A stretch of 64,000 nt of DNA from Nitrososphaerota archaeon (GTDB lineage Archaea > Thermoproteota > Nitrososphaeria_A > Caldarchaeales > Calditenuaceae). The position numbers were made by a program, and so were the translations under genes. The DNA lies in the NCBI GenBank assembly GCA_041641295.1, contig JBEPYO010000001.1, forward strand, positions 1,376,001 through 1,440,000, in the 5' to 3' direction. Below are positions 1 through 64,000 of this stretch, piece by piece (the first letter of the stretch is position 1; every line of letters begins with the position of its first letter). The notes under the pieces are model-generated. The model was not told the origin of the DNA and made no database searches. It saw nothing but the letters and a program-made list of their open reading frames with translations.

Positions 1-3000
1 CTCCCACAGGCTTGCGGCTGTGGCCTCGACAACTGTAGAGTCCCTGACAATGCATATCCTCTTGTTAAGACGCTGAGCAGTCAGTAGCGCAATGGAGGAG
101 AGATACCCGTCGTCAGATGATATGCAGACCAAGTCGCAGTCTTTGGCCGCCTCGATAACAGTTCTAGCATCAGAGGCTATCGAGCCTGAAGACGACAACC
201 TGACCACAGCGACCCTAACCATGTTTCTCTCCAACTCCTCTACCGCTCTTCTCAAATCCTCCTCAGAAGTTCCGCGCCATACGAGCTTAACTTCGCTAGG
301 ATTGTAAACGGATAGCAGCGGCAGGATATGCCCTAGGTCCCGTCCCAGCGGAGCTAAGACCCGAATAGTCAAGGAGGCATACTCTATGGTGAACTGGCGG
401 ATAAGCTGGGTTATCTCTCTAATATACTGGTCAATGAACCTAGCGTCCTGTGCCTCAATCTTCGATCGTAGGACAAGTGAGCACCACTCCCCCCGCCTAT
501 ACACCTCAAGTATGCAGACGGCCCTGAATGCTCTCTGCTCTGTTGAAGAATAGATGAATCTTATCCTGTGGACCCCTACCGTGACATCCTCTTCAACTCC
601 TTGGACGTTTATGTTCACAGTAGTGGTGTAGCTGTATTCGCTGAGCCTAGAGCTTATGTAGGTTGTGAAGTGTTTAATCCTTGATGCTTTAAGCTTGGCT
701 GGCAGCTCGACCTTCCAATACCCCTCATCGTCTAGAGTCTTCGTCAGGGTCCATTTCCAAGTCTGTGCCGGCGTGCTGAGTATGATGCTTCTACGAACCG
801 ATACGGTGTGTGAGGTAATGAAAATTATGGCGGAGAGTGTGAGAATCCCCATCAAGCTCTCCATCGATAGCTTGAAGTCAATGGGTATGGGTGCAACAGC
901 GGGTACAATTTTCAGGACGACAAGCGTCACCAACACTCCCAGAAACGCGGAGACGGTGCCGAGGAATAGGGCCTCTGCCAAAGTTAGCAGCATGATATGC
1001 CCAGGGTTGAGCCCCAGGGTTGACATTGTGAAGAATTCCCCTCTCCTCTCATAATAGTTGGCCAAGGAGGCGACCAAGAGGTTTAAGAAGGCGATACCTG
1101 CAACGACAAGAACCTCTCCACCCGAGATACCCCGTAACCCTACCAGGTTAAAGACGTAGACCTCACCCCCAGACTTAATGACCCTGACCTTGAGATTGGT
1201 GTGGAGGCTTATCACCTCGGCGAGTTCATAGATTTTATCGTCCCCTCCGCCTGTTGCGTATATTTTGGTGGGGATAGCACCTAGCCTCACAGCCTCGTCA
1301 AAGCCAGTCACTATTATGTTCGACCAGCCTGCGGGGGTAACGGGGGACATGGGAGGCTGGATAAGTGTGGAGGCAAAATATCCGTCGACGTCCTTAAGAT
1401 ACGTTGGGCAATCAATTCCAATTATTCCAACGACTCGAAGCTTTAGCATATTAACGATTATCTGAGAACCAACCGTGATTCCAAGATTCTCCGCCAAGTC
1501 CTGCGAAATGACTGAAGCTGAGGATTGCACCCCGACACTGTCTACCTCTCCAGAAATGATGCATTGTGACAGCTCTTTTGGCAGAGGATTATTGCCCGAA
1601 ACACCAATAATACCTCTCAGGTTATACCTCTTGTTGTTGATGTAGTATTCGGTGCCGCTTGGCGGCGCTATTGGCGTCTCGGCCCTCAGTCCGACATTCA
1701 AGCCGAGGCTTCTAAAGAAGCTTACATAGCGCGTATCCACAGCAGCCAAGTTATCGTATCTATATTCTCTGCTATACGCTATAATGTAGGGTGTATCTGG
1801 TGGGCTGGCTTTTTCTAGCGGGCTTGATACGAATACCTCGCTCTCGAAGCCCGTGTTGATAAGAAGCAGGGTGGATGACACCGTGATGGTAGCCATCGCC
1901 ACCATTATCCATGTTCTCATAGGCCGTGTCTTTAGAAACCTCTTCGCAACACTGAACGCTAGTGACGAGGCTGCAAGCAATGCGACTCCGCGCTGCGTCT
2001 TAACCTCAAGTCCGAGAGAAGGGATACTCAAGAATAGGCCTAGCATGGCAAGTATGCTATAGAGGAGGGCTGACCATCCCCACGCGTCACCAGGCAGTAA
2101 AAACGGATATGAGACTGCCATAAGGCCGAATGTAATAGCGGTAATCAAACCTAAACCCGCCAATATGCTGGACTTCTTCTCACCGAAGACTAGGTGGCTA
2201 AATGTTAGAGCTCCTAAAACCATGAAGAGCGGAAAGAGAATACCGCCTGAAACCCATCGACCCTCATAGCCTGACAATACCGCGCTGACTCCCACTAAGT
2301 CCATGTATGCCCTCCTAAGCAGCTGATATGCCTCGTCCAACCGACCCTGCTCAAACAACTCTCTCGAAGACTCGATACGCTCACTAGCCCTCTCAACCCT
2401 GGCTATTTGGTATCCTAGATAAACCCCTCTCCCGGTAAGATCCTCAAGCTTAGCCCAAGTCTCCGAGGCGACACCCTCCACCAGACTCATGGCCTGAGGA
2501 TATATTGCATGAAGCAGAGAGACCACCTGTGCTTTGCGGATTAGCCCTGTGAGATCTGCCGTCCAACTAGCCATCCCGCCTCCCGCAGCCTCAAATTCCC
2601 CATACAGCCTATAGCCTAGGGAGAGTGGGACAAGGACCTCTCCTTCTCCAAGCCCAACTATCCGCTTCAACTCGTCGACATTATGGCTCCAGCGCATTGT
2701 CTTAGGATAAGTCGACCCACCACCCTCCAGTTCGAGCCTATAGTGGACCACCAATGGGCTTCCATCGATCCAGGGAAACAGCTCAACAAACTTCACTATG
2801 ACAGCCCTCTCAAGCACAATCACAGGCTCTAAGCCTGAATCCGTGAAACTTTCTAGAGAGGTGTTAATCGTGAGATAGGCCTCCCCGCTCCCTACCAATG
2901 GACCCACTAGGCGTGCTCCCATTATAGCCGGAACCACCAGCCTTCCACCCACTGTCTCAAGCACTACCTTCGAGCCTGAAGGCTCCTGCAGTACAAACCT

Positions 3001-3168
3001 CACCCCGTCTTCCACGGGCCTATTATCACTCCTCAAAACAGTGAAAACTATCATGGACTGCGCGACATCCTGCGTACTCGCAACGGCACAGCTAACGAGA
3101 ATGTACAAGACAATAAACAGGGTAATCGTCGCAAAAATTGCTGAGCGGGGAGCCATTCTACCCTGCAT
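1..3168 (-). CDS. Large FtsX/MacB-type ABC permease-like membrane protein, 3' end truncated by window edge; possible CARF-like C-terminal domain
   Basis: Absent from the ORF track because no stop lies in the window. Manual translation of several segments: start MQGRMAPRSAIFATITLFIVLYILVSCAVA (signal peptide), TM clusters, FtsX motif 'YYERRGEFFTMSTLGLNPGHIMLLTLAEALFLG' (~950-1060), soluble alpha/beta tail. Confidence 0.75.
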   Translation of the reverse strand, partial: MQGRMAPRSAIFATITLFIVLYILVSCAVASTQDVAQSMIVFTVLRSDNRPVEDGVRFVLQEPSGSKVVLETVGGRLVVPAIMGARLVGPLVGSGEAYLTINTSLESFTDSGLEPVIVLERAVIVKFVELFPWIDGSPLVVHYRLELEGGGSTYPKTMRWSHNVDELKRIVGLGEGEVLVPLSLGYRLYGEFEAAGGGMASWTADLTGLIRKAQVVSLLHAIYPQAMSLVEGVASETWAKLEDLTGRGVYLGYQIARVERASERIESSRELFEQGRLDEAYQLLRRAYMDLVGVSAVLSGYEGRWVSGGILFPLFMVLGALTFSHLVFGEKKSSILAGLGLITAITFGLMAVSYPFLLPGDAWGWSALLYSILAMLGLFLSIPSLGLEVKTQRGVALLAASSLAFSVAKRFLKTRPMRTWIMVAMATITVSSTLLLINTGFESEVFVSSPLEKASPPDTPYIIAYSREYRYDNLAAVDTRYVSFFRSLGLNVGLRAETPIAPPSGTEYYINNKRYNLRGIIGVSGNNPLPKELSQCIISGEVDSVGVQSSASVISQDLAENLGITVGSQIIVNMLKLRVVGIIGIDCPTYLKDVDGYFASTLIQPPMSPVTPAGWSNIIVTGFDEAVRLGAIPTKIYATGGGDDKIYELAEVISLHTNLKVRVIKSGGEVYVFNLVGLRGISGGEVLVVAGIAFLNLLVASLANYYERRGEFFTMSTLGLNPGHIMLLTLAEALFLGTVSAFLGVLVTLVVLKIVPAVAPIPIDFKLSMESLMGILTLSAIIFITSHTVSVRRSIILSTPAQTWKWTLTKTLDDEGYWKVELPAKLKASRIKHFTTYISSRLSEYSYTTTVNINVQGVEEDVTVGVHRIRFIYSSTEQRAFRAVCILEVYRRGEWCSLVLRSKIEAQDARFIDQYIREITQLIRQFTIEYASLTIRVLAPLGRDLGHILPLLSVYNPSEVKLVWRGTSEEDLRRAVEELERNMVRVAVVRLSSSGSIASDARTVIEAAKDCDLVCISSDDGYLSSIALLTAQRLNKRICIVRDSTVVEATAASLWE

Positions 3169-3244
3169 AAGTGAACGCGGCGTATAAATCTTATTCAGCA
3201 TATTCATCTATTAATTTCACTACCCACAATAAATTGGCGGTTAC

Positions 3245-4789
3245 ATGAAGTCGAAGCTCAACGCAAATCACACACTATACATTATTGCATTGGCTGGCGT
3301 AGTTTTAGCTGGGACCATAATAAGATTCTCAAACCTAAGCGCTGAGAGCGGATGGCACGACTACGATGAGGGCGTTCACCTCTCGGCATCCCTCCTCCTG
3401 TCAAAAGGCTATACCCCCTATATTGACTTCTTTTTCGCCCACCCTCCACTATCTCTCTACGTCTTAGAATTTGTCGTGGGTGATGGGGGACCCCAAGCGT
3501 ATGCACATGCTAGGGCCATATCAGCAGCGCTAGGATCCGCGACTCTGGTTGTTCTAGCTGCCGCAGCATTCATTTCTGTCGGAAAACTGGCCGCGCTAAT
3601 AGGTACGGCTTTTCTCGCCTTTGATGGATTTGCCTCCTATAATTCGCGCATGGTCATGCTCGAGCCATACGTTGACTTCTTTCTCTCGGTCTCTGTACTC
3701 TGCTACGTTTTACTTCGCAAGTGTCGAACCCATTTTCAGGAAACATTGGTTTCGACCTCCTCCGGAATTGCATTGGGCCTTTCTCTTTCCTCCAAAATGA
3801 GCGCCCTATTTGGGGCAGCTGCAATTCTACTACACGCAATAGTATCGAGAAGAATCCGCGTAACAGCCCTCATCCTCTCGTCAGCCATCATTACATATCT
3901 ATTGATTAGTTCAAAATTCCTATTAGCAGATCCTGATACCTATCTAAAGGAGACAGTACTCTTTCATATAGTCCGCCCTCCAGACGGCATAGATCAGCGG
4001 CTACGCTGGATACTGACATCAATTCTTGATTTAGGCGTTACTTGGGCCGGGTTCCCAGCCCTTTTCTCAGCACTACTCATGGCCCCTTCCCTCATCCGCT
4101 CTAAGCTTGTGTCAAGTGACTCCTATCTCTGGATAATGTGGAGCCTCTCTTACATAATCGCCTTCTCTTTGACAAAGACCTTCTTCGGCCACTATATCCA
4201 ACACATCATAACTCCACTCTCCTATGTTATAGGCGTGGCTATAGATTTTGGGTCAAAGGTGAGGATTTTGCCTTGGAAGGTGTCGACAACCCACGTTTTC
4301 CTGACGAAAATTATTCCGATTTGGATACTCTCTATGGCTCTACTACAGGCTGGAATAATATCTGTAGCAAATCCACCCGCCTCTAAGGATGATACGCCAG
4401 TCAGAGTTTCCGAGAAGCTGATAGAGCTGGGAGCAGCCCAATCTTCGGTTATTGCCTTCGAACCAATATACACTTTCTTAGCCGGAAAGTATCCATCAAA
4501 CATGGTGATAGACTCGTATGGATACATGATGTATGAAGGCATGGGTTTAGGAAGCTATGGTTTCTTCGAGGCGCTACTGAAGTATTTTTCAGGCGGTCTA
4601 TACAGTTCTTGGCCTATACACGAGCAGAAAGTACAGGAGAAAGTGGTGAGAGACATTCTTGGCAGCCACTACATCATTATTGATTGGCGTGCTAGGTGGC
4701 AACTCACAAGCGCCTCCCTCTCCACGGTCTATCAACACACCACCTGCATTGCAAGGATAAGAAACATTGAAATTTGTAGAATATCATAG
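3245..4789 (+). CDS. GT-C fold glycosyltransferase (ArnT/PMT family)
   Basis: Multi-TM; 'DYDEGVH' after TM1, 'HPPL', 'SRMVMLEP' motifs. Confidence 0.8.
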   Translation: MKSKLNANHTLYIIALAGVVLAGTIIRFSNLSAESGWHDYDEGVHLSASLLLSKGYTPYIDFFFAHPPLSLYVLEFVVGDGGPQAYAHARAISAALGSATLVVLAAAAFISVGKLAALIGTAFLAFDGFASYNSRMVMLEPYVDFFLSVSVLCYVLLRKCRTHFQETLVSTSSGIALGLSLSSKMSALFGAAAILLHAIVSRRIRVTALILSSAIITYLLISSKFLLADPDTYLKETVLFHIVRPPDGIDQRLRWILTSILDLGVTWAGFPALFSALLMAPSLIRSKLVSSDSYLWIMWSLSYIIAFSLTKTFFGHYIQHIITPLSYVIGVAIDFGSKVRILPWKVSTTHVFLTKIIPIWILSMALLQAGIISVANPPASKDDTPVRVSEKLIELGAAQSSVIAFEPIYTFLAGKYPSNMVIDSYGYMMYEGMGLGSYGFFEALLKYFSGGLYSSWPIHEQKVQEKVVRDILGSHYIIIDWRARWQLTSASLSTVYQHTTCIARIRNIEICRIS

Positions 4790-5419
4790 GAAGGCGAGCC
4801 TCGACTCAAGCTCCCTAGAAAACCCGAGAAGCTTGCCAGCGAGGTAGTCGAGCAGTTCATAGATCCTTTTAACAATTGGGCCAAACCTCCACTCGGAGCC
4901 GGGGCCCTTGATCGCTGTTATGAGCCAGCCGACCATCGTGGGCGACTCATAGTATTTTCTGACAGTCTCGTCGGATAGGGTGGCCCCACCCAGCTCAAAG
5001 TAAGTGTTTATGTAGAGCTCATCTATGGAAGAGCGTTTAAGCAATCGTTGGAGGTTTTCGTCCCTGTTCAGCAAGGTAAGCAAGTCGTTTTCAGGTGTTA
5101 TCTCGGGGAAGACCCTCTTGAGCAGCTCGCCTGTCACCCACTCATAGGAATATCTCAGTATTCCTCTCCTCTTTATCTGAACCTCTCTACGCTTCATCTC
5201 TCTATAAAGACGCAACCCAGCTTCGTCGACCTCCTCCCGTATAATTAATGGTGTCACGAAGTGCCATTCCCAGTCAAAAGATATTCCCACCAGCCTTCGG
5301 GATACTTTGAGGTTGGATATGTTTGAATCTTTCAGGAGAATGACCCAGCCATCGAGGTCCCACGCTATGTTAGAAATCTTGTCGCCGAGAGCAAGTTTGA
5401 TAGTTTCTAGTTCGCTCAC
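4784..5419 (-). CDS. Hypothetical soluble protein
   Basis: 211-aa ORF directly downstream of the DUF6785-like gene; natural composition. Confidence 0.65.
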   Translation of the reverse strand: MSELETIKLALGDKISNIAWDLDGWVILLKDSNISNLKVSRRLVGISFDWEWHFVTPLIIREEVDEAGLRLYREMKRREVQIKRRGILRYSYEWVTGELLKRVFPEITPENDLLTLLNRDENLQRLLKRSSIDELYINTYFELGGATLSDETVRKYYESPTMVGWLITAIKGPGSEWRFGPIVKRIYELLDYLAGKLLGFSRELESRLAFL

Positions 5420-5458
5420 TTTCCATCCACTAGAATTGGCGAGGGCAGAAAAAAGTGT

Positions 5459-7552
5459 TTAGGGTACGAATTGGGCTGAGAATCTCGGCAGCACCACGGC
5501 GAAGAACTCTATGAGCCCTGCTAGGAGGATTGGCGCGCCGAAGCCAAGCGATATGCCTGCAGCGAGGGGGATGACGTATGACTCGAATCTTCTCACACCT
5601 ATGGTCCTGATCAGTACCACCTTTATTATCAGGGCCACTAGGCCTGATAGCCAAGTCCATATCAGGCCCACTGCCATGCTCATGGTTAGCGAGGTTGGGT
5701 CGATGAAGAACCATGCAAACCTTGACCTCAGGAACCAGACGACGGCTACAATTATGATTCCGATAAGTCCGTAGGTGAGGCCTGGTACCCAGTCTGTCGC
5801 ACCTACTGGGACGTAAGATGTTCCTCCTATGAAGTTGCTGAATTTCATGCCGGATGTCCATGCCCATGCATTAGAGTTCGCAAGACCTCCAGCGTGGTTG
5901 AGAAGCCATATTCTCCACACGTACCCAAACACCACGCCAATCGCTATGATCGTTGAAGCAGCCACTAGGGCGTCTCGGACATTGGTGCCTGTCTCTCTGG
6001 CAATCTTGTAATATGTCACGGCGGCTCCTGGCCCGAAGCCGTTGACCCTGAGAGTCCATGTATTGTTGAATGGGATTGTGAGTATGCCTGTGGCGAAGAG
6101 CCCGAAGTTTGTGGTTCCGGTTGTTGGTACAGTTGCAGGCCAATATCCCAGCGCGACGCCCAGTGGGAAGATGTAGGTGCCCACTCCTCCGTTGTTCGCG
6201 AAGTCGTCTACGTGCCACCACATCGTCGCGGTTACTCTCGCCAGAGCAGTCCAGTAGATGTATGCAAACACCACCATTGCTAATGCAATGATGAATGGAA
6301 CCCCGGATGCCGTAAAGAGGGCTAGAATCGCTATGGTAACTATTAATCCAAACCATGCGATAGATCTTGTAGATAGTCCATACTCGTCTTCAGATCTTCC
6401 TCTTAATGCGCGGGCAAGATCCATGAATCGTGATCTGAGCGTTATCAAAGTGATTATGCCTAGCCCCACCATCATTCCTAGTATTCCTACGTGTCTGTAT
6501 GGGAATGGGAACCAGTTGGCTGGAATGTCCTCCCAGTTCCAGAGGAACTCCATTCCGGGGTTGTAGGGCAGTGCCCCGCTTATGACGCCGATCCACTGAT
6601 AGAGGAGGCCAAAGACGACATATGCTAGTACGGCCGTTATGAGTAGATTGTTTGGCAGCAATAGCCAGAGCGCCACTTGGTCGACCTGGAATACACCCTT
6701 TGCCATTGCGCCTGGCATTATCGATGGAAGCCCGAAGATCAGTATTGGTTGCTCTCCCCAAGCGAATGCTCCGAAGACAGCTAACGGTGGAACAATCTCG
6801 CCAAACACGGGTATGAGCGAGGCTATCAGACCTATGAAGAAAGCCACCCAGAACACTCTAAGAGTTGGCTCTTGCAATCGGAACCATCTCGACTTATTCG
6901 TAGCCGGATCAATGTCGGACGCGTTTCGTATCATGTAAATCATCGGGATTGAGAGCGGGAAGATAAGGCGCTCTACATCAACCCATCTTCTCCCCCAAAC
7001 GCCGAACCCGAGGAAGAGGGCCAGATAGTACATTAGAATTGTGTAGAGCGACCAGTAAATTATCGGCGGAAGGAACTCGCCCCAGAGGATTTGCTGGCCT
7101 GGCGTCAACCCTGTCTGCCAAGCAGCAATCATTGTGGGATCCTTTGGAAACATCCAGGGGGGAGTCATCATCCGCCAATACTCCCCAGTGGTCGGGTCGT
7201 TCATCCCAGCACCAACCGATACGATCGTCTTCTCTATGTAGCCTGAAAGAGCCTCGCCACCGCTCAAGGCACCCTTCGGATAGTACTTTATGCTGTTAAC
7301 AAGGGCGAGCGCTGGGAAGATGCATACGAGCTCCTGTGCAGTTAGCCTGAGCCGTGGATTGGCGCGGCCTATCAGCTCGTTGAGTAGTACGATGTAGATG
7401 AAGGGGAGCCAGAAGGCGTTGATTGTGCCGGTCTTCGACGTGTATAGCCATGTCATGTCGCCTATTGCTTGGGCAACGATCACCAAGATTGCGCCGATTA
7501 ATATGGACCTTGCGGTTAATCCTCTTATAACGGAAGGTGGTTGTGCGCTCAT
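5459..7552 (-). CDS. DUF6785/DUF6784-like, OPT-related multi-pass transporter
   Basis: 'GLTARSILIG', 'LTAQEL', 'RRWVDVERLIFPL', C-terminal 'LRSRFAWFFIDP...KVVLIRTIG'; many TM helices. Confidence 0.7.
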   Translation of the reverse strand: MSAQPPSVIRGLTARSILIGAILVIVAQAIGDMTWLYTSKTGTINAFWLPFIYIVLLNELIGRANPRLRLTAQELVCIFPALALVNSIKYYPKGALSGGEALSGYIEKTIVSVGAGMNDPTTGEYWRMMTPPWMFPKDPTMIAAWQTGLTPGQQILWGEFLPPIIYWSLYTILMYYLALFLGFGVWGRRWVDVERLIFPLSIPMIYMIRNASDIDPATNKSRWFRLQEPTLRVFWVAFFIGLIASLIPVFGEIVPPLAVFGAFAWGEQPILIFGLPSIMPGAMAKGVFQVDQVALWLLLPNNLLITAVLAYVVFGLLYQWIGVISGALPYNPGMEFLWNWEDIPANWFPFPYRHVGILGMMVGLGIITLITLRSRFMDLARALRGRSEDEYGLSTRSIAWFGLIVTIAILALFTASGVPFIIALAMVVFAYIYWTALARVTATMWWHVDDFANNGGVGTYIFPLGVALGYWPATVPTTGTTNFGLFATGILTIPFNNTWTLRVNGFGPGAAVTYYKIARETGTNVRDALVAASTIIAIGVVFGYVWRIWLLNHAGGLANSNAWAWTSGMKFSNFIGGTSYVPVGATDWVPGLTYGLIGIIIVAVVWFLRSRFAWFFIDPTSLTMSMAVGLIWTWLSGLVALIIKVVLIRTIGVRRFESYVIPLAAGISLGFGAPILLAGLIEFFAVVLPRFSAQFVP

Positions 7553-7673
7553 TTTCTCGGTTAAGGATGCAATTTACTTTTATATAAATCTTACTTGCAA
7601 TCAATTTAAATGGGGTTGCTTATCTTGCGGATAAATCTATAAAAAGGGCTATATGGATTGAAATGTAACTGAT

Positions 7674-9581
7674 TTGGTGACGGAGCTGAAAGAGGCTCAG
7701 CCCTCCGAAGAATTAGAATATGGTATTTCGTGGAGGGTGATTCTAGCAATTTTAACCGCTGCTGTCCTGTTCATACCCGTATCACTTTACCTTAACCTCA
7801 TATCTGGTGCACTCTCCCCAGCTATTGCAGTTACGATAATAGCGATACTCTTCGCGGAGCTTACAAGATTTTTTGGAACACCACTGAGAAAGCAGGAGTT
7901 ATTCGTCATTTACAGCAGCGTTGCAGTCATGTCTTCTACTCTTCCCCCCTACTACTGGTTAGTCTATAGGACGTTCTATGTCACCACGCCTATTACCCAA
8001 TATTTCTTGATTGATGGAACCCCTATTAACCAGCTAGTTCCTACGTGGCTGGCGCCACCTACCTTCTCGCCTGTCTACCAGCTCAGAACACTCCTTCACC
8101 CCGATTGGGTCTCAGCGTTAATCGTGACTGGGCTTTCATTCGCCCTGCTGGCCATGGCGGAGATCGGCCTAGCAATCATGTTCACATACATATTCGTCAA
8201 AGAGGAGAAGCTGAGGTATCCGTTAGCGCACGTTGAGGCGTCTCTAATAAATGTCCTAATAGAGAGAAAGGAGCAGCAGATGTCCATATACATTCTTGGC
8301 ATCCTCACAGGTGTTATCTACGCTTTCATGACCTATGCAGGTTTCCTGTTTGGTGTCCCTCTCCTCCCAATACCTTGGTTCGACTTTGTCTGGCTTACCG
8401 AGAAGTATATTCCCGGAGCACTGGTCGGAATTGCCACAGACCCATTCACGCTAGGACTAGGTATGGTCCTTCCAATCAAAGTCGCAGTATCAACCCTAAT
8501 CGGATCTACAGCAATCTGGATTGTAGCCAATACAATCTTCACCTCTTCACCCAACTTCTTCCCTCTCTGGTTCTCAGAATACTACAAGGGAATGACCATA
8601 GGCTCAATATATCAGAGGTCCTTCCAGAGGATATGGATTAGTCCACAATTCGGCTTCATAATAGGTATCGCCATTGCATTGATCCTCGCATATCATAAAA
8701 CCTTCTCAAGGAGTCTGAGGCTCTTCGCATCCGCAGTTATCAGGCCGCGGGAGGCAGACCTTCCCCTAAGATTCTCACTAATTCTATTTCTATTCTCATC
8801 CCTTGGATCAGTTGTCCTATTCCTGGTGCTGGTCCCTGGTTTTCCAGCATGGGTAGCCCTCCTCACCTCGGTCGGGCTTAGCTTTTTCATAGCGATGATC
8901 GCAGCCAGATCCTTCGGAGAGGTGGGATATTTCCCGGCAATACCTTGGCCCTGGCAGGTCATCGTCTATTTCACCCCCTATAAAGGTTATGCCGGGTGGG
9001 TCTACTCGCCCTACATCAACTTGGGATATACGGGATATCTGACCCAGCTGGGAAAGGTCAGCTACCTCACCTCCACGCGCCCAACACACTACTTCATAGG
9101 CGTCGCAGCAGCCTTCGCACTGGTCGGTATAGTAGGACTAATAGCCATGGACTTTTTCTGGCGACTTTCACCAATCCCGTCGAATGTCTATCCGATCACG
9201 ATGATTTACTGGCCGATATACGCGACTAATGACAGCCTATTCGCAACGCGGCAGATCGCTGTGATACCAGAGCACCTCGGAATAGGAGCCCTGTCAGCAC
9301 TTGGGATAGTATCCCTCGAGGTCTTGTTCCAAAGGATTGGCCTGGCTTTCCCAACATTCCCCATAGTGCTTGGGTTCTTTATACTCCCACCATACGCACT
9401 CACAATACTAATCGGCTCTCTATTAGCCAACCTCGTCATCTCAAGATCTTTCGGTAGGGAGAGGTGGGAGTCTATGAAAAACTTCTTCATAGCGGGATTC
9501 TTCTCGGGGCTTGGCATAACGGTGGGCGTTGGAATTTCGTTTACTCTACTTTCAAAGGCTTCATGGATATGGCCTTGGTGA
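7674..9581 (+). CDS. OPT-family-like multi-pass transporter
   Basis: 'GISWRVILA', 'LRKQELFVIY', 'EEKLRYPLAHV', 'LSPIPSNVYP' motifs; many TMs. Confidence 0.7.
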   Translation: MVTELKEAQPSEELEYGISWRVILAILTAAVLFIPVSLYLNLISGALSPAIAVTIIAILFAELTRFFGTPLRKQELFVIYSSVAVMSSTLPPYYWLVYRTFYVTTPITQYFLIDGTPINQLVPTWLAPPTFSPVYQLRTLLHPDWVSALIVTGLSFALLAMAEIGLAIMFTYIFVKEEKLRYPLAHVEASLINVLIERKEQQMSIYILGILTGVIYAFMTYAGFLFGVPLLPIPWFDFVWLTEKYIPGALVGIATDPFTLGLGMVLPIKVAVSTLIGSTAIWIVANTIFTSSPNFFPLWFSEYYKGMTIGSIYQRSFQRIWISPQFGFIIGIAIALILAYHKTFSRSLRLFASAVIRPREADLPLRFSLILFLFSSLGSVVLFLVLVPGFPAWVALLTSVGLSFFIAMIAARSFGEVGYFPAIPWPWQVIVYFTPYKGYAGWVYSPYINLGYTGYLTQLGKVSYLTSTRPTHYFIGVAAAFALVGIVGLIAMDFFWRLSPIPSNVYPITMIYWPIYATNDSLFATRQIAVIPEHLGIGALSALGIVSLEVLFQRIGLAFPTFPIVLGFFILPPYALTILIGSLLANLVISRSFGRERWESMKNFFIAGFFSGLGITVGVGISFTLLSKASWIWPW

Positions 9582-9615
9582 CTCAAAACATTATATTCCC
9601 CCTCTCAAAAGGTGA

Positions 9616-10410
9616 ATGGGTGTGAAGCTCTCTTGCCAAGATAACCTAGTGCCGGGCGGCACACTAGCTGAGAAGCTTGAGAACCTAGAGAAGTTAGGAT
9701 TTAGCGGCATAGAGCTCTGGGGTCGACCGCAATTGGGAGAGAAGATAAGAGAGGTGAGGGAGGTGTTAGCCTCCTATAAGGTGAAGCCCTCAGTTATTTG
9801 CGCCGGGTATGGCGGCGACCTTCTCAGTCCAGACAAAGACGCGAGGACAAAGGCGGTTGAGGATATTGTCCAGAGGCTTGAATGGGCAGGAGTGATTGGA
9901 GCTATTGGGGTTATATTTGTACCAACCTTTGGGGGCGCCAAGCTTCCTGATTTATCACCACTATACCAGAGTGTGGCGGAGCTCGAAAAGAAGCTACTAG
10001 TTGCCGAATGCAAGATTCTGGCTAAAAAGGGAGAGGAGCTCGGCGTGTGCGCCATTTTAGAGCCCCTCAACAGGTATGAGACACATCTCATAAATAGGCT
10101 TGAGCAGGGATTGGAAATCATCGAAGAAGTGGGCTCGGATGGTCTGAAATTAATGGCTGATTTCTTCCACATGAACATAGAGGAGAGCAGCATCTCGGAT
10201 GCCCTCTCACAAGCGTCAAGACACATAGTTCACGTACATTTAGCAGACAGCAACCGTCAGCTTCCCGGGTACGGACATACAGACTTCACTCCAATAAAGA
10301 CACTCCTTTCGAAAGGGTATGACAAGTATTTCTCTCTGGAGTGCAGAATAACTGGAGACCCCCTAGAGGAGCTGCGTAAATTTGTTAAATTCATTTCGCG
10401 GTACGGGTGA
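9616..10410 (+). CDS. Sugar phosphate isomerase/epimerase (xylose isomerase-like TIM barrel)
   Basis: 'LEPLNRYE', 'DFFHMNIEE', 'HVHLADSNRQLPGYG' motifs. Confidence 0.88.
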   Translation: MGVKLSCQDNLVPGGTLAEKLENLEKLGFSGIELWGRPQLGEKIREVREVLASYKVKPSVICAGYGGDLLSPDKDARTKAVEDIVQRLEWAGVIGAIGVIFVPTFGGAKLPDLSPLYQSVAELEKKLLVAECKILAKKGEELGVCAILEPLNRYETHLINRLEQGLEIIEEVGSDGLKLMADFFHMNIEESSISDALSQASRHIVHVHLADSNRQLPGYGHTDFTPIKTLLSKGYDKYFSLECRITGDPLEELRKFVKFISRYG

Positions 10411-10416
10411 GGCTAC

Positions 10417-11397
10417 ATGAAACCGTTAAGCGTAGTCTTAATCGGTTGCGGTGGCATAATGAATGTTCATGCGAAAAGTCTTGCATCATTAAAGGATGTT
10501 GCTCGGGTAGTGGCGTGCGTTGATGTTGTGCGTGACAAGGCGGTAGAATTCGCGAATAGGTTCGGGTGTAGCGCATACTCTGACCCTGTTAAAGCAGTCT
10601 CTGACACCAAACCAGATGCGGCATTAATAGCGGTACCGCCCAACGCGCACGGATTTGAGGAGGACATCTTGGAGCAGGGGGTTCACCTATTCATAGAGAA
10701 GCCGGTTGCGATAAACCTAGAAGTTGCCTCGAGAATACTCCGAAAGATTGAGAAAACAGGAGTCATCAACAGCGTGGGATATATGTGGAGATACCTTGAC
10801 GTGGTTCAGCTCGCGAAAAAAGAACTATCTGACCCCAAAGATATTGGGATGATTTATGGGCAGTATGTCTGGGCTGCTAACTTCCCTACAGGCCACTGGT
10901 GGTTAAAGAAGTCTGCGAGCGGTGGGCAGATAGTCGAGCAAGTAACACACACCATTGATCTTATAAGATATTTTGCCGGTGAGGCTGCCTCGGTTTACGC
11001 CAGGCTAGAGAGAAGGCTATCGAGAGATGACTCTATAGATGTTGAGGACTCATCCATAATTACCATCAGGCATAAAAGCGGCGTTCCATCGACTGTTGTA
11101 GCCACTTGGAAGAGCGTTAACACCATGCAGGATACTTTCCTGCGAATATTTGCAAGAGAGCTGGTTGTAGATATTGTCGGACATCAAAGAAAGGCTATAT
11201 TCTATAGGAATAATAGAGTTGAAGACCTGCGTAGCGCTGTTGACCCGTACCTCGAGGAGCTGAAGATATTTTTCGAGGCAGTTCGAAGCGGCGACCAGTC
11301 GCGTATACTTTCACCCTATTCAGACGCGTACAAGACACTCGAACTTACAATAATGGCTAATGAGTCTCATAGACTGGGCAAAATGATAGAGCTTTGA
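10417..11397 (+). CDS. Gfo/Idh/MocA family oxidoreductase
   Basis: 'IGCGGI' Rossmann, 'EKP', 'SGGQIVEQVTHTID'. Confidence 0.9.
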   Translation: MKPLSVVLIGCGGIMNVHAKSLASLKDVARVVACVDVVRDKAVEFANRFGCSAYSDPVKAVSDTKPDAALIAVPPNAHGFEEDILEQGVHLFIEKPVAINLEVASRILRKIEKTGVINSVGYMWRYLDVVQLAKKELSDPKDIGMIYGQYVWAANFPTGHWWLKKSASGGQIVEQVTHTIDLIRYFAGEAASVYARLERRLSRDDSIDVEDSSIITIRHKSGVPSTVVATWKSVNTMQDTFLRIFARELVVDIVGHQRKAIFYRNNRVEDLRSAVDPYLEELKIFFEAVRSGDQSRILSPYSDAYKTLELTIMANESHRLGKMIEL

Positions 11398-13058
11398 GCG
11401 GCCGGCGAATAGAAAAGAAATACGCTGCCGCGCTGTGCTTCGTTCTTTTAGCCTATTGGCTCTTCAATAGCGATGTAATACCCATCCAGCCCACAGTAAT
11501 AGCCTCTTTACCCCCAAACAAGCCCTATTTTCTAGACGTTACGCAAGACGCTGGCCTTTATGTGAAAGTTGTCGACGACTCTGAGATTTTCTGGATTCCA
11601 GGTGTAGGGAGTTGTTGGGGTGACTATGACAGGGATGGAGACTTGGACGTCTACATTGTGGGCTGGAACGCCCCGGGCAGGCTCTTCCGCAACGAGGGTA
11701 AATTCAAGTTTGAAGATGTGACGAGTGAGGCTGGACTATTAGTTAAAGAACTGAGTCAAAAAGGGATGTCTTGTACTTGGTCCGACTATGACAACAGCGG
11801 ATACCCATCCCTACTTGTAACCTTTTATGACTCGCCATATGGCAATGTACACCTGTTTAAAAATCTGGGGAATGGCAAATTCAGTCTGGTAACTCGCGAG
11901 GCTGGTCTATTGCATAATAGTGGGAAATATGCTGCAGGGGCTGCTTGGGGGGACGTAAACAGGGATGGGTGTTTAGACCTCTATATTGGATACTATGTTA
12001 ATCTCCGCTTAGTTAGAGGCGGTACAATTTTCGGTCAAGGAGCAGGTAACCAACTGTTCCTAAACAATTGTGATGGAACCTTTACAGAGTCTGCAGGCAT
12101 TTTCGGAGTCTTGGACTACGGCTACACATTCCAGCCCACTTTCATAGACTATGATAGAGATGGATTTTTAGACCTCTTCCTAGCTAATGACTTCGGCTAT
12201 ACCCGGCTTTACAGGAATGAGGAGGGTAGACGCTTTACCAGCGTCTCATCTAGTATGGGTGTCGAGAGGATAGGTCAGTGGATGGGTGTGGCGTACGGAG
12301 ACATAGACATGGATGGGTACTGGGACATCATAGTGACAAACTACGACGATAATATACTCCTAAAATACACGGGCTCCTACTTCAATGATATTGCACCTAG
12401 AGTAAGATTAACAGATCCCTACCAGGTTGGTTGGGGTGTATGCATACTCGACATCGATAATAACGGGCTCCTAGACGTTGTTATGGCTAATGGAAAAATA
12501 GGTGTAAGGACAGATAAGCCTCCCAACCAGATGAACAAGATATTCTATAACATTGGGCCATTTTTCTACGATGCTAGTTGGCAGGCCGGTGTGGCAAGAC
12601 ATGGCAACTTTCGCGGATTGACGTGTGTTGATGCAGACCTTGACGGCGGCGTCGACCTTTTATTCTACGACCTCTCGGGACACCCCATACTCTATAGAAA
12701 CGTTCTCTCAAATCATACAGGCAATCGTTGGGTTCAAATTAGGCTGGAGGGAAGTACTTGGCTTTGTGGCGCATGTACATATAAAACTAGTCGAGAAGCG
12801 GTAGGTGCTGTAGTAGAAATAGAAATCTTGGGAAGGGTCTACCGCCAGACTGTCGTGAAAGGAACCTCTTTTCTATCCGACAATGGTCCATGGTTATACT
12901 TTGGTCTGGGGATGGCTTCGCGTATTGATAGGCTTACAGTGTATTGGCCGAGCGGGATCGTCGAGGAATATAAAGACCTTCCAGCGAATAGTATCCTCTC
13001 CATAAAGGAGCAGGGAGGGTGTAGTGTAGTCGGGGGTCTCTTAGCGCATGAGGAATAG
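11394..13058 (+). CDS. CRTAC1-like FG-GAP repeat protein with C-terminal ASPIC/UnbV domain
   Basis: Repeated 'GDYDRDGDLD'-type Ca-binding motifs; C-terminal 'AVGAVV...LYFGLG...RLTVYWPSG'; N-terminal anchor. Confidence 0.88.
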   Translation: MSGRRIEKKYAAALCFVLLAYWLFNSDVIPIQPTVIASLPPNKPYFLDVTQDAGLYVKVVDDSEIFWIPGVGSCWGDYDRDGDLDVYIVGWNAPGRLFRNEGKFKFEDVTSEAGLLVKELSQKGMSCTWSDYDNSGYPSLLVTFYDSPYGNVHLFKNLGNGKFSLVTREAGLLHNSGKYAAGAAWGDVNRDGCLDLYIGYYVNLRLVRGGTIFGQGAGNQLFLNNCDGTFTESAGIFGVLDYGYTFQPTFIDYDRDGFLDLFLANDFGYTRLYRNEEGRRFTSVSSSMGVERIGQWMGVAYGDIDMDGYWDIIVTNYDDNILLKYTGSYFNDIAPRVRLTDPYQVGWGVCILDIDNNGLLDVVMANGKIGVRTDKPPNQMNKIFYNIGPFFYDASWQAGVARHGNFRGLTCVDADLDGGVDLLFYDLSGHPILYRNVLSNHTGNRWVQIRLEGSTWLCGACTYKTSREAVGAVVEIEILGRVYRQTVVKGTSFLSDNGPWLYFGLGMASRIDRLTVYWPSGIVEEYKDLPANSILSIKEQGGCSVVGGLLAHEE

Positions 13059-14385
13059 CAATGCTCAGACAAGCAGTGTAGTGCTTCATTGGCTTCAGGA
13101 TCTTAACTCAGATGGCCTGCTAAACGCGGTCGCGTTAACTGCCTTCGTGGCGCAAACACTTCATATGATCGAGCACAGCGTCCAGATGTATCAACACGTG
13201 GTACTTGGTTTACCAACAAAGCTTGCAAATGGTCTATTATTCTTCCTAGACTTGGAGTGGAACCACTTCATCTTCAACGCATTATACCTAGTATTTCTCG
13301 CTATAATACTCGTCAGAATGAGGTTATGGTCCCTAATAAGGCTAGATAAAGAAGCCATTATCCCAAACATCTTCATCGCAGGATTCGCCATTCAATCATA
13401 TCATCTCGTAGAACACACGTATAGAATGTATGAGTTTCTCACCATAGGATGCACCCCATGCACAGGAATATTAGGAAAATTTTTCAACATGGTTCACTTC
13501 CACTTCCTCCTCAACGTTGCAGCGTACCTGCCTATACTGCTTCTAATAATAAAAAGCGGTGTATTCAAACAGCTTTTTTACCTTACGGGTGAAAACCAGG
13601 TAAAACAGAGCCTATGGGAGGAGACTCTTAAATCTCCGGCTCTGATGTTGACGTTAATACTGTTGTATGGTACTTATACTGGATACGGTGTAGACATCTA
13701 CCTACTAGGCTTAACAATCTTCACTGCGGTTGGTGTATCGTTATTTATCTCAATATTTGAGGGTGGGTTGTACAGGAACATGCTTGATGCGCTCACAATA
13801 TCTATACTGACTGTCATGTGTATAAACATGTCGTATGTTAGTGCGCTGGCCATAGTTCTGGTAAGCCTATTTTCGGCGCGGGTGTTGTCTGGGGAGAGAA
13901 AACTTAGGCTGAACCATATAGCATTTTCATTTACCCTAATACTTCTCCTCTCTTCACCTTCACTCGCAGCTTCTAGGTGGGGGACATACAACCTCTACAC
14001 CTTTTTCACATTACTTCTAGTCTTAGGTTTCTCGAGAGCTGCGTTTACAAAAACAATTGACCTTGTTCTGGCCTACATATTTTCTTGGATAGTTCTCTTT
14101 ATCCCCTTTCAGCTGTCGCAGCTAGAGGCGCCCCTCACGGATATACTACTGATCATACCATCCTCAGCCTTCAAACTATTTACTAATCCCTTGCTAAGCC
14201 TCATAGCCTTCTTTATTCTCCCCCTCCCTAATACTTTCCCGACGAGTAAGTGGCGTATAGCCTATCCCGCGGCCAGTGCGACGCTTTCTTTCGCATTATC
14301 ACAAGTTGTGCCGGTTGATATAGCCGCCTTCGCCGGCATAATGCTTTCAAATATTTCCTACATCATAATCAGTCGAGCCCACTGA
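13048..14385 (+). CDS. Membrane protein: His-rich N-terminal domain (DUF6008-like) fused to UnbU/RnfD-like domain
   Basis: 'HMIEH','EWNHFIFN','HLVEH','HFHFLLN' helices, then a multi-TM region with 'LNHIAF' and 'FFILPLPNTFP' resembling RnfD/NqrB-family loops. Confidence 0.55.
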   Translation: MRNSNAQTSSVVLHWLQDLNSDGLLNAVALTAFVAQTLHMIEHSVQMYQHVVLGLPTKLANGLLFFLDLEWNHFIFNALYLVFLAIILVRMRLWSLIRLDKEAIIPNIFIAGFAIQSYHLVEHTYRMYEFLTIGCTPCTGILGKFFNMVHFHFLLNVAAYLPILLLIIKSGVFKQLFYLTGENQVKQSLWEETLKSPALMLTLILLYGTYTGYGVDIYLLGLTIFTAVGVSLFISIFEGGLYRNMLDALTISILTVMCINMSYVSALAIVLVSLFSARVLSGERKLRLNHIAFSFTLILLLSSPSLAASRWGTYNLYTFFTLLLVLGFSRAAFTKTIDLVLAYIFSWIVLFIPFQLSQLEAPLTDILLIIPSSAFKLFTNPLLSLIAFFILPLPNTFPTSKWRIAYPAASATLSFALSQVVPVDIAAFAGIMLSNISYIIISRAH

Positions 14386-14412
14386 TTGCCCCTAGGTGTT
14401 AAATGCTATTTT

Positions 14413-15165
14413 TCATTTCTTATTTTCTTGGTCTTCGCCAACCTCTATTTCGCCTACCCTAACTCTAACCGCGCCTCTCTCCTCCTCCCTCTCTATCTTT
14501 CCGTCGCGTATCCACAGGATGCGGTCAGATACATCGATCATTTTTAAGTCGTGGGTAGCTGCTATTACTGTTACTTTCCTCTTCAAGTTCAGGTCTTTTA
14601 GTAGATCAATTATTTGCCGCCCTGTCTTAAGGTCTAGGTTTCCAGTCGGCTCATCGGCTAGTATTATGCTGGGGTCGTTGGCTAGCGCTCTTGCGACTGC
14701 GACTCTTTGCTGCTGGCCACCTGAGAGCTCCATGGGCCTGTGATGCAGCCTGTCGCCAAGTCCGACTGTCTCGAGGAGTTCTTTAGCCTTTTTAAATCTC
14801 TCTTCACGTGGGACGCCTGCAAAAATCATCGGGAGCATAACATTTTCCAGAGCCGTTAGAGTGGGTATCAGGTTGAATGTCTGGAAGATGTAGCCGATCT
14901 TCCTATTTCTAAGCCAAGCCAGCTCGTAAGAGTCTAGCTTCGAGATGTCTACTCCGTCTACATAGACTGTCCCCTCGGTGGGCTTGTCCAATCCTCCGAT
15001 CATGTTGAATAGTGTGGTCTTTCCCGAACCTGAGGGGCCCATGATAGAGATGTATTCGCCGCGATAGATCTTGAGATCAACACCGTCTAGTGCTACTACG
15101 TCCACCTTTCCCAGCTTATAGATCTTCTTCAACCCCTCCGTCTCTACGACCACTTCTCTTGACAT
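14413..15165 (-). CDS. ABC transporter ATP-binding protein (LolD/MacB-like)
   Basis: Walker A GPSGSGKT, LSGGQQQR, ADEPTGNLD. Confidence 0.93.
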   Translation of the reverse strand: MSREVVVETEGLKKIYKLGKVDVVALDGVDLKIYRGEYISIMGPSGSGKTTLFNMIGGLDKPTEGTVYVDGVDISKLDSYELAWLRNRKIGYIFQTFNLIPTLTALENVMLPMIFAGVPREERFKKAKELLETVGLGDRLHHRPMELSGGQQQRVAVARALANDPSIILADEPTGNLDLKTGRQIIDLLKDLNLKRKVTVIAATHDLKMIDVSDRILWIRDGKIEREEERGAVRVRVGEIEVGEDQENKK

Positions 15166-15265
15166 CCAGCAGACCGTTGTGCAGAGTCGTTATATAAGCA
15201 TATCTGCTGAAGTATTCATACTCAGACATTGAGAGAGATTTCAGTCAAATGAGGGTGTAGCGGAT

Positions 15266-16309
15266 TTAAAGATTTGTGGGTTGAGGAACCGTGAGACTCA
15301 GGTTGAGGATCAGGCCCTTGTCCAAGAATTCTTCCCAAGTTATCCTTCCAAGTGCCACCATGACTTCCATGGGTAGGAGGAGTGGTTTTGAGAATCGTGC
15401 CTGGTCTTCGATGCTCAGTCTGGGGCATGCCGTGTTGATGTAGGCGTCGTAGGTGAAGTCGGCTATGTTTTCCATCGTTATCTCGTCTGAGACTATTATG
15501 TTTGCCTCCCGCCCATCCTCGTTTAGAATGTTTTTGAGCTTCTGCGCGAGCCCCATCATGTATTGGCCTGGTTTCCTGCTCACGAGGATGGCTATTCGCC
15601 GCGCCTCCTTGAATCTCTGGATCAAGTAGTACCTTGTAGCTAGTATTCTCTTCGCCCTCTCATCCATCCATTCAACCTTCTGTGTGTGGGGGTCGGCCAT
15701 GAGTGTGGGTTTCTTGGAAATGAGGGCCGCTCCGAGAGCGTGAAAGACGGACCCTACAACAATGTAGCAGTCGACGATGGGCTCAATCGTCTTTAGCGAT
15801 GAGTAGTCGCATCCCAGAACTTGTCCCCTATGTGCAAGGTGGCCGCCGGGCCCACCTGCCACTACACTGAAGCCTCTAGCAGCCAGGTCTTCCATGAATT
15901 GTGTCATGTGGTTTAACCACTGGACGCTCATACCTACACCCACTTTCCTATACCCTGTCAGCGCTTTTGCTATTGGCTCGATCAGGCTTTCCAATGGCTT
16001 ATAGTCCTTGTATCGTGCCTCCACGTAGAAGACAGGAAGCTCGGTGTGGGGTAGGAATGGTGCATGGCCTATGTGGATGATGGCCTCAGCACCTACCCGC
16101 TTAGCCTCTTCAACAGCTATGTCACAGCCGCCCCAAGTGGGGCTTGACGAGATAAATGCATCAACCCCCTCACCAGAGATCAACGAACATATTTGCTCCG
16201 CCAACCCTCTGAGCCCTAGTGGCGACTGAATCAGCACCCTCCTTGGCCTTAACTTTCTCAGCCAGTCCAAGATCTCTAGGCTGTCAAACTCAACAGACAG
16301 AATAACCAC
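15266..16309 (-). CDS. dph2: Diphthamide biosynthesis enzyme Dph2
   Basis: 'WGGCD', 'HIGH', 'GQVLGC', 'TACPR' three-Cys Fe-S motifs. Confidence 0.92.
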   Translation of the reverse strand: MVILSVEFDSLEILDWLRKLRPRRVLIQSPLGLRGLAEQICSLISGEGVDAFISSSPTWGGCDIAVEEAKRVGAEAIIHIGHAPFLPHTELPVFYVEARYKDYKPLESLIEPIAKALTGYRKVGVGMSVQWLNHMTQFMEDLAARGFSVVAGGPGGHLAHRGQVLGCDYSSLKTIEPIVDCYIVVGSVFHALGAALISKKPTLMADPHTQKVEWMDERAKRILATRYYLIQRFKEARRIAILVSRKPGQYMMGLAQKLKNILNEDGREANIIVSDEITMENIADFTYDAYINTACPRLSIEDQARFSKPLLLPMEVMVALGRITWEEFLDKGLILNLSLTVPQPTNL

Positions 16310-16319
16310 CCCTATTTTA

Positions 16320-16376
16320 GCTCAGTTAACTTCAGGGTTCTTCACGCTTTCCGCACTCGGCAAACTCATCATCGCC
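16320..16376 (-). ncRNA. C/D box guide sRNA, probable 23S rRNA targets
   Basis: ATGATGA-gtttgccgagtg-CGGA-aagc-GTGAAGA-accctgaagttaa-CTGA; guides complementary to conserved 23S 'ACUCGGCAAA...UAACUUCGGG'. Confidence 0.78.
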
Positions 16377-16433
16377 GAAACAGAGTGTGTAGTGGCCGTT
16401 ATTATGTCTTGCTGAGGGCGGCGGAGTGTTGCG

Positions 16434-17060
16434 CTATTTTGACTGGCTCCTGACTAGGGGATGCCTGGTGGGGAGCTGTGGAAGAGTGACCAGTATTCTG
16501 TTGTATGCCGCGTATGCTGGGAGGACGCTTATGAAGATGTGTAGGATGTTGAAGATGGATGTAAAGGCCACCATGACTGCCGCCAAGGTTAGGTCGGATT
16601 CTACAGCAATCCCGATACCGCTTAGCACTCTTCTCGAGAATGGGAGGTATACGCCGGGGAAGAGGTAGTAGTATAGGATGAAGGTGGCGCCTGCCATTAT
16701 TGCCGTCCTCGAAAGTAGGGCGAGTGCAACACTGTTCAGGACCATTGACCCACCCTTGATTCGCGAGGCGGCCTCAAGGCCTAATATTGTCGCTAGGACG
16801 GCGAGGAGTTTCATTGCGGGTCCGATGAGCTGGTGAAATGGTGTCCCGAAGTTTAATGCGATCCAGTGGGCGAGTGCGGCGACTAGGCCTCCGGATATCC
16901 CGAACATGAAGTAGGCTAGGATGTCAGGTATCTCCGAGATGTCGAAGGATAGGAATGGCAGGAGAGGGTAGCGGATGTGGAGCTTCATTAGAGATAATGC
17001 GTAGGCGAGTGCCGCTAGGACCGCCACGCCTGCGACCCATTTAGTGTTTACCCGCTTCAT
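16434..17060 (-). CDS. ECF transporter S-component (RibU-like)
   Basis: 'YPLLPFLSFDISEIP' motif, ~6 TMs. Confidence 0.8.
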   Translation of the reverse strand: MKRVNTKWVAGVAVLAALAYALSLMKLHIRYPLLPFLSFDISEIPDILAYFMFGISGGLVAALAHWIALNFGTPFHQLIGPAMKLLAVLATILGLEAASRIKGGSMVLNSVALALLSRTAIMAGATFILYYYLFPGVYLPFSRRVLSGIGIAVESDLTLAAVMVAFTSIFNILHIFISVLPAYAAYNRILVTLPQLPTRHPLVRSQSK

Positions 17061-17152
17061 GGCGTATTGTATAGGTATGTATGAGTTTAATAAATTTGAA
17101 TCTTATTTCCATTTTTCTTGACTACTAAATCACCAAAAAATGTACACTAATA

Positions 17153-17455
17153 TCACTCACTCGCGATAATTCCCATTGAGGCCAGTGTTTGGAAGAGTGC
17201 CATTATGTCCAAGCCCTTCCTCAAAGCTACAACCCTGCTACGACCCACCTCATAGACAGTAACGAGGCCTGCCCTCCGGAGTATTGTAATGTGCCTGTAA
17301 ACTGCCGAGTATCTCTTCTTTAAAAGCCGCGCATATGCCTTGATGTGGAGGGGCCTGTCGTTCTGACTTGCGATTAGGAGGATCTTGAGCCTCGTCTCAT
17401 TTCCTAAGGCATTGAAGATGCTGCTTAGCTCTGTAATCTTTTGTTCCGAAATCAT
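17153..17455 (-). CDS. ArsR family transcriptional regulator
   Basis: 'FNALGNETRLKIL...SAVYRHITILRRAGLV' winged HTH. Confidence 0.88.
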   Translation of the reverse strand: MISEQKITELSSIFNALGNETRLKILLIASQNDRPLHIKAYARLLKKRYSAVYRHITILRRAGLVTVYEVGRSRVVALRKGLDIMALFQTLASMGIIASE

Positions 17456-17511
17456 GCCAATAATAAGCCATTTTGGTGTTTATATTGATTCAACTCTGCT
17501 ATACGCATTTA

Positions 17512-17525
17512 TGAGTATTTACTCA
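17512..17525. promoter_or_regulatory. Palindromic operator candidate TGAGTA-TT-TACTCA
   Basis: Inverted repeat immediately before a TATA-like 'tatatatt'; conserved in the duplicate copy. Confidence 0.55.
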
Positions 17526-17562
17526 CTATATATTACGTGAGGTACTATGTGGAATAGTTGAT

Positions 17563-17769
17563 TTGAGGACTGGTTCTAAAAGTTGGTGCCTTAAGATAGG
17601 GGTCGTCTTTTTGGTATTGGTGGCCTTTGGCGGGATGGCCTTTACACTGGGGCTTTTAAGGCTCAGCTTTCCACTTTCAACCCTCTCCTATCTTAAATTT
17701 GACCTCGCCGAGATACCCCCCATTATCGCCGTACTGATGTTCGGTAAGGCGTTTTGGTTTTCATATTGA
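17563..17769 (+). pseudogene. Truncated duplicate of ECF S-component 5' end
   Basis: 'LSYLKFDLAEIPPIIAVLMFG' nearly identical to the next gene, then terminates. Confidence 0.8.
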
Positions 17770-17793
17770 CTTAACTCGATGATACACGTTCGC

Positions 17794-17806
17794 GAGTATT
17801 TACTCA
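17794..17806. promoter_or_regulatory. Second copy of operator GAGTA-TT-TACTCA
   Basis: Upstream of the intact ECF S gene, next to 'taatatatt'. Confidence 0.55.
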
Positions 17807-17825
17807 TAATATATTAGCTGAGAAA

Positions 17826-18494
17826 TTGTGCGGAGTGGTCGGGTTGAGGAAGGGTCCTAAAAGTAGGAGCCTTATGATAGGGGCAGTCTTTGGCGGTTTG
17901 GCGTTCACGCTAGGCCTTCTGCCACTCAGCTTTCCGTTTCCACCCCTCCCCTACCTTAAATTTGACCTCGCCGAGATCCCCTCCTTCATCGCCATATTGA
18001 TGTTCGGCCCCGCGGTCGGCTTTATCTCAGCTACAAGCCACTTCCTCGCACTGCTCATGTTCGGTGAATGGACACCAATCGGCCCTTTAATGAAGTATCT
18101 GGCGGTCTCATCTAGTCTGTTAGGATTCTGGGCAGCCGCGCGCATTACGACGGGTATGGGGACGAGGGTTTGCTCTGTTTCACTGGCATTATTCGGGGCG
18201 GGTGCGAGGATTATCGTAATGGCTATGGCTAACTACGTGTTACTTACGGCTTTCTTCCCCTTCTTTCTCGACCTCGGCGCCAAATACCTTTCAAGCTTCA
18301 TGGGACTCTCATTAACTACGGAGGGCGAGAAGCTCTTCTTCGTGCTATTGTTCACAGCCATCTATAATGCTCTCCACATCCCCTTCTCCATGATCCCCGC
18401 TCTTCTCCTCACACGCTCCCTAGCACCGATCTCTCCCCGACTGGGCTCCCCGTCACCTTGGATTGTCGTTGTGGCCCAGAGCAAAAAAAGTTGA
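17826..18494 (+). CDS. ECF transporter S-component (RibU-like)
   Basis: 'FPPLPYLKFDLAEIP...FGP' motif, TMs. Confidence 0.85.
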   Translation: MCGVVGLRKGPKSRSLMIGAVFGGLAFTLGLLPLSFPFPPLPYLKFDLAEIPSFIAILMFGPAVGFISATSHFLALLMFGEWTPIGPLMKYLAVSSSLLGFWAAARITTGMGTRVCSVSLALFGAGARIIVMAMANYVLLTAFFPFFLDLGAKYLSSFMGLSLTTEGEKLFFVLLFTAIYNALHIPFSMIPALLLTRSLAPISPRLGSPSPWIVVVAQSKKS

Positions 18495-18514
18495 GGGCGA
18501 GTCGGTTAGATATG

Positions 18515-19231
18515 CTACATGACGCCGGGGGTGCGGCCGCGTCTATACATTCTCTCTAACGCCCTAGCTGCCCTTATACGGTCTATCTCTTCGTCAAGCT
18601 GTGTGTAGTCGAGTGTGATGCCGAGTATCCTCGATAATACCTCGAGTACGGCCTTGGCGGCTGCGGGCTGCCTGATGTGTGGATCATTGATCTCGCCTAG
18701 CAGGCATGCACCCGTCAGACCGCGCTCCCGAGCAATACCTAGTAATAGGCCGTTGAAGCCCGTAATGTATCCCTCAGACTCTAGAGGCGTCGTGCCGTAA
18801 CTCCTTAGCTTCTCATCCATCGCGTCTGTCAGGGCTGCGTGAAAGACTCTTGGATGCTCTGTGAGTGCGTCTTCGTAGTGTGCCGCGCCAATCGTGTAAA
18901 CCTCCTCGACACCCGCCTGCTGCGCAATGTCCAGAACATTCTCGCAGAGCTCATATAGGAGGCTCGGCTCTGAGGGCTGATGCGTCCCAGTCATAGCGAT
19001 GAAGTTCAGTCCATCTCTAAAAAACAGCGTGTATTTCCCCCTCTCAAACTCTATGATCCCTTGTCTGTGAGTGACGAATGGTGGCCAAGTGTCAATACAT
19101 GTGGCGAATGGCTCAAGGCGCAGCTCACGTATCAGGTGCTCCATAGCTATTCCAGCTACATTGCCCATGTCGGGCAGCCCTGCCACTAGCTTGCTGACCC
19201 TCGTCGGAATTTGCGTAACTCTAAACTTCAT
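18515..19231 (-). CDS. PAC2 family proteasome assembly chaperone homolog
   Basis: 'GLPDMGNVAGIA', 'ITGFNGLLLG', 'CLLGE...PAAAKAVL'. Confidence 0.87.
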   Translation of the reverse strand: MKFRVTQIPTRVSKLVAGLPDMGNVAGIAMEHLIRELRLEPFATCIDTWPPFVTHRQGIIEFERGKYTLFFRDGLNFIAMTGTHQPSEPSLLYELCENVLDIAQQAGVEEVYTIGAAHYEDALTEHPRVFHAALTDAMDEKLRSYGTTPLESEGYITGFNGLLLGIARERGLTGACLLGEINDPHIRQPAAAKAVLEVLSRILGITLDYTQLDEEIDRIRAARALERMYRRGRTPGVM

Positions 19232-19329
19232 GTCAATAAGAATAGCCAGCCGGGATAAAAGGGTTGAACTATATCTTAATTCTTATTCGCAAGGAGGCCG
19301 AGAATGTATAGATACTAGTCGACAGCTGG

Positions 19330-19764
19330 TTGGTGGGGGAGATGATAAGGATACCGCGCAAAGTGATTGACGAGCTGTATAATGATGTCTCGAGACGATA
19401 TCCTGAAGAGGCATGCGGACTCTTGGTAGGAAGACTCGACTCGGGTGTTAGAGTGGTAGGATATCTCGTTCCTGTGAAAAACTCCTACATCGGTGAGAAG
19501 AATAGGCGTTATCTGATTGACCCGCTCGAGTATATGCGGGTTGAGGATGAGGCTGCGTCGAAGGGTGAGATGGTGGTGGGGGTTTATCACAGCCACCCTG
19601 ACGCGCCAGCTATCCCGAGCAATTTTGACCATCTCAACGCCGTGCCTTTCCTGAGCTATGTAATTTTATCCGTTAGCCGTGGGAGGGTTGTTGAGATCTC
19701 TGCGTGGTTTCTGAACGAAGTGACTTGGAAGCTTGAGCGCGACTTGTTAGAAGTGGTGGAGTAG
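19330..19764 (+). CDS. JAB/MPN+ (M67) metallo-isopeptidase, prokaryotic type
   Basis: 'EACGLL', 'YHSHPDAPAIPSNFD'. Confidence 0.9.
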   Translation: MVGEMIRIPRKVIDELYNDVSRRYPEEACGLLVGRLDSGVRVVGYLVPVKNSYIGEKNRRYLIDPLEYMRVEDEAASKGEMVVGVYHSHPDAPAIPSNFDHLNAVPFLSYVILSVSRGRVVEISAWFLNEVTWKLERDLLEVVE

Positions 19765-19795
19765 CAGCGCCTATCTTTAGACCAGACAGTTCATC

Positions 19796-20623
19796 TCAAA
19801 CTACTCTATAATCTATGTATCCGCGCCGCCTGCCAATCCTCTCTGAATATGCGTATACCGCAAGCCCTGCCAGAAACCATACAGCCCCCAGCAGAGCGGC
19901 GGCCAGTATCTCGGCTGGGTAGAGGCTTAGGGGCCCGATAAGTGCGGCTCTTGCTGCCCTTATTATGTGTGTGAAGGGCAGAGACTCTGCTATGACCGGT
20001 AGTGGTGAGGGTAGGGCTGAAGACGGGAAGATCGCCTCGGAGAATATCATAAGAGTCCCGGAGATGTAGACAGGCAGGCCCCACTCAAGTCTCGTCACGA
20101 ATATTGCATAGGCTGCCAGCATCAGTCCGAGCCCTAGAGCTGCTAGGAGTCCCACAACCATCCCTAGGGAGAAGAGGGCTATGCTGAGGGGTGTTATGTC
20201 CAGTCCTAGTGTAACCCCCAGTATAGCCTTTACAGCAAGGGTTGAGGCTCCCAAGGCTAGGACTGCAGTGAAGGAAGACTCGATAAACGATGCGACCACC
20301 CTACCAGCAATATAGGATAGAGAGGAGTGCGAGATGAAGACGAGCGGAAAGGTGTATGATGCCTTCCCCTCTGATACGGCGGAGAGGGGTGCCCAGATGT
20401 AGGAGGCGAAGTGTGTGTAGAGTGATGCACCCACTATGAGAAATGCTAGCCAGCTGGGGTCAGCTCTGCCAGCCGCGCTCGCCCCCACCCAGTAAACCAT
20501 CACAGCCGTCAACACGCCTGCAGTCGCCGGAATCATGCTAAGCAAGATTACGAGCGGTGGAAATGTCCATCCAAACTCCCTCTCAAGGCCGAGCATAATG
20601 GAGGCCAATAGCTTCCTGATCAT
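19796..20623 (-). CDS. ABC-2 type transporter permease
   Basis: TMs, 'FPSSALP...LPFTH'; start MIRKLL overlaps upstream stop (ATGA). Confidence 0.85.
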   Translation of the reverse strand: MIRKLLASIMLGLEREFGWTFPPLVILLSMIPATAGVLTAVMVYWVGASAAGRADPSWLAFLIVGASLYTHFASYIWAPLSAVSEGKASYTFPLVFISHSSLSYIAGRVVASFIESSFTAVLALGASTLAVKAILGVTLGLDITPLSIALFSLGMVVGLLAALGLGLMLAAYAIFVTRLEWGLPVYISGTLMIFSEAIFPSSALPSPLPVIAESLPFTHIIRAARAALIGPLSLYPAEILAAALLGAVWFLAGLAVYAYSERIGRRRGYIDYRVV

Positions 20624-21420
20624 TTCATGGCCACCAGTATGTCCCCTGTCTCGCGCCCTCTTCTCTCGATAAAGCTCAGAGTTCTTAACCCGATGAGGAT
20701 CGAGGCAGCAGCCATAGCTGCTAGTGCTGCTATGTTGGGCCACAGTTCTGCCAGCCCCTCAGCATAGAACAGGGTTCTGCGCAGGGCGTCCATGCCAAGT
20801 GTTAGTGGTATGAGGGAGGCTACAGCTTGAACGGCGAGTGGCAGGGGTGAGAGACGCCCTATTGAGGGGAAGTAGATGCCTGAGAGGAATGAGATGGGCT
20901 CGTAGAGTGCCTCGTTAATCTCCTCCGACTCCCTTCCAAGTATGAGATATAGTGATGAGAGGGCTATACCCATGCCGTATAGAGCTAACAGAGTAAGCAT
21001 GAAGACCAGTGCTACGGTCATAGTGGGGGGTGAGAAGGGCGGCTTGAAGAGTAGGGTCCCGATCACTAGGACGGCTACTGAGCTTGGCAGGGTTCCAAGT
21101 ATTCCTCCCAGCGACATGCCTATGAGTAGCGCTGTGAGGGGCGCAGGAGAGGCGATGTATAGATAGAGCATCCCAGACCTCTTATCCCAGTTGAGCTGTG
21201 AAGCCATAGACCACAATACGTTCCCCCAATACGCAACCATCCCTCCACCCAGTATTGCGAATCCTGTTAGATTCGAGAGGCCGGCTAACCTGTAGAGAAA
21301 TGCTAGGGCGAGGGAGGTAAGCATAGGGCCTCCCACATTCACTACTATCCAGAGCGGGTCTCCATACATCGCTATAACCCTGATGAGTGCGCGGGAGACG
21401 GCCGCCTTAACCCAGATCAC
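20620..21420 (-). CDS. ABC-2 type transporter permease
   Basis: 'WDKRSGML', 'LSGIYFP', 'IPLTLGMDALR'; start trimmed to GTG after the ATPase stop. Confidence 0.85.
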   Translation of the reverse strand: MIWVKAAVSRALIRVIAMYGDPLWIVVNVGGPMLTSLALAFLYRLAGLSNLTGFAILGGGMVAYWGNVLWSMASQLNWDKRSGMLYLYIASPAPLTALLIGMSLGGILGTLPSSVAVLVIGTLLFKPPFSPPTMTVALVFMLTLLALYGMGIALSSLYLILGRESEEINEALYEPISFLSGIYFPSIGRLSPLPLAVQAVASLIPLTLGMDALRRTLFYAEGLAELWPNIAALAAMAAASILIGLRTLSFIERRGRETGDILVAMK

Positions 21421-21424
21421 GAGA

Positions 21425-22435
21425 CTACGCCTCAACACTCCTCTCCCTCTCAGCGAAGCCCGCCCCAACAAGGCTTATGAAGACATCCTCTAAGGTAGGC
21501 TCAATCCTCTGATAATTGAAAACCCTGATTCCCCGCTTCTCCAGCAGTTGTAGAACCCTCTCCAGATAATCCTCATCCCTAAGGATCACACGTATCTTCG
21601 CCGCCTCACTCTCATTATCCACTTTTATGGTGCCGCCAACAACGCCCTCTAGCTGTGTCGGATCACCAATCGAGGCTCCAGCAATATCGGTCTCAAACAG
21701 GACTACAGGCTTACTCAGTGAGGACTTCAGATTCTCGGGGGAATCAATGGCTAGGATCCTCCCTCTATCAATGATCGCTACGCGGTCGCAGACTTCCTCC
21801 GCCTCGAACATGTTGTGGGTGGCTAGAAAAATGGTGCGAGAGTTTGTCTTGGCCTCTTTGACAAACAGCTCGCGGACCTTTTTTGCTGAGAAGACATCCA
21901 TGCCGTTTGTAGGCTCGTCGAAAAAGACTACTTGGGGGTCGTTGATGAAGGCTCGCGCAATGTTAAGTCTCTGTCTGTAGCCTGTGGTTAGTGTGTAGAG
22001 CTTGCGGTCAAGCTGGTCTTGGAACTCTAGTAGTGTGGCAAGCTCCTCGATACGTCTCTTCGCCTCGCTCGTCGGGGTCCCGTACAGCTGTGAAAAAAAC
22101 CAGAGGTTCCTCCTCGCAGTTACGAAGTCAAATCCCACCCGCTCTGAGCTGCTACTAAACCCTATTATGGACCTGACCTTCTTAGCCTCTTTAACAACGT
22201 CGAACCCCCCTACCAAGGCCCTGCCACTGGTGGGGAGTAGAAGTGTTGTAAGTATCCTGATGAGGGTGGTTTTACCCGCGCCGTTGGGGCCTAACAGTCC
22301 AAACACCTCACCTATCTGAACCTCAAAACTTACATTATCTAACGCTACGAGCCTCTTCGACTTTGTCTCAAAAACTCTTGTAAGATTTTCAGCCACTACA
22401 TTAGCCAATCCTGTGAAAGAACTACCAGTTGGCAA
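21425..22435 (-). CDS. ABC transporter ATP-binding protein (DrrA-like)
   Basis: GPNGAGKTT, FDEPT, 'PTLEDVF'. Confidence 0.92.
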   Translation of the reverse strand: MPTGSSFTGLANVVAENLTRVFETKSKRLVALDNVSFEVQIGEVFGLLGPNGAGKTTLIRILTTLLLPTSGRALVGGFDVVKEAKKVRSIIGFSSSSERVGFDFVTARRNLWFFSQLYGTPTSEAKRRIEELATLLEFQDQLDRKLYTLTTGYRQRLNIARAFINDPQVVFFDEPTNGMDVFSAKKVRELFVKEAKTNSRTIFLATHNMFEAEEVCDRVAIIDRGRILAIDSPENLKSSLSKPVVLFETDIAGASIGDPTQLEGVVGGTIKVDNESEAAKIRVILRDEDYLERVLQLLEKRGIRVFNYQRIEPTLEDVFISLVGAGFAERERSVEA

Positions 22436-22447
22436 TATTAAACCTAT

Positions 22448-23551
22448 TCAAACGGCCTCGTGTTTCCTAGCCCACTCCAGAAGCCTCATCACCATCTCCT
22501 CACTAATAGAGGGCTTCCGCTTCTCAATCGCAGCGATGAAATCCCTCATCGATATTTTCCGCGGCTCATCTAGCTTGTTCTCGAACATCTCCCTTATGGT
22601 TGTCAAGTGGGCGTCGAGGCAGATATTGTAGAGGTCGGCAGGCGAGTAGTTGGCAGTCATCTCGGCCAGAGCCTCTAGGTCAACATCCTCCGCCAGCCTG
22701 AGGTGGGCTGTATAGTGTTTCAAAATGTTCAGCCTAGTCTCGCGGTCTGGAGGTCCGACGTAGATCCTTTTCTGGAACCGTCTTATGAACGCCTCATCGA
22801 GAAGCCAAGGCTTGTTTGTAGCCGCTATAACGTAGAGGTACTCCTTCTTGTTCTTATTGGCAAGCCCATCCATCTCTTTAAGGAGCTGATTCCTAGCACG
22901 CGCCTCACCACCCACCTCCAAGTATCTCTGCGCGGTAAGCGAGTCGGCCTCATCTATGAAAATAATGACAGGCTTCCCTTTCGAGATATCCTGCCTAGCT
23001 TTTGAGAAGAGTGCCGCTATGTTTTTCTCACTCTCTCCAAGCCATTTTGACAGGACCGTTGCCGCATCCAGTGTATAGAGTGTTGCATTTACTTCGCTCG
23101 CAGTGGCTGCCACTAGAAGGGTCTTTCCACATCCAGGCGGTCCGAAAAGAAGTATCCCGGTCGGCCAGCCCAGTGGGAATAGGTCAGGCCTCATCCATGG
23201 ATAAACTATGGCCTCGCGGATGACTCTCTTAGCATCCTCCAAGCCGATAACATCACTCCACTTTACATTGCTCTCCACCGGATCCATTCGTGGCTCTTCC
23301 TTAGACGCGGCCTGCCTAACCACCGTTCTGGCTGGTGTCTCATCGCTCAGCTCGTTCAGCCGGTCGAGGTATTGCCTCATCCTCTCCCGGTAGACCTCGT
23401 GTAGGACTGGGCTCTGGGTTAGGCTGATAAGCCTGCTCAGAATCTGTATCGCTTCCTTATAGCGTGCTATGGCCGCCTCCCTAGACCCCTGTCTATCAAG
23501 CTTCACCGCTTCCTTAGCCTTTTCTATAGCAATTCTCTCCAGCTCGCTCAA
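22448..23551 (-). CDS. cdvC: Vps4/CdvC-like AAA ATPase with MIT domain
   Basis: N-terminal MIT 'AKEAVKLD...AIARYKEAI...YLDR'; GPPGCGKT, 'SKWLGESEK', FIDEAD, 'ATNKPW..D.AFIRRFQKR'. Confidence 0.85.
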   Translation of the reverse strand: MSELERIAIEKAKEAVKLDRQGSREAAIARYKEAIQILSRLISLTQSPVLHEVYRERMRQYLDRLNELSDETPARTVVRQAASKEEPRMDPVESNVKWSDVIGLEDAKRVIREAIVYPWMRPDLFPLGWPTGILLFGPPGCGKTLLVAATASEVNATLYTLDAATVLSKWLGESEKNIAALFSKARQDISKGKPVIIFIDEADSLTAQRYLEVGGEARARNQLLKEMDGLANKNKKEYLYVIAATNKPWLLDEAFIRRFQKRIYVGPPDRETRLNILKHYTAHLRLAEDVDLEALAEMTANYSPADLYNICLDAHLTTIREMFENKLDEPRKISMRDFIAAIEKRKPSISEEMVMRLLEWARKHEAV

Positions 23552-23654
23552 GCCTCGAGGCGTGCTCTAACCTTTAATTTTGTTTTAAGAGGTTTCCACC
23601 TATAGCGAGGCGGATGAGGCTATAGGGAATACCCCAAAAATATCTGGGAATTCT

Positions 23655-24110
23655 TCAAGGAACTTCCTTAGCCGTGTGGAAGACGAAGCACGTCTCAGTC
23701 TTGGCGACGTTTTTTATGCTTCGTATCTTATCAATCACCAGTCTTCCAACATCTTCAGTAGAGGGCGCCCTAACCTTGATCAGCATATCCCACTGCCCAC
23801 TTATCAGATGGACCTCATAGACATGCTCCATCTCCGCTATCATGGCCGCAAGATCTCTCTGTGAAATGTCCATCACCGGGGAGAAGGAGACTAGAAGGAA
23901 AGCGGTGGTGGGCAGGCCTAGGCGCGAGTAGTCTGGGATAGCAGCTATCCGCTTAATTATCCCCTTCGCAGTAATCCTCCTAAACCGCTCCTGCAGAGTG
24001 GTCCTAGGAACACCAAGCTCTCTGGAGAGCTCGGTGAAGCTTTTCTTAGCATCCTTCATCAGCGCCCGGATAATCTCAAGGTCTTTCTCATCTAACGCCG
24101 TCTCCACCAT
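23655..24110 (-). CDS. Lrp/AsnC family transcriptional regulator
   Basis: 'LDEKDLEIIRALMKDAK..FTELSRELG' HTH; RAM domain 'ISGQWD'. Confidence 0.92.
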   Translation of the reverse strand: MVETALDEKDLEIIRALMKDAKKSFTELSRELGVPRTTLQERFRRITAKGIIKRIAAIPDYSRLGLPTTAFLLVSFSPVMDISQRDLAAMIAEMEHVYEVHLISGQWDMLIKVRAPSTEDVGRLVIDKIRSIKNVAKTETCFVFHTAKEVP

Positions 24111-24266
24111 ACAACGTCTATATGACTGCAGGTTATATAAGCTTAATCGTCCAAAACCACCTATGTGTTGGCAGCGTGGCAGCATTATTAGCGAGGCTCC
24201 TCCAAAAATCTTGTCTGCTGCTGTTAATCGACAGTTGTAGACTATTGGTTCAACACTTTTATACGG

Positions 24267-25331
24267 GTGGGTGCAATAGGAGACGAGTTGCCCCGACTCT
24301 CAGGTGTCGCAGTCCACGGCTACGGCGCCTACATACCCATGTTTAGGGTAAAGGCCTCCGAGATAGCTAGGGTTTGGGGTGTGCCAGACTCTGAGCTGCC
24401 CGTACTTGAGAAATCAGTTAACAGCCTCGACGAGGATACAGTTACAATAGCTGCAGAAGCTGCTAGCTACGCCATCGCTAGGGCCGGAATTGAACCCGAT
24501 AGAATCGGCGCCGTCTATGTCGGCTCAGAGTCACATCCCTACGCAGTTAAGCCGACTGGAACAATAGTGGCTGACGTTCTTGGTATTAATAGCAGGCATC
24601 TCAGCGCCGATTTGGAGTTTGCGTGTAAGGCGGGTACTGAGGCGGTGGAGCTAGTCTCCGGGCTCGTGGCGTCTGGCATGATAGAGTATGGGCTTGCGAT
24701 TGGCGCTGACACTGCTCAAGGTAGACCAAGAGACGCACTGGAGTACACAGCTGCGGCAGGCGGGGTGGCCCTACTGATAGGTAAGAGCGGTGACGGAGCC
24801 ATTGCAGACCTAGAATACGCGGCCAGCTACGTCACCGACACGCCCGACTTCTGGAGAAGAAGCCACGAGAGATACCCGATGCACGGCTCAAGGTTCACAG
24901 GCGCGCCCGCCTATTTCCACCACATCATCTCTGCGGCGAAGATGGTGCTGGAGGATGGCTACTCCCTTGACGAGTTCGACTACGTCGTATTCCACCAGCC
25001 GAACACCAAATTCCCATACGCCGCCGCTAAGATGCTTGGCATACCTGCCAAGAAAGTGGAGCCCGGAGTAGTCTGCAACCTCATAGGGAACACGTATGCA
25101 GCCTCATCGATGATGGGTCTCGCGAAAGTGCTCGACCAATCCAAGCCCGGGGAAAGGATTCTCATGGTCTCCTACGGCTCGGGCGCGGGGAGCGACGCCT
25201 TCGTATTCAGGGTTAGGGAGGGAATACTGGATAAGAGAGGAAAAGCACCGCTCGTGAGCGAACTAATAGAGAGGAAGAGACACATTGACTATGCGCTGTA
25301 TCTGAAGGCAAGAGGCAAGATCAGGGAGTAG
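24267..25331 (+). CDS. hmgB: Hydroxymethylglutaryl-CoA synthase (archaeal)
   Basis: 'DEDTVT', 'GSESHPYAVKP', catalytic 'EFACKAG', 'FHQPN', 'SYGSGAG'. Confidence 0.95.
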   Translation: MGAIGDELPRLSGVAVHGYGAYIPMFRVKASEIARVWGVPDSELPVLEKSVNSLDEDTVTIAAEAASYAIARAGIEPDRIGAVYVGSESHPYAVKPTGTIVADVLGINSRHLSADLEFACKAGTEAVELVSGLVASGMIEYGLAIGADTAQGRPRDALEYTAAAGGVALLIGKSGDGAIADLEYAASYVTDTPDFWRRSHERYPMHGSRFTGAPAYFHHIISAAKMVLEDGYSLDEFDYVVFHQPNTKFPYAAAKMLGIPAKKVEPGVVCNLIGNTYAASSMMGLAKVLDQSKPGERILMVSYGSGAGSDAFVFRVREGILDKRGKAPLVSELIERKRHIDYALYLKARGKIRE

Positions 25332-25337
25332 AGACAT

Positions 25338-26492
25338 ATGAGGAAGGTCTACATCGTAGGCGCAAGCCTACTTAAAGTTGACGAGCAGTGGAACCAATCG
25401 ATCGACAGCCTAGTCACACAGGTGGTCGATGGTCTCTCCGAAGTCAGGCCTTGGAAGATAGACGCGATCTACGTCGCCAACGCGTTGGGCGAGATCCTCC
25501 AGAGCCAGGCAAACTTGGGAGCGATAGTTGCGGAGGATATAGGCTTGGCTGGGGTCCCAGCCCTCAGGGTTGAGGCGGGTGGTGCCAGTGGAGCCGCAGC
25601 CCTACTCGCGGGCTACCAAGCCATCCTCTCCGGCCTAGCAGACACGGTCTTAGTCATCGGGGTTGAGAAGTTATCTGACGCGACACCGGAAGAGTCTGTC
25701 TTCCTATCATCCCTCTCAGAGAGATACGACCTGTTGGGTTTTCAGGGTGTTACTGAGGCCGCACTTGCAGCGATGATGTATAGGTTGTATCTCGAGAGGT
25801 ATGAGCTGCCGCAGGAGATGGTGGCCCAATTCCCAGTGTTAATGCATGAGCACGCGTCTAAGGCTCCTCACGCCCAGTACCAGTTCAAGACAACGCTAGA
25901 GAATGTCCTCTCCTCCCCGGTAGTCTCGCCGCCTCTCAGAAGGCTTGAGACAACAGCCCCAGCGGATGGGGCTGCCGCGGTAATACTCTGCAGCTCAGAC
26001 GCCCTACCCACCATCCAGCATGAACAAGTCGTTGAGCTTGCTGGAGCCGCATCATCCACCGACATAGTCTCCCCGTTCGACAGGGAGGACCCATTAAAAC
26101 TCAGCGCAGCGGCCCGCGCCTTCTACGAGGCACTAGCTAGGCCGGGGCTCAGCCGGGAGCAGATTAAGGTATTAGAGATTCACGACTCGTACTCAATTCT
26201 CGCAAACCTCATTCTGGAATCGATAGGCTATTCGGCTGAGGGGGCCAGCGGCCTTGACGCTAAGAATGGAATGTTCGACTATGGCGGCAAGGTCGTCATT
26301 AATACTTTCGGCGGGCTAAAGGCGAGGGGACACCCCCTCGGGGCCACGGGCGTTTATCAGGCTGCAGAGATATTCCTACAGCTGACAGGCAGGGCTGGAG
26401 CCTGCCAAGTCGATGGCGCAAAGTACGGCGCGATGATCAGCCTCGCGGGGCTGGGAAGCTCCGCCTACGCTCTTGTAATGAAGGAGGGGTGA
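25338..26492 (+). CDS. Thiolase-family protein (acetoacetyl-CoA thiolase position), catalytic Cys apparently absent
   Basis: 'GVEKLSD', 'DGAAA', 'EIHD', 'GGLKARGHPLGATG'; 'EAGGASG' instead of EAACASG. Confidence 0.88.
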   Translation: MRKVYIVGASLLKVDEQWNQSIDSLVTQVVDGLSEVRPWKIDAIYVANALGEILQSQANLGAIVAEDIGLAGVPALRVEAGGASGAAALLAGYQAILSGLADTVLVIGVEKLSDATPEESVFLSSLSERYDLLGFQGVTEAALAAMMYRLYLERYELPQEMVAQFPVLMHEHASKAPHAQYQFKTTLENVLSSPVVSPPLRRLETTAPADGAAAVILCSSDALPTIQHEQVVELAGAASSTDIVSPFDREDPLKLSAAARAFYEALARPGLSREQIKVLEIHDSYSILANLILESIGYSAEGASGLDAKNGMFDYGGKVVINTFGGLKARGHPLGATGVYQAAEIFLQLTGRAGACQVDGAKYGAMISLAGLGSSAYALVMKEG

Positions 26493-26498
26493 GAAGGG

Positions 26499-26915
26499 TT
26501 GCACGCTGTCTTCCGCCCACCCGTAAACTGGAGGCACCGGAGATTCAGGTACAGGCTGGTCGTTTGGAGATGTCTAAACTGTGGAGCAGTGCACCACTAC
26601 GCCACAAGCATATGTAGGAGGTGCAGGTCAAATAGGGTTGCTGAGGATAAACTCCCCGACCGCGCGAGGCTCATCACCTACACTGTTGTCAAGAACCCGC
26701 CTGTCGCCTTTGAGAAACAGGCCCCCTACATAGTAGGCCTCGTAGAATTCGAGGATGGGACTAGGCTGGTGGCGGGAATAACGGACTGCGACCCCGAAGA
26801 ACTCAAACCCGGGATTGAGCTAGAGAAGGTAGTCAGGAAAATAGCCGAGGACGGCGAGTCTGGACTAATCGTCTACGGATACAAGTTCAGGCCAGTGATA
26901 ACGCGCAGTCACTAG
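26499..26915 (+). CDS. DUF35 Zn-ribbon/OB-fold scaffold protein
   Basis: CxxC...CxxC plus OB fold, 'YGYKFRP'; follows HMGCS/thiolase. Confidence 0.92.
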   Translation: MHAVFRPPVNWRHRRFRYRLVVWRCLNCGAVHHYATSICRRCRSNRVAEDKLPDRARLITYTVVKNPPVAFEKQAPYIVGLVEFEDGTRLVAGITDCDPEELKPGIELEKVVRKIAEDGESGLIVYGYKFRPVITRSH

Positions 26916-26987
26916 CCCCGCTATTGGCTGACGGGAAGGTAAATAGCATGGCTGGCCCCATATAATTGGCGGAGGGTTAGGATCGGC

Positions 26988-27674
26988 TTGCCCGGCTTTA
27001 CAGGATGGCTAACCGAGAGAGGTAACACTCCCTCTCCACTATCGACTGGAACGACAACCGTGGGTTTCACCGCAGGCGACATAGTCGTCTTTGCTACGGA
27101 CAGTAGGGCGACTGCAGGCTTCTTTGTGGCGCATAGGAAGGCTAAGAAGGTCTACAAAATCGCCGACCACGCAGCAATGACGATAGCGGGAAGAGTCGCA
27201 GACGCCCAGAGCCTCATAGACCTTATGAGGGCGAACGCACGACACTACGAAGTCACCCACGGAAGACCCATTCAGATCAGGGCTCTCACCAGCCTCCTAG
27301 CCAACCTCATGTTCAGCTACAGGTGGCTACCGTTCCAAGCACAGATTCTACTGGGAGGCGTTGACGATAGTGGCGCCCACATCTTCAGCGTAGACCCCCT
27401 AGGCGGCTTCACAGAGGAGAAGATGGTTGTATCGGGCTCCGGGTCGCCTGTCGCCCTAGGCGTCTTGGAGTCCGAGTATAGGCCAGACCTAAGCCTCGAC
27501 GAGGCGATTAAACTGGCATTCAAGGCGGTGGCTGCAGCGATAAGACGCGACATAGGCTCGGGGGACAGCATAGACGTTGCATACATCTCGCCCGCAACTA
27601 TGTATAGGGAGCTAACAGTCCATGAGAAGGCTCCACTCTACGACCAATTCGTCAAACCCTACCTTCTCATGTAG
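26988..27674 (+). CDS. psmB: Proteasome subunit beta
   Basis: Propeptide then 'G|TTTVG', 'ATDSRAT', 'GSGS', 'RD..SG'. Confidence 0.95.
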   Translation: MPGFTGWLTERGNTPSPLSTGTTTVGFTAGDIVVFATDSRATAGFFVAHRKAKKVYKIADHAAMTIAGRVADAQSLIDLMRANARHYEVTHGRPIQIRALTSLLANLMFSYRWLPFQAQILLGGVDDSGAHIFSVDPLGGFTEEKMVVSGSGSPVALGVLESEYRPDLSLDEAIKLAFKAVAAAIRRDIGSGDSIDVAYISPATMYRELTVHEKAPLYDQFVKPYLLM

Positions 27675-28134
27675 TCTGACTCTTCTCCAGCTGGTATTTT
27701 ACAACATATTCAAAGTCTTCGGGGGATATAGGGTGGAGGGTTCCCTGCAGGTAGGCGGACCACCGCGCCTTATTCTTGACGAAGCTCATGTTTGGTATTA
27801 CTTCGCTGGCCTCTACGGGGCTGGCCCAGATGACGCCATCAATTCCTATGTAGTGGGTTAGTAGGTTTGATGGGTACCCTTCTATGATGGACTTGATTTC
27901 GTGGGTTATTGGCTGGGGTGGTGATGTGATGACACACTTGCCGGCGATCACTTTACCCATCTTGCTCGAGACATAGAAGAGGCCGGCGTCGCCAGATGCA
28001 ATCCTTTTGCGGTAGGGGTTCTTTGGAGAGATTAGCCAGAAGCCGTGCTTAACCCTGTTAGCTAAGACCTGCATAGCCGGGATGGTCTGTCTCGACCCCG
28101 CCCTGTGGTCCTTCACGACCATTAGCCAGAACAA
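27667..28134 (-). CDS. EVE (PUA-like) domain protein
   Basis: 'FWLM...GD.GLFYV...F.KNKARWSAYLQG...ISPEDF'; start trimmed to TTG because of the divergent neighbour. Confidence 0.75.
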   Translation of the reverse strand: MFWLMVVKDHRAGSRQTIPAMQVLANRVKHGFWLISPKNPYRKRIASGDAGLFYVSSKMGKVIAGKCVITSPPQPITHEIKSIIEGYPSNLLTHYIGIDGVIWASPVEASEVIPNMSFVKNKARWSAYLQGTLHPISPEDFEYVVKYQLEKSQTT

Positions 28135-28201
28135 TTCAGCGAGTCTAGAATCAGAGGATATATATGCTTTAATCAACAGTATAGCCCAGTGCAAGCTAGA
28201 C

Positions 28202-29332
28202 ATGAACCGGCGGCGCATGCTAATACTTATCTCGGCGGCTGCTGGCGGTATAGTCATTTCAATAGTCTACCTCCTATCCCGCCTACGTATCCAACAAGGT
28301 GAGCAAGCAGGTGCGGAGAAGGATTATGTCGTGGAGACGGTTAAAGAAGGGCTGAATATACCTTGGGAGATAGACTTCATCAGTAGCGATGAGGCCCTCA
28401 TTACCGAGAGAGCCGGCCGTGTTGTTTTACTCACCATTTCCACGGGCAGGAGCCAGGTCTTGGGGCAGATTGATGTAGCCCACGTCGGTGAGGGTGGCCT
28501 GCTTGGATTGGCTCATATAGATCCAGGCCCTCGCCCAATAACCTACTACACGTACAGGGATGGCCCCCGCCTCTACAACCGTGTACATTTGTGGGACACA
28601 CTAGAGTTCAAGGAGGGCGTTGTGCTGCTGGACCGAATACCTGGCGCGTCTGTCCACGACGGAGGTAGGGTCAAGATTGGTCCCGACGCTAGACTCTACA
28701 TTACGACTGGTGATGCGGCAAACCCGGAGAGCGCCCAAGACCTAAACTCTCTGGCAGGAAAGATACTCCGAATCGAAGCCGACGGCTCAATCCCAGGCGA
28801 CAACCCATTCAGTGGCTCTCCCATCTACAGCTATGGGCACCGCAACCCTCAGGGGCTCTCCTGGCGTAGGGGAGGAGAGCAGCTCTTCGCCACAGAGCAT
28901 GGCCCCTCAGGTGAAATGGGTTTAGTGGCGAATGATGAGGTAAACCGCATAGTGCCCGGAGGGAATTATGGGTGGCCACGCGTGGTGGGTAGGCGCGGCG
29001 TTGAGGGGTTCATAGACCCCGTCTATCACAGTGGAAGTGAGACATGGGCTCCATCAGGATGCACCTTCTACTACGGCAGCGACTTCCCCCAGTGGAGTGA
29101 CAACCTGTTCTTCGCAGCACTCCGCGGAGAACATCTACACAGGCTAGCACTCAGTGAAGATGGTGCGAGGGTGGTGGAGTCAGAGAAGCTGCTACAGGGC
29201 GAGTATGGCAGGCTCAGAAACGTTGTACAGGGGCCCGACGGGCTACTCTACATCCTCACAAGTAACAGGGATGGACGCGGCTCGGTGAGACCAGGCGACG
29301 ACAAGCTTTTGAGGCTCGCGCCTAAGAGATAG
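28202..29332 (+). CDS. PQQ-dependent aldose sugar dehydrogenase, probable Tat substrate
   Basis: 'MNRRRML' signal, 'GEGGLLG', 'HDGGR', 'YGHRNPQG', 'NYGWP'. Confidence 0.9.
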   Translation: MNRRRMLILISAAAGGIVISIVYLLSRLRIQQGEQAGAEKDYVVETVKEGLNIPWEIDFISSDEALITERAGRVVLLTISTGRSQVLGQIDVAHVGEGGLLGLAHIDPGPRPITYYTYRDGPRLYNRVHLWDTLEFKEGVVLLDRIPGASVHDGGRVKIGPDARLYITTGDAANPESAQDLNSLAGKILRIEADGSIPGDNPFSGSPIYSYGHRNPQGLSWRRGGEQLFATEHGPSGEMGLVANDEVNRIVPGGNYGWPRVVGRRGVEGFIDPVYHSGSETWAPSGCTFYYGSDFPQWSDNLFFAALRGEHLHRLALSEDGARVVESEKLLQGEYGRLRNVVQGPDGLLYILTSNRDGRGSVRPGDDKLLRLAPKR

Positions 29333-29431
29333 CTGCGGCATTATCGAGTAAATACCTGCGTATTCCCTGGGTAGTTTTAAGTGGCCACCTATTACTCACC
29401 TTATATTTAGAAGACCACTTGTGGTGCAGGA

Positions 29432-29800
29432 ATGACTCGCTGCCCAACATGCGCGGCGCCCTGTGTAGAGGGGGCGACATACTGCCCATTCTGCGGCAAC
29501 AAGATCGAGACGGAGCAGAAGGTCGAGACCTACAGGTGCTGGATTCACAAGAATAGGTTCGCTCCCTATCGATGCGAGGTTTGCGGAAAGCTCATCTGCA
29601 AAGAGTGCCGCTACGAGCACTCCTCTAGACCCATATGCAAGGTCTGCTACATCTCAGTAATCCTGCCGAAGAGGGTGGTCACGATGTTTCAGCAGCATGT
29701 TACGATAAGGGAAAGCAATAGTGCTGGTGGGGTGGGGATTATTCTGTTGAAGGATGGTGGCAAGACAGAGCCTACACTCTATAGAGGTGGCGATCTCTAA
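29432..29800 (+). CDS. Zinc-ribbon plus B-box-like zinc finger protein
   Basis: CPTC..CPFC then C-x2-H-x8-C-x2-C-x4-C-x2-C-x9-C-x2-C. Confidence 0.75.
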   Translation: MTRCPTCAAPCVEGATYCPFCGNKIETEQKVETYRCWIHKNRFAPYRCEVCGKLICKECRYEHSSRPICKVCYISVILPKRVVTMFQQHVTIRESNSAGGVGIILLKDGGKTEPTLYRGGDL

Positions 29801-29888
29801 ATGCCACATATGCTCTTTACGTCACGCATGGGGTCTGATGTAATAAAACTTATACATTATGGGGCGATGGTATTCAAGCGGGTTCGGC

Positions 29889-30515
29889 ATGGACTCCACA
29901 CCTCTGATTGACGCACTGGTAATAGGAGGCTCTCTCGCGGCCCTAGTAGCCTCTATCCTCGCAATCTACATGGTGACACTCTCCCTACGAGTCTATAGGC
30001 TCTCCCTCACAGCCTACACAAACATACGCGACGCGATCATGCAAATGGCGATTCAGGCGGCTGAAAAGACCGTGGAACAGGCGGCCAAACAAGCCCCTCC
30101 AGAAGAGTTAGCCACAGTTGAGGAACACAGGCCTCAACCAGAAAAAACAGCACCCGAGACAAGGCAGGAACCCTACAGCCACCTCTCAGAGCTAGTAGCG
30201 GGAGAAGGGTTTGAGGCCGCATTAATCTTCGATGATAGCGGACAGGTGATTGACCAAGAGGGCTCCATTGACTCGAATAGGGAGGCCGCACTCCTTACAG
30301 AGGTGATCAGCTCACTCCAGCTTGCGAGAAGCTCTGTGAAGAGCCTACAGATCCAAGAGGACGGTGTACTAGAGTTATTGATACCGGCGGCAGATATAGC
30401 TGGAAGGAGGGTCTACCTCTATGTTAAGGGTTCAAGGGGAGCGGCAGGCATAAACGTCGAGTTACTGAGCGAGAGCGCTAAAAGAATACTCAAGAATCTG
30501 TTAAGTGGGGGTTGA
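29889..30515 (+). CDS. Membrane-anchored protein with C-terminal Roadblock-like domain
   Basis: N-terminal TM, Q/E/P linker, 'GFEAALIFDDSGQVI...EAALL' Roadblock-type pattern. Confidence 0.6.
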   Translation: MDSTPLIDALVIGGSLAALVASILAIYMVTLSLRVYRLSLTAYTNIRDAIMQMAIQAAEKTVEQAAKQAPPEELATVEEHRPQPEKTAPETRQEPYSHLSELVAGEGFEAALIFDDSGQVIDQEGSIDSNREAALLTEVISSLQLARSSVKSLQIQEDGVLELLIPAADIAGRRVYLYVKGSRGAAGINVELLSESAKRILKNLLSGG

Positions 30516-30909
30516 TAACCGGTTGGCGGATATTCAGACACCGTCACCCGAACTTCAGGCACTCCTCGAAGAGGTCATCAAGGTCAGCAGAGGGTCTGTC
30601 GAGGTTGCGATTGTATCTAAGCCTGATGGCACACCCGTGGCTCAGGTAAATGCCTCTTCAGTTGGACCCGAGTATCTTGGGGCTGCAATATCAGCAATAT
30701 CTGGCGTGGTCTCGTCGATCCTAGAAGTTATGCACGTCGGCGACTATCGGCGTATAGTGGTGGAGCTGGATGGCAAACGCTACCTCTTCATATTCCAGTA
30801 CAGAGGCGATGTAGTCGCGCTGATAACAAAGCTGAATCCAAACTTGGGCTTCGTGAACCTGCTCCTCGACCTTTACTTTAAGGAGGAGGAATCCATTGAA
30901 GAGTTTTAA
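30505..30909 (+). CDS. Roadblock/LAMTOR2 (MglB-like) protein
   Basis: 'VEVAIVSKPDGTPV...LGAAISA...IVVELDG...NLGFV'. Confidence 0.88.
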   Translation: MGVDNRLADIQTPSPELQALLEEVIKVSRGSVEVAIVSKPDGTPVAQVNASSVGPEYLGAAISAISGVVSSILEVMHVGDYRRIVVELDGKRYLFIFQYRGDVVALITKLNPNLGFVNLLLDLYFKEEESIEEF

Positions 30910-31429
30910 GATAGTGGTTACCGGCCCATTCAACTCGGGTAAGACCACCCTCGTGAAGACACTTTGCGAACTGAGCATGACTAGTGAGCGCCCATTAACG
31001 AGGGAGGAGGAGAGGCGGAAAAAATCCTCAACTACGGTCGGAATGGACTTCGGCGTGATAGATCTCGGCGACGGATACTATGTCAGGATTTTCGGGACAC
31101 CAGGCCAGCGCAGATTCTCATTCATATGGCACATACTCGCCAAGTCTATGCACGGCTACATATTGATGGTCGACTCCGCGGACGAATCATCAATACTTGA
31201 GGCTCAGGAGGTGCTGGAGGAGTTTCGCAGCATCTATCCGAACACACCCTTCGTCGTAGCTGCAAACAAGCAGGACCTAGAGGGTGCGCTATCTCCTGAG
31301 GATGTGAAGATAGCTATGAGCCTTGGAGATGATGTGTATGTGGTTCCAAGTATCGCCAAGGATCATGAGAGTGCTTGGAACGTCCTTAGAACCCTCTTAG
31401 AAATAATCATTGAAAGGACTAGAACGTGA
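30896..31429 (+). CDS. Small GTPase (MglA/CvnD-like)
   Basis: GPFNSGKTT, TTVGMDFG, GTPGQ.RF, NKQD. Confidence 0.92.
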   Translation: MKSFKIVVTGPFNSGKTTLVKTLCELSMTSERPLTREEERRKKSSTTVGMDFGVIDLGDGYYVRIFGTPGQRRFSFIWHILAKSMHGYILMVDSADESSILEAQEVLEEFRSIYPNTPFVVAANKQDLEGALSPEDVKIAMSLGDDVYVVPSIAKDHESAWNVLRTLLEIIIERTRT

Positions 31430-31432
31430 GTA

Positions 31433-31993
31433 CTAAAGCTTAATCCAAGAGAATAGAATGTACCTTATCTTCCCAGATTCTTGTGGCACCGCTATGATGA
31501 AGTTTTTCCTCACAGTGGTCGCCAGCCTGCCAGCCCTCACGATCTCCGTAGCGCTTATCTCGTCATCCTCCGATTTCACTTGAACTATGTAGGGTGCATG
31601 GTCTATACCGGGCCCATACTTGTAAACAGCAAAGTCGCTTCCAAACTTAATCCCCGGTGTAACAACGAATCCACGCTCGCGTAGATCCCTGTAGACAGAG
31701 TAGAGCTGCCGGTATCTTGCATAGAGCTTTTCGCCTAGCTCTGTAAGCTCCTCCAAGCTGATCGGTCTATCTCCTTTGTAAACCTCTATCAAGCCTTTCT
31801 CCGCTAAATAGCGCGCCTCGATCAGGTCTAGGATAAGTGGTGCGTCGAAGTCGGCGCCCTTCGGCTTTGGGATGCCGAGTGGCTTGCCATAGAACCCCTG
31901 CGAAAAGAGTTTACGCGCGCCTTCCCTATCAAAGACTACTATGTTGGACTCAACGATATCTGCGCGAATCGGGCTCTTCAACCGCTCCTCCAT
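31433..31993 (-). CDS. endA: tRNA splicing endonuclease
   Basis: 'YRDLRERGFVVTPGIKFGSDFAVY..GPGIDHAPY', 'RLATTVRK'. Confidence 0.93.
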   Translation of the reverse strand: MEERLKSPIRADIVESNIVVFDREGARKLFSQGFYGKPLGIPKPKGADFDAPLILDLIEARYLAEKGLIEVYKGDRPISLEELTELGEKLYARYRQLYSVYRDLRERGFVVTPGIKFGSDFAVYKYGPGIDHAPYIVQVKSEDDEISATEIVRAGRLATTVRKNFIIAVPQESGKIRYILFSWIKL

Positions 31994-32019
31994 TTTACAG
32001 CTCTGACTCGAATAATTAG

Positions 32020-32691
32020 CTACCTCCCCCTGGGATATATTACTCTAATGATGTTTGATATCTCCTCCATGTGGTCTGCTATTTCCTCAAGAATCTCCGC
32101 GACCTCTCTGACAAGTATCATCTGAGGAAGTTTCAGCTTGCTTTGCAGTATCTCCACGTCAAAACCCCTATACAGCTCGTCAACGATCTTTTCATACTGC
32201 TCTAGCTCGTCGAGCTTTTCGTGGAGGGCCGTAACCTGAAGCATCAGGGCCCTGAGACACTCTCTAAGCATCTCAGTCCCAGCATATACTTTTTCGGTCA
32301 TCTGAGTTAGTCCCGTTATTGATACGTTGTCCAATCCCTTCAGCTTGTAGAGAGTTAGGGTTCTGTAGGCGGCTCCCTCAATTTTGTCGAGGATCTTGTC
32401 GAGAAGGGCTATGACCCTTATGTACTCCGCCCTCTGAACTAAGAGGGCTCCATAACTCATAACCTGCTGCTCAGCGCTTCTTTTAAGACCTTTACACTCC
32501 TCGTCTATCTTTAATATTTCGGAGAATCCTCTCTCGACGCTTTCTGGCGGGCCATTAGATACCAGGGATGAAAGCATCGAAGTGTATATCCGCATACAGT
32601 TGTTGATCTTTAGGGTGTACTCATGTGTTATTTGGATAAGAACATTTTCAATATCGTCTTGGCGCGACTTAGTTACCATAAGTGTCCACAT
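32020..32691 (-). CDS. DUF47/PhoU-like helical protein
   Basis: Repeated helical 'E...D' motifs, 'LEEIADHME'. Confidence 0.7.
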   Translation of the reverse strand: MWTLMVTKSRQDDIENVLIQITHEYTLKINNCMRIYTSMLSSLVSNGPPESVERGFSEILKIDEECKGLKRSAEQQVMSYGALLVQRAEYIRVIALLDKILDKIEGAAYRTLTLYKLKGLDNVSITGLTQMTEKVYAGTEMLRECLRALMLQVTALHEKLDELEQYEKIVDELYRGFDVEILQSKLKLPQMILVREVAEILEEIADHMEEISNIIRVIYPRGR

Positions 32692-32718
32692 ATAACGTGC
32701 TCTCCTACTTTATAAAAA

Positions 32719-33399
32719 TTAACCCTCTCTCGTGCTCTCCTCCCAGCCCAAATACTCTCCTAGGGTGGGCATAACTCTGTCCAGAGTCCTCCAAGACCTC
32801 CTAACCACGTCTGTGGGGCCTTTCTGCCTGACCAGCCTGTGTAGGAAGGCGAGGGTCTTGGGGTCTGAGGGATACCCTGAACCGATATCGCCCAAGATCT
32901 TTGCTAGGTCAGATAGGGCTGCGTCGCGTATAACCTTCGCCACTATCGAGGCTGCTGCGACTACAGGGTATTCCTCATCTGCGTGGCACTGGCATAATAC
33001 CCTGACGCCGGCCAAGTGCTTGGATATTTTCGATCTTATTGGTTCTGTGTTTTTGGCGGGGCAGTCGACTATCAGGATATCTGGCTTAAGCGTCTTTGCG
33101 ATTGATATTATGGCCTCTATTTCTAGCGTGTTGATTCCGGGGCCTCCCCTCCTTCTAGTGTATGTGTCAATCCTCTGCGGCTCTATTATCTCTAACGTAT
33201 TCTCGATGCCATTAGAAGTGATCCAATTGTATAACTCCTCTCTGCGTTTTCTGGTCAGCTTTTTGGAGTCCTTAACACCCGCTTCCTCGAGCCGTTGGAT
33301 CATGTCTTCGCTTACTGCCACACCGGCCACGACTAGCGGGCCTAGAACCGCTCCACGACCCGCCTCATCCACACCAACAATCCTGCTTAGACTACTCAT
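32719..33399 (-). CDS. rnhB: Ribonuclease HII
   Basis: 'GVDEAGRG', 'DSKKL', 'AASIVAKV.RD', 'GSGYPSDP'. Confidence 0.96.
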   Translation of the reverse strand: MSSLSRIVGVDEAGRGAVLGPLVVAGVAVSEDMIQRLEEAGVKDSKKLTRKRREELYNWITSNGIENTLEIIEPQRIDTYTRRRGGPGINTLEIEAIISIAKTLKPDILIVDCPAKNTEPIRSKISKHLAGVRVLCQCHADEEYPVVAAASIVAKVIRDAALSDLAKILGDIGSGYPSDPKTLAFLHRLVRQKGPTDVVRRSWRTLDRVMPTLGEYLGWEESTREG

Positions 33400-34078
33400 A
33401 CCTCGCCCTAACCATTACGTGGTCCTCCTCGTATGGGGCGAGGTTGACCGTCTCCAATACCTTGAGACCAGAGTCCTCCATGATCCTAATCTCTCTCCGA
33501 TAGATCTTTTCAGGCTCCTCCACGCTATCGATGCTCCGAGCCTTAATCGCTATCATGACCTCCCCACCCTTCTTTAGGAAGTGCTCCGCGTTCTCTATCA
33601 GTATCCTTGACTGGTCTGGCTGTGCAATGTCGCAGTAGATGACGTCGACGAGGTCTACTAGCCCGGCGTATCTCTCCGGCATTCTTGCGTCTGCGAACAC
33701 TGCTACCACGTTGGGTCGCCTGCGCACCACTCTCTCTATTAGCTGTGAGAGTACTCGGGGTGCGAATTCTACGGCGTAGGCGAAGCCCTCACGGCCTATG
33801 ATGTCTGAGACGTGGCTGAGTGTTGTGCCTGATGCTGCGCCGAGGTATAGGATTGTCTTACCTCTGCTAATCCCCCAGTCCTTTAAGCCGCATAGTATCG
33901 CGGCTGCAAGCTTGCTCCGAAACGGTACCCACTCCCTATACTCAGCCCCCATAACCTTGAAGAGCCTCTCTCCATATACGCTGAACCCCCGGTCAAGGTT
34001 CTCAGTTACGAGGAGCTTCTGGCCCTCAGTCCTATAGACGTAGACTCCCTCGAAGGGTGGGATTTTCTCGAGACTCAT
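33392..34078 (-). CDS. flpA: Fibrillarin 2'-O-methyltransferase
   Basis: 'YREW.PFRSKLAA', 'LYLGAASGTT.SH', 'DIAQPDQ'. Confidence 0.96.
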   Translation of the reverse strand: MSLEKIPPFEGVYVYRTEGQKLLVTENLDRGFSVYGERLFKVMGAEYREWVPFRSKLAAAILCGLKDWGISRGKTILYLGAASGTTLSHVSDIIGREGFAYAVEFAPRVLSQLIERVVRRRPNVVAVFADARMPERYAGLVDLVDVIYCDIAQPDQSRILIENAEHFLKKGGEVMIAIKARSIDSVEEPEKIYRREIRIMEDSGLKVLETVNLAPYEEDHVMVRARYE

Positions 34079-35247
34079 CTCCCCCGCCTCCTCTTACCGA
34101 CGGTTGGTTGGCGCGCCTTTACCGGTGGTGAGGGATATTTCTGTCTTATATCCTGAACCCTCTTCTCCAGCGCCGCCCTAAGCTCGGCAGACCTGTCCTC
34201 CCTAGAATGATAGTCTATTTTAGCGGCCAAAGCTATCTTTGTGGCAAGCGCCCTAGCTATTTTGCCGCGCTGCCACTTGGGGGAGCCGTGAACGTATGGG
34301 TGCTGGAAGATTACGCCATGTTTTGGTGCTCCCCTACCCGTCTTAAAGAATCTGAAAAGCGCCTTCTCAGCCCCTAAAACCTGTATAGTGCTTGCTGGCA
34401 GCCGTGCGAGGTTGTTAAGACCGCCAGCCAGGGAGATGAGTCTCGCACCCAGTACCGGGCCAGTGATGGCTGTCAGATTCGGCGCCTCAATATCCATGAG
34501 TGTCCTAATGTATTTCTCCAGAAAGTCCCGCTGCTTTGCTAGGGAGATGACTGTAGAGGCGACCTCCCATATAACCTTCTTATCCTGCTCGGCCAGCTCC
34601 ACACCAACGCTCCGCTGAGCCGCCTCCCAGACCTTTCTCGAGAGCTCAGAGCCCAGAGCCCCCCTCTGGGCGGCCTCCGATATCCCCTCCCTGTCCCTGT
34701 ACTCATAGACAATCTCCGCATATCTCACCGGGTCGCTGACATATTCGCGGAGCTCGGGAAAGTGTGTCCCAAACCACTCCATCAGTCTCGAGGCCGTCAT
34801 GTTAATTATCTTCTGGATGTCGTCAAGGTAGTTGACGGCCTGAACGATCATCATGTCTCTTCTCTGCACCGCGCTTCTAAGGGAATCCTCCACGATTTTC
34901 AGGGCGATTCTATGGACAGACTCCCTATACTGCTCAGACCCCTTGACGATGCCCAGAGAGGTTGCCAGCCGCTCCAAAGGCTCTGTTAGCCTAACCCTCT
35001 CAAACTCCACGCCCTGAAGCAGCTGAGAGAGAAGTGTGATGAGCTGTGGCGAATGGGTGTAAACCTTGCGAACCCCCTTATCGCTTATAATCTTTGCTAT
35101 CTCTTCTACTGGGGGGCAGCGCTCCCCCGAGAGGATGTGTGTGAGGTAGTTCCGCTCCGGTGTATCAATACTAACCGAGCCGCCCCATCCGTCACTGCTC
35201 CTGTAGATGATTGCGAGGGGCGTCAGATAGAGCTCTAGGCTCACCAT
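34075..35247 (-). CDS. nop5: Nop5 (Nop56/58) C/D RNP protein
   Basis: 'HFPEL', 'APNL', 'PASTIQVLGAEKALF', 'PKHG'. Confidence 0.95.
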   Translation of the reverse strand: MVSLELYLTPLAIIYRSSDGWGGSVSIDTPERNYLTHILSGERCPPVEEIAKIISDKGVRKVYTHSPQLITLLSQLLQGVEFERVRLTEPLERLATSLGIVKGSEQYRESVHRIALKIVEDSLRSAVQRRDMMIVQAVNYLDDIQKIINMTASRLMEWFGTHFPELREYVSDPVRYAEIVYEYRDREGISEAAQRGALGSELSRKVWEAAQRSVGVELAEQDKKVIWEVASTVISLAKQRDFLEKYIRTLMDIEAPNLTAITGPVLGARLISLAGGLNNLARLPASTIQVLGAEKALFRFFKTGRGAPKHGVIFQHPYVHGSPKWQRGKIARALATKIALAAKIDYHSREDRSAELRAALEKRVQDIRQKYPSPPVKARQPTVGKRRRGR

Positions 35248-35367
35248 CTACACCACTCCTCAGAGCGTGGTTCTGGGATTTAAACTCCCCAGCCTCGAGG
35301 AGTCGTGGAGGGCCGAGGAAAAATAGTTACACCTCAGAGTAATAGTATCCTCTGTGTGGGACTGGCC

Positions 35368-35931
35368 ATGGCATCGGTTGTTAAGGTTGTGACGACGAAT
35401 CCTGGTAAATGGGCTGAGCTGTCTGCCATGCTCTCCAGCCGAGGCATCCAGTGCGTATGGATTAGGGGGGAGACAAGGGAGATACAGTCCGACGACTTGG
35501 CCGAGATTGTGAAAGTCTCGGCCCATGAGGCTTATGATCGGTGGGGGGAGAATGTCTTGGTTGAGGACTCGGGGCTGTTTGTCCAAGCGCTCGGAGGGTT
35601 CCCGGGCCCCTACTCGTCCTACGTGTATAGGACAATCGGCCTCAGGGGTCTTCTCAAACTCTTAGAGGGGGTCTCTGATAGGGTGGCGCTGTTTAGGTCG
35701 GCTTTATGCTATGTGGAGGCGGGTGGAAAGCAGCTCATTTTTACAGGCGAGGTGAGGGGCATCATCGCATTGGGGGCGCGCGGGACAGGAGGCTTCGGCT
35801 TCGACCCAATATTCATCCCGGAGGAGGGCGACGGCAGAACCTTTGCCGAGATGACGTTAAGCGAGAAGAACCTTTACTCCCATAGGGCAAGGGCGCTCCA
35901 GGGTCTTCTCAGACACTTCGGCGTAACTTGA
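35368..35931 (+). CDS. rdgB: Non-canonical purine NTP pyrophosphatase (Ham1/RdgB)
   Basis: 'TTNPGK', 'EDSGL', 'GFPGPYS', 'GFGFDPIF', 'SHR'. Confidence 0.93.
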   Translation: MASVVKVVTTNPGKWAELSAMLSSRGIQCVWIRGETREIQSDDLAEIVKVSAHEAYDRWGENVLVEDSGLFVQALGGFPGPYSSYVYRTIGLRGLLKLLEGVSDRVALFRSALCYVEAGGKQLIFTGEVRGIIALGARGTGGFGFDPIFIPEEGDGRTFAEMTLSEKNLYSHRARALQGLLRHFGVT

Positions 35932-35932
35932 A

Positions 35933-36589
35933 CTATGGCGCGCCGCGCTCAACATATCTCGCACGAGCCCTTATCTCCTCTATCCTCTCCTCAATCTCCC
36001 TAAGCCTCGAACTACCCGCCACATCCTCATACCCGGCCTTCAAAGCCTCCATCATGTTTTTGGAGATGGAGGGGTGGGATGCGGCAACCCCCCTCTCAAA
36101 CAGGTGTACGTCCACTGCCTGCTCCTCAACATCGCTGGAGAAACCGCTCAGCCCAAAGTCAATCAAGATGGGCCTATCGCCTACAACCAGTACGTTGGAT
36201 GGGACGAAGTCTCCATGGTATATACCCGCCATGTGTAATCTGGCTAGAGAGGAGCCAAGCCTCCTAACTACTTGGCCCAAGCCCGAGTGATGTTCTGAGA
36301 GGAGTGCCCGCAGGTCGGGTCCATCAATGAACTGCATATAGATCGCTGACTCTTCCAAGTCTACGTGAATAATGGCTGGACATGTGACGCCCACCTCTTT
36401 GGCCCTTATCATTATCCTCGCCTCCCTTAGTGTCCGTGAGGTTCTAATCTCCCTGTCGAGTTGGGGGTGTCTGTAGGGCTTGGGTATCCTCTTCTTCTCG
36501 ACCAGTGTTAATCCCAGCCACGAGACCTTCCTGAGGACTGCCTCAGCCCCTATCTTTATCAAGCCCAGGTCCTGAATCTCTCTCATCAC
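35933..36589 (-). CDS. bud32: KEOPS kinase Bud32
   Basis: 'GAEA', 'K.YRHPQLD', 'HGD...SN', 'IDFGL', 'AVD'. Confidence 0.93.
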   Translation of the reverse strand: MMREIQDLGLIKIGAEAVLRKVSWLGLTLVEKKRIPKPYRHPQLDREIRTSRTLREARIMIRAKEVGVTCPAIIHVDLEESAIYMQFIDGPDLRALLSEHHSGLGQVVRRLGSSLARLHMAGIYHGDFVPSNVLVVGDRPILIDFGLSGFSSDVEEQAVDVHLFERGVAASHPSISKNMMEALKAGYEDVAGSSRLREIEERIEEIRARARYVERGAP

Positions 36590-37575
36590 TGCCAGGCCAC
36601 CTCTGTCTCGTCTATCCTGAGCCTCGGCCTGACGATGCTCTGCTCTATCGCCGTGACTTGGCCGTGCTGGAGCATCTTGATACCGGTCCAAGCAATCATC
36701 GCACCATTATCGCCCAGATACTCGTCAGGTATTGGCCTGAACTCTGCTCCATGCGTCTTCACCATCTCCCCAACCATCTCCTGTAGACGCCTACTCCTCG
36801 CTAAGCCTCCGACTAGAAGTACCTCCTTCTTTAGAGTGAGGGCGAGGGCCCTTTCGAGAACCTCAGTCAGCATGGCATAGACAGCCTCGGTCACCGAGAG
36901 CGACACATCCTCCACCGGAACCCCTCCAGCCAGTAGCCTCTCAGCCGAGGTGAGAATCCCGGAGAAGGAGACGTCCATCCCCTTGACGTTGAAGGGCATG
37001 CTGTGGAGGTTCTTGCCGCGTCTTGCGTATTGTTCTGGGGCGGGCATAGGGCCTATCCCGGCCGCTATGCCGAAAGCGTCTAGACAGTTGCCGGCCGCAA
37101 TGTCTAGTGTCTCGCCCAAGATCCTGTAACGGCCTTCGTGCAGGGTTGTTACGAGGGTGTTACCGCCGGCGACGTATAGGACTACCGGGTCCCTAAAACC
37201 TGTGAGGAGCTTCCCAATCTCGATGTGCGCCACTCCATGGTTCACTGCTATTAAGGGGCGTCCTAGCCTCAGGGCAAGAGCCCGCGCAAGGGTAGCGCCT
37301 GTCCTGAGACATGGCCCCAGACCTGGGCCGTAGGAGAATGCCACAGCGTCTATCTCGGGGATGGTTACTCCCGCCTTTCTCAGCGCCCTCTCCAATACTT
37401 GATGGGCGACAGATGCGTGGTGTTGGGCCGCCTCTCGGGGATGAATCCCGCCCCTTAGTGGTCTATAGGTCTCGAGCTCGTTTGCGAGGATGCGGCCGCT
37501 GGAGGCCACTACCCCCACACCGATGGTATGGGCGGTCGACTCAATCCCCAAGCAGACTAGTTCTCCTTCTCGCAC
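36586..37575 (-). CDS. kae1: KEOPS Kae1 (t6A synthase)
   Basis: 'GIESTAHT', 'GPGLGPCL', 'VNHGVAHIE', 'DNGAMIA'. Confidence 0.95.
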   Translation of the reverse strand: MREGELVCLGIESTAHTIGVGVVASSGRILANELETYRPLRGGIHPREAAQHHASVAHQVLERALRKAGVTIPEIDAVAFSYGPGLGPCLRTGATLARALALRLGRPLIAVNHGVAHIEIGKLLTGFRDPVVLYVAGGNTLVTTLHEGRYRILGETLDIAAGNCLDAFGIAAGIGPMPAPEQYARRGKNLHSMPFNVKGMDVSFSGILTSAERLLAGGVPVEDVSLSVTEAVYAMLTEVLERALALTLKKEVLLVGGLARSRRLQEMVGEMVKTHGAEFRPIPDEYLGDNGAMIAWTGIKMLQHGQVTAIEQSIVRPRLRIDETEVAWQ

Positions 37576-37621
37576 CCTTAAGATATCTTCGAAGTTGAGA
37601 CTTATAGATGCGACCCCACTA

Positions 37622-38284
37622 CTACCCTAGGACCGCCCCGACGTATTTGAGGACTGTCTCCTTAGCCTCCGCCAGCGTTGACTGCGCCACACCCGGCACA
37701 CCACACACCACAATTATCGCCGACTTGGTGGAGCTGTCTGTCTTCGAGTGTTCAGAGTCTCGATACGGATATATCGACAGGACCGCAGCCTCATCCCTCA
37801 GAACCACTTCCCTTCCCTCCAGAACAATCTCCTTCTCCATGCCTATTCCCCGGAAGCGCTCCCCACGCCTACTCCATGTCAGACTGAGCTGGCCGAAGAC
37901 CTTCGAGTCGTCGTAGGCAGCCATGGTTACACCCGTCTTTGCCGAGGCTAGGTTGTAGAGGTCCACGAGGGGGTTTATGCGGGGGAACCCTCGGCCCAGC
38001 AGGATGCGCCTGACGAGGGCCTCAGAAGATGGCCTCATCTTAGTTGGGTCAATGCCTATCCGCCAGAAGAAATCCCTGTAGGCGCGAAATATTGGAACAT
38101 CCTTCAACGTCTCCAAGCTATAGCTCCGCCTAACCTCGTCAACAACCTCATCTATGAGCTGCTCAATCCGCCCACTTCCTCTAGAGAGATCCAGCCCCCC
38201 GAGCCTGAAGGCGAGGACAGATATTCCTGGGAAGCTTTCAGCGAGGCTGGGCTCAACCCACACATGAACATCCTCAACCTGCAT
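37622..38284 (-). CDS. B3/4 domain protein (PheRS-beta-like tRNA editing)
   Basis: 'YRDFFWRIGIDPTK.RPSSEAL.RR', 'INPLVDLYN'. Confidence 0.9.
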   Translation of the reverse strand: MQVEDVHVWVEPSLAESFPGISVLAFRLGGLDLSRGSGRIEQLIDEVVDEVRRSYSLETLKDVPIFRAYRDFFWRIGIDPTKMRPSSEALVRRILLGRGFPRINPLVDLYNLASAKTGVTMAAYDDSKVFGQLSLTWSRRGERFRGIGMEKEIVLEGREVVLRDEAAVLSIYPYRDSEHSKTDSSTKSAIIVVCGVPGVAQSTLAEAKETVLKYVGAVLG

Positions 38285-38348
38285 TGGCTAACCATGGTTT
38301 AGGATTTCAGATTTATGTAGCTTTGTTGCAAGGTAGTGTGGGGCAGGG

Positions 38349-39560
38349 TTGGAGAAGAGTGGGGTCAGGGAAGGTGCATTCAGATTCATCTCGCTTACAG
38401 AGCAACATGCGGGTAGGCCTCCCTACCTAGTAGCCTCCGCGCCGGGACGCATGGACTTCCTCAACACACACCAAGACTACAAAGGACTCCCCGTAGTGCC
38501 AATAGCGGTCAACCTTAGGACCTACATAGGTGTGGTCGGGAAGCGCCCCGATACCTTCAGGGTGCAAAGCCTAACGCTCAAGGAGCGGGGCGAGGAGTAC
38601 GTCGACGAGTTCAGTGTCAAGGATCCTCCTCTGGTGGGAGGGGGGTGGTTTGGCGACTATCTGAGAGCTGTTGTGAAGGTGATTAACGAGAGGATTGGAG
38701 GGGCTTCTATCGGCGGCGACATCGTGGTCCATAGCGACGTACCTATTGGGAGCGGCCTAGCAAGTAGCGCGGCCTTGGAGGTGGCGTTCGCAGAGTTCCT
38801 CAACAACTATTGGGCCCTGAACCTCGAGAAGGTGGATCTGGCCGAGATATGCTTCAGGGCTGAGAAAGAAGTCATGGGAATACCCTGCGGGAGGCTGGAC
38901 CAGTACAGTGCAGCCCTCGGCGGAGCAATCCTCCTCTACCCCAGACCGCCTGTGAGATACGAGACTCTCCAGATCGGTGATGTCAGCCTGGTAGCCGTAG
39001 ACTCGGGAATAAGGCACAGCGTCAGCAGCATACACCCTGTCAGGCAGAGGGAGCTGAACGAGGGACTTGAGGCGCTCAGAGGCATGGACATAAGCCCAAG
39101 GCTTAAGGAGCTTCTGGGAGAGAGTTTTGACAATACTAGATGGGAGGAGCTGACATACGACGAGCTGCTCCCATACCTCTCACGCCTAGGCGACAAGCCG
39201 GCCAAAAGGATAGCCTACACGCTACTGGCCAACGAGTCGACCAAAAGAGCCCTCGAACTAATGCGGAAAGGGTCAAAAGACCCATCCCAGCTCGCCCGCA
39301 TAATCAATGAGCAGCACGAGCTTCTCCGAGACCTATACGACGTAAGCCTGCCAGAGCTGGAGAGGATCAGGGACGCAATGCTGGAGAACGGGGCCTTAGG
39401 CGTGAAGATAAGCGGAGCAGGGCTGGGCGGCTGCCTCATAGCCCTCTGCAGGGATGCTGAGTCTTCAAGATCGGCGCTTGAGGCTGCTTTGGCCGCAGGT
39501 GCGGTCAAGGGCTGGCGGTTAAGAATAGATAGTGGGTCAACTCTTGACTACACCGAATGA
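38349..39560 (+). CDS. galK: Galactokinase
   Basis: 'APGR', 'H.DY', 'PIGSGLASSAA', 'CGRLDQ', 'GAGLGG'; adjacent to galT. Confidence 0.85.
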   Translation: MEKSGVREGAFRFISLTEQHAGRPPYLVASAPGRMDFLNTHQDYKGLPVVPIAVNLRTYIGVVGKRPDTFRVQSLTLKERGEEYVDEFSVKDPPLVGGGWFGDYLRAVVKVINERIGGASIGGDIVVHSDVPIGSGLASSAALEVAFAEFLNNYWALNLEKVDLAEICFRAEKEVMGIPCGRLDQYSAALGGAILLYPRPPVRYETLQIGDVSLVAVDSGIRHSVSSIHPVRQRELNEGLEALRGMDISPRLKELLGESFDNTRWEELTYDELLPYLSRLGDKPAKRIAYTLLANESTKRALELMRKGSKDPSQLARIINEQHELLRDLYDVSLPELERIRDAMLENGALGVKISGAGLGGCLIALCRDAESSRSALEAALAAGAVKGWRLRIDSGSTLDYTE

Positions 39561-40558
39561 GCATAAACGAGATTCGCTGGCACCCACTGCTAGGCACGTG
39601 GGTCATAGTCGCGAGTGGCAGAGCAACTAGGCCTTGGAGGGATGCGAAGTGCCCATTTTGCCCAGGATCCCCCGAGACTGGACATGGCTGGGATGTCATA
39701 TCACTTGACAATAGATACCCCTCTCTCTCAACAACGCCAACGGTCTCGACCAACCCCCCGAGCTTCTCAAAACTCGAGCCAGGCTATGGCAGGTGTAAGG
39801 TAGTTATAGAGACGCCGGAGCATGAGGGCGACCTCGACACAATTCCCTTCAAAAACCTCGTCAAATACGTGGACATACTAGGGCGCGAGACAGAAGAGCT
39901 GGGCAGAGACCCGGGCATTAAATATGTAGCTCCCTTTAGGAATAAGGGCGAGCTTATAGGCGTGTCAATCCATCACCCACACTCGCAGATATACGCCCTC
40001 CCATTCATACCGCTCAGGATTGAGAGGGAGCTGGAGTCCATGTCCAACTACCATAGGGAGAGGGGGTCTTGCCTAGTCTGCGACATAGTCAAGGAAGAGG
40101 AGAGAGGTGAAAGGATACTGTATTCAAACAGGGACTTCATTCTGATCCTCCCGTTCTACGCACAGTGGCCCCACGAGTGCCACATCTATCCTAGGAGGCA
40201 CTTCCAGCTCCTCTCAGAACTAAGTGGAGAGGAGAAGGAGAATCTAGCGGACACACTAGCAGTCGCCGTCTCGATGTATAACTCCCTCTTCAGCTTCAGC
40301 CTCCCCTACATGATGGTCACCCACCAAGCACCCGTGAAAGGGCACTACCCCCATTACCACCTCCACATCGAGTTCTACACAATCCACCGATACGCCGACA
40401 AGCTGAAGTACGCGGCCGGGATCGAATGGGGATACTGGGCCTTCACATACGACGAACTCCAAGAAAACCGCGTAAAAGAACTCAAACAGGCACTGCAGAG
40501 AGGCATCAAAAAGCTGGAGGAGCGAGGGTACTCCCCACAAGGAGAGCCACACTTCTAA
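39557..40558 (+). CDS. galT: Galactose-1-phosphate uridylyltransferase
   Basis: 'CPFCPG', 'NRYP', 'HPHSQ' motif. Confidence 0.95.
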   Translation: MSINEIRWHPLLGTWVIVASGRATRPWRDAKCPFCPGSPETGHGWDVISLDNRYPSLSTTPTVSTNPPSFSKLEPGYGRCKVVIETPEHEGDLDTIPFKNLVKYVDILGRETEELGRDPGIKYVAPFRNKGELIGVSIHHPHSQIYALPFIPLRIERELESMSNYHRERGSCLVCDIVKEEERGERILYSNRDFILILPFYAQWPHECHIYPRRHFQLLSELSGEEKENLADTLAVAVSMYNSLFSFSLPYMMVTHQAPVKGHYPHYHLHIEFYTIHRYADKLKYAAGIEWGYWAFTYDELQENRVKELKQALQRGIKKLEERGYSPQGEPHF

Positions 40559-40638
40559 AGCTCAATAGCAACGTTCAGGACGGAGCCAGCGCCACATCGA
40601 GAACTATTTATCACCGGGTAAGTAGCGTCTGGGCTGAG

Positions 40639-41304
40639 ATGGACCTAGTCCGGCTAAGGAGTCGTCTAAGCCAGCTCTACGTACCAGCAGTTGCGGACAT
40701 CCTAGACGACATGGGATACACTGAGCAGGTTATGAAAGGCAACCTCCGTCCCCTCTACAGCGATGTTAAGTTATGCGGCCCCGCAGTAACGGTCTCAACG
40801 TACTGGTATTCAACCTACAGGAGGGGTGAGAGGAACATAGAGTCGCTAGCAGCTATCTTCGACTCCTGTTATAATGGATGCGTAGTCGTCGTGGCGTGTG
40901 GAGGAAACATGGGAGCCGCATGCTGGGGCGAACTAATGTCCAACGCCGCTAGGGCACGGGGAGCAGTCGGAGCCGTAGTCGACGGAGCTATTAGGGACGT
41001 CCCAAAAATCCTCGAGATAAACCCGCCATTCCAAGTATACTCGGCCGGCTTCACACCGGCAGACTCAAAGGGACGCGTAGAATTCTCAGAGACTGAAGTA
41101 GAGATCGTCTGCGGAGGAGTTAGAATAAGGCCAGGAGACATAGTCTACGGCGACTACGACGGCGTCGTAGTAATACCCAAACAAGTAGTGTGGGAGGTCC
41201 TAGAGGAGGCTGAGAAAAAAGTCGAAAAGGAGGCCGAGTTCCGGAAGTCCATCAGACAAGGCATGAACTTCAGAGAAGCAGTGCAAAGATACAAGGTCGT
41301 CTAG
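40639..41304 (+). CDS. RraA/HMG aldolase family protein
   Basis: 'WGELM', 'DGAIRD', 'PGDIVYGDYDGVVVIP'. Confidence 0.9.
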   Translation: MDLVRLRSRLSQLYVPAVADILDDMGYTEQVMKGNLRPLYSDVKLCGPAVTVSTYWYSTYRRGERNIESLAAIFDSCYNGCVVVVACGGNMGAACWGELMSNAARARGAVGAVVDGAIRDVPKILEINPPFQVYSAGFTPADSKGRVEFSETEVEIVCGGVRIRPGDIVYGDYDGVVVIPKQVVWEVLEEAEKKVEKEAEFRKSIRQGMNFREAVQRYKVV

Positions 41305-41312
41305 GGGCTGAA

Positions 41313-41386
41313 AGCCTCGGGCGGGATTTGAACCCGCGACCCCCGGCTTACCAAGCCGGTGCTCCACCCGGCTGAGCTACCGAGGC
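41313..41386 (-). tRNA. tRNA-Thr(GGT)
   Basis: GCCTCGG acceptor, TAGCTCAG D-arm, CCGGC-TTGGTAA-GCCGG anticodon arm, GGTTCAAATCC T-arm. Confidence 0.96.
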
Positions 41387-41467
41387 ACACTTCCAATACC
41401 GAGAGATCGTGAATTTAGGTTTTAAGTGTTCTGTAGCCAATTTCGGATTCAATGTGTCGCCGATTTA

Positions 41468-41917
41468 CTACTGCGTTTTACGTCTCAATTTAAGCGCTGG
41501 TCTATGGAATCTCTCCCTCGCCACTGCTAAGTTAAGTAGGGCGGCTGAAAAATAGAACCAGAAAACTTGAGGGGCGTCAACCTCGTTCCATGGACACCTA
41601 CAAAATGAGAACGTTAGTAGAAGATTAGTGGCTATTGCAAATCCTATTAAGGCAGCAATCCTTGGATAAAGGCCCAGAATAATCATCACACCGATTACCG
41701 TTTCCATGATGGTGATGAATAATGTAAGTAGTTCCCAGTGGGGCAACAGTATTCTCAGAAGGTCGCCGTAAATTGGCAGGTAATTCCCCATTGCTGCAGT
41801 CTGCAAGAGTTCTTTTACCCAAGCCCTACTTATCCATCTCTGGCTTGAAAAGAACAGCCAAAACCCTCCTACCGTCAACCTCAATATGATGGACCAGACT
41901 ATGATGGAGACAGACAA
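41468..41917 (-). CDS. DoxX/TQO small subunit-like membrane protein
   Basis: 'ILRLTVG.FW', 'ETVIG..IILGLYPRIAA' DoxX pattern. Confidence 0.7.
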   Translation of the reverse strand: MSVSIIVWSIILRLTVGGFWLFFSSQRWISRAWVKELLQTAAMGNYLPIYGDLLRILLPHWELLTLFITIMETVIGVMIILGLYPRIAALIGFAIATNLLLTFSFCRCPWNEVDAPQVFWFYFSAALLNLAVARERFHRPALKLRRKTQ

Positions 41918-42032
41918 GTCTTATTCAGCTATCCGCCATTCTTATTTAAGAATAATTAAGAATTTATGAGCTATAAATGGCTTGGTGTAGCTAAGCAATT
42001 TTTATAAAGGGTCCTCAGGCGAGATTCACAAC

Positions 42033-43943
42033 ATGATTATCTACCAGCTCCTCACGCTTACCCTATGGGCCTCTAGTATAGCCATGCTAATTTATCTGAT
42101 TAACTATCTATACTTAGCAGGTGTTGCCCTCTTCAAGAATTATACCCCATCGAAGGCCACAGTGACAGAATGGCCACCTGTCTCAATCCACATTCCAATC
42201 TATAATGAGAGGTATGTGGCGGAGAGGTTGATAGAAGCAGTGATCAGGCTCGATTACCCCCCAGACAAACTCCAAGTTATCATAATAGACGACTCTAATG
42301 ACGATACATCAGACATAATAGCGAGGACATTGCAACGACACAACTCTTCCCCCGTAGAGATCTTGCATGTAAAAAGGGAGGGGCGAATCGGGTTTAAGGC
42401 TGGAGCACTACAAGAAGCTCTAAAACGAACAAAGGGAGAGTATGTGGCGATCTTTGATGCTGATTTTTTACCGGCTCCAGATTTTCTGAAGAATGTCTTA
42501 CCATATTTGCTAAGCGATGAGAGGATAGGATGTGTGCAGGTTCGATGGGAGCATCTAAACCGAGACCATTCTTTCTTAACATTAGGGCAAGCTATCAATC
42601 TCGACCTACATTTTGAAGTGGAGCAGAGAGCTAGGTCGTCAGCCGGTCTTTTTCTCAATTTCAACGGGACGGCCGGTGTCTGGCGTAGAAAATGCCTGGA
42701 AGACATTGAGGGTTGGCGGGCATATCTTGCTGAGGATCTGGAGGCGAGCATTAGGGCGCAGCTCAAGGGATGGAAGTTAATCTATATACCGGATGTGTCC
42801 TGTCCTGGGGAGATCCCACCCCAAATGGAGGCCGTCAAGAGGCAGCAGCACAGGTGGGCATATGGTGCAATTGAGGTGGCGAAAGATTATTTGGCTCCCA
42901 TTCTAAAGTCAGGGATTCCTGCGCGGGTCAAGGTACAGGCTTTTTTTCACTTTACCAGACATATCCCACAGCTGATGTCCTTGATGGTCCTATCAGTCAT
43001 ACCCCTAGCTATACTATTGTCCATATATTCACCTCCCCGAAACGCGGTATTGTCGCTTACGTGGACACTATTCACTGCAGGCATACTAGTATCTACCGCA
43101 GGATTCAGTAGCATAAGATATCTCCCAAGCCTAATCGTATTCACAACATCGATGATTGTAAATAATTCGATAGCTGTTATTGAAGCATTAATAGGTAGAA
43201 AGAGAGGCTTTGCTAGGACTCCGAAGTTTGGAGAGGGTGATTGGCGTAATAAGCGTTATGTATTACCACTCGATACCCAGTCTTATTTCGAGCTTTCATT
43301 TGGAGTTCTATTGGTGGCCACGGCGCTTTTCGCTATCCTGAGAGGCCTCATAGGATATATGCCCTTTCTCCTAATAGCTGGATGCTCACTAATCTATGCA
43401 GGCTGGTTATCAATAAGACATGCTCCAAAAGATAAGCGTCAACCAGCCAAGAGGCCCCAAGCATTGAAGCTCTTAATCATAGCGGTGGTGGCTCTCACGC
43501 TAGTAGGAATCGTATACGGGTATTCCCAGACTTACTATAGGCTTGACGTTGCGAGTGCATATGTGTTTCGTGGTGCGTCTACTGGAGACGCGAGAGAAAT
43601 TGTAAGTTATATCGAAGAGTCGCTTAAAATTCTACCCGAGTCAGGAAACCCAGTATGGCTATTTCCAACTCCAAGGACTGACTTCGCCCTGATACGCCGG
43701 GACTTAAACACGTTGAGGGAACTCGCAATACGTCTATCTGGGATGGATGCGGGGACTCCTGAGTACCAGCAGGGAATTGATCAGATCAAGGACAGCCTGC
43801 GTACAATTTATGAACAGATACTGGAGGCTGCCCCCTTCTACTTCATAAGCCCTATCTCACTCCTCCTAACTATACTTTGGCTTGCAGCATTTATCTACTT
43901 GATTAGGCTCTATGGAAGGGCGCGTAGGGGAGTGGAGGGGTAG
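42033..43943 (+). CDS. GT2 cellulose-synthase-like glycosyltransferase with extra C-terminal membrane domain
   Basis: 'DDSND', 'KAGAL', 'DAD', 'AED', 'QQHRW', 'F.RTPK'. Confidence 0.92.
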   Translation: MIIYQLLTLTLWASSIAMLIYLINYLYLAGVALFKNYTPSKATVTEWPPVSIHIPIYNERYVAERLIEAVIRLDYPPDKLQVIIIDDSNDDTSDIIARTLQRHNSSPVEILHVKREGRIGFKAGALQEALKRTKGEYVAIFDADFLPAPDFLKNVLPYLLSDERIGCVQVRWEHLNRDHSFLTLGQAINLDLHFEVEQRARSSAGLFLNFNGTAGVWRRKCLEDIEGWRAYLAEDLEASIRAQLKGWKLIYIPDVSCPGEIPPQMEAVKRQQHRWAYGAIEVAKDYLAPILKSGIPARVKVQAFFHFTRHIPQLMSLMVLSVIPLAILLSIYSPPRNAVLSLTWTLFTAGILVSTAGFSSIRYLPSLIVFTTSMIVNNSIAVIEALIGRKRGFARTPKFGEGDWRNKRYVLPLDTQSYFELSFGVLLVATALFAILRGLIGYMPFLLIAGCSLIYAGWLSIRHAPKDKRQPAKRPQALKLLIIAVVALTLVGIVYGYSQTYYRLDVASAYVFRGASTGDAREIVSYIEESLKILPESGNPVWLFPTPRTDFALIRRDLNTLRELAIRLSGMDAGTPEYQQGIDQIKDSLRTIYEQILEAAPFYFISPISLLLTILWLAAFIYLIRLYGRARRGVEG

Positions 43944-44017
43944 GGTGGGATCATACTGGGAACAGTTAGAAGGGTAGTCCGACGATGTATATGTCTCCAA
44001 GAGGATAAAAAGGCGAA

Positions 44018-44629
44018 TTGGCATACAATCTAGATTCTACTAAATTTTGGGCGATATATGGGCTATACCTCTTCAGCTCTATAGTGCTTTTCAGCTGGTA
44101 TGACTTCGTGGCGATATCCTCTCTGGGTAGAGTGTCGAGGGATACTGCTGGAAATATCGTCTTCATTCATGATGGCTCGCCAATTTATCCCTTCACAGTC
44201 GTCGCAGCCATCCTAGGTATCTTAGGCACTGCATACTATGTGTGGAGAGCGGTTGGTGGTGTTAAGGGTATGGTGTTGGGGCTTTTAGTAGGTAGAGCTG
44301 CAACTTTAGCAGTTTTCGAGATATACGAGTTTATGTTTACAGGGTTGGGCGAGACCTTTTACGGATGGGCGTCTTGGACCGCTATTTATTCGCAAACGAT
44401 TCCGTGGTTTCTGTTGAAGGCAAGCTATCTGGGCGTCCTAACACCTTGGACAAGGCGCAAAAACATCAGAATCGCTTCAACAATATTACTATGTTCGATA
44501 ATAGCGTTTCTCATATGGGTGATTTTAGGCTACAGGCTACCGGACTCAGGCGACCCCATATCATATGGCCTGAACGCGATTACAAGAATGTTATTCGCTA
44601 TGCTTCCAGTCGCGATTGTCAGGCGGTAA
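44018..44629 (+). CDS. Hypothetical membrane protein
   Basis: ~6 TM helices. Confidence 0.65.
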   Translation: MAYNLDSTKFWAIYGLYLFSSIVLFSWYDFVAISSLGRVSRDTAGNIVFIHDGSPIYPFTVVAAILGILGTAYYVWRAVGGVKGMVLGLLVGRAATLAVFEIYEFMFTGLGETFYGWASWTAIYSQTIPWFLLKASYLGVLTPWTRRKNIRIASTILLCSIIAFLIWVILGYRLPDSGDPISYGLNAITRMLFAMLPVAIVRR

Positions 44630-45475
44630 ATGCGAAATTGTATTGTCCGAACTTTCAGTATAGAGCTCTCTGCTGACAGTTATCTTGTAGCTGATGTTTT
44701 TGCTTTCTTCTGGCATGAAGATATCCACCCCAGCCCAGTCAAGTCTAGGGGGTAAAACTTCCCGCCCAACGTAGACCTCATACCCCGGGGGCAGCTCCAC
44801 AGTTATCGCAGCGGGAAGGAAGCTAGAAATCAGTGTGACTCTGTTAGAATGGCACCTCGCCCAAGGCGGAGGAACTATCATCCTACCATGTATAACCATT
44901 CTGTCGAATATCCTACCGGAAAACTCATTCGCAACTATTATCCCACATGAACCCTCTACGCGGGTAAGACTTACAAGAATATAGTCGTCTAGGAATCGAT
45001 ATCTAACCTCCACAGACCCTATGCTATCTACCCTACGATAGCGTGTTTTAACAAGTTGTCCACGCAGAATCATTAAGAGTCTGAACAGCTTCGATAAGTT
45101 CGAGCCAGCTAGGTAGTGTGGCGCTAGGTAGTCGCGTAAAGTTCGATGAAGCATAGTCACGTCTAGGGGGCCAATGTATTTCTTTGATACACCGTTTAGT
45201 TGAAATAATCTTGAGAGCGTGTCTCCGGATGCATTGTCTGTGCAGTGGAGGGGAAAATATGTCACTCCCCCCTTCCTCGCAACGAGCCCTCCTATTCCAA
45301 CCCCCTCGCCCACCAGATCGAGGCTCCCTAGCCTCAGTCCTAGGCCCCGCCAAATCCCTGAAATCTCCATTTCATCTCCACCTCTTGGAAGCATGTAAGC
45401 GTAGATATTGCCGCCAAGATGAATCGACCGCTCCCCCATCATCATTTTCTGTGGCATAATTGAGTAATAATTCAA
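44591..45475 (-). CDS. Hypothetical protein (start uncertain)
   Basis: Long ORF, beta-rich, 'GRE...PRLDWAG'. Confidence 0.6.
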   Translation of the reverse strand: MNYYSIMPQKMMMGERSIHLGGNIYAYMLPRGGDEMEISGIWRGLGLRLGSLDLVGEGVGIGGLVARKGGVTYFPLHCTDNASGDTLSRLFQLNGVSKKYIGPLDVTMLHRTLRDYLAPHYLAGSNLSKLFRLLMILRGQLVKTRYRRVDSIGSVEVRYRFLDDYILVSLTRVEGSCGIIVANEFSGRIFDRMVIHGRMIVPPPWARCHSNRVTLISSFLPAAITVELPPGYEVYVGREVLPPRLDWAGVDIFMPEESKNISYKITVSRELYTESSDNTISHLPPDNRDWKHSE

Positions 45476-45508
45476 GTATTATAAGCTAATTGCGATCCCA
45501 GCGTATCA

Positions 45509-46876
45509 ATGGGAGTAGATCTGCTACTTATCTTTCCATATTTTTACGATGGCCGGTCTAGGCACTGGCAGTTTCCCCCTCTTGGTATAGGCTATATCGC
45601 GGCTTATGCCAAAACGCTTGGCTACAGGGTGGAGATTCTAGACTGCACTTTTCTGTCTCAGGATGAGGCGGTGAGGAGGATAGAATCCGCCAAGCCTAGG
45701 GTGGCGGGGATCTATAGCATGCTTTCAATGGTAAATCAGGCTAAGCAGCTTGCCAAAGTGTGTAGAGAGTCCGCCGAAGTTGTTATCGCAGGCGGTCCCA
45801 TGCCCTCAGCATACCCCGAGATTTTTCTCGACGATTTTGACATAGTTGTCCAAGGTGAAGGAGAGTTAAGTGTCTCTGAGATCTTGGAGAAGCTTGATGG
45901 GAGAGGCGAATCCAACCTAGGAAATGTGAAGGGGCTGTGGTTAAATGGTAGATTCAACGGGGGCAAAAAGTCGTTTACAGGTCCGAGACAGTTGATCAAC
46001 AACCTAGATATCCTTCCATTCCCCGCGCGTGAACTCTATGACAATGAAAAATACAAAGCCCACTATAGGAGAAACTACAAATACACAATGACGTCAATGA
46101 TCGCAAGTAGGGGCTGCCCCTTCAGCTGCGACTTTTGCTGGAGGCCGGATTACGGCAGGGTGTATAGACATAGGTCTCCAGCGAATATAGCCGAGGAGAT
46201 GGAAGAGATACGATACAAGTGGAGATACGATAGAATATGGTTTGCTGATGAGATCTTCATAGTAGATAAAAAACATGTCATGCGTTTATGTGATGAGATA
46301 GTTGGACGCGGAATCGACATTGAATGGGAGTGCCTCTCTAGAGTAGACCTATTCGATTCTGAGTTAGCTAGGAAGTTGAGAAAGGCTGGGTGCTATAAGG
46401 TAATATTCGGTTTAGAATCAGGTGACGATTACGTTCTCAACAAATTGATGAATAAGAGGATTAAGGTTTCACAGTCGGTGTCTGCAGTTAAAGCTGCGAA
46501 GGGTGCGGGAATTAAAGTGGGGGCTTTCTTCATACTGGGTTATCCAGGAGAAAACAATGAAACTATGTTAAAAACAATAAAGCTTGCCTCGTCTCTACCA
46601 CTCGACTATTTCAGCATGACTATACCATATCCTCTCCCCGGAACAGGTCTATATGACAGGGTCAAGGATAAGATGGATACATTCGAGTGGGAGAAACCCA
46701 TTCATGGTTGGGATCACAAGCTACTGTTTAAACACGAGTTTTCACTTATGAAGCTCAAGTACGGTATATGGAAGGCGCGATTTCACTGGAGGATGCGGAG
46801 GAAACTAGGCCCACTATACTGGCTATTCAAGCCTTACGAGTTCTATACAGATTGGAGGTTTAAGTCGATGAAATAA
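45509..46876 (+). CDS. B12-binding domain radical SAM protein
   Basis: 'PPLGIGYIAA', 'GG..S', 'GEGE', 'SRGCPFSCDFC' (CxxxCxxC), 'GLESG'. Confidence 0.93.
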   Translation: MGVDLLLIFPYFYDGRSRHWQFPPLGIGYIAAYAKTLGYRVEILDCTFLSQDEAVRRIESAKPRVAGIYSMLSMVNQAKQLAKVCRESAEVVIAGGPMPSAYPEIFLDDFDIVVQGEGELSVSEILEKLDGRGESNLGNVKGLWLNGRFNGGKKSFTGPRQLINNLDILPFPARELYDNEKYKAHYRRNYKYTMTSMIASRGCPFSCDFCWRPDYGRVYRHRSPANIAEEMEEIRYKWRYDRIWFADEIFIVDKKHVMRLCDEIVGRGIDIEWECLSRVDLFDSELARKLRKAGCYKVIFGLESGDDYVLNKLMNKRIKVSQSVSAVKAAKGAGIKVGAFFILGYPGENNETMLKTIKLASSLPLDYFSMTIPYPLPGTGLYDRVKDKMDTFEWEKPIHGWDHKLLFKHEFSLMKLKYGIWKARFHWRMRRKLGPLYWLFKPYEFYTDWRFKSMK

Positions 46877-47564
46877 CTAGTTTATTCCCAAGCCTAGCAT
46901 ATTCTAGAGAGGCCGCTATGAGAGCTATGTTCTGTGGAAGAGCCAGTGGGTAGCTCGCAACTACTGCGAAAAGGGTGAGTAACACTGCTGAGGTTATCCC
47001 TGTAATCCTATTCAGCTTCCCGGAGATAATCATCACGGCCAAACCTAACTCGACAGCGAAGATGAGAAAAACAGTGGTGTCTAGTCCAAAGAGGGAAGAG
47101 AAGACGAGGGCTGGAATATTCCCAGAAATGTATTGCTTAAAGTGTGCTGGATTTCTGTAGGCATCCAGGCCCCACTCTAGAAACGGGTAGGCTATACCAC
47201 CCCTAAAAAGTAGTCCCATCATCCCAGCGAGCCACGATTTTTCCCATGAGAGGCGGGACACTCTCTGAATAGATACGAGTGTGACAAATGCTGCCAGAGC
47301 CGCTATCCCAACCGTCTGGGGCTCTGCTATGGGTTCAAACGGCTTCACCATATAGGCATAGTAAGTTGTAGTAGCACACATTGCTAGTCCCGCCCAACGC
47401 GTTGCCCCAGGGGGATAAAGGAGTGCTATGCCTATGGACAAGTGTATGACAAGCATTATGACTGGATGTGGGAGTGTAGGGTTGGCAGTCAGGCGCGGAT
47501 CGAGGAGAAACGCAAGCCCCCACAACAGACTAGTAGCTGAAAGACCTAGGACTGTTAGCCTCAA
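46860..47564 (-). CDS. Membrane protein, DoxX-like
   Basis: Multiple TMs, 'FRGGIAYPFLEWG', 'ELGLA'. Confidence 0.55.
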   Translation of the reverse strand: MRLTVLGLSATSLLWGLAFLLDPRLTANPTLPHPVIMLVIHLSIGIALLYPPGATRWAGLAMCATTTYYAYMVKPFEPIAEPQTVGIAALAAFVTLVSIQRVSRLSWEKSWLAGMMGLLFRGGIAYPFLEWGLDAYRNPAHFKQYISGNIPALVFSSLFGLDTTVFLIFAVELGLAVMIISGKLNRITGITSAVLLTLFAVVASYPLALPQNIALIAASLEYARLGNKLVISST

Positions 47565-48723
47565 CCCGCATTACACCGTATACTTCACGGATATAATAAA
47601 AGTAAAAAGCAGTAGACGCGGCAAAGCGAGCCAAGAGCCTGTACCCGTCGAATAACCAAGTGGCGTTATACAGGTCAACTGTAACATTGGGCCACACTGG
47701 ATATAGGAGCTGGGGAATAGAGAAGTTGAGTATGGAGTATGCCAAAAGTGTAAGCCATAACACTCGACCTGCAGGCTTCCCGGTGGCTAGGTGTAGCATA
47801 ACGAATAGCATGATGATGTTTTGCTCAGAGACGTGAGGCCGGCCGAGTATGAAGAGGGACGAATATGCGAGGGAGAGGCTCCAGAGCCTGTCCTCATGTA
47901 GGGGTGCCTTGATTAAGAGGAGTATTGATGCGGCAGAAAAAACTATGAGCCAAACAATGCCTAATGGGATTGTATCGAGCCTATAGCCACCGTAACTCCA
48001 TCCATAGAAGTATTCTAAGATGTTGAGTGGAGACACTCCTCCGACCTGTCGCAGCCAGCTGGTAGCACCTCCCAGCGGCGTATCTAGACTCCATCCCATC
48101 AATAGGAAGGGGGCTAGGAAGATGGAGAGTGAGAGTAAAACGGTTAGCAACAGGTAGAGTATGCCTCTCTTAGGGCCGAGTGATGCCGCAACTACTGGTA
48201 CAAGCCCGAGGGCCAGCGGCTTTATGTTCAGCGAGATAGAGAAAAGGATCGCGGATATAGCAGGCCTTACCCTGCTGAATAGGGCTAAAAGAGCGATCAC
48301 TGTAGCCAGAGAGTCAGGCTTCCCCCATAAAACGCTAATGGCAACTATTAACGGATTTGTAAGATAGAAAAAGGGGTTTCCCAATCCTCTCTTCAGCAAG
48401 AGTAAGGAGAGAAAGACATTAGCCAATATTACCGGAACTTTCATGAAGATATTAAAAACGAATATGTCTCCGCCGGACGCGTAGTGGACCGCTCCGAGAA
48501 ATAGCGGCCATATAGGGGTCTCTCCTATCCCTTGCACATGAGATGGATATGATGGATTGTGGAAAATTCCACCATCATAAGGGCTTTTCCCCTCAGCCAC
48601 GTTTTTGCCGGCCACGTACGCGACTAAAAGGTCATAGCCATGAGATGTGAAGGGAAAGGCTAAAACCTGTAATATTAGCGCCGCAAACAATGTGACGCGA
48701 TTGTCAGCGGTTATTCGCCGCAT
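47530..48723 (-). CDS. GT-C fold membrane glycosyltransferase (GT87/PIG-M-like)
   Basis: 'HGYD...G.SPY', 'ETP', 'NP...WGKPD', 'IKP'. Confidence 0.7.
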   Translation of the reverse strand: MRRITADNRVTLFAALILQVLAFPFTSHGYDLLVAYVAGKNVAEGKSPYDGGIFHNPSYPSHVQGIGETPIWPLFLGAVHYASGGDIFVFNIFMKVPVILANVFLSLLLLKRGLGNPFFYLTNPLIVAISVLWGKPDSLATVIALLALFSRVRPAISAILFSISLNIKPLALGLVPVVAASLGPKRGILYLLLTVLLSLSIFLAPFLLMGWSLDTPLGGATSWLRQVGGVSPLNILEYFYGWSYGGYRLDTIPLGIVWLIVFSAASILLLIKAPLHEDRLWSLSLAYSSLFILGRPHVSEQNIIMLFVMLHLATGKPAGRVLWLTLLAYSILNFSIPQLLYPVWPNVTVDLYNATWLFDGYRLLARFAASTAFYFYYIREVYGVMRVEANSPRSFSY

Positions 48724-48895
48724 GTAAACCAGCTGTACAACACTTCTATCTCAAAAATAATACTTTAATACAATGACACCTATGTGGAGATACTTCAGCC
48801 CTATTATAGCTCGTCAGTATTCCCGCAGTGCCAAGTTCGATGGGGGGTTCGAAGGTTGGAATTGTGTTGAACAGCAATTCTTATAGCCTATTCAT

Positions 48896-49363
48896 ATGCG
48901 TGTTCTTGTAAGCTTGAGGCGCTTGGAGGTTATTGTTCTAACATTTTTGCTCATCTCTGCTATACTTGGTGGACTTATACTTGCCTTTGACGGGCTGTTA
49001 TGGCTGGATAACCCGAAAACAGGGCATGCATATGGCTTAATAGGGTTTGTCGTTCTTGATGTAGTTTTTATTGCTTCTATAGCTTTGCTGCCTAGGAGGC
49101 AGCGCTTATACCTAGCCTTATCTATCTGGGGGGCCCTCAAAATAATATTTCTAATCCTGAACCCGCTGACGGGGCCACAAATCGGCATAACCCCTTCAGA
49201 GTTTGCCGCGTACCTTTTCGGCCTAACCCCCATCACTGGCCCAAGTTGCCCCTTCGAATGCCCGCCATTCAGATTCACATATCTACTTCTTCTACTGGTC
49301 CATATCCCAATAGTATACAGCTCTGTAAGGCTCAGAAAAACAGCAACACCTAGAGAGGAGTAA
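48896..49363 (+). CDS. Hypothetical membrane protein
   Basis: 4 TMs, CPFEC loop. Confidence 0.6.
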   Translation: MRVLVSLRRLEVIVLTFLLISAILGGLILAFDGLLWLDNPKTGHAYGLIGFVVLDVVFIASIALLPRRQRLYLALSIWGALKIIFLILNPLTGPQIGITPSEFAAYLFGLTPITGPSCPFECPPFRFTYLLLLLVHIPIVYSSVRLRKTATPREE

Positions 49364-49462
49364 ACAGTTAATATTGACCTGCGATCCCCCTCGCCCAGAG
49401 AAGGCTAATCTAAGTGCGACAAACTTATGAGTGGCTTGATTCTGTAGGAGAAAAGTGGGGCT

Positions 49463-49537
49463 GCGGCCGTGGTCTAGCCTGGACTAGGACGTGGGCTTTC
49501 CGAGCCCAATACCCGGGTTCAAATCCCGGCGGCCGCA
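49463..49537 (+). tRNA. tRNA-Gly(TCC)
   Basis: GCGGCCG acceptor, TGGGC-TTTCCGA-GCCCA anticodon arm, GGTTCAAATCC. Confidence 0.96.
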
Positions 49538-50331
49538 CTTCCTGTCCTTCTCTTCGCGACGAACATGCATAACTCTGACCCACTTGCTACACATTCAACT
49601 TCAATGACATCCCATTCTCCACCAGTTATCTCTGATATGTAGCCTGCCAAGAATCCACGTATGAGCTGCGATGCTGGTTCAAATATTCTTTCTTTGAGTA
49701 ATTGGCATTCGATGAGTTCTTTAACCTTGATTTTGTAAGTACCTTCGTCTGTTTGCTCAATATCAATGTGGCCGCACCAGCCGAGAGAGATGAGTGGTAT
49801 GATCTCGATAGGCTCTGTCTTTCCCATCTCTACGAAGATTTTTTTAATGTATCGAGCATCTGAAGCTCCCATTGGTTGGCCTAGATGGTATAGGAGAGCC
49901 TCTGCTGAGGATTTACCAAGCTTTGCATATATGTCGTGTAGTAGTCCCCTGAGCTCGCTGTCAGTTAATATAACAGCCCTAAGGTCGTATACTCCTAGCT
50001 GGTCATAGAATGGCGCGATTGATGTATGTGGCGGATATTGCTTATGCATTCTGATCCTCTTCACACCCTTCTTCTTCGCAATCAGTTTTATGAAGAAGTT
50101 TAGCTGATCCTCAGTGTATCCATTTACATCGATGAATATTAGCACATGTAACGTTTGGTCAATATTCATCGCTATGTTAGAGACAATTCCGAGGACTTTT
50201 AGATCTGCCGCGGAGATTACATTAAGTGCTGAAGTAAGTGCGCCTGGTGTATTCTTAAGCTCAAGGAAGAGGCTCCTTAACTCCGTATCGGGAATCGATG
50301 CGATGAAAGGTAAAACGAACCTACGTACCAT
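49519..50331 (-). CDS. ACT + V4R domain protein
   Basis: 'LKNTPGAL' ACT; 'RGFLAG...EVECVASGSELCMF' V4R. Confidence 0.85.
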   Translation of the reverse strand: MVRRFVLPFIASIPDTELRSLFLELKNTPGALTSALNVISAADLKVLGIVSNIAMNIDQTLHVLIFIDVNGYTEDQLNFFIKLIAKKKGVKRIRMHKQYPPHTSIAPFYDQLGVYDLRAVILTDSELRGLLHDIYAKLGKSSAEALLYHLGQPMGASDARYIKKIFVEMGKTEPIEIIPLISLGWCGHIDIEQTDEGTYKIKVKELIECQLLKERIFEPASQLIRGFLAGYISEITGGEWDVIEVECVASGSELCMFVAKRRTGSAAAGI

Positions 50332-50661
50332 GTGTATATATACTCAATGGATCTATTAAGTATTGATCAACACTTAGACTGTATTTAAATGAAAGTAAGT
50401 TTTGATTAATTTGGCACGGTGATAGTGCTGTCAGCTCCTTCGATAGGAATATCGTCCACCTTAGCTGACAGGCTAGCAGAGGATAGACAGGAAGACTGGT
50501 CTTGTAGAGAACATGAAGATAAAGGAGGCTGCGGGAACAGTTCTTCACCATATATACCTCGGTGCTCTAAATAAGACTGTCTGGGGGAAGTTTACGTATT
50601 TTTTAAAGCTTATAAGCGCCGATCAGAAGCAATGAGGTGTAAAGATGTTGGTGGATGATTT

Positions 50662-50994
50662 TTGAGTAAGAGATACTTCAGGAGGGATGAGATTGTAGGT
50701 AAAGACATTATATCGGATTCCGCCGTAAGGCTTGGAAAAGTTAAGGACATTGGTTATGATCCGGAGGGGAAAATCGTTCTGATATATGATAAGACGGGTG
50801 AAGGGGGTGAAGAGGCAATACCCTCATCCCAAATAATAGCTATGGGGGATGTGATTCTCGTCAAGTCAGCCACATTAGAAAAGATTCCAACTCCAGCCAG
50901 CTCACCGTCATTGAAGATTTGCCCCAAATGTGGAAAGGAGAATGCGCCAGACATGCTATACTGTACTAGTTGCGGCTCGAGGCTGGGAGGGTGA
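50662..50994 (+). CDS. PRC-barrel plus zinc-ribbon protein
   Basis: 'IVGKDII...LGKVKDI...I.AMGDVILVK'; CPKC..CTSC. Confidence 0.85.
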   Translation: MSKRYFRRDEIVGKDIISDSAVRLGKVKDIGYDPEGKIVLIYDKTGEGGEEAIPSSQIIAMGDVILVKSATLEKIPTPASSPSLKICPKCGKENAPDMLYCTSCGSRLGG

Positions 50995-50998
50995 GGGT

Positions 50999-51757
50999 AT
51001 GAGAATTGAGGAAAATTTAGGGGATGCATACAACTACACTGTCAAGCTATTCAAAGATATTGGAAGACTCGTAATCCTCATAGTCTTGAACATAATACCG
51101 ATAGTGAACTTCATTGTGATTGGATACTTCGCAAGGGTAATCAGAGAGTCGCCGAGAAGTGAAGCCCCACCGCCTCTCGAGAAGTATGGTGACCTCTGGA
51201 TTGAGGGTGCAAAAATTTTCGTCGTCTCACTGGTCTACATGATAGTACCTATTGTCTTGGTCTCTGTGGGTGCAGCTTCGGCGATAGTTGCTGGTGCGCT
51301 TTTTCCTTTCGGAGGCCTCGGAATCGTTGGTAGTGCACTAGTAGTGTTAGGGTTGGTTCTGATATTCTTAATAATGATAATAGCGTTGATGGCGATTGTA
51401 AATATGGTCAAGAGGGGGAGGCTGGGTGCAGCATTTGATTTCGATCAAATATTATCAAAAATTAGGGCAGTTGGTTGGGCAAGATACATTCTTTGGATAG
51501 TCGTAATATTCGTGATAGGGCTGGTGCTTGCTGGTCTTTCTGCTATCCCATTCATCGGCTGGCTCATATCCCTCGTAATTTCGCCCGTCTTCTTGGTCTT
51601 CATAGGTAGGTCAGCTGCAAACATATACGAGTCAGCCACAACCGCTACTCCAGCTCCAGCTGGAGTTACTCCCGTGGGCCTTTTCTGTGGCTACTGCGGA
51701 AACCCGCTTCAGCCCGGCGACAAGTTCTGCGGCAAGTGTGGAAGGCCGGTAAAATAG
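50999..51757 (+). CDS. DUF4013 membrane protein with C-terminal zinc ribbon
   Basis: 'IIPIVNFIVIGY..RVIR', 'AAFDF'; CGYC..CGKC. Confidence 0.82.
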   Translation: MRIEENLGDAYNYTVKLFKDIGRLVILIVLNIIPIVNFIVIGYFARVIRESPRSEAPPPLEKYGDLWIEGAKIFVVSLVYMIVPIVLVSVGAASAIVAGALFPFGGLGIVGSALVVLGLVLIFLIMIIALMAIVNMVKRGRLGAAFDFDQILSKIRAVGWARYILWIVVIFVIGLVLAGLSAIPFIGWLISLVISPVFLVFIGRSAANIYESATTATPAPAGVTPVGLFCGYCGNPLQPGDKFCGKCGRPVK

Positions 51758-51964
51758 TCCGCGTACTGAAAGGATTTTTTCGATATACGTCGAGGCTGGT
51801 CAGCATATTGCCTGCGGCTAGGATGGTCTATGTCAGCGGCCCAATCCTTAAAAACCAAACAGGTCCCTCCATGACTGGCTAGGGCTGCCCCGTCTCTTCA
51901 AGGATTAATAGAGGCTTGTTACTTCCTTGTATTGCCGGCGGGTTGGGGTTTGGCTGGCCAGAAT

Positions 51965-52038
51965 GCCGGCGTAGCTCAGCCTGGTAGAGCGCGGGACTCA
52001 TAATCCCGTCGCCGTGGGTTCGAATCCCACCGCCGGCA
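51965..52038 (+). tRNA. tRNA-Met(CAT), elongator type, intronless
   Basis: GCCGGCG acceptor, CGGGA-CTCATAA-TCCCG, GGTTCGAATCC; followed by T-tract. Confidence 0.93.
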
Positions 52039-52108
52039 TTTTTATTTACAAAATTCTCCCTGGATATGGGTTTGTGTAAAATATCTTGTCGAGGGTTTAG
52101 TGGCTGGG

Positions 52109-52450
52109 TTATCGTGCGGCGTCTCTTAGGATTGTGGCCAGTTCTTGGGCGTCGAATAGGCTGCCCTGTACCTTGACGCGGCCGGCGAAGAAGAGCTGCA
52201 CCGGGTCTACAGTTCCTTTTATTATTCCTGCAAGGTCGTCGTCTGAGGCTATTATCGTGGCTACAGGGTTGCTTGTCTCACCCTCTCCCACCTTTAAAAC
52301 TCCGTTGACTACCTCGAGATAGAAGGGCGGTGCGTCAGAGGGCTTGAACTGGAAGGTCTTGACCATTCTCGCTGTGCGCATTTTTATCATGGGCTTCTCG
52401 GATGCGAGTGCGACGAGTTCGCGGAGTGCTAACAGAGACTTGTTAGCCAC
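52109..52450 (-). CDS. SCP2 sterol-binding domain protein
   Basis: 'G.VDPVQLFFAGRVKVQG'. Confidence 0.88.
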   Translation of the reverse strand: MANKSLLALRELVALASEKPMIKMRTARMVKTFQFKPSDAPPFYLEVVNGVLKVGEGETSNPVATIIASDDDLAGIIKGTVDPVQLFFAGRVKVQGSLFDAQELATILRDAAR

Positions 52451-52547
52451 GTAGTATTCCGCATCAAACTGGGTATATATTTTTTTGTTATCCTTTGAAC
52501 GCCCGCGGCAATAATCTTAAAAAACATCGGAGTGTGCTGGTTGAATC

Positions 52548-53744
52548 ATGAAGGTTGCCCTAGCCTACAGTGGAGGGCTCGATACAACTGTCTCAATTCC
52601 TTGGTTGAAGGAGAGGTATGGCGCCGAGGTCATAACCGTCACGGTCGATGTCGGTCAGAGCGAGAATTTCGAAGAGATTGAGGAGAGGGCCCTCTCCGCA
52701 GGAGCATCAAAGCACTTTTTCATCGACGCGAAGAGAGAATTTGTTGAACACTATATCAAGCCGTGCATCAAGGCAAATGGACTCTACGAAGACGAATACC
52801 CGCTCGGGACTGCCTTGGCGAGGCCGCTTATCGCCTCGAAGGTGGTGGAGGTCGCTTTGAGGGAGGGATGCGATGCTGTTGCCCACGGATGCACTGGCAA
52901 GGGAAATGACCAGCTGAGGTTCGATACCACGATATCGGTATTGGCGCCCCAGCTGAAAATCATCGCGCCTATCAGGGAGTGGGACCTGAGTAGAGACGAG
53001 GAGATAGAGTATGCGAGGCGTAAGGGTCTGAAGCTGGACTTTAGGCAGAGCAGGTTCAGCATAGACGAGAATCTTTGGAGCCGCTCAATCGAGGCTGCCG
53101 AGCTGGAGGACCCCTGGGTCAAGCCACCCTACGAGGCCTTCAAATACGTTGTCAACCCCCAGCAGGCACCAGACAAGGTTGAGGTGGTTGAGATAGAGTT
53201 TGAGAGGGGGGTCCCAGTAGGGCTAAATGGGCGGGACATGCCGCTAGGCGAGCTGATACATGAGCTCAACATACTTGGAGGGCGCACCGGCTTCGGAATC
53301 ATAGACCACATAGAGGATAGGGCGGTGGGAATAAAGTCGAGGGAGGTCTACGAGGCTCCCGCAGCCCTCATACTCATCAAAGCCCATAAAGACTTGGAGA
53401 AGATAACGCTCAACGGTAAGACGTTATCCTTTAAGGCCTTGGTCGAGAGGATGTGGAGTCAGATGGTCTACCAGGGCTTCTGGCTAGACCCACTCATGGA
53501 CGCGCTCCACGCCTTCATAGATAGCACCCAAGAGAATGTGACCGGGCGTGTGAAGCTGGAGCTTTACAAGGGCTCCGCCAGAATTGTCGGCAGAGTGGCT
53601 GAGAATCCTCTCTACTCCCATGAGATAGCAACATATGCCAAGGGAAGCGTTTTCCAGCAAAGGGCTGGTGAGGGCTTCAGCAAGATCTGGGGACTGGACA
53701 CGGTGATAAGCGCAACGCGGCTAGCCAGGCGAAAAACCGGCTAA
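52548..53744 (+). CDS. argG: Argininosuccinate synthase
   Basis: 'AYSGGLDT', 'HGCTGKGNDQ.RF', 'KSREVYEAP'. Confidence 0.97.
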   Translation: MKVALAYSGGLDTTVSIPWLKERYGAEVITVTVDVGQSENFEEIEERALSAGASKHFFIDAKREFVEHYIKPCIKANGLYEDEYPLGTALARPLIASKVVEVALREGCDAVAHGCTGKGNDQLRFDTTISVLAPQLKIIAPIREWDLSRDEEIEYARRKGLKLDFRQSRFSIDENLWSRSIEAAELEDPWVKPPYEAFKYVVNPQQAPDKVEVVEIEFERGVPVGLNGRDMPLGELIHELNILGGRTGFGIIDHIEDRAVGIKSREVYEAPAALILIKAHKDLEKITLNGKTLSFKALVERMWSQMVYQGFWLDPLMDALHAFIDSTQENVTGRVKLELYKGSARIVGRVAENPLYSHEIATYAKGSVFQQRAGEGFSKIWGLDTVISATRLARRKTG

Positions 53745-53747
53745 GAG

Positions 53748-54719
53748 CTACTTTTCTCGCCTAAGCCCTTCATGGGGAACCGTCAAGACCTCGGCGGGGA
53801 ACTTAGTTGAGATAATTTTAGCAACCTCCTTGACCCTATTTTGAGGAGCTATCGCTATGACGCAGCCCCCTCCACCAGCTCCAGTAAGCTTTGCCCCCAA
53901 GGCCCCTCCCTTAAGCGCATACTCAACAGCCTCGTCTAAAGTCTTATTCGAGACCCCAATTGTCTTAAGAAGGTTGTGCTGAATCGTAAAGAGAGAACCC
54001 AACCTCTCAAACCTGAGATTCCTCAGGGCGACCTCCATCTCGGAGGCAACCTCATCATTCACCAGTCTAAGCCTGTCGAAGACGTTGATGAACTGCTCTC
54101 TAAGAGTTGAGACCTGCTTAACGATGCTGCCAGTCCTCCTACCCTTCTTCGTGCTTACAAGTATGATGTTAAATTTCTCGCCGACGGGGATAGGTCGCGG
54201 CCTCTCTCCCCTGACATAGGATATGAATCCGCCCGTCAGAGACGCAGCCAAGTCCACACCCGACGCCCTATAATGTATCTCGGATTCAGACACCGAGGCA
54301 ATCTCTAAAATTTCGGACTGACTAGCTTCATGACCAATCGCGGTGAGACATGCAGAGGCTACGGCGAGTGAAACCGAGGCCGAGGAGCCTAGCCCCATCC
54401 CTCGGGGGATTTGGGACTTGATGACGATGGAGAATCCCTTGACGCCATACATCTCGGATATGCGGTCAATCATTATCTTGAGGGGGCGCAGCCTCGTGGG
54501 CGCGCTCTGATCCGAGCTCTTAACCAGCTTGTCTCCCTTCCAGACTGCCGATATCTTTGCGTCCTGCGACTCAATGGATAACAGCGAGTCGTTTCTACGG
54601 GTAACTGTGGCGTAAGCTCTTTTCGGAATCGCACATGCAATGGCCCTGCCTCCGTAGACGACGTAGTGTTCGCCGCAGAAAATGACCTTCGCGGGGGCCG
54701 AGTATGTTACAGACTCCAT
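53748..54719 (-). CDS. mvk: Mevalonate kinase
   Basis: 'APAKVI..GEH.VVYG', 'GLGSSAS', 'SGVD', 'KLTGAGGGG'. Confidence 0.92.
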   Translation of the reverse strand: MESVTYSAPAKVIFCGEHYVVYGGRAIACAIPKRAYATVTRRNDSLLSIESQDAKISAVWKGDKLVKSSDQSAPTRLRPLKIMIDRISEMYGVKGFSIVIKSQIPRGMGLGSSASVSLAVASACLTAIGHEASQSEILEIASVSESEIHYRASGVDLAASLTGGFISYVRGERPRPIPVGEKFNIILVSTKKGRRTGSIVKQVSTLREQFINVFDRLRLVNDEVASEMEVALRNLRFERLGSLFTIQHNLLKTIGVSNKTLDEAVEYALKGGALGAKLTGAGGGGCVIAIAPQNRVKEVAKIISTKFPAEVLTVPHEGLRREK

Positions 54720-54843
54720 ACTAGTCTCTCTAACCTGCTATTATATCGCCACCAAATATATATTAAATTTTTAGGCTTTAGGCTGGTGAAATATCAATTT
54801 ATCGAATAGTGTTGGACAGGGTTAAAAGTTTTATAATACGCGT

Positions 54844-55944
54844 TTGGAGGACGGGGCAGTGAGCGGCCCTATAGCCTGCCTAGACATAGACTATTTCTAC
54901 GCGCAGGCCGAGGAGCTCCGCAACCCTGCCATCCGGGATAAGCCCGTAGTTGTCTGTGTCTATTCAGGCAGGACACCAGACTCTGGAGTTGTCGCCACCA
55001 GCAACTATGTTGCCAGGCGGTACGGGGTGAAGTCCGGGATTCCGATTAGGCGGGCCAAGGAACTTCTACGCAGCGTGGAAGCCGCCTTCCTCCCGGTTGA
55101 TATGCCCTACTACTCCGAGCTCTCCCGCCAAGTCTTCGAGATAGCTAGCGGATTCGCAGATGTTATTGAGGTGGCGAGTATTGATGAGGCGTTCCTAGGC
55201 CTACAGGAGGTAACGGCGGGCTCCTTCGAAAATGCCTCTAATCTAATGGTGTCCTTGAAAAAGGAGATAAGAGAGAGGGTTGGTCTGACCTGCAGTATAG
55301 GGATTGCGAAGAACAAGCTATTAGCCAAGATGGCTGCCGACGACTCAAAGCCTGACGGGCTGCTCGTTGTGAGACCCGGAACAGAAGCCGAGTATCTAAG
55401 GCCTAAACCCATAGAGGACATACCCTACGTAGGAGCGAAGACGGCCAAAAAGCTCAGGGAGATGGGGATAAATACGATAGGCGACCTCGCCAACACTCCA
55501 TCCGATAGGCTTATCGAGGTTTTCGGATTCAGGGTTGGTCGGTTTATCTACCTCGCAGGCCGTGGCGAGTATTCTGAGCAGGTCACTCCGAGGGGTGAGG
55601 CCAAACAGGTGAGCAGGATGATAACGCTAAGGCGTCAGACTCTGGATGAGGCTGAGATATGGGAGCAGCTGGCGCGGGCTATTCGCGAACTGCATAAAAG
55701 GGTTGTCGAACTGGGCTACGGATTCAGAGGCGTATCCGTAATGGGTGTAACAAGGAGTATGAAGCCGGTTACCAAGAGTATGGCCCTCCCACACCACACG
55801 CAGGAGGTAGCCGAGTTGGAGAGCGTCTCCCGCCACCTCTTAAAGGCCCTGCTAAGCGGTCTCGAGGAGGAGCTTCGAAGGATCGGGGTCCGGGTCTACG
55901 ACCTGAGCAGCGAGCGGGGTCAGAGCAGGCTCACCGACTTTTAA
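54844..55944 (+). CDS. dinB: Y-family DNA polymerase IV (Dpo4/DinB)
   Basis: 'DIDYFYAQ', 'NY.AR.YGV', 'SIDEA'; C-terminal PIP-like 'QSRLTDF'. Confidence 0.95.
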   Translation: MEDGAVSGPIACLDIDYFYAQAEELRNPAIRDKPVVVCVYSGRTPDSGVVATSNYVARRYGVKSGIPIRRAKELLRSVEAAFLPVDMPYYSELSRQVFEIASGFADVIEVASIDEAFLGLQEVTAGSFENASNLMVSLKKEIRERVGLTCSIGIAKNKLLAKMAADDSKPDGLLVVRPGTEAEYLRPKPIEDIPYVGAKTAKKLREMGINTIGDLANTPSDRLIEVFGFRVGRFIYLAGRGEYSEQVTPRGEAKQVSRMITLRRQTLDEAEIWEQLARAIRELHKRVVELGYGFRGVSVMGVTRSMKPVTKSMALPHHTQEVAELESVSRHLLKALLSGLEEELRRIGVRVYDLSSERGQSRLTDF

Positions 55945-55958
55945 CCAGTATCTTAGTC

Positions 55959-56555
55959 TCAGAAGAGGGTCTCGAGGAGGATGATAAGTCCTGCAGCGGC
56001 TAGTCCCGCTCCTATCATTTGGCCTGCGGTTTTTAGCACATTTATCCCTGCGGCCCGCCCCACTATCGCGCCCGCTGCCAGTAGTAGGGCTGCGGTTACT
56101 GCGAGGGATGATATCAATCCATACACCGCTTCACCTCCCAAGTAGGTTGTTATCATGTAGGGTAGTGAAACGGTAAGCAGTGCTGCTACTGGTGAGAGTG
56201 CATTTACTAGGGCGACAAGAATCACCGCGATAGAGCCCACCTTGGTGTGGAGGGTGTTTCTCAAGGCTGTGAGCGTCGCCAGCTCAAGCCTCCTTATCCT
56301 AGCCTCCTGCTCTGCCTTCTCCGAGATTAGAGCCCCAGTCCACCCCGAGATAACCATGGCAATAACTACTGCGACAACCGTCTGGGCGATAACCCTGAAA
56401 GGGTGGGGACCTGATAGGTGGAGGCCGAAGACAAGTCCGACGCCCACCATTGCGCCGTCAAAGACCTGGAGAGAGAAATACCTTCTAGCAACACCGCGCG
56501 TCTCTGTGACAGCGAACACGGTCTTTAAACGATTGCGGAGCCAGCCGAAAACCAT
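55959..56555 (-). CDS. VIT1/CCC1-like membrane protein
   Basis: 'RRYF...FDG', 'GALISEKAE'; paired with DUF211. Confidence 0.75.
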   Translation of the reverse strand: MVFGWLRNRLKTVFAVTETRGVARRYFSLQVFDGAMVGVGLVFGLHLSGPHPFRVIAQTVVAVVIAMVISGWTGALISEKAEQEARIRRLELATLTALRNTLHTKVGSIAVILVALVNALSPVAALLTVSLPYMITTYLGGEAVYGLISSLAVTAALLLAAGAIVGRAAGINVLKTAGQMIGAGLAAAGLIILLETLF

Positions 56556-56564
56556 CGTAGGCCA

Positions 56565-56852
56565 CTACCTCTTCCGCTCTACCTTCTCCACGACAGTTGC
56601 GTCGACGCTGTGTATGGCTCCTCCCAAGGCCTTAATCGCCTCGCCTATCACTTCTACATCAAGGTCATTACCGTCGATGATCAGCTTGACTGTCTCGGTC
56701 TCCGCATCCATCTCGAGGACAGAGGAATCCACTCTCTTTACCCCTTTGACCCCTGCTAACCTCTTACTGAACTCGACAATATCCGGCTGGTGGGGTTTCA
56801 AGACGTCCAATACCAGCCTAGTGATCAGGACACTCTCACGGGCCTCCGACAT
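56565..56852 (-). CDS. DUF211 family protein
   Basis: 'RLVLDVLKPHQP...GGAIHSVD'. Confidence 0.9.
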   Translation of the reverse strand: MSEARESVLITRLVLDVLKPHQPDIVEFSKRLAGVKGVKRVDSSVLEMDAETETVKLIIDGNDLDVEVIGEAIKALGGAIHSVDATVVEKVERKR

Positions 56853-56979
56853 CTACTTGGCAGACACCCATACCCATGAGACCAGACCCATACATATTAG
56901 GATTTTGTATTAATGCTACTAAAATGCGGAAAAAGGGCTGTAATAGCCGTATTTTCAGACATTTCTAGATATTTAAAGG

Positions 56980-57035
56980 GGCTCCGCGCTCAAGATCCCA
57001 ATCATCAACTCAGCCTGGCCAGACACTTCATTGCC
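56980..57035 (-). ncRNA. Candidate C/D box guide sRNA, probable tRNA-Leu(CAA) target
   Basis: ATGAAGT-gtctggccagg-CTGA-g-TTGATGA-ttgggatcttgagcg-CGGA; TATAAA ~25-30 nt upstream on the same strand. Confidence 0.62.
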
Positions 57036-57180
57036 CTAAACACCGCTCACATTTCTCGGTTTATAGGTTTTTCCTACCATTGAGATTGGCCGAGCCATAT
57101 TCGTGGAAGCTCTTCCAAGTAGAGCTGGGCGGAAGTTGTTGGGAATCTTTTTTAATTTAACGGACGCTTAGTTTCTGGGC

Positions 57181-58137
57181 ATGATTACGTTCAGGCAAGT
57201 TATTGAGGCCTCACAAATATTGGAGAAGTATCTTAAGCCCACTCCACTCGTCTATTCTAGGGGTCTCTCGAGGGAGTTGGGCTGTGATGTCTGGGTTAAG
57301 CTCGAGAACCTGAACCCCACACACTCCTTCAAGGTCAGGGGCGGGATTTACTACATGTACAAGATGTTTGAGGAGGTGAAGAGGACAGGTGTTATAACAG
57401 CCTCAATGGGGAATCATGCCCAGTCAATCGCTTATGCTGGAAGCCTATTTGGGGTTGACGTGCATGTAGTGGTGCCCAGCTGGGTATCTGACGTCAAGAA
57501 GGAGTCACTCCAACAGCTCGGCGCCCACGTCATAACATATGGCAACTTCTTCGACGAGGCTGCCCTCTATGCGGAGGCGCTAGCTAGGGAGAAGGGCTAC
57601 CGATACATCCACGCAATAAACGAGACGATGCTCTACCCGGGCGTGGCTACCATGCACCTGGAGGTACTGAGGGAGCTCCCGGGAGTGGATGTGGTTTTCA
57701 ACCCGATAGGAGGGGGCTCCGGCGCAATAGGCGCTTGCATAGTGTATAAGACGGTCGACCCCTCGATAAGGGTGATAGGTGTACAGGCCGAGGGCGCCCC
57801 GGCCTTCTACGAGTCTCTAAAGCAGGGGCGGATAGTCTCGAGGGACAAGGTGGAGACGAGGGCTGAGGGACTCGCTGTGGCCAAGGCATACGAGGTCCCC
57901 TTCTCAATCCTCCGTGGACGGATTGATGATGTCGTGCTTGTCTCGGATGGCGAGATGGAGAGGGCTATAAGGAAGCTCTACCGCCACGTCCGCCAGATAG
58001 CAGAGCACGCAGGCGCGGCAGCCACCGCCGCCGCATACAAGATGAGTAGCAACATAGCGGGCAAGAAAGTTGTATTGATGTTGACTGGTGGAAACATTGA
58101 CGAGGCCCAGATAGCTCGGATACTTTCAGAGAAGTAA
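57181..58137 (+). CDS. PLP-dependent threonine/serine dehydratase (no ACT domain)
   Basis: 'SFKVRG', 'SMGNHA', 'PIGGG', 'TGGN'. Confidence 0.9.
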   Translation: MITFRQVIEASQILEKYLKPTPLVYSRGLSRELGCDVWVKLENLNPTHSFKVRGGIYYMYKMFEEVKRTGVITASMGNHAQSIAYAGSLFGVDVHVVVPSWVSDVKKESLQQLGAHVITYGNFFDEAALYAEALAREKGYRYIHAINETMLYPGVATMHLEVLRELPGVDVVFNPIGGGSGAIGACIVYKTVDPSIRVIGVQAEGAPAFYESLKQGRIVSRDKVETRAEGLAVAKAYEVPFSILRGRIDDVVLVSDGEMERAIRKLYRHVRQIAEHAGAAATAAAYKMSSNIAGKKVVLMLTGGNIDEAQIARILSEK

Positions 58138-58160
58138 TAGACGCATAGTCTTCAAGATAC

Positions 58161-59327
58161 TTAGGATGAGGAGACTATCCTGATTGCTAGTGGCTCAAAA
58201 AGCCGCGTCGTAGAGACGTAGATAATATCCCTGTCCTTCACACCAACTTTGGCTAGTACGTCCTCGTCATCTAGTCTCCTCCCAGCGTATAACACTTCAG
58301 GGTCAGGGAATCCGAAGACGGATGCCAGTGTCTCTTTAAGCTTCAAGACCGTCTCATTCAAGTCAAACGAGAACTCGAGGGGGGCTGAGTGGTTTTCACT
58401 ACATACTATACAGTTTGGGTCTCGTGAAATTTTGACGCGGGAGAGGCGAGAGTTGAGGGCGTCATAAACGATGAGGCCTGTTGGCGGCTTTCCGAGACGC
58501 CCTTGATGAAGTATCTGCATGCCAATGGTTGTCATGATTCCGGCTACCACCGAGGCCACAGACTGGACCGCAGGCATAGGTGGCATTAACCGCGAACGCA
58601 ACTCCTCTATCAGTTTTAATATCTGGTCATCAGCCAGCTCGGCTATCATGTCTAGCCTAGTGTACTTTATGTCGTAGATTGTCTTTATATTGAGTTGGAA
58701 GAGCTTCTCAGCCTCCTCCAGCCCCACCGTGATTCCGTGCTCCTTTAGATCGTTGACGAGGTGCTCAGGCCTCCTCCTCTTAAGCGTGCATTCTGCCAGC
58801 TTCTCCTCTCTTGGTATGAGGTTTATGCTCTGGCACTCCAGGCATGCCGTCTTTCTTGGGAAAACCACTTGCACGTTTCCGTAAAACCCGTTCATGGCGC
58901 CGTCCACTAAGGGTTTTTCAAGGCTGACTGCAACGGAGTTCAGCCATCTCCTCGATGCCCAGTTGTCTAGGCATGAGAAGATTATGTCTGTCCTGCCGAG
59001 CACCTCCTCTCCTAGCTCTCTAATGTCTTGGCCGTAGGCCTCGACTGATACGTGGGGGTTGATCTCGCGTAGCCTCTCGGCTGCAACAACAGCCTTTCCC
59101 TTGCCTATGTCTTGGTCCCTGAATAGGAGCTGGCGGCTCAGATTGCTTAGCTCGACGTAGTCGTAGTCGGCGAGTATCAACTTGCCTACACCCATCATCG
59201 CGAGGTTCTTCGCCACTTCACCGCCTATGGCTCCGACGCCAGCAATAAATACGGTTGAGGATAGGAGGATGTTCTGGTCCCACCCCTCTACGCGGAGCTG
59301 CCGGTCGTACCTCTCCATTCCGGTCAT
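58161..59327 (-). CDS. Ubiquitin-activating enzyme E1-like (ThiF/UBA domain, catalytic Cys, C-terminal Ub-fold domain)
   Basis: 'RYDRQ', GVGAIG, 'SNLSRQLLF', CLEC..'ECTL', CIVC, C-terminal 'LYAGRRLDDEDVLAKVGV'. Confidence 0.93.
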   Translation of the reverse strand: MTGMERYDRQLRVEGWDQNILLSSTVFIAGVGAIGGEVAKNLAMMGVGKLILADYDYVELSNLSRQLLFRDQDIGKGKAVVAAERLREINPHVSVEAYGQDIRELGEEVLGRTDIIFSCLDNWASRRWLNSVAVSLEKPLVDGAMNGFYGNVQVVFPRKTACLECQSINLIPREEKLAECTLKRRRPEHLVNDLKEHGITVGLEEAEKLFQLNIKTIYDIKYTRLDMIAELADDQILKLIEELRSRLMPPMPAVQSVASVVAGIMTTIGMQILHQGRLGKPPTGLIVYDALNSRLSRVKISRDPNCIVCSENHSAPLEFSFDLNETVLKLKETLASVFGFPDPEVLYAGRRLDDEDVLAKVGVKDRDIIYVSTTRLFEPLAIRIVSSS

Positions 59328-59827
59328 ATCCCGGCAAGCTTCTCTAGGGACCGCTCCTGGGTTGCGTAGAGCCTGATATACTCTCTAACACGGGCCACAA
59401 AACGCTCGGGATATAGCTTCAGTTCCTGGGCTGCCCAGACGTTGAGTGGGTCATCAGGGTTTGGATTGGCGAGTAGGTTCTTCAGAGCCTCAATAACCGA
59501 GACAATATGCATGTTGGGATACCAGTCCTTATTCAGTATTGATTCGCAGATTCTGGCCGGCTCCTCATCCGTGAAGTTCGGATGCCATATCCGGGTGTGC
59601 CAGACCACCTCGGGGGGAACAAATGGGAATGAGCGCGGCAGAATAATCTCCACCACGAAAACCCCCCCATCATACACTCCGGAACCGATAATTATTCCCT
59701 TATAGTGTGTCAGGTCGCCGCCTACGGCGTCGAAGTTGGGCTCATAGTTCCTGATGAGCTGGTATTCTTGGGCCAGCCGCCTGACCCACCTGCTCTCAGG
59801 CAGATACCCAACCTCCGACGCCTCCAA
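59324..59827 (-). CDS. Ubiquitin-conjugating enzyme E2
   Basis: 'FPFVPP', 'WHPN', catalytic Cys in 'RICESIL', 'W.P', 'PNPDDPLN'. Confidence 0.96.
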   Translation of the reverse strand: MEASEVGYLPESRWVRRLAQEYQLIRNYEPNFDAVGGDLTHYKGIIIGSGVYDGGVFVVEIILPRSFPFVPPEVVWHTRIWHPNFTDEEPARICESILNKDWYPNMHIVSVIEALKNLLANPNPDDPLNVWAAQELKLYPERFVARVREYIRLYATQERSLEKLAGI

Positions 59828-59829
59828 AA

Positions 59830-60066
59830 CTACCCACCAACCGTCCTAGTAATCAAGACTAGCTTATCTCCCTCAGTAACTCCCGCGGACGATATTGTCT
59901 CAGAGTCGCTTAACGCCCTCCCCTTAAAAGTGAGCCTTGCATCCTCCGGCCTCAACTTCTTAATCGCGCAAACCCTCATCTTCACAGCACCGATGCTCGC
60001 GTTGGGCGGGACATCCAGTTCGATCGGTGGGCCACCACCCACCGCAGGAACTATTCTAATCTTCAT
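59830..60066 (-). CDS. Eukaryote-like ubiquitin, ending in free GG
   Basis: Beta-grasp 'RLTFKGRALSD.ET...GV..GDKLVL', ends RTVGG-TAG. Confidence 0.95.
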   Translation of the reverse strand: MKIRIVPAVGGGPPIELDVPPNASIGAVKMRVCAIKKLRPEDARLTFKGRALSDSETISSAGVTEGDKLVLITRTVGG

Positions 60067-60290
60067 ATTTCCCGCATCGCCTACTCCAGTTTATTGGATG
60101 GGCTATAAATAGATTAACTGTAGCGAGTGTGGTGTGCACATATACGTAACAAATACGCGCTCCGAAAAATGTGGTACAGCGTTGGGCTGCCCTTGAAGGG
60201 CTTTTAAAGGAATTGAGGCTTGTGGACCCAAGTGGAGGCCAGAGGGCTTGTAGGTAAGGGGTTTATAGGCAGGTAGTTACATGTTACGGG

Positions 60291-60908
60291 GTGAAAATGA
60301 GGGTTAGGCTGCTCCCGCCGGCGCTAGCTAAAATAATCAACCACGCCCTCTCCAACCCCAAGATCGAGGTGGCTGGTCTCCTTCTTGGGACTGAGGAGAA
60401 TGGGGTTGTAGAGGTGTGGGATGCTGTTACCGGCAGTCAGACCGGCTCCCCCGGCTTTGTCGTCCTAAGTGAGGAGGTGATGGCGAGGGTTGCGGAATTC
60501 CTTCACGATCACAAAATCCCCCTTTTTATCGTTGGGTGGTACCACTCCCACCCATCCCTAGGTCTATTCCTCTCCCCCATAGATATCAGGACACAGCTGA
60601 CATATCAGGCACTATACCAGAACGCAATAGCCCTAGTAATAGATCCCTCAAGATATGGAGGCTCTAAGAAGTTCTCGGATGGGCTATTCAAGGTCTTCAG
60701 AGTTGGGCCCAATAACCAAGTAATAGAGCTTCCAGTAACCTTCGGGGCTGGAACCCGTAAGATGCTAGAATCCACACTCATCAGCCTCACAACAACATCC
60801 ATCTTCCAATATGAAGAACATAACATGCCCGTCCCAAAACCCTTCAAAGTTATCAGTAACTTTCTATTACATGGCTTAAGGGCAGAGGGTGTTAGGAGGC
60901 ATGAGTGA
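60291..60908 (+). CDS. Rpn11-like JAMM/MPN+ deubiquitinase
   Basis: 'EVAGLLLG', 'VGWYHSHPSLGLFLSPID', 'ALVIDP'. Confidence 0.93.
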   Translation: MKMRVRLLPPALAKIINHALSNPKIEVAGLLLGTEENGVVEVWDAVTGSQTGSPGFVVLSEEVMARVAEFLHDHKIPLFIVGWYHSHPSLGLFLSPIDIRTQLTYQALYQNAIALVIDPSRYGGSKKFSDGLFKVFRVGPNNQVIELPVTFGAGTRKMLESTLISLTTTSIFQYEEHNMPVPKPFKVISNFLLHGLRAEGVRRHE

Positions 60909-61689
60909 TAAGAAGCGGATAGTTATCAAGAGGCGGCTAATACCTGAGCCTACCCAGCCAGAGCAGCAGGTAGGCGAACTCACAGGGGCACAGGAGGTTG
61001 AGAAGCAGGGTCCAGAGCCTCAGGAAATACAGGTACAGCCGACGGCCCAGCAGCCCACTGACAACTATGAGGAGGCAATTAAGAGTTTCGACAACATTCA
61101 AGCAAAGCTGAGAGAGATCCGGGAGATGGACCGCTCGATCCAGAGGGTTTTCAAGAAGTGGGATGAGGTTGACCTTCGCTCCGTGAAGAAGAAGCTCAAT
61201 CAACTCTCTGACGAGAGGAACGCCCTCTTGAGCGAGGCGCAGACCTGCGAGAATCTGCTTAACGAGGCTCTCGGCCTCTTAGAGTCGAGGATGAGTGAGC
61301 TGGAAGAGCAGCTTTTCGACAGGCTCGTAGAGGTTGAGTTCCTAAGGTCGCGGGAGAGCTCGCTGAGTGGGGCAGAGAGTGAGCGGCTAAAAGCACTGGA
61401 GGCCGAGGTTGAAGAGTATCGAAACAGGATTGCAGAGATTAAGAAGCAGATATCCGACCTCCAAGTGAAACTAGACAATATCAGGTCTCTGCCACGCACA
61501 ATAGTCAAGCTAACCACAAGCACAGAGGAGGCTGAGCCATTATACAAGGAGCTAGTGGCCAAATACAGGGACGAGGCCCGAGTAGCCTCCGCGATCGAGA
61601 AGATAATGCAGGACGAGGGTGTCTCGAGGCCCTACGCCATCATCCACCTCTGGAAGGCTGCACTAAAACCTCGGGTATCTGGGCAGTAA
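60901..61689 (+). CDS. Coiled-coil protein of unknown function
   Basis: Basic N-terminus, Q/E/P-rich linker, long heptad region, small C-terminal helical domain; overlaps Rpn11 stop. Confidence 0.8.
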   Translation: MSDKKRIVIKRRLIPEPTQPEQQVGELTGAQEVEKQGPEPQEIQVQPTAQQPTDNYEEAIKSFDNIQAKLREIREMDRSIQRVFKKWDEVDLRSVKKKLNQLSDERNALLSEAQTCENLLNEALGLLESRMSELEEQLFDRLVEVEFLRSRESSLSGAESERLKALEAEVEEYRNRIAEIKKQISDLQVKLDNIRSLPRTIVKLTTSTEEAEPLYKELVAKYRDEARVASAIEKIMQDEGVSRPYAIIHLWKAALKPRVSGQ

Positions 61690-61794
61690 TGGGGACAGGC
61701 GGCGGGGTCAAGACACTTTAAATAGAGCCTCCGACAAAGGATTTAGGAATACCCGGGGGATATCCTGGGGAGTTAAAAGACTTACTGTGTAAGG

Positions 61795-63708
61795 GTGGAA
61801 AATGGAATGCTATCCAAGCTGAGGGCAGACATATTCAACTACTTGGTTACACTGGGTAAGGGCGAGCGAGTAGTTACGCGGATAGATTTTGAAGGGCCTC
61901 GGATAGCGATATACACTGCAGAGCCCTCTGTTTTCGCAGAGAGGAACTCTATTGCTAGAGATCTTGTGAATTTGATCAAGAAGAGGGTGGTTATTCGGCC
62001 GGACGAGTCTATCAGGATGCCTCAGGATGAGGCTAAGAGGCTTTTGAAGGAGGCGCTGAACAACTCTCCTGCAAATATCACTTTTGACAACCTTCTCGGC
62101 GAGGTTGTGATTGAGAGTAGCGACCAGCAACTCTTCAACCTCCTGACTCCTGAGAGGTTGGCGGCCCTCGAGCGTCAGATAAACTGGCTGATCACGGTCT
62201 CAAGGACGCCACTTATTCCTTCAAAAACCTTAGAGAAGGTCAAGAAGTATCTCTATGGAGACGGCGAGGAGAGGATTGATATCCTGCGAAAGATTGGGGA
62301 GAGGATATTTAGGGAGCAGCTGTTTGAGCCGGGAGAGGTCTCGATAACCGTTCTTGGGGGTGGGATGCAGGTTGGGCGCTCCGCACTCCTAGTCAGGACG
62401 CGCGAGAGCTGTGTCCTGATGGATTTCGGCATAAGCGCAGGAGCGAGCAAGCCGGTGGAGATGCTGCCGAGGATGGACTTTTTCCCCGAATTAGTCGATA
62501 TGCTCGACGCTGTCATAATCACGCACTCACACATGGACCACCACGGCGCTCTGCCCTTCTTATTCAAGTACGGTTACCGGGGGCCAGTCTACATGACCGA
62601 GCCCACACTACCGCTAATGGTTATGGAGCACATCGACTATCTTAACCTGGCGGCTAAGACCGGGCAGTACCCACTCTACGGCGAGCACGAGGTCAGACTC
62701 GCGGCACGTCATGTGGTACCACTCCGGTACGGGGTTGTAACCAATATTACCCCCGACATCAGGGTAACATTCTACAATGCGGGGCACATTCTAGGCTCCG
62801 CCATCGCGCACCTACACATAGGCGAGGGATTCCACAACATAGTCTACACCGGCGACTTTAAGTATGAGAGAACACGTATGCTCGATCCCGCCACATCAAA
62901 ATTCCCCAGAATGGAGACCCTCATAATAGAAAGCACCTACGGAGCCACGCCCGTCCCCTTCACGAGGGAGGAGACTGAACGTATATTCGCAGAACACATC
63001 ACTCGCACGGTTAATTCGGGTGGTAGTGTCTTGATTCCTGTGCCGGCTGTTGGGAGGGCTCAAGAAATAATGCTGGTGATTAAGAACCTGATTGAGTCTA
63101 AGATGATTCCCGAGGTTCCGGTCATACTTGACGGCCTGCTGATAGAGTCTACATCCATCTACAGCTGTTTCCCTGAATATTTCTCGGCAGAGAGTCGTGA
63201 TGAGTTTCTGAGGGGTGACTCACTCTTCTTCTCCGACTATTTCATAAGCGTGAAGAGTCAGAGCCACAGAGAAGAGATACTTGAGAGCAGGGAGCCCATG
63301 ATCGTTATGGCTACATCGGGCATGCTTGAGGGCGGCCCTGTCCTCTCTTATCTGAGGAGCATGTCTGAGAGTGATAAGAACCTGCTGCTGTTTGTGAGTT
63401 ATCAGGTTGAGGGGACGCTCGGTAGGAAGATTCTAAAGGGCTTGAGAGAGGTCACGCTGATTAATGAGGAGGGGAAGCAGGAGGTGTTTAAGCTCGCCAC
63501 CGCTGTTGAGAAGGTTGATGGTTTCTCAGGACATTCTAGCAGGCAGCAGATACTCTCATATCTTAAGAGGGTTTCTCCAAAGCCTCAGAATGTCATATTT
63601 GTCCACGGGGAGCCGGAGGCCGTCAACTCGATTGCGGGGGCGGCCAGAAGGGTTTTGGACGCCGCCATATACACGCCGAGGAACTTGGACACAATAGTGG
63701 TCGGCTAG
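61795..63708 (+). CDS. aCPSF1/FttA beta-CASP ribonuclease with KH domains
   Basis: KH N-terminus 'EGPRIAIY', 'THSHMDH', 'NAGHILG', 'ESTYG', 'GFSGH', 'HGE'. Confidence 0.95.
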   Translation: MENGMLSKLRADIFNYLVTLGKGERVVTRIDFEGPRIAIYTAEPSVFAERNSIARDLVNLIKKRVVIRPDESIRMPQDEAKRLLKEALNNSPANITFDNLLGEVVIESSDQQLFNLLTPERLAALERQINWLITVSRTPLIPSKTLEKVKKYLYGDGEERIDILRKIGERIFREQLFEPGEVSITVLGGGMQVGRSALLVRTRESCVLMDFGISAGASKPVEMLPRMDFFPELVDMLDAVIITHSHMDHHGALPFLFKYGYRGPVYMTEPTLPLMVMEHIDYLNLAAKTGQYPLYGEHEVRLAARHVVPLRYGVVTNITPDIRVTFYNAGHILGSAIAHLHIGEGFHNIVYTGDFKYERTRMLDPATSKFPRMETLIIESTYGATPVPFTREETERIFAEHITRTVNSGGSVLIPVPAVGRAQEIMLVIKNLIESKMIPEVPVILDGLLIESTSIYSCFPEYFSAESRDEFLRGDSLFFSDYFISVKSQSHREEILESREPMIVMATSGMLEGGPVLSYLRSMSESDKNLLLFVSYQVEGTLGRKILKGLREVTLINEEGKQEVFKLATAVEKVDGFSGHSSRQQILSYLKRVSPKPQNVIFVHGEPEAVNSIAGAARRVLDAAIYTPRNLDTIVVG

Positions 63709-63718
63709 ACTAGGGTCC

Positions 63719-64000
63719 CTAGAAGTAGTCCTCCAGTGTACTGCTCTTATCCTGCCAGGCCTTCTCCCTCTTCCCAGACGACTTACCTCTCGGTAGAATT
63801 TTCCCATAGACTCCATCGTAGCCCGGCACTATCTCCAGCTCTCCACTCCGCATGTCATTTACGAGGGAGGCTAGATGCTCGTTCGAGGCCCTTGCTATCT
63901 CTTGTACGGGCGCTTCGAGGAGTAGCTTGTATTCACTGCCGAACTTGTTTACCAGTCTGCTATACTCGGTCCAGATTTTCTTGCTCTGTAGCAGTGTCTC
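63719..64000 (-). CDS. C-terminus of endonuclease Q (PHP-family) protein, partial
   Basis: Manual translation: '...LVNKFGSEYKLLLEAP...ELEIVPGYDGVYGKI...SSTLEDYF*'. Confidence 0.8.
   Translation of the reverse strand, partial: ETLLQSKKIWTEYSRLVNKFGSEYKLLLEAPVQEIARASNEHLASLVNDMRSGELEIVPGYDGVYGKILPRGKSSGKREKAWQDKSSTLEDYF

Follow-up and report, generated by a model that had tools for sequence, protein, structure and literature searches.

A rearranged Caldiarchaeum-type ubiquitylation locus in the Calditenuaceae, with a conserved coiled-coil partner gene of the Rpn11-like protease

INTRODUCTION

The ubiquitylation system of Candidatus Caldiarchaeum subterraneum is the main experimental model for the origin of eukaryotic ubiquitylation. 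As described in the text of the genome report (Nunoura 2011, PMC3082918), its locus, CSUB_C1473-C1477, encodes an Rpn11-like protein, ubiquitin (Ub), an E2-like protein, an E1-like protein and a small RING finger protein. The system was reconstituted by Hennell James 2017 (PMC5654768), and its structures were presented by Fuchs 2018 (PMC6043591). According to the texts of these studies, Ub cut after the Gly-Gly was activated in vitro without Rpn11 (PMC5654768), and CsRpn11 was active alone (PMC6043591). The archaeal SAMP/UbaA/JAMM1 system of the Haloferax type shares with such loci an E1-like adenylating enzyme, a GG-ended beta-grasp modifier and a JAMM protease, but contains neither an E2 nor a RING protein.

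Here we analyzed a 64,000-nucleotide stretch of DNA (the window) from an archaeon of the family Calditenuaceae (the host family), together with 41 genomes of the order Caldarchaeales. A preliminary description had placed a Caldiarchaeum-type Ub-E2-E1 operon with a divergent Rpn11 gene in the window, and had singled out a mature Ub, the lack of a RING gene and an extra gene as peculiarities of this copy.

RESULTS

The locus encodes Ub, E2, E1 and a divergent JAMM protease

All genes of the locus were found where the preliminary description had put them (Table 1), and coordinates, Pfam matches and codon-level motifs agreed that Ub, E2 and E1 are tightly packed and that the divergent JAMM gene is intact. 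The Ub stop codon and the TTG start of E2 are separated by 2 nt, and translation of the exact codons confirmed that the E2 stop and the E1 start overlap (ATGA). On the other strand, the JAMM stop overlaps the ATG of a coiled-coil (CC) gene by 8 nt. Judged by profile scores, the family matches of the locus genes are far beyond chance; E2, for example, scored 96.4 bits against UQ_con (cut-off 27), a family with matches in 0 of 14 control genomes. The order Ub-E2-E1, the divergent JAMM gene, the catalytic residues and the ubiquitin-like domain of E1 are all the same as in C. subterraneum.

Table 1. Coordinates of the ubiquitylation locus and adjoining features within the window.
Feature	Position	Strand	Details
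E1-like Ub-activating enzyme	58161..59327	-	388 aa; Pfam ThiF 4.4e-61
E1 C-terminal ubiquitin-fold (UBL/UFD) domain	58212..58376	-	residues 318-372
E1 Cys180 (in AECTL)	58788..58790	-	codon translated; invariant 14/14
E2 (UBC fold)	59324..59827	-	167 aa, TTG start; Pfam UQ_con 1.4e-27
E2 Cys94	59546-59548	-	confirmed at codon level; invariant 14/14 aligned
E2 HPN	59576-59584	-	confirmed at codon level; invariant 14/14 aligned
Ub	59830..60066	-	78 aa; Pfam ubiquitin 4.7e-12
Divergent intergenic region	60067..60290	.	between Ub and JAMM; two TATA-like boxes
TTTATA	60109-60104	-	38 nt before Ub ATG
TTTATA	60262-60267	+	30 nt before JAMM ATG at 60297
JAMM ORF	60291-60908	+	opens at GTG 60291
Rpn11-like JAMM deubiquitinase	60297..60908	+	203 aa from ATG 60297; Pfam JAB 1.2e-16
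CC ORF as listed	60889-61689	+	
CC protein gene	60901..61689	+	262 aa from ATG 60901; conserved downstream partner gene of JAMM
aCPSF1/FttA	61795..63708	+	NCBIfam equivalog TIGR03675 2.9e-220; neighbouring gene

From general knowledge of archaeal promoters, we take the two TTTATA boxes between Ub and JAMM to be promoter elements. The neighbouring aCPSF1/FttA gene, which scored 732.8 bits against TIGR03675 (cut-off 580.2) and contains KH, MBL, beta-CASP and RMMBL domains, lies beyond a 105-nt gap with a putative promoter of its own (TTTAAATA, 61717-61724) and probably forms a transcription unit separate from CC/JAMM. The window locus thus stands upstream of aCPSF1, the place of psmB in other families: psmB directly precedes aCPSF1 in four of four genomes of those families, and also in G009, a genome of the host family, in line with the earlier remark that psmB often holds this position.

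E1 and E2 retain the sequence hallmarks of the cascade

Genome G024 served as the C. subterraneum-type reference, since its proteins fit the published C. subterraneum numbering (an 87-aa pro-Ub with a 9-aa tail; I30, W58 and R69 of srfp). Ub, E2, E1 and JAMM of the window are 69%, 57%, 46% and 45% identical to their G024 counterparts.

E1 comprises an adenylation domain, a Cys-bearing insert and a C-terminal ubiquitin-fold domain. Its GxGxxG loop, R6/Y7/R9/Q10, D121, C162/C165/C306/C309 and C180 are invariant in 14/14 aligned orthologues, and the AECTL, CLEC and CIVC motifs were confirmed by translating the exact codons. Cys180, which sits between two CxxC zinc pairs, is the probable thioester cysteine. 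The ubiquitin-fold domain (Pfam ubiquitin 2.9e-7, 30.6 bits, cut-off 25.4) was detected in all 14 aligned E1s; the legend of Fig. 1 in PMC5654768 points to an analysis that identified C-terminal UBL domains in archaeal E1-like proteins. Assignment of E1 to UbaA, ThiF or MoeB was rejected, its scores being below the equivalog cut-offs (106.4 vs 450, 140.1 vs 275 and 133.8 vs 266, respectively). E2 was found in 41/41 genomes of the order.

Ub is encoded in its mature form throughout most of the host family

Translation of the exact codons showed that Ub ends in VGG-stop. The stop codon directly follows the GG, so Ub is encoded mature, unlike the pro-protein of C. subterraneum. The TRTVGG sequence is invariant in all 18 aligned Ubs, and a PDB sequence search returned C. 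subterraneum Ub-like chains among the best matches (6fj7, 1.5e-32; 2mqj), the top of the list being three long poly-ubiquitin chains ranked by summed repeats. We found a GG-stop Ub in 18/19 host-family genomes, the sole exception being G009, whose Ub has one extra residue. Outside the host family only 1 of 22 genomes encodes a GG-stop Ub, and the other 21 have tails of 2-20 residues. The mature end noted earlier is therefore real, but it is a trait of the host family and not special to this copy. The Ub pro-peptide is a variable trait of the Caldiarchaeum-type system, and its absence does not exclude membership.

The RING genes are located 85 kb away

The gene after E1 in the window is a convergent PALP-family gene, and the claim that the neighbourhood has no RING holds. 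It fails for the genome, which contains two RING genes above the Pfam cut-off (37.7 and 36.2 bits vs 27.3) on the same contig, 85 kb from Ub-E2-E1 (matches at C1:1348609-1348734 and 1350695-1350826). They encode a 249-aa membrane protein and a 68-aa protein (zf-RING_2, 36.2 bits) and are flanked by coiled-coil ORFs of 282 aa and 126 aa, giving a four-gene module of small RING, small coiled-coil, large coiled-coil and membrane RING. The genome thus resembles G024 in having two RING proteins and two further coiled-coil proteins, but in C. subterraneum the module abuts E1. It lies directly 3' of E1 in nine genomes, G024 included, and is contiguous with E1 in three families other than the host family, where no more than about 3.2 kb separates E2 from the small RING in 20/22 genomes. 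By comparison, none of the 19 host-family genomes has a RING gene near E2: in four it lies 76-311 kb from E2 on one contig, in 13 it is on other contigs, and two gave no small-RING match. In the eight host-family loci in which the gene after E1 was read, the window among them, it was unrelated in every case. The absence of a RING from the neighbourhood is a split of the locus, not a loss.

The membrane RING was found in 41/41 genomes and a separate small-RING gene in 39/41, the two without it being 84% and 73% complete (G015 and G017). None of the eight zinc ligands varies among the 12 aligned small RINGs, and that of the source genome keeps the linchpin Arg (position CsR69). At the CsI30 and CsW58 positions, small RINGs outside the host family have Ile/Val and Trp (8/8); those of the host family have Ala/Val and Leu in 4/4 genera, with Ala and Leu in the source genome. 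The E2 side differs as well: loop 7 reads WYPN here vs WSPS or WRPG in eight aligned E2s of other families, with Asn at the CsS104 position in 6/6 aligned host-family E2s. In the in vitro experiments described in the text of PMC5654768, I30Q abolished and W58A impaired ubiquitylation by the C. subterraneum proteins, and a bulky polar residue at the E2 site (S104Q) impaired the reaction. The membrane RING of the source genome keeps the Ile (CMIC) and the Trp (NVWVDL). These substitutions suggest that the soluble RING and the host-family E2 may pair poorly, or that both sides may have co-varied; because they represent one evolutionary event, decay and co-variation are indistinguishable at this interface.

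A coiled-coil gene accompanies the Rpn11-like JAMM gene

The divergent Rpn11-like protein has an intact metal site. Its JAMM motif, HSHPSLGLFLSPID, and Glu26 were confirmed at the codon level, and Glu26, His85, His87, Ser95 and Asp98 (60543-60584) are invariant in 17/17 sequences. The best PDB match was 6fju, annotated as '26S proteasome regulatory subunit N11-like protein' (1.8e-50); eukaryotic Rpn11/PSMD14 followed at about 5e-17, and then CSN5, BRCC36 and AMSH. The protein thus resembles Rpn11/PSMD14 of the eukaryotic 26S lid, its best match after the C. subterraneum protein, in its intact motif. Unlike eukaryotic Rpn11, which has Rpn8 as its partner, it is much shorter, is encoded without an MPN-minus partner gene, and has as its conserved neighbour a coiled-coil protein of no known family.

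That neighbour, the CC gene, is not the addition that the preliminary description took it to be: it adjoins JAMM downstream on the same strand in 36/41 genomes, including G024. The gap from the JAMM stop was -8 to +50 nt at the 15/15 loci measured, with stop and start overlapping in the window and in all six host-family loci measured. CC stays beside JAMM where JAMM has left Ub-E2-E1, as in G008 (68 kb) and G034 (another contig). In G009 it is E2-E1 that lie apart, 11 kb from JAMM-CC and the Ub gene beside them. JAMM and CC are unlinked in all three genomes of genus g9, indicating that the pairing is not obligatory at the level of gene order. Searches of Pfam and NCBIfam with CC gave no family above the cut-off, and only 14 representatives were found at E<=1e-30 among 1.84 billion proteins. 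The structure model (mean pLDDT 83) consists of three long helices and a small C-terminal helical domain. CC is an order-restricted partner gene of Rpn11, undescribed in the texts of the three C. subterraneum studies, and it is the fresher lead of the locus. Binding of CC to JAMM, to which this gene order points, is a serious possibility that we place somewhat short of probable.

Synteny and phylogeny place the locus in the Caldiarchaeum-type class

The E1 tree set each of the four families apart from the rest by a single branch, with the host family as one clade (support 100/97), indicating vertical descent. The identities of JAMM, Ub, E1 and E2 drop with taxonomic distance. The assignment to the Caldiarchaeum-type class is thus borne out by both synteny and phylogeny across the 41 genomes. 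In the three other families, the genes are arranged as CC <- JAMM <> Ub -> E2 -> E1 -> small RING -> small coiled-coil <> large coiled-coil, membrane-anchored RING -> GlyRS. This ten-gene order would be the ancestral one, of which the left half (CC, JAMM, Ub, E2, E1) would now lie upstream of aCPSF1 and the right half (the E3 module) 85 kb off on the same contig. The window locus represents, in rearranged form, a known system that has been reconstituted biochemically. It is likely a Caldiarchaeum-type ubiquitylation system that is complete and was inherited vertically, its ancestral neighbourhood of ten genes having been cut in two in the host family.

DISCUSSION

If the system works like its reconstituted orthologue from C. 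subterraneum, Ub would be translated already Gly-Gly-ended, making Rpn11 processing unneeded, and would be adenylated by E1 and loaded onto Cys180. The ubiquitin-fold domain of E1 would recruit E2, Ub would pass to E2 Cys94, and its transfer to lysines would be directed by the unlinked soluble RING and the four-helix membrane RING, a pairing that is predicted to act across the two loci. The Rpn11-like JAMM would then be only an eraser or recycler, and CC would most likely be its non-catalytic partner, as a scaffold or a regulator. All enzyme activities of the locus are predictions from sequence.

The distance of the RING genes, the loss of the Ile and Trp contact residues from the small RING and the altered loop 7 of E2 would also fit a system in which protein tagging needs only E1 and E2, through E2-driven or auto-ubiquitylation, with the RINGs unrelated or only loosely coupled to it; C. 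subterraneum E1 and E2 auto-ubiquitylate in vitro without an E3, according to the text of PMC5654768. We consider this improbable, given that both RING genes are kept with their zinc ligands intact, that the linchpin Arg persists in the small RING and both contact residues in the membrane RING, and that the two-sided interface changes fit co-variation as well as decay. Much less probable still is a sulphur-carrier or SAMP-type system, made of a MoeB/ThiF-like E1 and a ThiS/MoaD-like carrier, instead of a conjugation cascade. The E1 adenylation domain does match MoeB, ThiF and UbaA models (E 1e-30 to 6e-41, far below the cut-offs), but E1 has a catalytic-Cys insert and a ubiquitin-fold domain and is translationally coupled to an E2 of the UBC fold that carries HPN and Cys, and the modifier matches Pfam ubiquitin, not ThiS. 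Better SAMP-type candidates exist in the source genome, namely a separate Prok-JAB gene (window 19330-19764) and a second ThiF-family gene (C1:1457752-1458459, 293.8 bits).

As for CC, it could instead serve the Ub system as a preferred substrate or an adaptor, or act in the cytoskeleton or in division (CdvA- or ESCRT-III-like) and have no more than the operon in common with JAMM; we regard this as rather unlikely. The top rows of the structure search included Snf7/CHMP4B hairpins, at a Z of about 10, and a filament of CdvA (9s9g), aligned over 130 residues with Z 10.3. The text of Nunoura 2011 (PMC3082918) reports CdvB and CdvC in C. subterraneum and the absence of CdvA, and according to that of PMC5654768 the C. 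subterraneum cascade ubiquitylated Rad50 coiled-coil lysines in vitro; the unlinked genes of genus g9 would fit as well. However, a Z of about 10 is in the range given by the common arrangement of helical hairpins, as the search tool itself notes, and the values of 10.2-10.3 for 9s9g and Snf7 tie with SMC coiled coils and designed bundles, with prefoldin also similar. Foldseek returned nothing for the CC model at E<=0.001 (best E 0.035), CC has no Pfam or NCBIfam relation above cut-off, and at locus breaks it goes with JAMM and not with the E1/E2 genes, consistent with a partner of the protease.

The published five-gene picture lacks four conserved neighbours, namely three coiled-coil proteins of no known family and the membrane RING. 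The locus tags CSUB_C1472, C1478, C1479 and C1480 turned up in no paper that we found. The article texts of Nunoura 2011 and Fuchs 2018 do not use the word "coiled", and that of Hennell James 2017 uses it for Rad50 alone; for the membrane RING, the text of Fuchs 2018 (PMC6043591) appears to mention only "a second E3 protein". Supplementary Fig. 1 of PMC5654768 and Supplementary Fig. 13 of PMC6053391 may show neighbours or other arrangements. Scans of local genes can falsely label archaeal operons as "RING-less" when, as here, the E3 genes have moved. The naturally occurring changes where E2 meets the RING provide an existing test case for co-evolution of the two surfaces.

In the host family, processing of the Ub pro-peptide by Rpn11 is dispensable in nature. 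The Rpn11-like protease is nevertheless present in 40/41 genomes of the order, which suggests that deconjugation is its conserved function. We raise as a possibility, judged less likely than not, that the order-restricted CC is a dedicated second subunit of archaeal Rpn11 in an eraser module that has a writer counterpart. The archaeal deubiquitinase would then already be a two-protein module of a catalytic MPN domain and a helical scaffold, comparable in function to Rpn11 in the lid helical bundle or to BRCC36 and its coiled-coil partners. With Ub made ready for use, the Rpn11-CC module would be purely an eraser, deciding where or when tags are removed; its counterpart, a writer complex located at the membrane, would consist of the membrane RING and the two further coiled-coil proteins.

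An intact locus of the Caldiarchaeum type

The preliminary description had placed a Ub-E2-E1 operon, a divergent Rpn11-like deubiquitinase (JAMM) and a coiled-coil (CC) gene in one interval of the window (G000:C1:1376001-1440000), and this interval of the window genome (G000; 1.56 Mb, 94% complete) was found to hold exactly those genes. Direct translation of the key codons gave HPN and Cys94 in E2, AECTL (Cys180) flanked by the zinc pairs CLEC and CIVC in E1, Glu26 and HSHPSLGLFLSPID in JAMM, and a VGG-stop C-terminus in Ub. The Ub stop codon is separated from the E2 start codon by 2 nt, the E2 stop and E1 start codons overlap in ATGA, and the end of JAMM overlaps the ATG of CC by 8 nt. The 224-nt spacer between the divergent Ub and JAMM genes carries TTTATA on either strand, 38 nt 5' of the Ub ATG and 30 nt 5' of the JAMM ATG, and from what is generally known of archaeal promoters we take the two boxes to be putative promoters. 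Scanning for sigma-70 promoters and terminators, with models that are ill-suited to archaea, gave counts no higher than the shuffle expectation. A search of G000 for a second Ub-like gene returned a single weak match (C1:627762, E 0.04), which was below the cut-off.

Features of the window and of compared loci (prefix L, locus numbering; unprefixed positions are window positions)
Feature	Position	Strand	Remarks
Ub	59830-60066	-	78 aa; Pfam ubiquitin 4.7e-12
E2	59324-59827	-	UQ_con 1.4e-27
E1	58161-59327	-	ThiF 4.4e-61; C-terminal ubiquitin-fold domain 2.9e-7
JAMM protease	60291/60297-60908	+	JAB 1.2e-16
CC ORF	ATG at 60901	+	262-266 aa; coiled-coil-type matches, all sub-threshold
aCPSF1		+	TIGR03675, 732.8 bits (cut-off 580.2)
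psmB	26988-27674	+	2.7e-55
PAC2-family gene	18515-19231	-	1.1e-38; proteasome assembly chaperone type
Prok-JAB protease	19330-19764	+	2.2e-21
DUF211	56565-56852	-	
VIT-like membrane protein	55959-56555	-	
Second beta-type proteasome subunit	G000:C1:1342652-1343281 (L057:1653-2282)		1.2e-50; outside the window
Insertion between E2 and E1, G031	L045:8653-10665		~2 kb
Family f2 JAMM	L031:6845-7645	-	
Family f2 JAMM	L032:6506-7288	-	
Genus g2 second pair, partial UQ_con protein	L039:7232-8050 (G008:C2)	+	272 aa; 3.4e-7; also G011, G013, G016, G017
Genus g2 second pair, JAB protease	L039:7914-8531 (G008:C2)	+	5.1e-16; also G011, G013, G016, G017

The closest solved relative of JAMM was the N11-like protein 6fju (1.8e-50), with eukaryotic Rpn11 far behind (~5e-17). 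JAMM also has a conserved helix at residues ~150-165. Ub matched the solved Ub-like chains of Candidatus Caldiarchaeum subterraneum at 1.5e-32, and three long poly-ubiquitin chains ranked just above them through summed repeats. UQ_con was present in all 41 genomes of the order and in none of the 14 control genomes. As a stand-in reference for C. subterraneum we used the genome G024, which encodes an 87-aa Ub in which Gly78 is followed by a 9-residue tail, and a RING protein of 75 aa with Ile30, Trp58 and Arg69, in agreement with the numbering in the texts of PMC6043591 and PMC5654768. The window proteins were 69% (Ub), 57% (E2), 46% (E1) and 45% (JAMM) identical to those of G024, and the E1 tree separated the order into its four families, with support of 100/97 for the home family (that of the window genome, 19 of the 41 genomes). 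The tree and the identities indicate that the window system is a vertically inherited orthologue of the system reconstituted in vitro. The locus is genuine and intact and belongs to a known kind of system, of which it is a rearranged variant with a ready-made Ub and an unlinked E3 (RING) module.

The text of Nunoura 2011 (PMC3082918) lists five genes and marks the flanking coding sequences as hypothetical, that of Fuchs 2018 (PMC6043591) mentions "a second E3 protein" beside the operon, and the legend of Fig. 1 in Hennell James 2017 (PMC5654768) refers to C-terminal UBL domains having been identified in the E1-like proteins. Hua 2018 describes, in its text, Ub, E1, E2, E3 and DUB from six Aigarchaeota bins, on the assumption that a pro-Ub is cleaved. 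Text searches of the literature found no paper on variants of the home-family type (mature Ub, unlinked E3 module) and none by the locus tags CSUB_C1472, C1478, C1479 and C1480.

Family-wide detachment of the RING module

The reported lack of a RING gene was correct for the window locus and incorrect for the genome, since two zf-RING_2 matches above the cut-off were detected in G000, both beyond the window, ~85 kb upstream of the operon. One is in a 249-aa protein that has hydrophobic segments and whose RING is C-terminal, the other in a 68-aa RING protein, and between the two genes sit coiled-coil ORFs of 282 and 126 aa. In G024 and the inspected genomes of the three other families, the four-gene module (small RING, small coiled-coil, large coiled-coil and membrane RING) directly follows E1 and is itself followed by GlyRS. 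GlyRS still adjoins the detached module of G000, indicating that the break in the ancestral neighbourhood fell between E1 and the small RING. This break is family-wide: none of the 19 home-family genomes gave a RING match near E2, the small RING sharing the contig of E2 in four of them, at distances of 76-311 kb, lying on other contigs in 13 and giving no match in two. Outside the home family, the small RING was within ~3.2 kb of E2 in 20 of the 22 genomes.

Other arrangements were also seen. In genus g9 (G037; L035, L053) the locus is cut elsewhere, between E2 and E1, so that E1 remains with the RING module, and the CC gene that elsewhere adjoins JAMM is 14 kb further downstream of the module. 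An insertion separates E2 from E1 in G031 (family f3). A DUF211 gene and a VIT-like membrane protein gene stand upstream of a PALP gene in the window, and the same pair adjoins the small RING in G008 (L048).

The small RING of the home family retains the linchpin Arg and the full set of eight zinc ligands, and it has Ala or Val at the position of C. subterraneum Ile30 and Leu at that of Trp58; loop 7 of the home-family E2 reads W-Y/F/H-P/A-N instead of WSPS. The membrane RING of G000 keeps both Ile and Trp. Among the C. subterraneum mutants reported in the text of PMC5654768, I30Q abolished ubiquitylation and W58A and S104Q impaired it. The interface changes represent one lineage event, which fits either co-variation of both sides or a looser grip of the small RING on E2.

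The Rpn11-like JAMM of family f2 is 260-266 aa long and has a strongly hydrophobic C-terminal stretch, which hints that this deubiquitinase, like the membrane RING, is anchored in the membrane. A second, divergent pair occurs in genus g2, where the gene for a protein that partially matches UQ_con precedes a JAB protease gene.

The site before aCPSF1

The preliminary description had remarked that the site before aCPSF1 is often held by psmB. In all four genomes examined from other families (G024, G020, G019 and G033), the gene for a beta-type proteasome subunit immediately precedes aCPSF1 in the same orientation, which bears out the remark. G009 of the home family retains psmB-aCPSF1, ~1 kb from E2-E1; in G000, JAMM-CC precede aCPSF1 and psmB is located elsewhere in the window. 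The 105-nt gap between CC and aCPSF1 contains a TTTAAATA box. The text of Phung 2013 (PMC3553952) makes no mention of psmB-aCPSF1 synteny, which was tested here on the genomes.

The window also contains a PAC2-family gene, divergent from a Prok-JAB protease gene, and psmB lies 7 kb beyond the latter; several proteostasis genes are thus no more than 45 kb away from the Ub locus. The gene for a second beta-type subunit and the detached RING/coiled-coil module are ~4 kb apart, and the orthologue of this subunit gene in G008 is ~2 kb from JAMM-CC.

Ubiquitin maturation

The window Ub had been described as mature, and its stop codon does directly follow GG. Examination of all 41 genomes showed that Ub ends in GG-stop in 18 of the 19 home-family genomes, the exception being G009 with one extra Arg, and in only one of the 22 others (G028), the remaining 21 having tails of 2-20 residues. 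Since G028 has lost the tail while its RING is still beside E1, tail loss occurred at least twice and independently of the locus split. According to the text of PMC5654768, C. subterraneum Ub truncated after GG was activated without Rpn11; by analogy, the home family should need no protease for Ub maturation. An Rpn11-type protease was nevertheless present in 40 of the 41 genomes and was not found in G018 (66% complete).

The coiled-coil neighbour of JAMM

CC had been regarded as an extra gene of this locus, a view that the comparison overturned: it follows JAMM, in the same orientation, in 36 of the 41 genomes, including G024. The five exceptions are all three genomes of genus g9, G015, in which both genes are at contig ends, and G018, in which neither was found. 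CC remains with JAMM where JAMM has parted from Ub-E2-E1 (G008, G034), and in G009 Ub, JAMM and CC are together with E2-E1 11 kb off.

Two stretches are conserved in the CC family, an N-terminal M-P/S-x-K/R-K-I-V-I-K motif and a C-terminal I-P-R-E-Y-A-I-I-x-x-W-K block, and its members also have an acidic low-complexity linker and long helices. An AlphaFold model from a 17-row alignment (mean pLDDT 83; 194 of 262 residues at 90 or above) has three long helices (52-86, 92-150, 157-195), and its C-terminal domain (residues ~225-255) is small and helical. Foldseek against the PDB gave no match at E<=0.001, the best being AhlC/ClyA-type bundles (E 0.035, TM ~0.3). In the VIA wide search many unrelated hairpins reached Z ~10 and nothing specific emerged, and the Atlas returned only generic coiled-coil look-alikes (feature score 0.75), EnvC/PcsB-type coiled coils at TM 0.5-0.6. 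When CC was compared by hhalign with the RING module's large coiled-coil protein, 47 columns aligned at a probability of 46.6%, which did not establish paralogy.

When 1.84 billion representatives were searched with the CC profile, only 14 proteins reached E<=1e-30, followed by a 40-aa fragment and coiled-coil noise, which indicates an order-restricted family. A search for JAMM proteins that carry a CC-like extension (357-2000 aa, E<=1e-10, 2260 candidates) produced one protein, a 578-aa Promethearchaeota MPN protein, the tail of which has no similarity to CC (hhalign probability 0.2%). Our best guess, from gene order and the start/stop overlap, is that CC is a putative partner of JAMM. The conserved coiled-coil neighbours, which are undescribed, together form the most useful lead from this locus.
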